NCBI GenBank assembly: GCA_050575255.1
Contig: JBNZDD010013687.1
Span: forward strand, 4,760,082-4,824,081
Direction of reading: 5' to 3'
Source of the DNA: Harriotta raleighana
Lineage: Eukaryota
DNA: 64,000 nucleotides
Part shown: positions 1 through 64,000 of the stretch, in pieces
Numbering within the stretch: position 1 is the stretch's first letter
How the letters are laid out: the number at the start of each line of letters is the position of its first letter
Translations under genes and position numbers: made by a program
The notes under the pieces: generated by a model
What the model saw: the letters and a program-made list of their open reading frames with translations, nothing else
Database searches by the model: none
Told to the model about the DNA's origin: nothing

Positions 1-900
1 GTAATATGAATGCAGAGTGTGTTGAAGATATTTTGTAAACACATTTGATTTACTTTATAAAATCATGGTAAAATGTGTATGGTAGGCATAATTTTATTTT
101 GGGGCAATTTTCACTTTAGTTAGCGGTTCAAATCTTTTGAACTCCTGTGTGATTGTGTGTTTTATATTTTATATGTTGCCATTTATGGTGTTATTCACAT
201 ATGTGTGTGTGTATATGTTTGATGTAGAGCTCCCTGATACTTGTGATGTACCACTTGAAAAGATCACATTCCCTGATTGTCCCTCTAGCAGTGAGAGAAT
301 TGGGAATATTACTGGATGCGGGATGATGCCAACAATCCCTGGTTTGTGAAACTCGTGTATTCTCAAACAATCAATCAATCACCCTATTTTAAAACACGTT
401 TTCAGAGCACCCATTATTTTTCTTTCTAACCTGGTTTGGTTTCAAGCTGTTATCTGTTACTGCAGATATGGTACTCTCTCTTTTGGTCTCCTAGCTGTCT
501 TCTTCAGTTAAAAGAATTGAAACCTTTTTAATGAATGTACAATATTCAATCAATGTTAATTAGAGTATATTCATATCAAAGTAATTATTACCTACAATCT
601 AGGAATCATTGTTTTATGTTTGATAGCATTCATGATCCTGACTATATAGGTGTGGTAATATAGTGTAACCAAATACAGTAGATTATTTTGCTGGATGCCA
701 GAATACCTGAGGTACAATCCATGGCATGCTCAGTGTTTAATGACATCCTGAGCAGAATTGTTTTCCTTTTTAATATCTGTAATTTACCTGGTGCCTAAAT
801 TTTTCCTATATTTTTGTAACCTCATTTTTTCATTAATGCAACTCTTACTTTACTTCATTTCCCTCCCAATCCTTTTTGCTTTGTTTTACTTTTTTTGAAG

Positions 901-1034
901 CCATCAGACGCCGATCCATTGTTGAAAGTATTCACCCATTCTGTGCAATGTTAAAAGTGCACCTGCTCTACTCCATACTTCCAATTCTTTCCTGTCTGAT
1001 CTAGTCCTTGCTCTCTTTTCTGATGATCTGCCAG
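901..1034 (+). pseudogene. RALGAPA1: Frameshifted RALGAPA1 cassette exon (pseudo- or poison exon)
   Basis: Long polypyrimidine tract, AG at 899-900, donor CAG|gtagtg at 1034/1035. The 5' part reads (A)IRRRSIVESIHP. The 3' part, in another frame, reads KSAPALLHTSNSFLSDLVLALFSDDLP. Both resemble the remembered 47-aa mammalian cassette. Length is 134 nt (not 3n), with TAG at 1002-1004 in the entry frame. Confidence 0.7.
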
Positions 1035-1792
1035 GTAGTGCCAGCTCTGCTTATTTGCTCTGCTTATTTAGCTTTTGTTTTTAGCTTTAGTCTTGTTGCT
1101 TTCTTTGCTATTCTAATTCTTTGCTAGTCCATAAATGTAAAACTAAGTGTTCTGAAAATGCTTATATATCATGTTAATGTTTCCAAACAATTCCTGAAAC
1201 CAATGATAAAGGATAAATGTGAATTCTGTATTCTATAGATTTCTCTGTAATTTAATGACATGCAGACTAAACTAGAACCTTTGGATCTTTATCCATCCTG
1301 AAACAACAGAACAGGCAAACAAAAGCCCACTTTTAACTTGTTGAATCCGCGTGCTTTGTACCAAATGCTGAAATAGCTACTTGGATAATTGTTACATAGA
1401 AATAGTGTAATCATCTTTAATTAGGTGAAAGAATCATACATTTTTGGGATTAAAAATAGAATACATAAAATCAGCCTAGTTCCTTGTATAAATGTCAAGT
1501 TGTTTTGATCACATTGTCTATTCTGATCTTTGCCGCATGACTAAAGAAGTGGTCTTGGGCTTATTAAAAAAGCAATTAATGCAAGTCTTAACTTGAATAG
1601 TAATGTAGTGTTCTCCCATTTTTACAAATCACTCTGGAGACATCAAGTTGATAATAATGGCTAGAATCCCATAATAATTTGGTGGTTACTACATGAGTTT
1701 GAACTGGCTTGTTCCGGGGCAAATCATGGTAATGTTTATTCTGTTGGAAACTGTCTTTATTTTACAACCATTAATTGTAGTTTATTTTTAAG

Positions 1793-3370
1793 ATCTAGAT
1801 GATGCCCAAATGTTGCCTCGGCCTACTAGAATAAGACATTATTCTCAGAGTGAAGAAAATCCATCTGAAATATTTAATGCTGTACGCGAAGAGCAACCAA
1901 TGCCACGAAGCAGCAGCACATCTGATATAATGGAACCAATCGTAGCTGAAAGAGCTAAAGGTGCAGTTCCTGTCATTGACAATTCACCAAATTTGCAAAG
2001 ATCTACTGAGGTGTTCTCATTATCTAGGTCCACTGAAAGCCACTTTGCAGATACACATAGAGCAGAATCCTCTCTGGAAGTTGGAGATAGTATTTATGAC
2101 CATCTGTGTCATCTTGTAGGTGATGTAGAGCAGTTAGTATCCTATTATGAATACAGTGAGGGCATGGTTGATGACGATGAGGTAGACCTACTGTCCTCTA
2201 TACGGAAGTATTTTAATGAAACTGATCAAGGAGCAGATGTAAACCTTCCTTTGAATGAAAATGTTAATGAGTTAATAAATGCGGTGGGTTGGGTTAGTAC
2301 ATATGATGCTAGTAATCAGGAAATTAATTTGGAGGCAGGAACTAAAGCACAAGTAAATGTACAGGAAACATTGAGCAGTGACCTAAATGCATCAAACTCT
2401 CTTCCGTGTCCACAAGAGGATCTGAGCGTTGGTGTGATTTCTGATGGAGAGAAACGTTTACCAGAGACTGATGCACTACAGGATAAGTGCAAACAGCTTG
2501 AAAGTTCTGACCGAAAAAGTTCATCAGAGGGTCCAGGTAACAAACGAAGGGGAAAACGTCTTGCTCACCAAGTGGCAACCGAGGTAGATCGTGGAAAAAT
2601 GTTAGTGTCAACGGGTCAGCACAGAGCAATGCAGACTTTCAACAAAGTAATAGTTAAAAGTCAAAGGAAATCAACAGCTAATGCTTCTTTAAGGCAAACT
2701 ACTTTGCTTACAGAACCCAGCAATAAGATAACTGACACTCATGGCATGCACTCAAATACATTTTCTATCAGTGCCACAAATACTGACCCACTTAAAGCTT
2801 CAAGTGCACAGAAATTTTCAGCTAACCGCAAAATCACTGAGCGAGCAACGCAAGAGAGTCAGACTTTTAGCATAACGAATAGGAAAAAGAATAGTGGTAT
2901 GCATGTTAGCTTTAGGCCATCTACTGAATCTGTGCAGTTTCACACCCCTTTGGACAGCAAGGAAGCTCATTGGAAGTTGAGACTTCGAAGACTTAGTGGT
3001 TTCAGCAGTAATTCATCTCCACCAACAGACTCTGTGAAACCTGGTGTCTATAGGCCTCTGGATACCAGAGTTTCTCACAATGAATGTAAAGATCATAGGT
3101 CAACCCTGACTACTACTGCAAGTGCCCCAATACTGAAGGGAAGTGCAGATGGTGGTCAGATAACGTGCCATGGGACACTAAGGTCCTGTGGCTCACAGGA
3201 ATCAGTGCAGCAACAGAACTCCCTAGGTGGTGTTTACAAGACTGTTGTACACGCTTTTTCAAAGTCGAAGCCAAATGTTTCCCCACAGAGACAAAGCAGA
3301 GTACCAGCAGAGGCTCCACTGAGGGATCTGTACAGTCATGTTTTGGGATATTTTGGAAAGAAAGTTGCAG
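1793..3370 (+). CDS. RALGAPA1: RALGAPA1 exon with alternative donors (short form ends 1960, long form ends 3370)
   Basis: Acceptor tttttaag| at 1792. Reads (D)[37 protein letters not shown]. Donors AAG|gtgcag (1960) and CAG|gtgagc (3370) are both phase 1, and the frame is open throughout. Confidence 0.92.
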
Positions 3371-4224
3371 GTGAGCACTAACAGTGTGCAGTGCACAAAG
3401 GAGCACCTGTTTGGCTTGATGCAACTGAAAAGCTTTAAGCAATCAAATAGCTTGGGGATGATCACCGCTTTTCCTCTATGGTTATGCATGCGCTTTAAAC
3501 AGCTGATGTGTTTCCCTCCTTCCCTCCTGAGCAAACATTTTTTTTCCCCACAAAAATACTAATTTCTCCCCTTTTACGTGCAGGTTTTCAGTTGTTAATC
3601 TTTGACAGTAAAATTATTACTTTGTGGTTGGTTATGATGGCATGATGCATTGAATCTAAGTTCATGCATTTTGCATTCTTTTTAGTTGTGTTCAGCACTA
3701 GGGAGGACTTTCCAAGTATAGAATATATGGAATGGATAGAGAGGCTTAGACTGAGAAATTGCTTACTTTGGTCAGGTTGTATGTCCTGTTTCGATTTCTA
3801 GGCAAGAGAAATAAACCTATAAGGCAAAACATTTTTTATTAGAATCTTAAAAGCATGTATTTAGAAAATAGAACATTAATGAGACATAAGTTCCCTTTTA
3901 CTATATCCTACAAAGGAAAGTACAGTATGTTGAATCTATAATGTTACTTTAACATAAATGTCTGCCATCAAAGATTAAAAATTGTTACCCGCTACTAATA
4001 TCTGATTGACGTAAAATAGATGAATACTAACTCGTGATTACCTCTACTTCTAATTGCACAAAGTAAGGATAGGAAAATGTACCTTGGGGGAACTGCATGT
4101 TTTGGCAAGTAACCCCTGCGATCCTAAATTCTTTATTGCTTTTTTTAATTAGCAAATAATTTAAACTCTTTCTCAGTTATGAAGTTACATTATTGTGTTT
4201 TTAAATGCTTTTATCTGTTTTCAG

Positions 4225-4349
4225 TCAATAAAGAGGACCCTAGTCAAAAACCTCGACCATTCAGTAGTGATATTGGAAATAGCAATCCCAACATCAGTGA
4301 TCTCATGGATGAGTTTATAGCAGAAAGGCTGCGAACTGGTACTTCAGTT
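4225..4349 (+). CDS. RALGAPA1: RALGAPA1 exon
   Basis: ttttcag|; (V)[25 protein letters not shown]; |gtaagt. Confidence 0.95.
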
Positions 4350-4459
4350 GTAAGTTGGTTTGCTTCTTTTATTGGAGTGTATTCATACATGTTCTTCAAA
4401 TTTTTTTTTAATGGTTAGATTACCAGGGTGATAATTCCTTCAAAATAAAGTTTTAAAAT

Positions 4460-4930
4460 AATATGGTCACTCAATTTACGACTGTTTGCGGAATGCTATT
4501 GAATGCAATTGGCTGCTGTGTTTTGCCCACAAATAAACAATCGGTTAACTTTACAATATATCCTGTGAAGTGCTTTGAGATGTTTCAAATACATGGTTTG
4601 GTGCGATAGCAAATGCAAGTATTATTATATCAAACCGTGGACAAGTTTCCTTATTCCACATGCCTAATAATACCCCCCCCCCCTCCAAAATTGGTCATTT
4701 CAATCCATAACTTCTTTGGGGGACACTGCTATGTGTGATTGGCTGCCATGTATCGACCACAATTTTCCAGTAAATTCACTTATTGCGCCTTGGGATGCCC
4801 TCCCAACGTGAAAGGCACTCTGTAAATGTAATTTTGTTGTTGTTGTTGTTGTATTCTGTGGAATGCTTTAATTCACCTAGAAGATTTGAAAAGTGCTATA
4901 TCAAATGCAAGGATTCTTATTGGTAGTAGT
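4460..4930 (+). mobile_element. Two adjacent 5'-truncated tRNA-SINE bodies, the second interrupted by a LINE2-type tail (4785-4851)
   Basis: Match to the body and tail of the full-length SINE copies at 6470 and 46859 (catttcaatcc..gggacactgct..aaatgcaaggatt). Confidence 0.75.
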
Positions 4931-5724
4931 ATAGATTTATTGTTCCTTGTATTATTGCACTAAAACATAGGAGATGCATCCTCCCTGCTTCAACACCATC
5001 TCAATGCCACTAAAAACACTGAACAACTGCTTTGTTAAATTTAGCGCATTACAGAATTGTTGGGTGTATAAATAGAATCACGTAATCTTAGTTGATTTGT
5101 TTGACCACACACAAGCAAGCACTATTTCAGCTCCAGTTCATTTTTGTTACTGTTAAAAAAAAATGTTTATGTAGTTACATTTCCATTTTTTTAAAAAAAG
5201 TTTTATTATAAGCTTCTCTCCCACAAGTGTACTCTTTCAATATTTTTAAGGGGTGTTCTTGTACAGTCTTTGTTTTTTCAACCCCTCTTTGTTTGTTTGA
5301 ATTGAAGAGGACAGGTATTTGTTCACAAGTTGCTTATCAATGGCCAGAGACTGGCCAGACACAACAGTTTTCCCTCTTTGTATTTTGTTTTACAAAATTG
5401 TATTCTACTTTACTTTCCCCTCTCCTGGAGCCTTCCGCACTTCACTCAAAAACTGGTTACTCAAACCAAGCTCAGATCAGGATCTTAATAGAGGAGGGTT
5501 CCAACTTTAATCCATGTAATGCTTGGGGCAAAACTTGCAGCATGTAGAAATATTTTCTTCTGGATGCACAAGTGAAGCAGTGTACTCACACAAGATCATC
5601 TGAAGGTGGTTTGCATGTAACTAATTTAATTAGATTCACTTTCACAAGATACAGGCATGAGAATGTACAAATTATGTATTTTAAAAGACAGTTTAATTTT
5701 GTTTTTGATTTGTGTCAATTCTAG

Positions 5725-5941
5725 AATGTCTTGAGGAGGGGTAGCAGTCCTGGCAGCTTGGAAGTGCCAAAAGATCTTCCTGATTTATTAACTAGGCAAA
5801 ATCCAATGCGACCTGTAGATGACCCGGGTGTCCCATCCGAATGGACATCTCCAGCCAGTGCAGGAAGCAGTGACCTGATTAGTTCCGACAGCCATTCAGA
5901 CTCATTCAATGCTTTTCAGTGTGATGGCCGAAAATTTGAAA
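5725..5941 (+). CDS. RALGAPA1: RALGAPA1 exon
   Basis: ctag|; [46 protein letters not shown]; |gtaagt. Confidence 0.95.
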
Positions 5942-6469
5942 GTAAGTGTTTTCTCATTGCAGTTATTCTTTTATAGAATTAAAGAAAACAAATTAATGTT
6001 CCCAAGTTTTGATCTGCTTTCATTGATTTATCTGATTGTTGACCGCTGGATGCATGACCATTTTGTTAGGAAAACATGCTTTTAAAAATATATAACTGCA
6101 ACGCTTGGAATTAATTTAGTTTTTCAGATGTTGAAAATCTGTAATGAGGTGGGAGATGAATTATCCCACTGTACTTCAGGTGCCATGTAATGGAGAACAT
6201 TTTTAAGCGGGTCTAATGGAATGGTTATATTTCAGGAACGCTTGCTGAACTCAGCTATCAATTTCCTCTGAGACCACAGGAATTATTACTGCATTATAAG
6301 AATTCACACTGATGCAAAGGGGAATATTTTGCTGAGGTTGCTTTAAAATAAATTATTGGGGCAGAGCAGTAGAAGATCTGCATCTGGTCCAAAGCTCATC
6401 TAACCTTCCAATGTTCAATGTTGACACTTTTGCCAATGTGTTCCATATGTCCAAGAAATGTCTTATTTT

Positions 6470-6790
6470 GGAGTCTTGTAGCTCAGTAGTTAGCGAGCAC
6501 TTGCTTTGCAAGTGAGAAACCTGGGTTTGATTCTTAGCAGGGTGAAAGATTGGGCAAGTTTCCTTACTCCATAAACCTAATAATAATCCCTTAAAAAACA
6601 ATAATAAATTGATCATTTCAATCCGCGACTGTTTTTGGGGCACTGATTTGCACAATTGGCTACCGCTTTTTGCCCTCAAAAATACAGTCAATTCACTTTA
6701 CAGTAAAGTACTGTGAACTGTGTACTGTGAAGCACTTTGAGACATCTAGAAGACATGATAAGGTGCTATATCAAGTGCTGGGTTAATCAT
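6470..6790 (+). mobile_element. Full-length tRNA-derived SINE
   Basis: Pol III A box (TAGCTCAGTAG) and B-box-like GGTTTGATTC, conserved body, LINE-like tail; several paralogous copies in the window. Confidence 0.88.
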
Positions 6791-7269
6791 GTAATTTTTT
6801 TATTGGACATTTTCTTAATATTTAGTAAAAAAAAAATCCCTCAGGAATATAGGATCCATTCTACCACAAGTCTAGCTACTTAGCTAGTTCATTTCTTCTT
6901 TTATATGCTTTAATCTTAAAAATATTGTTTTACAGTTAATAATATTTCTGATCAATTTTCTCGTTTTATACAGATTCACCCACTTTTCCACACCTCCCCC
7001 CATCCCCAATACACACACACATGCACACTCTCAGAATATTTGTAACAGGAGAAATTATAACCAAAATTTTATCAAAACATGTTGACTTTTTTTTACAGAT
7101 ACAATTTTAAGCTTCACTTTCTGTGCATCTTTGTCTGAAATGGACATCTTTGGGCTACTTTTTCAATAGTTGCCACTTTTTTCCTTGGTACATAACTGTA
7201 GACAGGATGGAGTTTGAATAAGGGGAGAGTGAAGTGAACTGATGGGTTTTGTTTTGGTTTCTGATGCAG

Positions 7270-7443
7270 GCTTCTCCTTTGGCAATGAAACCTTGCCTGC
7301 AGGATACACTGAAGCAGATTCAGGACCACCTCGACTAACTGCTGAGGAACAAGAATTGGCCAATTTAACTGCTATGCACATTGATTCAGAAACTACCAGC
7401 CTCAACCTGCAGGCGATTTCTGGTGACACTGTTACAATCACAG
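7270..7443 (+). CDS. RALGAPA1: RALGAPA1 exon
   Basis: tgcag|; (S)FSFGNET..AEEQELANLTAMHIDSETTSLN..TIT; G|gtgggt; phase 1-1. Confidence 0.92.
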
Positions 7444-7489
7444 GTGGGTATGTCTACTGTGCTTGCCAGCGCAATCTTATGTGCTGCAG

Positions 7490-7648
7490 ATGGAGAGCTT
7501 CGCTTTCAGCAGCTCTCCTGCGAGACCTTTCGCCTGGTCCGGTGCTGCAGGCGGTGGACCATCTCGTCGCGGGAGATCCCGACAGCGATTGAGCTGCTGC
7601 TACCAGGCGACATGCCGTGTCGGAGGTATCAGGGCCATCACCGAGTCC
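7490..7648 (+). pseudogene. Decayed histone H2B-like fragment (C-terminal half of the histone fold)
   Basis: Reads MESF / FQQLSCETFRLVRCCRRWTISSREIPTAIELLLPG / HAVSE / IRAITE across small frameshifting deletions. Canonical H2B reads MNSF..[51 protein letters not shown]. Confidence 0.8.
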
Positions 7649-7764
7649 CCTGGTCACCAGCTGAGGAGCTGGTCGGTTTTTGGGCCTTTCACTTCACTGG
7701 GCCTGGTTCCCGCCTTTTTTAATATCATCCAGACGGATGGCGAGGACAGACAGCAGTTGCTGGA

Positions 7765-8120
7765 CTGTTGTTAATTGCTGTTGTTGCTTCTGCTGTTGTT
7801 GTTGCTTTTTGTTTGTTTATTGTTGTTGATATTGTTGTTTGTTGTTGTTGTTCTCCCCCTGCCCCCTGACCTTTCCGCCTTTTTCTTCTTCTCTCCCTCT
7901 CTTACTCCCTTCCCTTCCTCTTCCCTCTTGCCCCCCTTTCTCCCAGATTTTCCCCTTTCCCTCCCTCTTCTCCCTTGCTCCCCTTTCTCCCCCCTTTTCC
8001 TCCCTGATTTCCCCCTTGCCCCCCTTTCTTCCCCTTTTCCTCTCTGATTTTACCTCACCGCACCTTTCACTCCGTCTCTCCCCTTACCCTCTTTTCCCCC
8101 TTTGCCCAGCCCCACTTCCG
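7765..8120. repeat. (TTG)n-like low-complexity stretch followed by a ~270-nt near-pure polypyrimidine tract
   Basis: Directly visible base composition. Confidence 0.9.
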
Positions 8121-8199
8121 CGACTGTTTTTGAGACACTACTCTATTGTGTGCAATTTGGCTGACGCGTTTCGCCCACAATAAAAGTGAATTTTTCCTA

Positions 8200-8320
8200 C
8201 TTTCATTCCCCCAACCCCTCCCCCTCGCTCTAATCCCCACTTGATTATACAGCTCCTTGGGACGTCCTTCCAACGTGAAAGGCGTTATATGAATGTAATT
8301 TTGATTGATTGATTGATTGA
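8200..8320 (+). mobile_element. LINE2-type 3' end with (TTGA)n terminus
   Basis: ccttgggacgtccttccaacgtgaaaggcgttatatgaatgtaattttgattgattg, the same tail as the L2 fragments at 17395 and 57345. Confidence 0.82.
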
Positions 8321-8421
8321 TGTGTTCTCAAGAACATAATTTGGTAAGCTCTGCTCAATTTTTCTATTCTAGAGGATGTGGCAGTTACTTCTCACTACAA
8401 TAAGTTTTGTATTGGAAATTA

Positions 8422-8457
8422 ATCACTTCTCGACCTTTTGGCTAAGATCAAATATAA
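8422..8457 (+). pseudogene. 3'-truncated U2 snRNA pseudogene (first ~36 nt)
   Basis: ATCACTTCTCGACCTTTTGGCTAAGATCAAATATAAT vs U2 ATCGCTTCTCGGCCTTTTGGCTAAGATCAAGTGTAGT; 28 of the first 30 nt identical. Confidence 0.88.
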
Positions 8458-9075
8458 TTTATTAAAAAATTAATCTTGTTGCCAGAAATGGTTTTGTTGT
8501 GATGAATTGTTCAGATTGCTAACTTGTAATGTGCTAACTACTATCCTGCAAATCGAATGTATCCGTTGTGTACAGGAGGCATGCAGCAACCTTGTGCAAT
8601 GGTACAAATTGATCACTCCTGAGAAAACTGGTATTACAGTGTTGGTGTGTCACTATACAGTACCCAGAGTAGCGGGCTGTAAATTTAGCAAAGTCCCTCC
8701 AATTGTTACTACCAGGTTTGAGTTGAGCAAATTAGTGAATTGTAAATAGAGTTGTCATGCCCACTTCAGAAGAACTGCAGAATAGTATGGTAGCTTTGAT
8801 AATTTAAAGGTATAGTAAATAGTTTTCATATGAGGATGATCATGTGCTCAAAACCTGATCTCATTTGCCATTCAAACCATTTTATTCCTATTCATGGATT
8901 ACAAGCAGTTTTGAGAGAGACCAATAGGTGGAGTAATATGTCCGAAGATGTGGGTGTGCTGAACAGTGGCATTGCAACTGTTTGTAGAATGGCATGTATG
9001 TTCCCTTTTAACATTAATGTTCCTTGAATTGTAGAATTCCCTTGCAATATTTTATTCTTCATTTCTGTTTTAAAG

Positions 9076-9228
9076 GTTCTGAAAGTGCTTCTCCTACCCA
9101 TTCCAATGTCTGCTCAAGATCTCAGACTCCTTCTCCATCCACTTTGAATGCTGATCACACAGAGCATAAGGATTTGCAATTGGATGAAAAGCTACACCAT
9201 TCAGTCTTGCAAACCCCTGATGATTTAG
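9076..9228 (+). CDS. RALGAPA1: RALGAPA1 exon
   Basis: taaag|; (G)[33 protein letters not shown]; G|gtattg. Confidence 0.95.
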
Positions 9229-9769
9229 GTATTGTGTTGCATTTAATATACAGTAAACTACTCTGGAAGCTGGTTTGCTAACTAAACTCTTCCAAGTTTT
9301 GATGTTGTTATTTCTGTAAATATTTTTTAAAACACTAACGTCTTCAAGCTTCCAGTACATTGTGTGTGATACAGTTTTTCAGAAATACTAGTGATTGCAA
9401 ACTAAATTTTGTATTGGAAATATATCTTCTAAATGCAGGCATTCTACAGAATTTTTTTTAAAAAAATTGTGGACCATATCCAATACATAATGGAGAGAGA
9501 GAGAGATGGGGGAAAAGCATAATGGAGAGAGAGAGATGGCAGGCATGTTGATGCAAAGAGAGAGGGAGAGAGGAAAGGCGGGGGGGTGAGGGTTGTGGAC
9601 TTTATATGATGGATTAATACTGAATATCTTTGAGGGTATGTGTCTGTCTGTGTCTATGTGTGTGTGTGCTGGCTGTTAGTTAGGTCTAAACTCGCTGTTG
9701 CTCCCTTTAAAAGTCGCGTTTTGCCTCTGTCGAATCAGTGCAGCAATTGCGAAGTTAAGTATAAATAAT

Positions 9770-9922
9770 AATGTACTAATATAGTATTCTGTTATTATTT
9801 AGTCTTATTGATATGGTATGTGTTAAAATGTTTAATTTTTATTAAAAATCCTGTTCAACCAGAAATCCGTTTAACCGCCACTGGCCAGGTCCCGTGGGTG
9901 CCAGATAAACTGGGTTTTACTG
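9770..9922. mobile_element. Right arm of a Tigger/pogo-like MITE
   Basis: Closely matches 24060-24214; ends gccagataaactgggttttactg followed by TA. Confidence 0.85.
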
Positions 9923-9941
9923 TATGCTTTATTTCCTACAG

Positions 9942-10135
9942 AAAATAGTGAGTTTCCAAATGAGGATTGCAGTGTGATGGCAGGAGGGACCCTAAAAGGC
10001 TGGCAAGAAGATGTTGCTACAGTTATGTGGAGACGAATGCTTGGTATTTTAGGAGATGTCAATTGCATTAGAGATCCTGAAATTCATGCACAAGTCTTTG
10101 ATTATTTGTGTGAGCTCTGGCAGAATTTGGCCAAG
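9942..10135 (+). CDS. RALGAPA1: RALGAPA1 exon
   Basis: ctacag|; (E)[39 protein letters not shown]; |gtaaga. Confidence 0.95.
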
Positions 10136-10557
10136 GTAAGAAATTAACTTTTGTTTTACTTTTGACAATTTGCTTCATCGATGATCCTAATCCTGGCAGC
10201 TTGGTTTTCCATCCACATGGTTCTTGGCATTTGTGTGTACCCAGGGTTAATATAGCACTGATTTTGAGTTTTGAAAAAGTCAAATCATCATTGAATTACA
10301 CGATCCCACACAGCCAAGAAACAAATGGGTTACACAGATTATGGTCTCATGGCCTAAATCAAATGACCTGCTTATTTACATGTTTATGTCTTTCACTGTT
10401 TTGAAATATCTGGATCATGGCTCCTTCCATCCTCCTTCCCTGAAGAAATCATCTCCTCATCCCTTTGTTGTTTTTCATGTTAGAATTTCATAGAATTTTA
10501 GATGCAATTTTAGCTCTTTGGAGATTTTTGTCCTTGTGGTTTTCATTCTGTTTAAAG

Positions 10558-10656
10558 GTAAGAGATAATCTTGGAATCACAACAGATAACCAGACATCTC
10601 CACCTCCTCCAGTACTAATACCACCCCTCAGGATTTTAACTCCATGGCTTTTTAAG
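10558..10656 (+). CDS. RALGAPA1: RALGAPA1 exon
   Basis: tttaaag|; [33 protein letters not shown]; |gtgagt. Confidence 0.95.
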
Positions 10657-11535
10657 GTGAGTGTTTTTTTTTAATGTTTCTAAAAGATGAATTCCAAATA
10701 GAAAAATGGATTACTCATTATCAAACACATTACATATGTGAGTGCATCTTTAATCAACAGTTTTCAGGTTGTGTCTTTGCTGTGCATTGTCTATTAGAAG
10801 TAGCAATTTTCAAAATAACATTTATTTTTAATGATTTTAATGCTTATTTGCTGCATATTTGATGGCAATGATGATCTTGACTTTTTTAAATATGTGTTTT
10901 AGATTTCTAACAATAATGTGTTCTACTAGGGTTGTAGTATGTACGCAATCTACTCCTCTGAAGTACTTAATGAACTTCACAATTTATATACAATGATTCA
11001 AAGCACAGCTGTAACTTTGGATGATACAACATCCATTTTAGAATGAAATTGTATATTTCTTCAAGTTTTGGAACATTTTTGCAGTTGTGCAACAGTTGCT
11101 TCATTCTCTGTGGAATGTTTAAAGTTATAGCAGATGCATTGCCCAAATAAAAGTGCTACAGGTTAATGCTAATAAAGAATGTATTTCCTCAATATTGGAC
11201 AACAAATTACAAGACTACTTGATGGAAGAATTTGGAAAAATTCTAAACTCTTGTTTGGGTTTGTTTGAATATAATTATGTAAAAAAAATTAAGAGGACTT
11301 ATTGTTTACATTTGCACTTTTATATAGAAGTTAACAATTGTATTTGTCCAGTACTAACATAGTTTAATTTCTGCTAGGGTTTTGGTCTTTCACCTTGTTT
11401 ATCCCGGAAAAAGTGACAGGAGAGTAAAGGGCACACATACATTTCAATCAATAATGTTTTCAGTTTATAAATTAGACAAAATGTTTGGTTATTTGTTATG
11501 TATTACTTTGAAGCTAAATTTTGTTTTTCATTTAG

Positions 11536-11691
11536 GCAACAACATTACCGGAAAAATACAAACAAGGAAAGCTACATGCTTACAAGCTTATCTGTAAAAT
11601 CATGAAAAGACGCCAAGATGTTTCACCTAATTCTGATTTCTTGGTTCACTTCTACAATATAATGCACACTGGACTTTTAAATTCTGATCAG
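11536..11691 (+). CDS. RALGAPA1: RALGAPA1 exon
   Basis: tttag|; [35 protein letters not shown]; |gtgcgt. Confidence 0.95.
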
Positions 11692-12421
11692 GTGCGTTTT
11701 TCCCTGTTTGAAAATGTGAATCGCTGCTACTTTGTTTGAAGTGGTGGTGTCCTCAGTAACCTGACATAAATAAAATGAGCAGGAGAAGTAAGATTATAGC
11801 AGAATTGTACCACAACTTTATGATAACAGCCTTGATTATTTTGAAGTTTAAAGTGTGAAGTAAACTAGAAATTCAATCTAGCACAATGATCCAGGAAAAG
11901 TCTGGAGTGGAAGCAATAAAACTAACTGATTGGCGGGTGCCTGGCAGATGAGAAAGAGAAATGTAATTTAAAATAAGTGGAAGCAAGAAGATGGAACAAG
12001 CCAATTTGTTGTGCTTTGTATGTAAAACTAGGAATATAGATATCTTGTTAGGTGATTTGTGCAGTATCTACTGCCTGTCACTGAATACTTTTGTAGAACT
12101 GAAAATTTCTCGTGAAAAAGGAAAGTTTGTGATCAATGTTATTACAAATTAAGTGTTATTCAAATTCATCTTCTATCCTTCAATGCAAGGTAAAAGTTAG
12201 CATTAATGTTTTGCTGCTATAAGTGGAAGTTTATAGACAATTTTAGAATGCTCATTTACTGTAAAATGTGGCCTGCCAGCAAAGAAAATCCTTTAAATAT
12301 TCAACTCCATAACAACTTCATCTATTTGATTTTTACTGTTTAATAATTTGTGTATCGGGGAAATTTGTGTCCATTTTTGATTTCTATTTTAATACTTTCT
12401 TTGATTTTTAAAAAAATATAG

Positions 12422-12550
12422 GATATAGTAAATACAATCATCAAGCACTGTTCTCCAAGGTTCCTTTCTGTTGGGTTGCCTGGTGCTACCATGCTAATTT
12501 GGGACTTTATAGTTGCTGCTAGCAAAGTGACATCCTCCGCTTCACTCAAT
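12422..12550 (+). CDS. RALGAPA1: RALGAPA1 exon
   Basis: atatag|; [36 protein letters not shown]; |gtaggt. Confidence 0.95.
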
Positions 12551-12887
12551 GTAGGTCAACAGATATTTTACTATGATAGATTGGTGAAAATATGAAATTC
12601 CTAACAGAGAGGCTTTTGAAATTAAATTAATGTTATAATGAACAATGATGTGCTTCATGGATAGTACCATTAATTTTTGTGCTTAGACCATCTTGTCTTG
12701 TGTATATTATTTTGTTATTTTAATGTTTTATTTTGTGTATTGGCCACAAAATATCCAAATGCAAGGATTATTATTATTTGCATTATTAATATTGTTCTCT
12801 AAATATTGGCCTCTTGGCTAGAAAAAAAAGAATTTGATTTTTATTCTGTTTACATGAAAGATGTTGAGTCTATCTCGTTCATTTCAG

Positions 12888-13013
12888 GCTCCAAGAGTCG
12901 AAGCTCAGATTCTACTTGGTTCTTTAGTCTGTTTTCCAAATTTGTACAATGATTTTCCGACACTGCTGCCTTCTGTTGCTGAGATTTCATCCACAAAGTG
13001 TGAAGATGTCAAG
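12888..13013 (+). CDS. RALGAPA1: RALGAPA1 exon
   Basis: tttcag|; [24 protein letters not shown]; |gtaaaa. Confidence 0.95.
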
Positions 13014-13363
13014 GTAAAATAATATTCATACTACAGTGTCCTGTGTTAAGGTATTAACCACCCAAAGCAGAATTATATATTTATATTTTTTAATATTCAC
13101 CTGTTGTAATGTAGGCATTGTTGAAGATTGTGTGCCTTCCCTATTAACTAGTTCATTGGCACAATCTTCGAACTGCAGTTAGAAATCATTCCTACACTCA
13201 GTAATGCTAAAATACCTACTTCTTGCCCATGATTGTTTTCTTTTTTTAAATAAAACACAGAAATGGGCAAGTACAGTGGTTTCTGGTGCAATTTACATGA
13301 ATTGAAAATAAATTTGTTGCATAATTAATAATCTCCATATAATCGCCCCGTTTGTTATTGTAG

Positions 13364-13422
13364 GAACTTGTAGTGAAGAGCATTCTAAAGTCAGCAAGAG
13401 AAGAGCCTTCAGGTCCAGCTCG
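13364..13422 (+). CDS. RALGAPA1: RALGAPA1 exon
   Basis: tgtag|; ELVVKSILKSAREEPSGPA(R); |gtaagt. Confidence 0.93.
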
Positions 13423-13542
13423 GTAAGTTGAATATTTTTCGATTATATTGGTAATTACCTTATACTACCGAGTTTATCTTTTTGTTGTCTCTTGGGTGCT
13501 TGGGGGATAATTTTTCCCTTTTCAGGCACAGAATCCATTGTA

Positions 13543-13566
13543 CAATAAAATCCCGTTTATCCGGCC

Positions 13567-13607
<41 letters not shown>

Positions 13608-13972
13608 CCCCNCCACCGGGTCCGACTAGTTGACTGTGTGGATAAACGGGGGACAAGTTGCCAAAATCCCAACATAAAAAATTAACTTATTTTAAAACAT
13701 ACCATGTTAATAATAGACTAAATAGTAACAGAATATTGTATGGATTCTGACCAATAAAGCATTCCAGCACAGTCGGTTAAAAAATCTGTAAAACAGTATT
13801 TTTGTACCGATCGATTAAAAAAAAACCAAGTTCGGAAATTTACTAAGTCGTATGCGCACACATTGCACGCATGCGCAAAATGAGCAAACTCGCGATTCTG
13901 GAATGGGGAATTAACCCGGGAGGGGGTCGAGCAATCCGGTTGATCGGGTCACGAATGAATGAGGTTTTACTG
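13543..13972. mobile_element. Tigger/pogo-like MITE with TA flanks and an internal poly-C run containing one N
   Basis: TA-caataaaatcccgtttatccggc ... gaggttttactg-TA; left arm matches 23827-24050. Confidence 0.82.
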
Positions 13973-14048
13973 TATTAGAATCTGTATTCTGTGCATAGTA
14001 TTTAAGAATCTAATGTTTATTTGACTCATTACTATTGCTCTTTTTCAG

Positions 14049-14157
14049 ATGTGTTGCTCTTTGCAGCCTTGGCATTTGGCTTTGTGAAGAATTAGTACAG
14101 GACACTCAGCATCCTCATATCAAAGAAGCTTTGAACGTGATTTGCGTAACCCTGAAG
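14049..14157 (+). CDS. RALGAPA1: RALGAPA1 exon
   Basis: tttcag|; [28 protein letters not shown]; |gtaaaa. Confidence 0.95.
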
Positions 14158-14251
14158 GTAAAAGCGTTTTTTTGTTGTTGGAGCTTTCAAAGAAGATTGT
14201 GCAATACATTTAAATAGGAAAAACCAACACTTTTTTTTATTGTATTTGTAG

Positions 14252-14362
14252 TTCCCAAATAAAGCAGTTGCACAAGTCGCTTGTGATATTTTGCATTTAT
14301 TGATCAATTATGTGGACAAGCTTCAGAATTATCCACCAGATTCTCCCAAAAAACTTATTGAG
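14252..14362 (+). CDS. RALGAPA1: RALGAPA1 exon
   Basis: ttgtag|; FPNKAVAQVACDILHLLINY..DSPKKLIE; |gtgaga. Confidence 0.95.
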
Positions 14363-14560
14363 GTGAGACGTATTTTTTTCTTCTTTTTTCATTTAAGAAA
14401 TGGGACACTAAGCTCTAAGGCACATCTGAATGATTCTATTTGAATTGTATGAATTACATTTAACTTCAATCCTGAAAATTGTTTTGGAGTATAATAGATA
14501 CTGCTGTGTTTGCTTGGCTAGTTCATCTTTTATGAACCTTACTCACCTTTTTTTCTTCAG

Positions 14561-14629
14561 ATATTGATGGCGACTGTTACTTATTTACTGCCTGGGACAG
14601 AAGTATCACCACATGAACAAGATAAGAGA
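14561..14629 (+). CDS. RALGAPA1: RALGAPA1 exon
   Basis: cttcag|; ILMATVTYLLPGTEVSPHEQDKR; |gtaagc. Confidence 0.95.
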
Positions 14630-14753
14630 GTAAGCATGAGGCTAAAAGATCATTTTAATAAATGTATATGTCAGAGAAAGACATTTTATAAATAAATATG
14701 CTCCCAGGCTTGATATTTTTGTCAACTACTTTTTGTTTTATTCCATTTCACAG

Positions 14754-14888
14754 CTAGTAGTATCCCTGCTACTCTGCCTTTTGGACTGGTGTATGGTGCT
14801 GCCTTTAAGTACACTGCTTCAACCTGTACACACTGCAGGACAGGATAAAGATAAAGCTGACAAATCAGTTCTCAGTTGTATTTACAAG
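14754..14888 (+). CDS. RALGAPA1: RALGAPA1 exon
   Basis: tcacag|; [27 protein letters not shown]; |gtttgc. Confidence 0.95.
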
Positions 14889-14928
14889 GTTTGCAAATAT
14901 CTCTTATAACATAATATTGTTTTTATAA

Positions 14929-15192
<264 letters not shown>

Positions 15193-15357
15193 TAGCAAGA
15201 TCTGTCATCCAGTTCCCTCTTCCTTCAAAGATACAGAAACTTTATTATGAACATTTTGCTAACTATAGATTGCTCAACCTTTAATATACTGTTGGTATTA
15301 GATTCACTTTTTCTTCATATCTTCTAATATGTTACAATATTTTCTCAATGCACAACC

Positions 15358-15568
15358 ATAATAATAATAATCCCTTCAAAAAAAACACAATAATAAAATT
15401 GGTCATTTCAATCCACGACTGTTTGTGGGACACTGCTGTGCCCAATTGGCTGCCGCATTTGGCATGCAAATATTACAGTCAATTCACTTTACAGTATATT
15501 CTGTGAAGCGCTTTGAGACGTCTAGAAGATGTGAAAAGCACTATATCAAATGCAAGGATTATTATAAC
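15358..15568 (+). mobile_element. tRNA-SINE body and tail (head missing)
   Basis: High similarity to the 3' part of the copies at 6470 and 46859. Confidence 0.85.
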
Positions 15569-16224
15569 TAATATGTGACTTTGGTTTGAAAAAGTAATAT
15601 AGATTTGTGGAGTAACGCAAGGAATTTAGAGTGTTGTATAGAAATACCCTTTTTACTTTAAAAAAAAAATTGCTGACTAGATTGTATGCATAATACAATA
15701 TTTCACCCAAGTTTTTCAGAATAACCATCTAAGGAAAAATCTCTATGATGCATCAACACATTGCATTTATAGAGCACTCTTTTCTGTGATAATATATCAG
15801 CACTTTACAAAGTCACTCTTCCCATCTCAAGTCTTAATACTTTCCTTTCTGTCTCATAGTTTTATGAGATAAAATAATCCAAAAAAAATTCTGGGGTAAA
15901 GGAACACGTTTTTTGATAGTAGTAATAAATCCTTACATATATTATATACTGTTCATGTTGGGAGCATGCCTCAAAGTGTTCAGCAGGATTTACTGTAAAG
16001 TGTAGTGTCTGTAACATGCAAGTGAATGCAGCAGTAAATTTATGCTTATCAGAGTTTCACAAAATGCCTTTGGAATGAATACTGGGTAAATTCTGAGAAA
16101 TCCTTTGTCAGTCATCCAAGTGGAATATCTGTTAGTTGTCACTAGAGGGCAGCCTATGCCATTATTTATTTTAAATTGAGATAACTTCCTTGCAAACAGA
16201 TTCTTTCCAGAAATCGAATTCTTC

Positions 16225-16350
16225 TTTAGACTTCAGCCACTACGCCCAAATCTCTGGAACGCATTCCTTCAATCCCTCTACCTTGCCCCTCTTTCAAATC
16301 CCGCCTAAAGACCTTCCTTTTTGATCGTGTTTACAGCCACCTCCCTCTCC
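16225..16350 (+). mobile_element. LINE2 ORF2 C-terminal fragment
   Basis: ttcagccactacgcccaaatctctggaacgcattcc..ttcaaatcccgcctaaagacc (LWN..FKSRLKT motif); matches 17600-17690. Confidence 0.7.
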
Positions 16351-17394
16351 CCTGATTTAGTGTCAGAACTCTGTCACTGTGCTCCATAAATGAAAGTTGT
16401 TTTTCTTTGCATGTATTCGTGCAGATTGGTTTTGAGCTAAAGTTAAAAGCAAAGTCTTATTCTTTCTTTTTTGAAAAAAGCCTTTATTACTTGTTTACAT
16501 TTATATCGGACCACTTTGCAGCGCAGAAGAAAGCCATTTGGCCTATCGTGTTTACATTAGCTCTTTGAAAATGAAAAATAGCTTTCATAATTGGAATTTT
16601 TTAATTTCATAAATGTGTGAATGCCTATGCAACTTAATTTTTGACCTGCTAATCGTATCAACAAGTATCCATGGAGAATGTGTATCTCCTAGTTTTGTTT
16701 CCTATATAACGATGCCTTGGATTTATCTGTATTGAACGGCTAGTGATCAACCCAAGTGCATGTCAAGCATGTGTTGTACAATTTCAACTGTGGCCCTTGA
16801 TTCTTGGATTCCTCTAACTTGATGTTTGGAAATGAAATGTAGGACTTTACATTGGTCCTGCAAATCTACTCTAATAGCGGGTGTTCCAGAGTGGTCCTCA
16901 GCACAGTATCTTTCGTCTACCCCTCTTCTGTTCCCTTCCCCCCATCACCATTCCCTCCCCACACACACACGCGCTCTTTTCACCTGTTATAATTGTCTGC
17001 TTCCATAGTTCATAACCCAAAATCATGTCATACCTTTGACACTCAGTGGTACATACCAATTTATAAAGGAGGATTTTGTCTTTTGAAAGTCCAGGTACAC
17101 AATTTCATGTGACTGATTACTGTAGAATTGGATATTATCTTTCAGGGTACATAAAATCCTTACATTTAAAATGAATATTCAGAAGTGCTGCAATTTAGTC
17201 TTAAATTAAGTTTAAACAATTGTTGAAACATCTATAATATTGTCCCTTTGAGTGCTAAATCAAATATTTGTTTCTTTTGATCAACGGTTAACTTTTTTGA
17301 CATGGTGTTTTGCAGTATGTAGAATTCATGAATTGGTGTGCTTTTAATATACAGTAATTCATATTTTTCGAGCATGTGAACTAATTTTGTTAAT

Positions 17395-17842
17395 TTCAAA
17401 GCCCTCCACATCCTCACCCCGCCCTACCTCTACGACTTCCTAACCCGCTACCAACCTGCCCGCCCCCTCTGCTCAGTAGGTTTCAGCCTACTCCACATCC
17501 CCCAACCCAACAACAACTTCAATTTATATAGTGCCCTTCATGCCGGACAGCATCTCAGAGTGCTTTAACCCACCCACCCCACCATTGGTGGGCGAGCCTC
17601 AACTACTCTGCCCCCAACCTCTGGAACTCCACACTGCAGTCCCTCTGCCTCTCCTTAACCTCCTTCAAGTCCCGCCTTAAGACCATTCTCTTTGACGGTC
17701 CCATTGGTCACCTCAAATCCTCCACTTTCCCTCCACCGTCGCTGACCCTAGCTCAGGTCTGAAGCAATGACTGTGCAGAGATTTGGGATGTCCTCCTAAT
17801 GTGAATGGCGCAATACAAGTGTAATTTTGTTGTTGTTGTTGT
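17395..17842 (+). mobile_element. 5'-truncated LINE2 3' end with an antisense tail insertion at 17510-17566
   Basis: FKALHILTPPYLYDFLTRYQPARPL..NYSAPNLWNS..SFKSRLKTILF, followed by the (TTG)n tail. Confidence 0.85.
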
Positions 17843-19545
17843 GAGAACGACTAAGAAAAGATTACAGTGCCAGAAAGCAAACAAAAACATTGAAACTGAT
17901 GAGCTCAATATCTGTACAGCAGCCTTTATTTAGTGCTATTCACTATTAATGTTGAGTTTCCTTCAGGGCACCATAACGCTATTACAGATTTAATAAATGC
18001 TGAACCATTTGCAGTGGCTATGTGCTAACAGCAGGTGATTTTTCTTGCCTATAATATCTACATGCTGCTTTTCATAGGAAGAAAATTACTAATCATCACA
18101 GCTTTGTCTAAGGCATGTTTCGTTCTCATCAAGCAGTTTTGAGCCATTGGTGAAGTGCCAAACCACTCTTAAGCATAGCTGTCTCTAATAAGCTCAGCAT
18201 TGGATTCAACAAGCTTGATTGGTCGTTGTCAGTAGGATAAGAGGTTATTGCAAAATGCAACAGTGCTACAGTAAGACGTTGCCCATTTGTCGAATGGTAG
18301 TGTCCTCTTAGTAAAAAAAGATGGTCAGCTTCAGGCTTAGCCTTACACCCAATCAAAAGTAGATTTCAAGATTGTTTTGTCATTCTTGTATTTAAACAAT
18401 CTGTAAGGAATTCAACAAACAGAAATGATTACTTTCCAAAACATGAAATCCTTCAATAACTTATTTCTAGTTATTCACTTGTTCCTGCAAAGGCAGATTC
18501 TCCCCTTTCCAATATAGTTAATAATGGCTGTGCCCAGAAGGTGATTTCTGGTGGTAATCATCAGCCAAAACTGCCTTCTTTGCTCCACTGAAAGTAAGAA
18601 TTGCTTCATGGAAATCTTCAATCTATTTGGACTATAATGGTAAATGAAAACATTTTGCACTCTTATTCATTCATGAAAAAGATCTGATGTGTGAGATTAT
18701 TGCTATCTTGATGTTCTCCAACTTCTACTTGACTTGCAATCAAAACCAAATTCTATCTGCAGATAATCTTGAAATGCCATATTCATGTTGGGCTGCTTCC
18801 TGAGTGGAATCCTAGTGAGAAATATTAATATTTTTATCTAGTAAAGCCCCATTATAACCTGGGTGGCCTGTGGACCCACAACAGACTTCCTGCTTCCCTG
18901 ACATTTTTTTTTAAACTGAAGGGCACCTTCTGGGGCCAATTGCTGCCAATGCCTTTTCCAGTATGTTGCACGAGTGTGGTGCACAGAAAGTGATGTAGGG
19001 CAGTAGACCTAATGACCCAGAAGTTGTCTTTTTTTTAGCATGTTAAGTTGGCTGGCTTTCTGTGCTTATGCATTGTCACTGGTTGTATGATTGGGGACGT
19101 CATAATGCAGAGGTGCTGATGAATGATGTCATCCCATTATATGACTGCATTGTATGGATCTCCAAAGTTATAACTGCTTTGTAGTGCACTAAATCTCAAA
19201 ATTATTGCCCACCAATAATCCTCGCATTTGATATAGTGCCTATAATGTTGAATCATCTCAAAGCATTTCATAGATAATTGCTGTCAAGTCTAATAACTTT
19301 TTGTAGGCAAACTCTGCAACCAATTTGCATACAGCAGTCAACAATAATACAATTAATGCTCAAACTACCTTGAGGTATACTCTTGTATGATTCTACTGTA
19401 CCAAACTAAAATATTGTTCAAAAACTTTGTGACTCACGAGATGATAATTTATTTATTATTGCAACTGTTGGTGTTTTTAAATGTTTATAAGACAAGTTAC
19501 ATTTTCAACCATTTTTTAAAAAAACAACAAATGTTTATTTTACAG

Positions 19546-20410
19546 TGAGGAGCCGCATACAGCAGGGTTTGATCTCAGTTGCTGCCCGGACTGTGGTAAT
19601 TCATTTGGTGAATCATGTTGGTCATTACCCATTGGGTGGAGGTCCAGCAATGCTCACCAGCCTGATAAGTGAAAACCATGACAATCCTTTCACGGACTGC
19701 ACTGAGCTTTCTCCTGAGCTCTTTGAGAATCCAAATCTTCAATTTTTTGTACTGAATGGTACCACCCTGATTTCATACCTTGAAATTCCTGTTGAGGATA
19801 ATATTCCAGGAGGAGGGATGTCAGCTGGACTCACAACAGCTACCTCAAATGTTAGAGTGATAGTACGGGATATATCGGGTAAATACTCCTGGGATTCTGC
19901 AATCTTATATGGACCACCTCAGTACTGTCAACCAAGGCATGTTGCGCACAAGTTCACCAATGTCAATAAACAGGAACAGTTGGCTGAACCTGTTTTCAAT
20001 GAAAGTGAAATTGATGATACTGCTTTAACGGAGTATTTGGTACCTCAAGCTAAAAGAAGGTGTAGAGAAGTAGTGCCATCTTGGGATGCGATACGTGATG
20101 ATGAGGATGCCCTGGATGAGATGCTCCAATACCTGGGTTCCACCAGCCCAGAGTGTCTCCAGAGAGCTGGTGTGCAGCTGAATGTCCCAGCTCCACCCCC
20201 TGTCTGCATTTCAGAAAAACAGGAAAATGATGTTATGAATGCAATTCTGAAACAATACACTGAAGAGAAGGAGTTTGTGGAGAAGTTTAGCAACAACCTG
20301 AATATGAAAGCAATGGAACAGGAGGAATTTGGTCCACAGGAACCCCAGTCTGTATTTTACTATTGCAGAATGCTGCTGAATATTCTTGGCATGAACTCTT
20401 GGGATAAAAG
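19546..20410 (+). CDS. RALGAPA1: RALGAPA1 large exon (865 nt)
   Basis: ttacag|; (V)[40 protein letters not shown](R); AG|gtaggg. Confidence 0.97.
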
Positions 20411-23269
20411 GTAGGGACTAAAATGTGAGATATGGTGTATTTAATTATGAATGTGCCTAACTGGTTTGTCAATAGATAATTCTCTATATTACAGTGCCTC
20501 TTAACTGAAGTAGTTTTCTGAAAAGTATGTTTTGATAGATGTTCTCGTTGGATTTTTAAATTCTGAACATTCTATCAATCTTTTATAACAAAAAATTAAA
20601 TTGCCTTTATGGACTTCCAACAACCTTCCAGATTTTGAAGGGTCCAAATTAATTGAACTTCTTAAATCTTTTAGTCTCTTGTGCAATATGTAAATGTAAT
20701 GTATGTTGTTCTTTAAATCTTAATTTAAGAGTCAAAGGGCAGCTCATTGACACTTTGCTTAATCACAGAAAAAACTACCAAAAAGGAACACGAGAAATAG
20801 TGGTTATCGCATCACCACCAATGATGCAAAATGCCTGTTGTAGACTTCTAATGAGCCTTTGTTGTCAATTTAACCGTTGTTGTCAATTTATTGTCAGAGG
20901 AGAGAGTTAGATTCTGGAAGTTATTTTACCATCATTCTATTTGCAATTTATGTTGAGGCATTGAATCCCTAACTCTCAAGTTCTTCTACACGTGCTAATA
21001 TTGCTGAAAGTTTTTATTTTTGTTGAGAGTGACAATGCCGAACCAATATCCAAGTTAATTTAAAGAATGAATTGTTTTAAACCCACAGAAAAATTTTAAT
21101 TGGAGGAAAAATATTGTCATGACAAGCATTGCAAACAATTTATTGGAATGGAGTAAATATAAAATAACTGGTTGATAGTGCAACTATTTGTTCTGGTATT
21201 TTTCAATCTAAAGTACAACTCTTCCATTTTCTGGTGATTTTGCCTCTTTATATTATCTTTATTCTTGCAATTCAGTTCTATTAACTGCTGTTCCCATCAC
21301 TACTATACAGTGGTAAAATTTGCATAGAAAAACCTTTTGCTAAATTTTTTTTTTGCGAGAACTTCTTTTGTTGAAAAAATCAGCCACAAGCTATTTCAAA
21401 ATTACCTGCATTAGTTTTTATTGTGTCCAATTCTTTACATATTCATATGCTGTTTGAAACCATCAGTCACAATACACGATGAATGCCCATAATTAGCAAT
21501 AGACAGGGATAGCTCAGCAGGGATTCTTGCAATAAGTTCTTGCAATAAGGAAAACTAATTAAAAGAGCCACTATAAAAGTAGATAAAAAATGTTGCTTTC
21601 AATTATACAATTTACAGGAAGCCCACATAAATAGAAAAGGATGAATAGATGAACAATAGGTACATAAATAGGAAGAATAATTTTTTCTTTACGGATGAAT
21701 TGCAAGAGTTCCTCGTGATCAGTTTTCCCCCTCCTCTCCCCCCCCCCCACCACCTCCTCTGCTAGCCACCAGTGAATCCAAAATGCTTGTACCCCACAAT
21801 ACTGGTACAAGCTCCAGTAGGAAAATCACAACCTTTATTTTTCAAGTGGTCAACCCCTGCCCCAAGTTACTTAGCTCAGAATGTACAGAGAGCCTCTGAG
21901 ATTAAGGAACCTCCCTTTCAAACATGTGAGTAGCCGCTATTCAAGAAAATATCCATAGGTCAGTGAGAATCTCGACTGACTGCACAGCATGATCAGGCAA
22001 ATGTACTGAAATGGAAACACCACATCTATTCATTTTGTAGTAAACAATTCTGAAAACATGGTTTCTCTTTGTCTCTTCAATCTTTTCTATTTGTGTAGTG
22101 TTTGTTGTATGGGTTCACATATTTGTAGACTAATACAGTATTCAGTACCAGTTGTTTAAACTAGATGATAGAATAAAAGCATTAGCAAAATAGTGCAGTG
22201 ACTTGTTATTTGAGAGTTGTACGTTTTTAGTGTTCTGTTACAACGTAAAACAGTTTAAAGCAAATTCATGTGTATAAATTGTAGCACTGTCCATTTTTGA
22301 TGTGTACTCAGTCTCTTGAAGTGGTGTCTGTATCGGACATGCAAGCAATTTGATATAGGATTTATTACAGTATGTGGACCTAAACATTCTAGATACCTGC
22401 AAGTATTCAGTTTGGCCAAATAAGGATGAGTCAAAAAAGCAGGTCTGTGAATCGAGAAAATGATGCTATTTGTAACAGGATGGCCTTTGACACTTTCTTA
22501 ATTGAAGCAGCAGTATGTTTCAAAGCCATCGGTAGAATTATCTTCACTTGTCCAATGAGAAGAATTATATAATAGCCTCCTGTTGTGCTGTTCAAAGATT
22601 GAAAATGGAAGCTGTGCAATCAATAGTAAAACCTTGCTGTTGTGTTTGCTGTAGTTTGCTTTGTTCCAGGTAATAGTTTTCTGTTTTTACATTGAGGGTG
22701 ACTTTTAGTTTGTGTTGAACACTTGGAATCCTATATGTGGCACTGTCCTATATGGATAGTCTATATGGAAATCTGTGACTTTAATGATAATAAAAACAGA
22801 ATTCAGTAGTATGGCCTGATGATTACACGCATTTTAGACAATCAACATATCTAATTCAAGGGAGACATGTAAATGCCTGCTTTCACTTGGAGTTATTAAA
22901 GAGAACTCATCCAATTAAAATCAAAGAGGAAGACACTACTGAGTTGATTTTGATTTGGCTGTTTTCCTAATACTAATGTTGTAATTCTGCATGATTATGG
23001 TAGCTCTGGGTGGTGCAGCCTTATTATTCCAGCATTTATTGATACACACTTGTTACAATATACTTTTTTCTCTATGTGGACCTGGTGGTAGCTTTTTTTC
23101 CAGTCTCTTAACTGAGATCAATTTTTGATGATGAAAATCTACAGTAACAACTACATCTTCTTCCTAAACATTTTGCAATGAGCAGACTTGCTGTCAATTG
23201 TAAATAATTGTTATCAACCATGCTCATCTTTGGTAAATCCATCCGTTTACTGGTAATAATAAATTGTTA

Positions 23270-23362
23270 TAATAATCCTTGCATTTCACGTCTTCTAGAC
23301 GTTTCAAACCACTTCACAGAATATACTGTAAAGTGAATTGACTGTATTTTTGTGGGCGGAAA
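23270..23362 (-). mobile_element. tRNA-SINE 3' fragment
   Basis: Reverse complement of the SINE tail (aataatccttgcattt..gtgaattgactgtattttt). Confidence 0.78.
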
Positions 23363-23418
23363 CCCCCTGTTTAGGTGTTATGTACACCTAAACAGAATTT
23401 TTTTATTTTGTATTTTAA

Positions 23419-23517
<99 letters not shown>

Positions 23518-23826
23518 TAAATATTGCTTTAAAGATGCTAAATATTTTGGAAAAAGTAGTGCATTAATGTAGAAAATGTCTCCCCAGGTCTTCAGTGAGT
23601 GTTCCCATTACTGTCTGAATATGAATCCTGTATTTTATTCTTCACTGAGAATAATGTGGGCAAAGCTGTATTTCCTTAAATTCTATAGAATTATTTAATT
23701 TATTTGAACCCTGAAGTGTGAGCATGGAAAAGTTAATATCCACTGGATACTGTGCAACAACCAGAAGGTTACAATTTGCATAAATCAAGGCAACTGTTAC
23801 CCTCACCTTTATGTAAGAACCTTATA

Positions 23827-24214
23827 CAGTAAAACCCCTGTTTATCTGGCTGGCTCGGAGGGTCGACTAATTGACTGTGGCAGATAAATGGTGGACAAGT
23901 TGCCGAAAACCCAACATAAAAAATTAACTTATTTTAAAACATACCATGTTAATAATACACTACATAGTAACTGAATATTGTATGGATACTTGCCAATAAA
24001 GCATTACAGCACAGTCAGGAAAAATCGGTAAAACCGCATTTTTTACCGATCGGTAAAAGTACTAATACAATATTCTGTTATTATTTACTCTATTAATATG
24101 GTATGTCATTTTTTATTAAATGTTTTTAAAAAATGTTAAATCCATTCAACCGGAAAAATCGTTTAACCGCCACTGGCCAGGTCCCGTGAGTGCCGGATAA
24201 ACGAGATTTTACTG
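23827..24214. mobile_element. Complete 388-bp Tigger/pogo-like MITE
   Basis: TA flanks at 23825-23826 and 24215-24216; TIRs cagtaaaacccctgtttatctggc / gccggataaacgagattttactg; internal inverted arms. Confidence 0.9.
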
Positions 24215-24736
24215 TACTGAGTAGTTGGTGAGTCAAGAGCTTGCTGGTTAAGCAAGGGTCTGTTGCACCTGAATGGAAGTCAAGAATCACTTTAGATTCA
24301 TTTTCTAAGGCATCAAGTTATAACACCTTAATTAGACAGTATTGTTTAGATTTATCTTCCAGAGAAGATGCTTGTTTTGGCACATTTGTCCTTAACACAG
24401 GTTGAAAAATCAAATTGTAAGGAGTCCATCCCATTTTGTTTGGCACTAATGTGGCGTTATCTTGATGTATGTGAAAAATAAATGAATGAGGAAGAAAGTT
24501 GGATTAACCACCCTCATTCTTTTATTACACTTAATCTTTCACATCCCTAACCCTGTCTCCCTGCCCACTGTTTCTCAGCCTCTGATTTGAAATGTAGACA
24601 TTTTAATGGACTATTCTAGCAGAGCCCAAATCAGAAATTATGATTTGTGAAAGGCAACATAGAAACCTAACATTTTCTTTTTGAACTAAATGTGTGGTTT
24701 AACTGTAATTTAATTTTCTTGTTTGCATCAGGTTAA

Positions 24737-24922
<186 letters not shown>

Positions 24923-24998
24923 TAAATATAATTTTGTTAAAAATAAAGCTGTTTGCACTTCATTTTTATTATTTCTATTCTGCTCTTTTTTGATTCAG

Positions 24999-25154
24999 GT
25001 CAATCTTACAAATCATTGTGGCTTTATGGGTGGATTGCAACGAAATAAAAGCACTGGCCTTTCAACTCCTTACTTTGCTACGTCTACAGTAGAAGTAATG
25101 TTTCATGTATCGACAAGAATGCCTTCAGATTCAGATGATTCCTTGACAAAAAAG
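24999..25154 (+). CDS. RALGAPA1: RALGAPA1 exon (GAP domain)
   Basis: attcag|; [34 protein letters not shown]; |gtatgt. Confidence 0.96.
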
Positions 25155-27070
25155 GTATGTTTTGTTCTCTACAAGTTTTTGGAACATCTTAGCGGTGTTG
25201 TGTTCTGTTTGGGTACAGATGATCATCAACTAAATTTGTTGGTTTAATCAAGACTACCACTTTGCCAGAAATTGTGATGAATACAATTCCAGATTAATAC
25301 AATTTTCTGGAGATAAATGTCACTAGTGTGCTTAATACAATGCAGATATATAATCTGATGGAAAAACATCAGAACTGCATCTTTGTGGCTCTGTATGCTC
25401 TTTAGGTGGTAGCTAATTGCATGTTTAACCACATGTTAAGAATGTAGCATGGCTTGCATTACGGCCCTCAGAAATACAACATTTTAAAGACAATCGAGAA
25501 AGAGCAAAGACTGCCATATAACTACATAATCTTATTGTTTCACTGCCTATAAGTTACTTTAGCCCAGGTTTATTTATTTGCTGAAAAGAAAAAGTGCACC
25601 ATTGTTTAGGACCTCCTATCACAATACTGTACTTGCAAAATTGACAATATTACAATGAAATGCTGAATCATTTGCCATATGGTATAATTAACAGTTTAAA
25701 ATATCTGAATCAAACTAGGTGACACTGTACCAAGCCTATTTTATTTCTCTTATGTATGACAAAGAATATTTTTTTCTTTAACCAAATGCACCATTCTTAA
25801 AGAAAAACCTGAAGGAAGTATGATGCAGATCGGAGCCAGGTCTCTTCTTCATTAAATAAATGTGGAGATAATTGTGTGTCAGTTTTGTGAAATCATAGTT
25901 AGCAATACAAAATACAATCCTCAAGGTTCTCCTCTCCATGTGGCTGACGTTTTATTTACTTTTGTGCATCGTTTTATAGCACATATACTGACCGACTCCA
26001 TCCACTGAGGCTTTGAAACATCTGACTGTCAAAGACTTGATTAATCTTTTTGTCATTTTGGCAGTTTTTTGAAAAAATTAGGTTAAGCTGGCTGTTTCTT
26101 GGTAATACCTTCATTACTGCAATTTACTGTTATATAGGAATTGAGCAGTAATCGGATGGATTGCCTAATCTTACGAGCAGCCTTAATGTACATTTACAGT
26201 AATTTAATATATTGGAAAAGCTAGTACAGGCTATAAATGTACTGTGGGAACATTGTATGTGACAAATGACCATCTGTATTGGTATTTGTCTGCAGAATCT
26301 ATTAGATTCTACAATAATGATTTAAAGCCTCGCTGAAACTTGGATTTTAAAACTAGTGTGGTTTGGCAAATAAACAATAGAGCATTATTAGGCTGTCACC
26401 TCTTTTATCTACACATACATCTTTGGAGGCAATAATCTGTTCACCAGCACTTTAATGAGCAGGAGTTAGTGTTTTATTTGGACATAGTTATTTCACCTCA
26501 ACAACAAGACGATTCATTCATCTAATTGGATTAAATGTTTTTAAAAGTGGGAGGAATTATTTTTGCCAATAGCAAAGAACCCAATCTATAGCCAAAGAAT
26601 GAAAACACTGTAAGAATTGAATAAAAAAGAAAGTTTTAGTGAACTTTTTTCAATAAATGTGAACTAATTTTTTTTATTTCTACAAAGTCTTTCTTTCAAA
26701 GATGAAAGGTGTGTCCGGTTTTTGAGAGAATTTTAAACAAAAATAAGCGATGGAAATAAGTGTAAATGCACCAATTTTCAAAAACTGGTGGCATTCTTTA
26801 AATTACAGTACTTTAAAATTTATGAAACTCGTGAGGATTGTAAGCACTGTGATGAATTATAAAAATGTCATCAATTTAAAATGCTGTATTTGGTAAGGTT
26901 GAATCAATTTATTGACCATTTTTGTAATTATGTCAATTACTATTGATTGTGACAGCAACTTCAATAAATTGTCCATTTCAAATGATAACTGAAACATTCC
27001 AGTCATACTCCAGGATTGAAGCTTTCTTTCTCTTTTCCCTTTCCTTAAAATGTGTTCTGTTTTGGGGTAG

Positions 27071-27241
<171 letters not shown>

Positions 27242-27455
27242 TAAATTGTATATCTGTTATGTCTGTTATTTCAATTCTGAATAGCTTTAAATTTTTAATT
27301 TTACTGAAGCAACCATATTTGTGCAGTGTGGACTAGATTTCTTTGGAACCTGTTTTTAAACTGTTTCTCCTTTTGTTGCTCTATTTAATTCTATGGCAGG
27401 GAGAGAAGAAGCATTTAAATAAAATTGAACCAAAAATTAACCTTTTTTTAAACAG

Positions 27456-27583
27456 GTTCCATTTTTTGGGCCACTCTTCGATGGTGCAATTGTGGATGAA
27501 AAGGTTCTTCCGTGCTTGGTCCAAGCTACAGCAATCAATGCAAGTCGAGCATTAAAATCGCTCATTCCACTATATCAAAATTT
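27456..27583 (+). CDS. RALGAPA1: RALGAPA1 exon ending at a U12-type donor
   Basis: aacag|; [32 protein letters not shown](F); |GTATCCTT. Confidence 0.95.
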
Positions 27584-30500
27584 GTATCCTTTCTTACATT
27601 ATTCTTTCACAATATCAGGATGATATAGCTTCCCAACCATACAATGCACAACTGATTTGTTTCCAGTATGTACATATTGCATCTCCAGCAGATTTACCAT
27701 GTTCAACAATACAATTATCTTTTGTTCTGTTTTATTTGGAGGGAGTTGTTTTTGGCTGGAAAGTCATTATCAGTGTTCCCCACAGAGGCACATGAACATT
27801 CCTATTCATGCAGAGCTTCTACAAGTGAACCTTCTTGGAATTGGGTCCCTGTTTTCTCTCTCCATGTCATCCTAACATTATATTTCTATAAGAATGGGAA
27901 ATCATTATAGTGGGTGTAGGCATACTGGCTGTCTGGCTGGCACTGAATTATTTCAGCAATTCGGTACATAACAATGGAAGTTGTAAAGGAAAATCAAACA
28001 TGTCTGTGATCAATGGATGGATCTAATCTACAGGGTTTCTTTCACTTTAAATTCCTCTCTTTAGTTAGTTCACACTTAAAAAGTTAGTGGCAACACTGGT
28101 CGCCTTCATCTTGAATACTTTCAAGAGACCCCTTTTTTTGTACATAGAAGTACGGGTTAAACTTGTACAGTAATTTGTGTCTGTAACCTGTGTAATTTCA
28201 AAGAATTGTGCACCACACAGACATCTCCTGGGCATCATCCCATTTGCTCTGTGTGCTAACTTCAAGGGTACTCATGACCTTGAAACAATTGAGTTTAACA
28301 CCTTTTGCAAGTCTTTCAGAAAGACCTTCATCTAATCATTTGTGTGTAATTTACGTTTTGGTCATCACAGATGGGTGCTGGCATGCTGCATTGATCAGAG
28401 TTGATACCATTACAAATGTCTCTTGTGCCAGACTGAAGCACAGATTGCACCTTACTTTCATGGAAAAGCATAAGGTACAACAAGCATTTTAATGGAATCA
28501 ATGAATATTGACGCCTTTTCCATCCTTCATATTTCTAATGCAATGCAAAGTGCATTTGAAACAGCAAATGTGTTTTCCACAAAAACATTGATTTTGACTA
28601 TGTCTAAATAATACTCCAAAGCCCTGTATTAATTGAAAAATCCCAAGTTTCTTCTTTCTATCCCTGTATAGTGTTTTATTTGCTCCTATACCTTCAAAAC
28701 AAATTTGATTTGGATTCCATGGATGTCCACAATTATGCCTGAAACTGGATTCAGTTAAACTTGACTTGAAGCTTAGCTCCGAGCCATTTTTATCCATCTG
28801 TGTATTATTCAGCAAATGAGGCACATATTGATTGGCATGTGTAGCGTGGATCAGTCTTTCTGACATCTATAATTACAGTAATCTGTTACTATTGATGTTT
28901 GTCTAGCTCTGATATTTTTACAGCTTCTCATATTGTCTCAAGTCAGTGATAATTTGAAGACCATTTAAATGTTTTGATTGCTTTGTCTTAGCGAAAATAC
29001 TTTTCATGGAGCACATTCCCCCTTGTGTACAATTTAATGGCTTGATCGTGCAATTATAGTTGTAATGCATCGCTGGGGATCAGGAGAAAGTAGTACCTGC
29101 TGTAGAAATTGGGCCTTTGGGACGAAAATTGGATAAACTTTGCCATCTTATTTTACTTACTGATGTATTTGAAAGAAATTAGATTTATCTTAATGCAGAT
29201 CATAAAATCAAGAGCCATTGATATGAATCACTTGGGGAGTTCTGTGAATTACAGGAACAGCTGTCAGTAAGTTTGTATTCTCGTGGTAGAATATTCATAA
29301 TAACAGTTGGCCGATTTTTGCACTTGCAAAAGATGACATTTGGATAAACAGTGTTTTTTAATGCCTAGCTTTTAAAGCTCAAATATCACTGTATTGCTTT
29401 CGTGGAAGCCTTTAACTTTTTGCTAGAATAACTAATAATCATATAACAGCCTTGATGATAAATACTAACCTATTTCGGTTTTCATTTTTAGTTGTGTTAA
29501 TCTAGAGTGTGAAAATGATCTGTAAATGTGGAACTTACATTTTCATAATAGTTAAACACAGCACCATAGCTTTACAATAAATTATAGTTGGCAGTGATGA
29601 AAGAGGGGAAAGTCAGTCTCTTGATTTCTGACCTTTTAGTTTGAACTGGAATAACTACTAATACAGATTTTGTACAATGTGAGATCTGACTGAATAATTT
29701 ACTGTTTTGCTCAAAACAATAGAATTGCTTTATGTTACTCAGACTTTCAATAATCTGCTCCCTTTTCAAACAGCAAGACCTATGTTATGTTATTTTCCCC
29801 CAATCGTTTACAGATTGTGAAGGAGAGCTCGTACCACATGTCTCCGTCCTTTCCTTTGATTTTTCAATCACTTGTTTTTAATATGTGGGCTATTAAAATT
29901 TAATAACCTTTGGTTGCCAAGCCACATTTGTTGCCATCCATCTGTTCATGCTGATTGTGAAAAGGCAACATTGTTGAGTACATCCCCAGACTAGAAGCAC
30001 AGTGCACAGAGGGTATGTGAAGTGGGATTTTCACAGGGAAGCCACAGCTCCTGATTTCTTGTGATAAAGTGTCAATGGTAGAAGGTTTGGCATATGGTTT
30101 AGCGTGATAGGGAGCTTGGGTCAGTGCCTTACTCAGCTTTAACTCATTTCTATTCAGACTATGAAACCTGGCTGCTTTGCATTGTTTTGCTGAACTCTAA
30201 TCAAGTGGCATGGATGGTCCACTTAACTCTGTGTGGGAATACAGTTCAGTAAGTATTCACAATAGCAACATTGAGGCATCACAATCAACACAGCAGCTTG
30301 GTGGGACCTCATGTGACTAACTTTCTTAATTATAGGTTCACAATGATCAATCTAAGGAGCACAATCTAATGACTATTATTGTAAATTTATTCAAGTTCCC
30401 CTTAAATGCAATTTTAATGAGGGAATAGAAAACAGTAATTAGAGCCATGCTGTCTCTTTTCATTTCAGTGTTGACTTTTGTGAAATCCTTCTTATGTCAC

Positions 30501-33500
30501 TTGGAGTATTTTAATTTATTTGTGTTTTGGGTTATTAAGTGCTTTTAAAAAAATATTTGTTTGATATGTGTTTTGCAACATCTTTCATGATTCAAGTATA
30601 TTTTAATGTAATTCATATTTTAGTCCCATCAATTTTGTGATTTGATTTTTGGAAGCTTTAAAAAGATCTTTGAGTGCTGAACTTTTATTTTACATTCGTT
30701 TTTCTTTAATCTTCCCAAATTCAGGTTAAGTAGCCTCTTTATTTAATGATCACCATCTCCTTTTTTTGCCTTGAAGTCATAATTTTCAAACAATTTGAAG
30801 AAGGTATAACATTAAAAGAAAACAGATTTCAGATTTACCTTTTAGTTTCTACAAACATAACTTGATATGATTGTATACATGAAGCAAAATTGTAGTAAAT
30901 TACTTAGAAAAGACAAGGTAGCAGTAGTGTGAGACAGAACTTCACTGCTGTGATATGGGTGGGTGCTGACTCTTCTGAGTTCGATGTTGAACGTGAATAT
31001 TACATTGGGAGAAGTGAAGTATTTCTTCTATTTCTCCACCTTTTGAGAAACTGAATTAACAGAAGTAAAATATAATTTTTATAGCTTTTCAGCAGCCTGT
31101 GATCATTGCCAAGCAGGTTCAGGGAGCAGTGAACAGCATATATTCTATCCTATGCCCCAAAGTATTTTAAAATTCCACATCAATGTAATGCAATTGGAAG
31201 ATAGAAAAAACTTTTTTTGTTTACTTTGGGTATAGGGTAAAGAGAGGAGGTGGAATAAGATTGAATATTTTTCCATAACCCTACAGATGATTAACTGTTG
31301 ATGAGAAAAACAAACTAGTTAATCAAACTGATGAAATGCACCACAGAAGTCACCGCTAAAAGTACAGACTGCAATTGATTGAGGGGGGCAGGTAACTGCT
31401 GCCTAATGCATTATTTGTGTGTGCTTCAGTTTTACACTTAACATATTTAAGTCATGACAAATAGCAGGAACATGAAGGTTGAAATCCAGTTATTGGCTTT
31501 GTACTTTGCCTTGGGGAGACTGACTGTGTATATGGCAATGTGCTGCAACTAAAATGATGTGACATTGTTTTTAATGACAGTGTGCTGCAGCTTGTTATGT
31601 CTCATTATAGTAATGATATAATTTGTATGGCCATTGTAGCTTCAAATTTAAACAGAGGATGGGGAAAACTAATTTGATGGGAGGTTGACCTTTGTAAACT
31701 GAAGGAGGCACCTGCCATTAAAGGCAAAATCAGAATACTTTGTACTCGGATATTCTAATATTTTAAACATATCCTAATCCTGTATTGATCATTTGCAAGG
31801 AACTCCAGGTCAGAGAAATTAAAATCAAGCGTTTTCTGAAAATAATTGCAGCATGATGCATAACTCTGCCATTATTGTGGATTATATGATGCACTGACTG
31901 AAATTTGTCCCAAATTAAGGATTATTATTATTAAATTAAGGAACTATTACGAATGGATTGCAAAGAAAGCTCTTATTAAAGTAATGTGAATTTTTCCTGT
32001 TTAATACTTAATTTAGGATTTAACATGTTCAGATGCCAACAACAAAATTATATTTGTATAGCGTCTTTCACGTTGGGAAAGGCACAGTCCCAAGGCGCTG
32101 GACAGACAATGTTTTGGCTGATAATATGTGGCTTTACAGTGGTCTATCTAGCACTCTGTAAATTGTTAGATCTCTGGAGATATAAAATTTTCCTTGCAAC
32201 ACTTTGCAAAATTTGAGCTACATTGTTGCAAAGTGACTACATTTTTTTGAATTCCATACTGGCAAGCAGCTTTAAAGAATGTGATTTGAAGAATTCTAAT
32301 ATTTTACATTGTAAAGTAAAAGAAAATGTTGTAAATAAAAAGATTCCTCGTGCACATTAGTTTTAAATGTGGCTTTAAGATTAGGAATGAAGTGGTGGTG
32401 CCAGCAGGCTGTGTCTATATTGTATCTGGTGCTTGGAAAAGCATCTTTTGAGTAATTAGAGTCCCAGAACAATTTTGCTTTGCATTTTTCAGATGTTGCT
32501 TTACCACTGTTAAATAATGTATTAGTGTGATTATTGTGTTAAGTCAGTTTTCTAATTAGTAAAAATAAACGGTGTAGTTAAATTACCAGAAGGGAGATGC
32601 TGAAGCAGTGTTTGTACTGAGGGAGGTTGTGGAGAGGAAAAGAGAAGCACAGAAGAATCACTGGTGAATGCCTCTTTTTTTTCTTAATTTGATATGGGGT
32701 TGTAAATCATAAGTAATGTTTCAGTGGGACAGAGCGTTATGCGGTGTTGAACTGTGATAGGTAGCGCGTGATGCAATTTACTAAGATAAATTTCTCATTG
32801 AATAATTGGTAGATTTGGAAGAGGTCATGCAAGGTCCACATCTGAGCTGACTCCATGCAGTATTAACAGCCCATGGTTCCCGTGCTTGAGCACCTGTCAT
32901 GGATTTCTAGTCAGCCTGCAGCCAGAGGACCCAAATAAAGAAATGCCAGGTGTCCTGCCAGGCTCTTAATTGAGCCACATTGTACACATTACACAAATTG
33001 CATCATAGTTAAAGGCTTGGATTAGCACAGCTTTCATTGCCTTTCATCCTGTAAAATAATGTAAACCCAAGATTTGATGTTAACATAACTTGTTTTAATG
33101 TGCGGAAGTAAAACTTCAGAAACAGCAATAAGTTGCAAACAATTAACGTATCTGATCTATTCAGATGCACAAATGTGTTACAAAGTGAAGCCTTGAGCTA
33201 TTTTACTGGTAATGAAAAAACATACTTCTTAGTCAGTGTGAAGTAAGAGTGCCCTGGTCTTGCAGAATGTAAGTGTAATCTGGTTTGTGTACCATAATGA
33301 TCAGTCAGAAATATGCAATTAAGTATTTATTATATTTGAAGCTTTTCCTCACTTGCCATAATATGCGTGCTTTATATTGTCTATCTTACCTCTGTGTTTA
33401 AGTAAGCTTCACCTGATCAATGCTGCCAGGGTTTTGATACAGGATTAAATAGATTTATTGAAGGATTTAGAGATGATGGGGTTGGGGTAGCTGTTTGCAT

Positions 33501-36138
33501 AATTTAGATATAGAAATGCTATTTTTATAAGTTTGAAAGGTTTAAATATTCATTAATTTATATCAGGGGAGGCAAACATCAGAGAATGATGACCTTCCTA
33601 TTTCCAATCTTAAAAATTATTCTTTTTAAAGATCGATAACATCTGGCCCTAACACGCCTTGTTTAGAATGAATGCGTCACTAGATAGTCCCTGTTTTGCC
33701 TCTTGGTAGGCAAGATAGTCTATTGCCATTATAATTTTATTTCTAGATTGAACTAAATTGTATTCTAATTGCATTTACCGTTTGACTGCAGCAGCTGTCT
33801 GCATTTTTTTTTCCATTTCATTGCTAACTTATTACCAGATGACGATTTGCGGCAAGGTTACTCAATTTAAGCCCATGTCGTGACTCAGAATCTATACCTT
33901 GTCACTTGTGTAGACGTAGGGATGGTTATATGGATGAATTTCCACCTGGTTCAAGACATTGCGCACCTCCTTTTCAAATAGGTTTTCAGAACTGCTTGTT
34001 TTCGTAACGGGTATTTCTCCTGTGGCCATCCTGATCTTTTCTTCCTGGCAGCATCTCCTGTGTGAAAAGAGTGATCAATCGGAAGCTATCTATAACTGCT
34101 TATAGAGAGAGAAAAATTAACAAACCACTGGGAATTTTCAGGTCTCCTAAGATTCAGCTCTTCTAATGTGCTAACAAGCTCATTTTATACCTTCAATACT
34201 TCAATCCTATTTTTTTTCATGAGACACTTAGTTGAGTGCATCTCACAGAATGAAAAGCACAGCGGGTGGTTGCTGCAATACTGCATTTTTAATTCTTTGT
34301 GGAAAAATAGAAAATTAGTTTCTAGTAATATTAACCCCTAGTGTTTTCTATCCAGGAGCCGCTGATGTGAATGGAAGGGTACCATTAGGAATAGTAATCC
34401 TGCAGCTGTGAAGCTTCCAAGAGAGGCAAAAAATATTTCTTAACCAAAGCTGTAAAAATGCAGGTCCAGACAAGTTTTTGCAGACTTGCGGTTCAGTTTT
34501 CTTCTTGCATATCTTCCATCGTTATACTGTTGCTTTCAAAACAATATGCCACAAAACATTATCAAACCATTATGTTTCTAAAGATTGTAAGTAGAATATA
34601 AAGGATAGATATTGATGTGAAGTCCTATTATTGCATTATCCAATTTGCTACACAAGCTACATAAACAAATATGGTAAAAATCATAAATAGAATGCAAAGC
34701 AGTCAGAAAATGACAGGATGGAGTTTTATAAGGATAGGATACAAGTGAAGAGTAGAAGATTATGGAAATGTTAAAATTAGGAATTAAAATATTAATAAAT
34801 ACGGTCTGTGTTGAAACGAAATGATTGAGTAATCCACCTATTAACAAATTATGGGAGGTTTTGAAATGTTTGTACATAATTCTGCACAGCAAATGTGGAG
34901 CACTGATGATTTTTGTCCCGATTATGCAATTCTTTCAGTACTGCAGTGAGCCAAATAAATTGAGTTCCTGGTTCCTATCTGAGTTGTTCCAATGTTGCAT
35001 TGGAGAACAGTTGCAAAAGTGTTCCATTATGAATTATGCAATAAAATCTGAATGATATTTGCACATTTATAAACAGTGAATCTTTTTGATAAGTTGAGGT
35101 AAACGTGGACAGTATAACTGCTGTCTTGGTAGTCCTACATCTTAGCTAGGCCAGTTTGCTGTACTGCAGGGCACTGATGATGATTCAATAGCCAGTTTTG
35201 TGGGACTTAGTGGAGCAGACTAATCACTGGTAAATAGGATTCTTCTCACTCCTTGTTATCATGCAAGCCAAAACCCCAGAGTGGGTCTTAGCAGATCAGA
35301 ATGAATACAAATGCTCTGAGTTAATAGCACATTCTTTGATACATAGTTATGTGAATCGATGAAGGAACAGAAATTCATCTCAGAAACCTATAAACCAAAG
35401 TAAGGTTATGTGATGAACAAAGAAAGCTCATCACAGCTGATCTCAGAAGTTCAAACACTGGATGTTTTCAAACTCTGTAGCTGGTGACACCATAAAAGAT
35501 GAAACTACTGACTGGCAGCAAAGTCCAGCAGAGTAAGGAATATATCTTTATTTTATAAATATATATATAACTGTACATCTATTAATTTTTTTTTTAATTA
35601 TTTGATCAACGTTGATGCCCTCAGTAGTTAGCCCATTGTAAATGCAGGATTGCTAACTTAGTGTATCATGGCTACTACTTTAAGATCATCAGAAACCATT
35701 ATTCAACATGAAACAAAACGCAAAATATTGCAGATTCTGAAATCTGACATTATTAATCATGATGTGTTTGCTGGCCCTTCCCAAAACCTAAATGTCAAAT
35801 GGTACAAATCATGTAAATGAATGACAAGCATATTTCTACCAAAGGCTGAATTTTGTGCAGAAAATGGAGAATTAAGTTTATAATACTATGTTTCAGAGCC
35901 AGTATACATACTTCATTATTTTACACAAAGTAGTTTTTTTGTTTGGGCGTTCTCTAATATATATATATATTTTTGAAGGCAAACATGAATATTCAAGGAG
36001 AATCTTAGAATTCTCACAGACCTTTGTTGTTGATCACAATTCCATAATTATTTTCAGTCTGAATATCATCTTTGTTTGGAATTGGTGTGTTCTTGCTTGT
36101 TTAGAAAATATGGTTGCATTACTTAACTCAAATATCAG
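27584..36138 (+). other. U12-type (minor spliceosome) GT-AG intron, 8555 nt
   Basis: 5' splice site GTATCCTTT; branch TTACTTAAC at 36119-36127 close to the AG; no polypyrimidine tract; phase joins TT+C to give Phe. Confidence 0.9.
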
Positions 36139-36263
36139 CTATGAAGAGAGAGCTCGATACCTGGAAACAATTGTGCAACATCACCAGGAACCAACAACGT
36201 TTGAAGATTTTGCTGCTCAGGTCTTTTGTCCGGCCCCTTGTCACTACTTACCATCTGATTCAG
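36139..36263 (+). CDS. RALGAPA1: RALGAPA1 exon
   Basis: atatcag|; [34 protein letters not shown]; G|gtatga. Confidence 0.96.
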
Positions 36264-37431
36264 GTATGAATGAAGAGTTCACCTCAAAGTTTAAGGTTTA
36301 TCAAAAGACAATTCCTTAACAGTGCTGTTTTCATTTCAAGCATAGTTTAGACTTTGATTGATTTTATACATTACAACATTAAGTCTTCTCGTACTTTCAT
36401 AATCAGGTATTTAATTTTTTAAATAAATGACCTGATGCAGGGGCACCTCATCATAGCAACCTTTAATGGTATGCTTCCTCATTTATAGGATGTGTTACTG
36501 TGGATCTAGATTAATCATATAACCAGCTAAAAGAAAAAAGCTTTTAGGTCTTTATGTTTTCCTGATGTGCTAAAAAAAATTGAAATGATCGACCAGGTAT
36601 GTTAGGTAACCATTGTTTGTGTGCTCGGCTCTGCACGGGAAGCACCATTAACCAACTAATGTTACTTCCTTTGCAAAGCATTGTTAGTAGTGATTCTTGA
36701 GGCATAACAGGCAAGAAAGGATTATTGATAATCGTTTGGAAAAAAACAAGAATAAATTGACCATCTCAATCCACAACGGTTTGTGGGACACTGCTGTATG
36801 CGATTGGCTGCTCACCATTATTAATATTAATATAACTTTGACCCAGCTGATCACAGCTACAAATATATTTATCTGCAATAATTATCTAGGACATTTGTAT
36901 TAACTAATTGATCAAGCTTCTAAGTGTAAAACTGAACAACTATTTACAAAGTACACCAAAAATAAGCAACTGGCAAAAAAAAATTTAGATCGAATTTTCT
37001 ACATGCCATTGATTTTTTTTCTGAGAGGAACAGTAATGCATTATGCATTCATTTTTTACAGATGTATTTCTTCACCTGAACACATGTGCATTATTAAATG
37101 GGTACATGAGTTGCTTCTTGTAGTTCTTGCTTCTTGAGTTGCTTCACGTCAGGATGTCCTCCCGACCTGAAGGAGCTATACAAATGTAATTGTGTTGTTG
37201 TTTTTAAAATGTATTAAAGGCTTTGGGATTTTTGCCTTCATGTCTTATATATTGTTTAAAAATTGTTGCATATATAAAATATGTTAATATGATTATGCTA
37301 CCCTAACTTTGTATAGTGCCATTAACCCACTTTGATATGTATAAAGGTGGTAATTCGAGGTATTCCTATCCTGTGCATATCTCTACCTTATATCAAAGTG
37401 ATTATTTTCATTGTTTTATTTTCCCCTTTAG

Positions 37432-37462
37432 ATCATTAAATGTCAGTTCTGTATATCAAAAG
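37432..37462 (+). CDS. RALGAPA1: RALGAPA1 31-nt cassette exon encoding (D)H-stop (TAA at 37437-37439)
   Basis: Strong pyrimidine tract, tttag| acceptor, AAG|gtaaga donor; yields ..PSDSDH*, like the remembered mammalian ..PSDADH* terminus. Confidence 0.85.
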
Positions 37463-38149
37463 GTAAGATTCAGTGAGAAAGTCTATGTTCAGGTGACTGT
37501 CCTACCAGAGCAATAAACTCGTAACAGTTTAAACCAGCCTTTCTGATGCTCTGTTCATACTAAAAAGACATTTTCCCAAGTGCTTTATTGAAGTATTGTC
37601 TTTGACTAAAGAGTTTACTAACCCCAGGTCTGCACGTGTTACTAACCATTCAACTGGAATGTGTTTTAACAGCAGTTGAAACTGATTTCAACAAATAACC
37701 TCTCCATGCGTTGTTATTTTTTCCTCTCGCATGAACCAGAATAGCACCAATGTATCTGTTGTACTGTATGTTCTATATTGTTTGGCACTAATGTCATCAG
37801 CAAAAAATCTCCATTCTGGAAGTAAAAGTAAATGTTCAGATGTAATAAAATCTAAATTAAACAGGAAGATCAGACTACAGTGTTAAAATTTGACAAGAAC
37901 ATTACACTTTAGTCAGCTATTTATTATAAGAATTGTTAACTATTTGTGCATTTTGTACTCAAGTCGCACTTCCTGTGATGACTACTTTATTGTAAATTGC
38001 ATTTGAAAAATATTGTCAACACCTCTCAAAGTGCTTCTTAGTTTTTCTCTATAGTGTGTGTGTGTGTATTTCTAGGTTAACTAAGCAGTGTAATGAATGT
38101 CCACAAGCAGCATTGAAGTGAAAGACTCATTTTATCAAAAGATTATCAC

Positions 38150-38370
38150 CGAGAGAAACTCTTCTGTTTTTGAACCACATTATTGGATATTTTATAACAA
38201 CCACCTGAACGGGCAGGTGGGACCTTGGTTTAACGCTTATGCAAAGGATGAGCCTTTCAATAATGCTGTGCTCCTCTAGAGTATCAGATGAGCTCAAAAT
38301 ACAACATGGAGATTTCAATCCACAACCATCTAACTTAGACAGTGAGTGCTTCCAATTGAGCCAGGCTGTA
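38150..38370 (-). mobile_element. Old Deu-domain SINE
   Basis: ccacctgaacgggcag..ccttggtttaacg is the reverse complement of the Deu core; tRNA-like head near 38335-38370; related to 56150-56450. Confidence 0.6.
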
Positions 38371-39959
38371 GGGGCTTGACCTGAATGAATTTCTTGGAGA
38401 TAAATGTGTCAGAACCACTTGGTTGCAATTGCTTTGCAACTTTGTATCTTAAATGTCACTTAATTTTGAAATTAATCAAATGAGTGTTATATAAACGTAA
38501 GGGCTGAAGTAGGTTATTAAAGACATTGGCGAGGATTTTCCTTTGATAATTAGGCAGCAGAAACATCATCAAACTACAGAATGTTTGTTTTACAAAGCCA
38601 TTATGTCACTTTTTTTCAAACTTGTGGGTTCAAACAAGCAGGTTGTCGCTTGGCTACTGTGGTGTGTCTTATTTCTCTGCCTCTCTTCCTCAATTTAAGA
38701 TTCTCATCTTTTACAGAAAGTAGTTTCCTGTACTGCAAGTATAATCAAGTCTATTTCAGTACCACTTAGTCTCTTCAGAAAATCTGCTGTGGAAATTATT
38801 TCCACAATTTCCCATTAGTTTTAGTGACATGATCTATGTACTGTATTTGCATGTCACAGGGATAGAGGTAGGGGATTCAGCCTGTTTTATCTGCACTATT
38901 TCTATAGTAATTCTTTAAATTCTATGTTCCTGTCCTTAATCAATGTTTGAATTTGGGAGGTTCATTATGAATTGAGCAGTCTAAAAGAGGTATTGCCCAT
39001 TGTGAAGAATGGGAACATGATTGATTATGAGTATCCTTAAAACAGCATGAATGATTGTCCTCTGCCAGCACCAATATCTGAAATAACAGTTGTTAGGCCA
39101 GTGGGAGTTTTTTTCACTGACTTTCTTTAAAATATATTGGCCTAGAAACTATTTCACTTTCCCCTGACACTCCTGAAGGGTTCACGATTTAACCGATGCA
39201 CCATCAGATTCTTGAACAGTATCAAGATGATCAGAAGGTATCTAACATTCTCCTCCAACAATGTAAAATAGTTTCAAGGTTTGGGTGGGGTTTGTGGGTG
39301 AGTGGGGTGGGATTTCTAAAAAATGTAACAAGCCTTCTTGATCAACTAGCCGTATTTTCTCACAAGAGTAAATATTCTCTGCATGGCTACTGCATGACTA
39401 AAATACACACACAAAGACATGCACAAAATCAGCCTAATTTACTTGGAATTGCAGGAAAATTGCAGTTGAAAAAAAACTTGATGAGAATAAACTTCACAGT
39501 TCATAACAATTTGCACTAAAACATTCTATACATAAGAGTTGAGGTCATATAGTCATTTCAGGGACTGATAACAGTTCTGCTCTATGTGACTGCTTGCTTT
39601 TATTTATTTATAGTCTAGTTCTGTGGAAATTACTAATCCTGATACTTACTTACGGATATTTTCTTAAGGTCCAGCAAAAAAAATCAGCAAAGTTATTGAA
39701 GCTAATTCACTGTGAAAATTAAACTTTAAAAGGTGGTTCCATCTACAATTTTGATGCAAAGCTGTAACAGTTTACTGTAAGTCTACCCATTATCAAATAG
39801 AACAACGTATGTAGATTGAAGACTTGCTCTCAGGATACCAGGAGGTGTGAGAAGTGACAGGGGAATGTAGTTGAAGGAAAGTTTAGTGGAATTGTAATCA
39901 ATGTCTGGAATTAACTATCCTTGAAAAATTATCATTATATTACAGAAATATATGAGCTC

Positions 39960-52678: not shown

Positions 52679-55459
52679 TGAATGTACAAAATTAAGGGTT
52701 TAATATATCCTTCTTATTATTAAATAATCGAGTACCTATATTTGAAGTGGTTTCACTTCCAAACGCTACGTTTCGTAAAGATGGTTTGGCAGCCAATCCA
52801 CTCAAAAATCATTGTAGAATGGATTGTATCTATCGCTGATTATACCTTTTAACACATTTGCTGTCCAGAGCTTACATCAACTGTCCAGTATTAAATCCGT
52901 CAAGTCACCATTGAGGTTCACTTCCAGTCTGGCCTTACTGTTTAAACAAAGTATGCTTTAATTTTAAAATTGTAATACGACGCCAGGATTTTTCATTCGG
53001 CGTGAAAAATCTGAATTGCTTTCACGCCTCACAAACACTGCACTAATATTGCACTAACACTGGCACTCACTGAATAATGTTTACTTGTCAAATGATTAAA
53101 TCCAACCCTGCAGACTGGTGTGTTTATAGTTTAGTAAAGGAACAATAAGTTAATGAGTAAATGTGCAGTCACCCGATTTCCATGTTTTTTTTGATGGACT
53201 CGTTGTAGGTTCCAGCTTACAACTTCTTCCTAAAGTTATTAGCCCAAATAAGTTCCCCCCCCACCCCACCCCTCGCCAGAACAGCGAGTGCTAATGCGAG
53301 CAATTTTCTGTAGTTCAAAATCTGTAGCCTCGGGGCAGCCGGACACGTGCCTTTGTTTATTCAGACCTTCTCTGTGTCTCTTTGATGTTATCTTTCTGAA
53401 AGGAGCGGATTACACGCGCATTTTGCGGGCATTGTTTCCCCCAACATTGCGGGGATGGGTGAACTAGAGAATTTGTACACTTTGTGAAAACAACACTGTC
53501 AAATGTTTGAGTTGAGACTTAAGGAAAGTCTGACTTCCACGCTTGGATAAATATTTGTGGGAGTTAATAAGAGTATTTACTTGGGTGGGGAGGGAGGTGG
53601 GGTGAGTTTGCCCCATTGTCTGGCTGTTTGTTCAGTAATCTGCCATCTCCACCAGAGCTCATTTCCATACAGCTGTAAGGTTTTGCCTGCAACCGACACC
53701 AGACACACCAAGATTATTTGTCTAACGCTCTCCCTCTCTCTCTCTTTCTCTATTACCGCTCCTTCTTTCAGAAGTAAGAAATCTCTTAAAGAGCACTTTT
53801 CAAACGAAATCAGATTACAGGCTTATATTTTATTGCGGGAAAAATGATAAAACCAATATAGTAGGATTATGATTTGTCTGATCCTACAACTTTAATCTAA
53901 TGCCCTGTGTGTGTGTGTGTGTGTGGGGGAGGGGGGGGCGGGGTGTGGGTGGATAGGCTGATTTGATTCTTTGGACTGATCTTGAAATATCTCACCTACA
54001 TCTGCAGCAAAACTTCGGGGACTCAATGCTGTGAAGATGAACAAACACACTTCAGTAAAGTGATTGAATTTGACTATATTTAAAGCGTGTTATAGTTTTG
54101 CAACTGATTTAAAAACAGTGTGCAATTTATCAACGCGATAAGTGCTGCCGTATATTTATTTACATACACAATAGTTCATTGGAATTGTTGTTGAATGATT
54201 TGGGATTCGTTTGGAATTAATTTGGAATTTCTTGAACCCTCCCAGTTTAACACAGAGTTGGTGCTTCCATACCTGCAGACTTCCAGTGTGGCACTCAAGA
54301 TAGAGAGATGCGCTACAGATGTCTTGCTTAAGATTGTATAATTCTGCTCCTTGTGGTTGTTCTGATAGTAAAGAGTCTGATCAGAACATAATATCCAACA
54401 GGGCACCAGTAAATAATGAGTATTCATCAGAGCCACTGATCTCTCTCTAGTGTTAGTGTCTAGAATGATCAGAGGTAGCATAGGATCCAATATGGCTTCG
54501 GTCAATGTACGTTATTTCACAGCTAAAAAAAAATCATTCTACAACCTCAATGTAGATAAATGGTAGGACGCACTAGCTACATAATGAGTAAAAAAGACTT
54601 GTCAGGTTTACTGAATCGGATGCAGGTGTAAAGGGCAACATATGCAGTTATTCATAATATAATGGAAAGTGCTGCTTTTCCACACAGCTTCTGAGTAAGC
54701 AGTCAGGGGGAGATTAGGTGAAATTGTTTGGCATTACGAATCACTCTGCACATAGTCTGTTTTTTCACCCACGCCATACAGAAAATAAGCGCTGGCTTTC
54801 TTAGAGTAATTATCTGAACTTCACCAACCTTTTCAATGGTTTCACGCAGGGCGGATTAGCACAATATAGGTTACCATGTGTTATTTCAGTCAGTTCGTTA
54901 AATTGGATTGCAACGAATAGCAAGTACTACAGTAAATTAAATGAATGCAAAACAAAAGCCTGAGCAGAGAGGTGCATAATACCGTTCTTTTTTTAGAAAA
55001 AAATATTTTAAGCAGCATCACATCAATTTGAGAAATATGGCAGATGTCTTTCCTTGTTTATTATTTACATTTTGTTTACTCGCAGTTTTCGTGTAACCCG
55101 AAGCTCACTCACTGGCTGGCAGACTGGAGTCATTCGACACCATCTGGTAACAAGACATGTTTATGCTGTGATGTCCCTGACGCTTCAATAATGACGGGGA
55201 AACCCGCATGTGCCTATACTGTACTGTACAATCTCTCCCCCCACACACCCACACACACACATCCACACTCCCAGCAACAACTCGAGTATCCAATTGTTAG
55301 AGATCAAGATATCTCTTTATTTTAGTTTGGAAATAAGGTTACAGCCAGCCTCTATTCCTTAAAATAAAAAGCAGATTCTTTAGTTGAGCTTCCCAAATAT
55401 GGGACGGACTTGGTCAAAGTATACAGTTAACTACGATTACAACTCTAGTAATATAATTC

Positions 55460-55900
55460 AGCGGTTATAATACCCGGTTAGAACTCGTGGCAGGGCTTTA
55501 CCCTGTCTCCTTTCTCGTCTCAGGTCCTCTGTTGTCTTTTCGTTACACCGTTTCACACGGTTCTTCCATCCAATCTTCTGTTGTATCAGCACACTCTTCT
55601 TTCTCAAGCGTGCCTTCTTAAGGTTACTGGCACAGGCTCTTCTCCAATCCGTTGTCTGCACAAGAGGAGTTCACGTGCCAAGAATAGAATGTTTTTACAC
55701 CTTTCCCCTAGACATAACCTTACATCCAACAACCAGTACTTCATGTACAAGGTCTCTTATCTCTCCCTTATCCCAGAGAACTTTCCTTGCAGTTTTTCCT
55801 CTCGAATAACAAGTCTCAACCTTACTCGGATAGAGGTCATTCTTGCGGTAACATTTTCACGCTGCTCTTTCACCCTCATAACACAACACAATGTCTGTCT
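55460..55900 (-). mobile_element. Possible RTE-clade LINE 3' remnant
   Basis: Decayed motifs RLVIREEKLQGK..YWLLDVR..DWRRAC loosely resemble the RTE ORF C-terminus. Confidence 0.3.
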
Positions 55901-56149
55901 AGTGCAAAGAAACAAATTAGGAGTTTAATTTCAAATGTCTTCTCACACCTTTGGAAACATTACCAATATATATTGTAGCGCTTAATTAACCGACTGCATT
56001 AGAACTTAATGCTTAATGTCTGTTTCTTCTTGTCTGTCATTCGTAATATTAAAACATAATAGTGCATAATAATTAATGCATGGTATAACATTTGATGGAC
56101 TCTAGTGACTGTGTATTTTGTAGATGGTTTTATATATGGCAGCCAATTT

Positions 56150-56450
56150 GCAATATCCCACAAACAACCATGAAGTGGATGATCATTTTTTAGCTGGGTG
56201 ATATTGGCCAGGACACTCGAACAAACATACTTCTCTTTTTCAATAGTGCCATGGGATCTTTACCATCCACCCGAACAGGAAAACTTGGCTTTAGTGTCTC
56301 ATCTGAAGGACAAAACACCTGACAATGCAATGCTCTCACAGCACTCCACTCTCACAGAGTGCCAGCCTAGAACTGAGCTCAAAGTCTCGAATTAAGTTTA
56401 GAATCTGCAACCTTTATCCAGAAGCAAGAATTGCTACCAAATGAGTTAGG
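56150..56450 (-). mobile_element. Deu-domain SINE (SacSINE1/AmnSINE1-related)
   Basis: Reverse complement contains aaagatcccatggcactatt and gtgtcctggccaatat, characteristic of the Deu core, plus ctaggctggcactc. Confidence 0.78.
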
Positions 56451-56869
56451 TGAACACAAATTTCCATTGGAATAAAATACATCAGCTCAGAAAGTACAGG
56501 TCACTCACCCAGTTTGCTGAACACTTGACCCAGTTTAACAACAATTTACTCCCATATATTGGCACATTTGAGAAATTGTCTTCCATTGTGCAGATATTTG
56601 TTAACTATCCAGTGACTTTCATCGAGATCAAATACTTTTATTCCTAGGTGACAAGAAGTTTGAAAGAAGATACTTCAGTCCATTTAATCTCATTCTTTCA
56701 AAATGCTTGTCCATCTGTCTTCCGTTACAGCACTAAGATTTTTTTTTAAACTGAATTAAGTATTTGGCCTCTGTTACACTTCCTGGTAATCTGTCCATCT
56801 GTTAATTGTTTTACGTAATAAGTAAAATAATAATAAAAATCCTTACATTTCTTATAGCACTTGTCACTC

Positions 56870-57027
56870 AGCTCCCCTCTTGACTCTCTACTCCCTCCTC
56901 GCTTCCACCCTCCCCCCCCTTGCCTTGAACATTTCCCCCTGCTCGGGTCTTAAACCAACTGTCCAGCACCTTGGGACGTCCTCCTGATGTGAAACGCGCT
57001 CTATAAATGCAATTTTGTTGTTGTTGT
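56870..57027 (+). mobile_element. LINE2 3' UTR and tail
   Basis: cagcaccttgggacgtcctcctgatgtgaaacgcgctctataaatgcaattttgttgttgttg. Confidence 0.8.
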
Positions 57028-57029
57028 CT

Positions 57030-57248
57030 TCTAGATGTCTTAGTGTTCCAAGCGATTTAGTAAAGTGTATTCACTATATATTTGTGAGCGAAACACTGCA
57101 CCCAATTGAAGTAACCAATTTTATTTTTCGTGAGGGAGTATTATCAGGTGTGTGGAGTAAGGAAACTTGCCTAAGGTTCTGCCCTGCCAGATATCAAACC
57201 CAGGTCGCTTGTGAGGCGACTGCTCTAACTACTGAGCTACAGGACTCC
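57030..57248 (-). mobile_element. tRNA-derived SINE, internally deleted
   Basis: Ends ctaactactgagctacaggactcc, the reverse complement of the SINE head. Confidence 0.82.
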
Positions 57249-57344
57249 ACAAGTTTGTGAGTTGCCGAGACATCTCACAAGCATTATTACCTCTGAGCTC
57301 CAAGACTTTGTCTGGCATTTTTTAAGTGCAAGTTGTTGTTGTTT

Positions 57345-57750
57345 TCACCTTCAAAGTCCTCCATGGCCTTGCTCTCCCCACCTACTACTTCTGCGATCTC
57401 CTAACCCTCTACCAGCCTGTCCACTCCTTCCAGGCAGTGGACTCCAGCCTGATTCGTGTCCCTCACCTCGCTTGCCCCATCATTAGTGGACAAGCCATCA
57501 GCTACTCTGCCCCAACCCTCTGGAACTCCATCCCACAATCCCTCCATCTCTCGCCCCAACCCTTGCTTCTTTCAAGACCTGCCTCAAGACCCTCCTCTTC
57601 GTCCATGCATCTGATCAACCTCCTTGCCCCCTGGCTTCCACCCTCCCCAATCCTGACCAACAGCTCAGGTCCAAAATACTGTATATTCAGCATCTTGGGA
57701 TGTCCTCCAATGTGAAAGATGCTATAAAATGTAATTTTGACGTTATTGTG
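57345..57750 (+). mobile_element. 5'-truncated LINE2 3' end
   Basis: FKVLHGLA..DLLTLYQP..DSSLIRVP..GQAISYSAPTLWNSIPQSL followed by the tail; paralogous to 17395-17842. Confidence 0.87.
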
Positions 57751-58490
57751 ATGTAAATTCAAGAAACGTTGTGTAATTTGGCAGTTAAATTGTTTCTGAA
57801 CATCCCTGACATGTAGCAGGATAAAGGCCATTTAGTATTGCATTTGCTCTCTCGAAAAGTGTAAATGAAGGTACTTGCTCGTGAGTGTTCAAATTTATTC
57901 ATGGAAGAGTGGGTAGATGGGGAGTCCTGATAATCCATGCCAACAGGCCGTTCCACCATAGGGTTTCATTGCTTGCTTCCCACACTTTCATTGTACAGGA
58001 GGGCTCATTTGAATAACAGTTGGGATGGGAAGACTGGCATCTTAGTGGAACATCAAATATATTCCCAAAGAAAATATTCAGTGATGTGCCCATTTCCAAG
58101 CTCCTATTAATATGTCTCAGAATCCTGTTATTCACTTATATTGGCACATATAAGAAAGTGTCTTCCATTGTGCAGATATTCATTAACTATCTAGAAACTC
58201 TCATCCAGATCAAGGCCTTGTTCTCATCCTTGTCCTCCAATACCTTTCCCACCCTCCATCTCTAACCCCTATCAACCTGTCCACTCCTTCCACTTAGCAG
58301 ATTCAGGCTTGCTCTAGATCTCCTACCTGACCTTTGGGAGAACCCTGACTGTTCAGCGCCTTCAGACGTCCTCCCAACGTGAAAGATGCTTTACAAATAT
58401 AATTTGTGGTTGTTGTTGTACCAGTAGGATCTGTTTTGTGTTCCCACACAAGACATGGTGTGAATTGTCTGAGTAAGATTTTCTATTTAT

Positions 58491-58784
58491 AATAATAATC
58501 CTTGCATTTGTTATAGAGTTTTTCATGTCTTCCAGATGTCTCAAAGCGCTTCACAGAATACACTGTAAAATGAATTGACTGTATATTTGTGGATGAAACG
58601 TGGCAGCAATTGCACACAACAGTGTCCCACAAACAGTCTTGGATTGAAATGACCATTTTTTTAGGAGGATTATGATTAGATGTGTGGATTGAGGAAATTT
58701 GCCCAGGGTTTCACCCTGCCTGGAATCAAACTTGGGTCTCTCACTTGCAAGGCAAGTGCTCTATCCACTGAGCTACAGGACTCC
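58491..58784 (-). mobile_element. Full-length tRNA-derived SINE
   Basis: Reverse complement of the 46859 copy, from the (ATT)n tail to the ggagtcctgtagctcagtgg head. Confidence 0.9.
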
Positions 58785-60997
58785 ATTTCATATCAATTTA
58801 TGCAAAACCCAGACACAAATATTTGTTGAAATCCATCCCACTCTGTATGGGTCTGTGATAACAAGTTATTGTTGAACTGAGTCAAGTGTTTAACAGCATG
58901 TGAGTGAGTGACCTGCATGTTCTATAATTTTTATTCATTTCCTGTTGCTTGTTCAGCTCTGATAGGCCAGAACATGCAGGTCACTCATGTGCTGTTACCA
59001 CTGTAGCTGAGGTTAACAACATATTCCCACAAACCCATACAGAATGGGACAGACATCCTTTCCATATATCAGACCTTGCTAACCTTACAAAGGTTATATA
59101 TCCCAATCCCCAGCCTATCTCTCCATGCCCTGCTGATGAGCCACACAACTGATGGCTATCATTAGCAGTGCCATGATGTACTGTTGGTGTGTTGTACTGT
59201 TGCTCAGGAAAGGGACCCCCAGGACTGTCACTGAGGGTTGATTCAATTCCGACCTTCAAAGCGTTGGTTGACAAATCCTTAAATACACCCTTTGAAGTTG
59301 GTTTGCTGTAGTTCTTTTTTTAAAAAAAAACAACAACACCCTTTTGTAAGTGTTATGTTTAACTAAGTTAAGAGTTGCTAAATTCTGGTCGCTCTGACAT
59401 ACTGTACTAGATAAATAAAATCAATTTAGACCAGGGTGGGATTTCTCCCAGTTGACCTCGTAAGCGCCTTGGGAAGTCCTTCCGACGTGAAAGGTGCCAT
59501 ACAAATGTAACTTTGTTGTTGCTGTTGTTGTAATATTAGATTCCTTTGTTTGGTGGTTTGAGAAGCCGGTGTGTATTTTTTACACACTCCAATAATTCAG
59601 AGTGAAACATGAACTCAGCTCTCATGGAATTGGACTATCGGTTTCCACCTTATCAGCTCACTGAATGTAAATAATTTTGAGCTGGGGAGACACCGATCTC
59701 TGAAGTTTAGATTACACAGCCCATTTGAAAGAAGGTCTCTTGGTCTTTCATTTCACTGGAGAACTGTTTTCATTACGTCATTGGTTTCTTTACTTTGGGC
59801 TGTTGTAGCTATTGATTTTGCAGCCAAAGTGCATGGAGCAACTGTTCCATTGAAATTCAAAGTAAAACAAAAATTTGAAAGAACCCACGCTGCCGTTTTA
59901 ATCTTTTTTGGCCGTTACTCTTTGGTTGATTCCAGTGACATTAATCAAAACAGAGTCTGGGTTCCTCTTTGTGAATATAATGCGTGTAATTAAACTCTTA
60001 TTCGTATTACAAATTGATTTAATTTAATCACTGTTTTTTTCTTCCAAATCGTCATTCCTACAGCTTCTACATGAATCGGATCATGGTTGAATTCTCACAG
60101 ATCTGCTGTATTGTTGGCTTTGCATTTTTCTTTTTATAAAGGTCGACTTTGAGATAAAAGGTTCCACTATCAGCCTGACACAGACAGACAGACATTCATT
60201 AGGGGCCCATTATAACTCACGCTTGCCTGGTTTCTACTTTCAGCGATAAAGCATCTGTATCCTTGCACCATCTTGTCCCAAATTTGCACAAGTGTATTCA
60301 GAGAATATTCCACAGAGGCTACACGTAAAGCGTTTTTTTTGTTCAGATGCAGGGATGTTGGAATGACGCTGCAGAATGATCGTGAAGCTTGACAGCGTCT
60401 TCTCACCAAAATCGTGGGAATGTTTCCCTGCTTTTTCCCAAGTGTACAGCCTGGAGGCTGTTTATTATGTGAGGAGCGGACTGTGTAAGGTTTCACAGTA
60501 GCGGCAGCAGTAGGAATGGGGGAGGCTGATGAGCCGTTGGTTGCTGGTAACCAGTGAGAAAGGCCAGCCAGCTGGGCTCTACCTCGCTAAGGGAAACTGC
60601 AATCAAAGAGATAAGAGTTGACACGCAATTCCATCTGGGCTCTTACCTCGTCCTTTTTTTGATATAATTAAAAAAAGTTAAAATACCAAAAGATTATCCT
60701 GAAAAATAATCTAAATACCACAGCATATTTACTGGCTATCAACATTTCTACATTTCATTTCACCTTAGTGCCGTCAGCAAGAATATCAAAATAAACCTCG
60801 TTGAGCTTTCGAGAGACAAACAAAACGAAAAAAATAATAATCCAATTTATTTGGCATTTTGCAGTATTGTGTTGCTGAAAATCCTATTATTGTGGGTGAT
60901 GTTCTGGCCTTGATAATGCAAGGTGTTGACTTTCTTGAGCACTTGGTTTGATACCTGTAACAAATTGTAGACTTCAATACTAGGTTGAAAAGCATTC

Positions 60998-61023
60998 TAC
61001 ACACACACACACACACACACACT
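60998..61023. repeat. (CA)n microsatellite
   Basis: Directly visible. Confidence 0.95.
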
Positions 61024-62479
61024 CTATCGCTACTACTTCATAGCTTCCATATTGCCATCTGCTGCGCTTGTGAAGCTCTCCGTTAGATTGTTGTCTTAAT
61101 TACATTTCAGTTACTATTTATACAGCAGATATTGTATTCACAATAACTTTCCATCTGCTTGTCAGAATATAACAACTTGTGTGCGTTTGTGGGGAGGTAA
61201 AGAAACATGAGGAATCTGAAATATCTCGTTGTGATTTCAATTTGTTTCATTCCCATTCCCCAACTATTTTTTTTCCGATGCATTTAACGTTTCCCTGAAT
61301 ATAACACTTTTTATCATGTTCATTAAAATCAACCGAGGTAGCCAGGCGCCTCGGGAGGTGATGCGCGTTTCTAACTGTGTCAGGGAATCAATAATGGATG
61401 GAGACCGAGGTCAGTTTCAGACTACACGCAAGCTGTGAGCCCTCGCTATTTGCTTTAAACTGTAAATATGCTCCACATAGTCACATTACGCTGATGCCAG
61501 TGCATATGCATCGCTGAGATGTGTCAGATCTCCAAAGTCTTGGTGGATCATGTGTCTGATGTCCAAGTCTTGCTATGAAATGAGGTGATAGATATCTCGC
61601 TTCCGACCCATCTCCCAAACAACCTGTTCCAGGCTTTCTTTAACGCGAAGGCAGCAGCTGCAATGCAAGCGTAACACAGAGGAGGCCTATGGTTTCTATG
61701 CTTTTATATATGGCATTTATTCACCTGAATCTAGTGGCTTTCCTTTTACATCAACTTTTCTGCTGGAGAAATTTGCGACTGGGACTCATCAGTCTTACTA
61801 TATTTACCGAAGGCCTTCAGTTTTAGTCTCTTGACAATCCAAATAAATATCTCTGTACTTTGAAATACAGGCACAGTTCAGAGATCATACATTTTGAGAT
61901 CAGATTATATCCCTCCTAAAATCTATGTTTCAATTGCTCTGCCTAATTTCAAAGTTCAACAACAACAAAATTACATTTATAGAGCAATTTTCACGCCGGG
62001 AAGACACTGATAGCAGATCGGCGGTGCTCCTTTGGGAGAAATTATGTCCCTGTGTTTTTTATGCATACCTGTATATACATAACATGGTTATCCGGTGTGA
62101 AAGGCGTTAGGCTAATGTGATTTGGTTGTTGTACATTTATGTTTCCTATCATCATTTCGCCTGCAGAATACAATGTAAATGAATATTACCATATATTCTT
62201 TGAGACGTCTCAACGACGTGATAAGGTCCTTAAATGCGAGGATTTCTTAGTTTTCCTCTTATTACAATGCATTACAATATTTGTACATATCCAGTTACAT
62301 GTGATTCTGAATTCCTAGAAATAGTATTCACATTGAAAGATTGGAAGTATGTATGTTTGGGTTGGGATGTGGTGGGGTGGGTGTGTGGGGGGGCGAGTGT
62401 GTGGAGGGGTGTCCAATCCATTTATTCTTCAGATATTATTATGCAAGTATGTAAGTTGTGATCTTGTGTAAGTACAGCA

Positions 62480-63260
62480 TGTGGATAGATTTCTCACACA
62501 GGGCAGCTGCTGCTCAGTGCTGGAAGCTCCCACTCACTGTTCATTCTCCTGCTGTGGAGCCATGACGAACTCCTCTCATCTCTGACCACACGATGCACTT
62601 GTCTCGCGGACAACCCGTTGTTCTGAATGAGCACTTTTCACGTTTGTTTTCTGCCAATTACGCTTCCTGAAATAAAAACAAAAGAAGAGCAAAATGAAAT
62701 GGCTCGCTAAGGGGAACGCCTCGACTGATGTCTTGTTTAATTGGTTTCTTTCTATTCAGGGGTTATTTGGTCGGTGTGGCTTGATATCTATGTTGTGTGT
62801 GTCACCAGAATGAAACCGAGCTATGCTCGGCTCTGTACAAGCCATGTGCGAGCACTTTAGGGATTAAAACCCCTTTCTTCGCTTTGTGTGCAGTGACAGG
62901 CCTTTCTCCATAGGTGCCAATTATAAGATTATTATCAGCTCTTCAATGTTAGCAGAGTCACGCAGAAGGCTGAGCTGACAAATTACTCCTTAGATAGCGC
63001 TGTACAAAGACAAGACAGACAATACATCATCATTTACCGTACCCAAGGCTTATTAATTACATATTAATGGGAGCAGCGCCGTGTGCATTGGAATTGCCAG
63101 CAACAAGGGTGTACGTTTCCTTATCAAAACCCGACATCTGTGCAGTGGTACTCTTCCAGTAATCTGTTTTCATCATCTAATAAGAACTATTGACAATTAA
63201 CAGTGTCACAGTAAACACACGGGGTTACCGAGGAAACTTGCCTTTGTTAAAAACCAAACG
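62480..63260. promoter_or_regulatory. Candidate distal enhancer or conserved non-coding element upstream of INSM2
   Basis: Repeat-free and CpG-retaining; dense TGACA, TAAT/ATTA, ACAAAG/ACAAT, GTAAACA and E-box motifs. Confidence 0.4.
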
Positions 63261-64000
63261 TTCAAAATATTGCCCCCAACCCACCAATCCCCTTTCCCTT
63301 ACAGCAATACCGAGTAATAAACGGGATGCCTCTTTTTGTTTTGTATTTTAGGGACAGTGGCCAGTTGTTTATCACAGGCGACTTGTCAAAAAAAAATCAA
63401 AAAGATTTTATTGTGAATCAGAAACTGTGTACAGATCCAGGCATAATGGCGTGAACCTCATTCAAGATTGCCGCCCCCTGAATACCGCTCACCCGCACTC
63501 CACAATATTAATTAACCTAATAGCTATAGCAAGAAAGACACGAACTAGTCCATTTTCAACTCTGTTGTTCCCAGTTAAAGGGCATGAAACTAAGCTGGTG
63601 TATAAAATGTTCATTTTCCCTCAAGACTGTCCACGTAGTTATGTCACTGTTAATTTCTTGGGGATTAAATTATCCTGAACTGTCTAATGTAACGCTCTTG
63701 TGACTTCTTGCAGTCATACATGTTCCCGAACATCAACGCTTCTGATGGCAGGCACTTCTATTATTTATGTGCAAGACCTCCCACCACTCTTCAATATTAC
63801 TCTGGCCCCAAGTGTCTTACAAGCCACTCTTTATCTTTGTTTAGACTCTGCCTGTACAGAACTGCTGATGTGGAATTGCTTTCATTATTGTGGTGGTGTG
63901 TTTTATCAGCCTTGTTCTCCCCCCCTCCCCTCCCACCCACATTCATCAGTGTTAACACTTGTTCTTCCCTTTCAGTGTGAACAACTGCTGCTTGCCTTCA

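Follow-up and report, generated by a model that had tools for sequence, protein, structure and literature searches.

Several described systems share part of the organization of the element reported here. In Callorhinchus milii, CmiSINE/SacSINE1-CM, taken together with L2-2_CM, is likewise non-autonomous, has a LINE-derived tail and exchanges modules; it carries tRNA heads and Pol III boxes and exceeds 100,000 copies, whereas the present element has a head made from protein-coding genes and hundreds of copies (PMC5499810). A SINE-body piece is common to both, and a minority of the element copies end in the host SINE-type tail. The main text of that paper makes no mention of H2B, and its L2-2_CM is compared here by description only. 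SVA and LAVA are also composite and non-autonomous, with a variable low-complexity middle and lineage-specific subfamilies (PMC5174737). The element differs from them by its two host coding regions and by an end made of a stem-loop and a microsatellite tail. SVA and LAVA are built from repeat fragments and are moved by L1 through poly(A).

Chimeras of mRNA and LINE-1 such as RAP1GDS1-L1PA2 come close in another respect, as pieces of first-exon mRNA are fused in sense orientation with the 3' part of a LINE; template switching or ligation has been invoked for their formation, and promoter co-option has been proposed (10.1101/2025.02.02.635956). Chimeras of this type amount to two independent insertions, four with duplication (10.1101/2025.02.02.635956), whereas the element has more than 400 copies, successive masters and two captured genes. 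Bipartite non-autonomous LINEs and SINEs with GC-rich heads share with it a LINE tail, likely Pol II transcription and a template-switch model, but at the 5' side they carry LINE sequence or sequence without a known source (PMC5786205); the 5' part of the element is traced to H2B and RUNDC1. Finally, H2B variant sequence has been moved by retroposition in the case of H2B.K and H2B.N; these are individual copies of intron-containing genes (PMC8857922), and the parent of the element is another variant. No histone- or RUNDC1-derived retroposon was found in the literature, with subscription journals, Repbase, Dfam and the supplement of PMC5499810 lying outside the scope of that search.

The copy under study lies in the window, a stretch of 64,000 nucleotides of Harriotta raleighana DNA. 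It is inserted in sense orientation into an intron of a RalGAP alpha-like gene, approximately 40 nt past the donor at 7443/7444; a downstream exon at 9953-10138 matches RALGAPA2 in PDB 9qwp (E 3e-21). Its features are as follows.

7270..7443, + strand: host exon of the RalGAP alpha-like gene, upstream of the insertion, with AG/GT borders
7479..7483, + strand: tentative left copy of a candidate 5-nt target-site duplication (identical five letters at 8320-8324; the length equals the cross-pair background, mean 4.7)
7484..7504, + strand: 5' junction of this truncated copy, probably decayed, its exact border inferred (onset of family similarity at 7503-7543; read depth rises in bin 7488-7548)
7505..7662, + strand: segment derived from an H2B variant, covering the histone from halfway through its fold to the C-terminus, with frameshifts; assigned to the young subfamily (sequence comparison)
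7663..7770, + strand: segment derived from the first exon of RUNDC1, internally deleted, comprising ~7663-7712 and a stub at 7724-7770 (DNA alignment to the RUNDC1-rich copy L115)
7765..7850, + strand: (GTT)n-like tract, common to the family (sequence)
7852..8116, + strand: polypyrimidine tract, of variable length between copies (sequence)
8117..8192, + strand: SINE-body piece, occurring singly or as a tandem pair in the family (alignment with the SINE at window 6622-6693)
8207..8300, + strand: 3' tail derived from a LINE and predicted to form a stem-loop (93 of 117 columns shared with the 3' end of L167, a LINE copy that encodes RT)
8301..8319, + strand: terminal (TTGA)n microsatellite (sequence)

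The first-pass annotation had described a unit at 7455-8320; family similarity begins at ~7484-7505 rather than at 7455. The peptides, deletions, (GTT)n and polypyrimidine tracts, SINE piece and tail that it had named are found where it placed them, all on the + strand, and three frames yield the peptides; its inventory of modules had overlooked the RUNDC1-derived segment. It had also recognized the C-terminal half of H2B. This match is real and extends further upstream than the peptide then noted, to ~7505. In particular, window 7492-7611 matches solved H2B chains at E ~1e-5 (178 sequences at E up to 10). A Pfam search with the H2B piece of the window alone returned no match, and a BLASTP query with the 19-residue RUNDC1 stub alone was similarly negative; longer copies of the family pass the Pfam Histone cut-off (E 1.5e-12 for L046, 4.7e-7 for L055). 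The H2B segment has its best local score against the young subfamily (185, as compared with 155 for the middle subfamily and 106 for the parent). It shows a 1-nt loss that is family-wide and a 10-nt loss evident against the young majority. The 5' junction is spanned without a difference by two contigs of public DNA runs and is thus not an assembly artefact. Among the joints listed from these runs none skips the whole unit, but the runs carry the same allele, so that the comparison is not one between species. A SINE at window 6470-6780 (+), whose head looks tRNA-like by eye, shares with the element the piece at 8117-8192; its tail is of the type found on a minority of the element copies, and the SINE resembles CmiSINE as described in PMC5499810.

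The window copy belongs to a dispersed family. A genome search with 7455-7780 gave 1578 candidates, and among the 40 that were scored the 39 other than the window copy are 80-84% identical to it and lie on many contigs. The unit recurs whole, from H2B to tail: 21 of the 29 other loci fetched are colinear with the window through the same tail, and four of the 29 have a second, SINE-type tail. A 25-nt pattern over the internal junction, with up to two mismatches allowed, matches 405 times in the genome and the control not at all. This pattern recovers 40 of 55 known copies, which would correspond to ~560 copies if the rate holds, an estimate that leaves out the shorter ones. In 40 loci picked among the first 100 junction matches listed, the stub was present in 35, the SINE piece in 36 and the tail in 33, and the 5' extent ranged from 39 to 413 nt in the 36 that could be measured. 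The tail went undetected in the other seven of these loci and in 12 of the 55 copies; the SINE-type tail is carried by six of the 55 copies and by four of the 40 loci. Raw-read depth (run X5) is 46-219 over the two coding modules vs. 0-3 in the flanks. The multiple dispersed copies sharing the H2B-to-tail linkage that the first-pass annotation had proposed to look for do exist, and of its two readings, the histone-carrying non-autonomous retroposon family stands, while a single retrocopy of an H2B variant is rejected. Several loci have two or three junction motifs within 300 nt (G000:C13635 at ~183.7-184.0 kb, C13657 at ~611.5 kb, C13666 at ~3182.6 kb and C13670 at ~1413.2 kb), which might be internal tandem duplications or rearranged copies.

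The family has the traits of a non-autonomous non-LTR retroposon: its copies are dispersed, share one 3' end, are truncated to different extents on the 5' side and encode no RT. Constant 3' ends combined with ragged 5' ends are what target-primed reverse transcription leaves behind. As had been noted for the window copy, no clear target-site duplication is found; over 21 full-length copies the mean length is 4.9, vs. 4.7 for cross-pairs, and none rises above background. In L2 elements, target-site duplications are usually short or absent.

Full-length copies open with an AA(A/G)ATGGCG motif (24 of 55 copies; the regular expression for heads makes some false calls, ~3 in 12 among the junction-picked loci). 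Mammalian L1 5'UTRs are CpG islands and begin with a YY1 site (PMC5381506), which the terminal motif of the element resembles. In longer copies, H2B sequence runs from the basic N-terminal region to the C-terminus, i.e., over most of the H2B coding region. It is followed in older copies by approximately 70 codons matching RUNDC1, of which the window copy retains two remnants. The identity of this second module is given by 273 matches among 296 candidates, the best being that of C. milii at 80%, and old copies match C. milii RUNDC1 residues 17-111. The RUNDC1 piece thus stops before the next exon, at ~128, and contains no spliced junction, so that capture through RNA is unproven. Searches for a Pol III head found no B box in four of four full-length heads and one weak A-like match, and an Rfam search of four element loci returned no match. 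As regards classification, the element works like a SINE or an SVA-type composite; it has the tail of a LINE of the same genome, yet its head is H2B rather than a small Pol III RNA. Nested subfamilies with shared diagnostic changes, fusion to RUNDC1 and a LINE tail set it apart from processed pseudogenes of H2B, and its 5' 400 nt, leaving aside the terminal 10 nt, trace to H2B, not to a LINE 5' end as in a bipartite non-autonomous LINE.

Over 117 columns, the tail has 93 (79%) in common with the 3' end of L167, an RT-encoding LINE of the same genome. This LINE partner carries RVT_1 (E 5e-10) and has 6991 first-look candidates in the genome. A 15-pair consensus hairpin is predicted over 12 tails, with two-sided changes in three pairs and a small covariation term (-0.32). 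The tail is nearly constant between subfamilies (two positions changed), while the 5' modules drift. The partner likely belongs to the L2 clade, given RVT_1, a C-terminal motif, the SINE/L2-2 pairing in a related species and a TGTAA end. A TGTAA end has been noted for UnaL2 (PMC3747384). On the sense strand of this LINE, in L167 and in the other copies L157-L166, A is scarce and C abundant (18% A and 40% C in L167), the reverse of what mammalian L1 shows.

The parent of the histone module is a holocephalan H2B variant that is intact in Callorhinchus milii ('late histone H2B.L4-like', XP_042202152 and XP_042202158), and related H2B variants exist in sharks. The old copy L046 is 84% identical to these C. 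milii proteins and 72% to canonical H2B. The intact parent gene that had been predicted is therefore known from C. milii and not from the assembly searched, in which queries with the N-terminal tail and with the 3' region of L066 gave only L066 beyond element stubs. A Pfam Histone search there had 54 matches among 122 candidates, namely canonical genes, the variant L043, the broken L051 and element copies. L043 was rejected as parent by the tree and by comparison, and so was H2B.K, as the best matches are the C. milii late H2B.L4-like proteins and the H2B.K-like L051 falls outside the clade. The histone stem-loop is present in L039 and L043 and was not found in L042, L066 and the element loci L001, L002 and L046. 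L051 (G000:C13502:95500-99500, -) is an intron-containing H2B, presumably H2B.K-like by its intron, with in-frame stops and a frameshift in the assembly; loss of the variant and an assembly error are both possible. At L043/L044 (G000:C13217), one H2B variant is intact, and its long 3' region, rich in pyrimidines, leads up to a stem-loop-like motif; a frameshifted duplicate lies next to it. For RUNDC1, exons in the assembly are 72-97% identical to those of Callorhinchus milii, which points to another holocephalan as the host; the first exon was not found, and there is a 1.5-kb gap in the region expected. L115, tried as host RUNDC1 exon, proved to be an element copy. The C. milii proteins accordingly stand in for both parents.

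A tree of 64 sequences and 246 columns takes the form of a ladder leading from host genes through L066 and old copies to a middle star and a young star, with bootstraps of 100 for the elements plus L066, 100 for middle plus young, and 99 for young. The window copy was left out of the tree and was placed by its best score against the young majority. The 1-nt loss occurs in 45 of 53 scored sequences, those of the middle and young subfamilies, and the other eight are five host genes and three old copies. The first-pass annotation had supposed that the parent was already divergent. The parent was indeed a variant, and the young majority differs from the parent yardstick by 26 amino-acid and 2 silent changes; sequence comparison places most of the divergence from H2B after capture, in the master lineage. 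Indels common to several copies break the frame and, in 17 of the 23 young copies that could be classified, the fold, and the histone piece is therefore not maintained as a protein. Judged by sequence, it is decayed body rather than working cargo, and the earlier term 'cargo', for a frame broken by indels common to many copies, was an overstatement. CpG retention is confirmed, with an observed/expected ratio of 0.78 in 7503-7665 vs. ~0.2-0.4 in most nearby 1-kb bins. Its reason is a CpG-rich master, not a recent insertion, the number of CpGs increasing along the lineage from 24 in the parent yardstick to 28 in the middle and 32 in the young subfamily.

Copies diverge from their subfamily majority by ~8-10%, and by 5.4% (young) or 7.3% (middle) without CpG. 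Among 67 copies, from which the near-identical duplicates L012, L089 and L090 had been dropped, the best pair is 92% and the median pair 81% identical, and no recent copies are seen. At the rate of about 1e-3 per site per Myr given in PMC5499810, the copies might be ~50-100 Myr old, an age that is very uncertain. The family is likely to be extinct now.

Intermediates of its assembly are preserved, in the form of RUNDC1-only, long and short H2B-RUNDC1 and tail-swapped versions and a second H2B fusion. At L146/L128 and at L129, RUNDC1 codons take the place of H2B upstream of the junction. L129 has the full spacer, the SINE piece and the tail, and is the only one of the two that shows the tail. 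These versions suggest that RUNDC1 was captured before H2B; alternatively, homology may have guided later switches back to RUNDC1 mRNA. At L066/L127 (G000:C13655, ~141.4-142.4 kb), a single broken parent-type H2B with a Gly/Arg tail and its own 3' region is fused to a young 3' half. It is likely an independent second capture, which suggests that joins between H2B and the element recurred. Beside the H2B-less copy, L129:1453-1512 is an inverted RUNDC1-like fragment inside a LINE 3' fragment. In L046 (G000:C13676, ~111.2 kb), a second AAAATGGCGG-type head follows the RUNDC1 piece and is preceded by a splice-donor-like GTGAGT.

The window copy is very probably a 5'-truncated member of a composite, likely extinct family, likely copied as one RNA by the tail-recognizing RT of a LINE that is itself likely L2. 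A 5' piece of RUNDC1 mRNA would first have been joined to a SINE/LINE 3' end, and a template switch would then have placed H2B-variant mRNA over RUNDC1 codons 1 to ~27. Template switching has been described as an origin of chimeras (PMC5786205; 10.1101/2025.02.02.635956). Successive masters would have lost the histone start, most of RUNDC1 and the reading frame, and gained CpGs and the terminal YY1-like motif. The transcript was most likely a Pol II product of ~1.1 kb that began within the CpG-rich 5' end of the element itself and was reverse-transcribed in trans by the tail-donor LINE. The histone sequence would likely serve as a CpG-rich internal Pol II promoter or as body, as in the L1 5'UTR, rather than as cargo coding for a protein. 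LINEs of this kind are known to recognize their tails stringently and are not expected to copy ordinary mRNAs (PMC3747384). The family illustrates a way around this stringency, in which coding sequence is joined to the tail.

Other accounts of the unit have been considered. That it is a single H2B pseudogene into which SINE and LINE pieces were inserted later and independently might be suggested by the lack of a clear target-site duplication at its borders, but the same order of modules at dozens of unlinked loci, together with the 405 junction matches, refutes this account, whose probability is negligible. It is improbable, though less remote, that the copies are independent retrocopies of one host H2B-RUNDC1 chimeric transcript, made at a fixed locus from an outside promoter and not self-propagating. 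The RAP1GDS1-L1PA2 source gene does drive retrocopies from a co-opted promoter (10.1101/2025.02.02.635956), star-like subfamilies fit a few sources, and a ladder would be expected, too, from one source locus that evolves. Nevertheless, no source locus with unique upstream sequence has been seen, the full-length copies have their 5' terminal motif in common, and the existence of two tails, several young deletion classes and H2B-less versions points to several masters.

Very unlikely, too, is the idea that the element was retained because it encodes a histone-like protein, a true cargo aiding the host or the spread of the element. In some young copies, L002 among them, a new in-frame ATG does lie upstream of the fold and opens a frame of ~90 residues, and L055 still passes Pfam Histone. 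The excess of amino-acid over silent differences, the loss of the histone start and tail, the 1-nt loss in the 45 middle and young sequences and the shared fold-breaking indels all argue against it, as does a database search with the young frame that retrieved no protein relatives, a weak test since it was word-limited. For the young subfamily, this idea is already largely refuted. A composite, probably trans-mobilized family in which pieces of ordinary genes have likely been turned into the body of a mobile element accounts best for these data.

Both parents are conserved genes, so that every change in the master lineage can be polarized. SINE bodies whose source is not known seldom permit this; here it exposes a strong A>G bias of the sense strand. 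Among 36 backbone changes, 21 are A>G and 3 T>C (p=0.006, with 15 indel-rich columns masked), whereas private changes are symmetric (41:45; Fisher p=4e-4 for backbone vs. private). A first count of 25:5 was inflated by CpG decay in six old copies and has been replaced. RUNDC1 remnants show 6 A>G and no T>C, some columns being poorly aligned, and the core and tail have no A>G lean. The ratio of 21:3 does not agree with GC-biased conversion, which would act on both strands alike. By 5' neighbor, A>G changes follow the order T>A>C>G (3/3, 8/11, 6/20 and 4/15), which resembles the neighbor preference of ADAR. The planned context test, of 5' G against the others, was not significant (p=0.21), while a post hoc contrast of T/A vs. 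C/G neighbors gave p=0.003.

Editing, RT bias and selection for A-poor RNA may each be a cause of this bias. Whether it was produced by selection favoring RNA that is poor in A and rich in CpG, or by biased errors of the LINE RT, rather than by A-to-I editing, is an evenly balanced question: the element (11-17% A) and the sense strand of the partner LINE (18% A) are both A-poor, five more backbone changes are transversions away from A (three to T, two to C) and the planned test was not significant, but the ADAR-like neighbor order and the post hoc contrast speak for editing. A more speculative and rather doubtful extension is that of a SINE-like element with a head entirely made of recycled mRNA, in which serial template switching onto a stringent L2 tail took up RUNDC1 and then the histone, the latter becoming a CpG-island, YY1-type internal Pol II promoter through A-to-I editing of the master RNA that reverse transcription fixed at each round; the family would then be a dated fossil record of germline RNA editing. 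The family in any case makes it testable whether editing, RT errors or selection shape retroposon masters. Retroposition would also imply germline expression of a chondrichthyan H2B variant, and hundreds of copies are open to mis-annotation as H2B or RUNDC1 pseudogenes. Elsewhere in the window, 49001-52000 forms an island high in GC (up to 0.60) and rich in CpG (o/e 0.5-0.95 through 53000), which is probably a promoter region.
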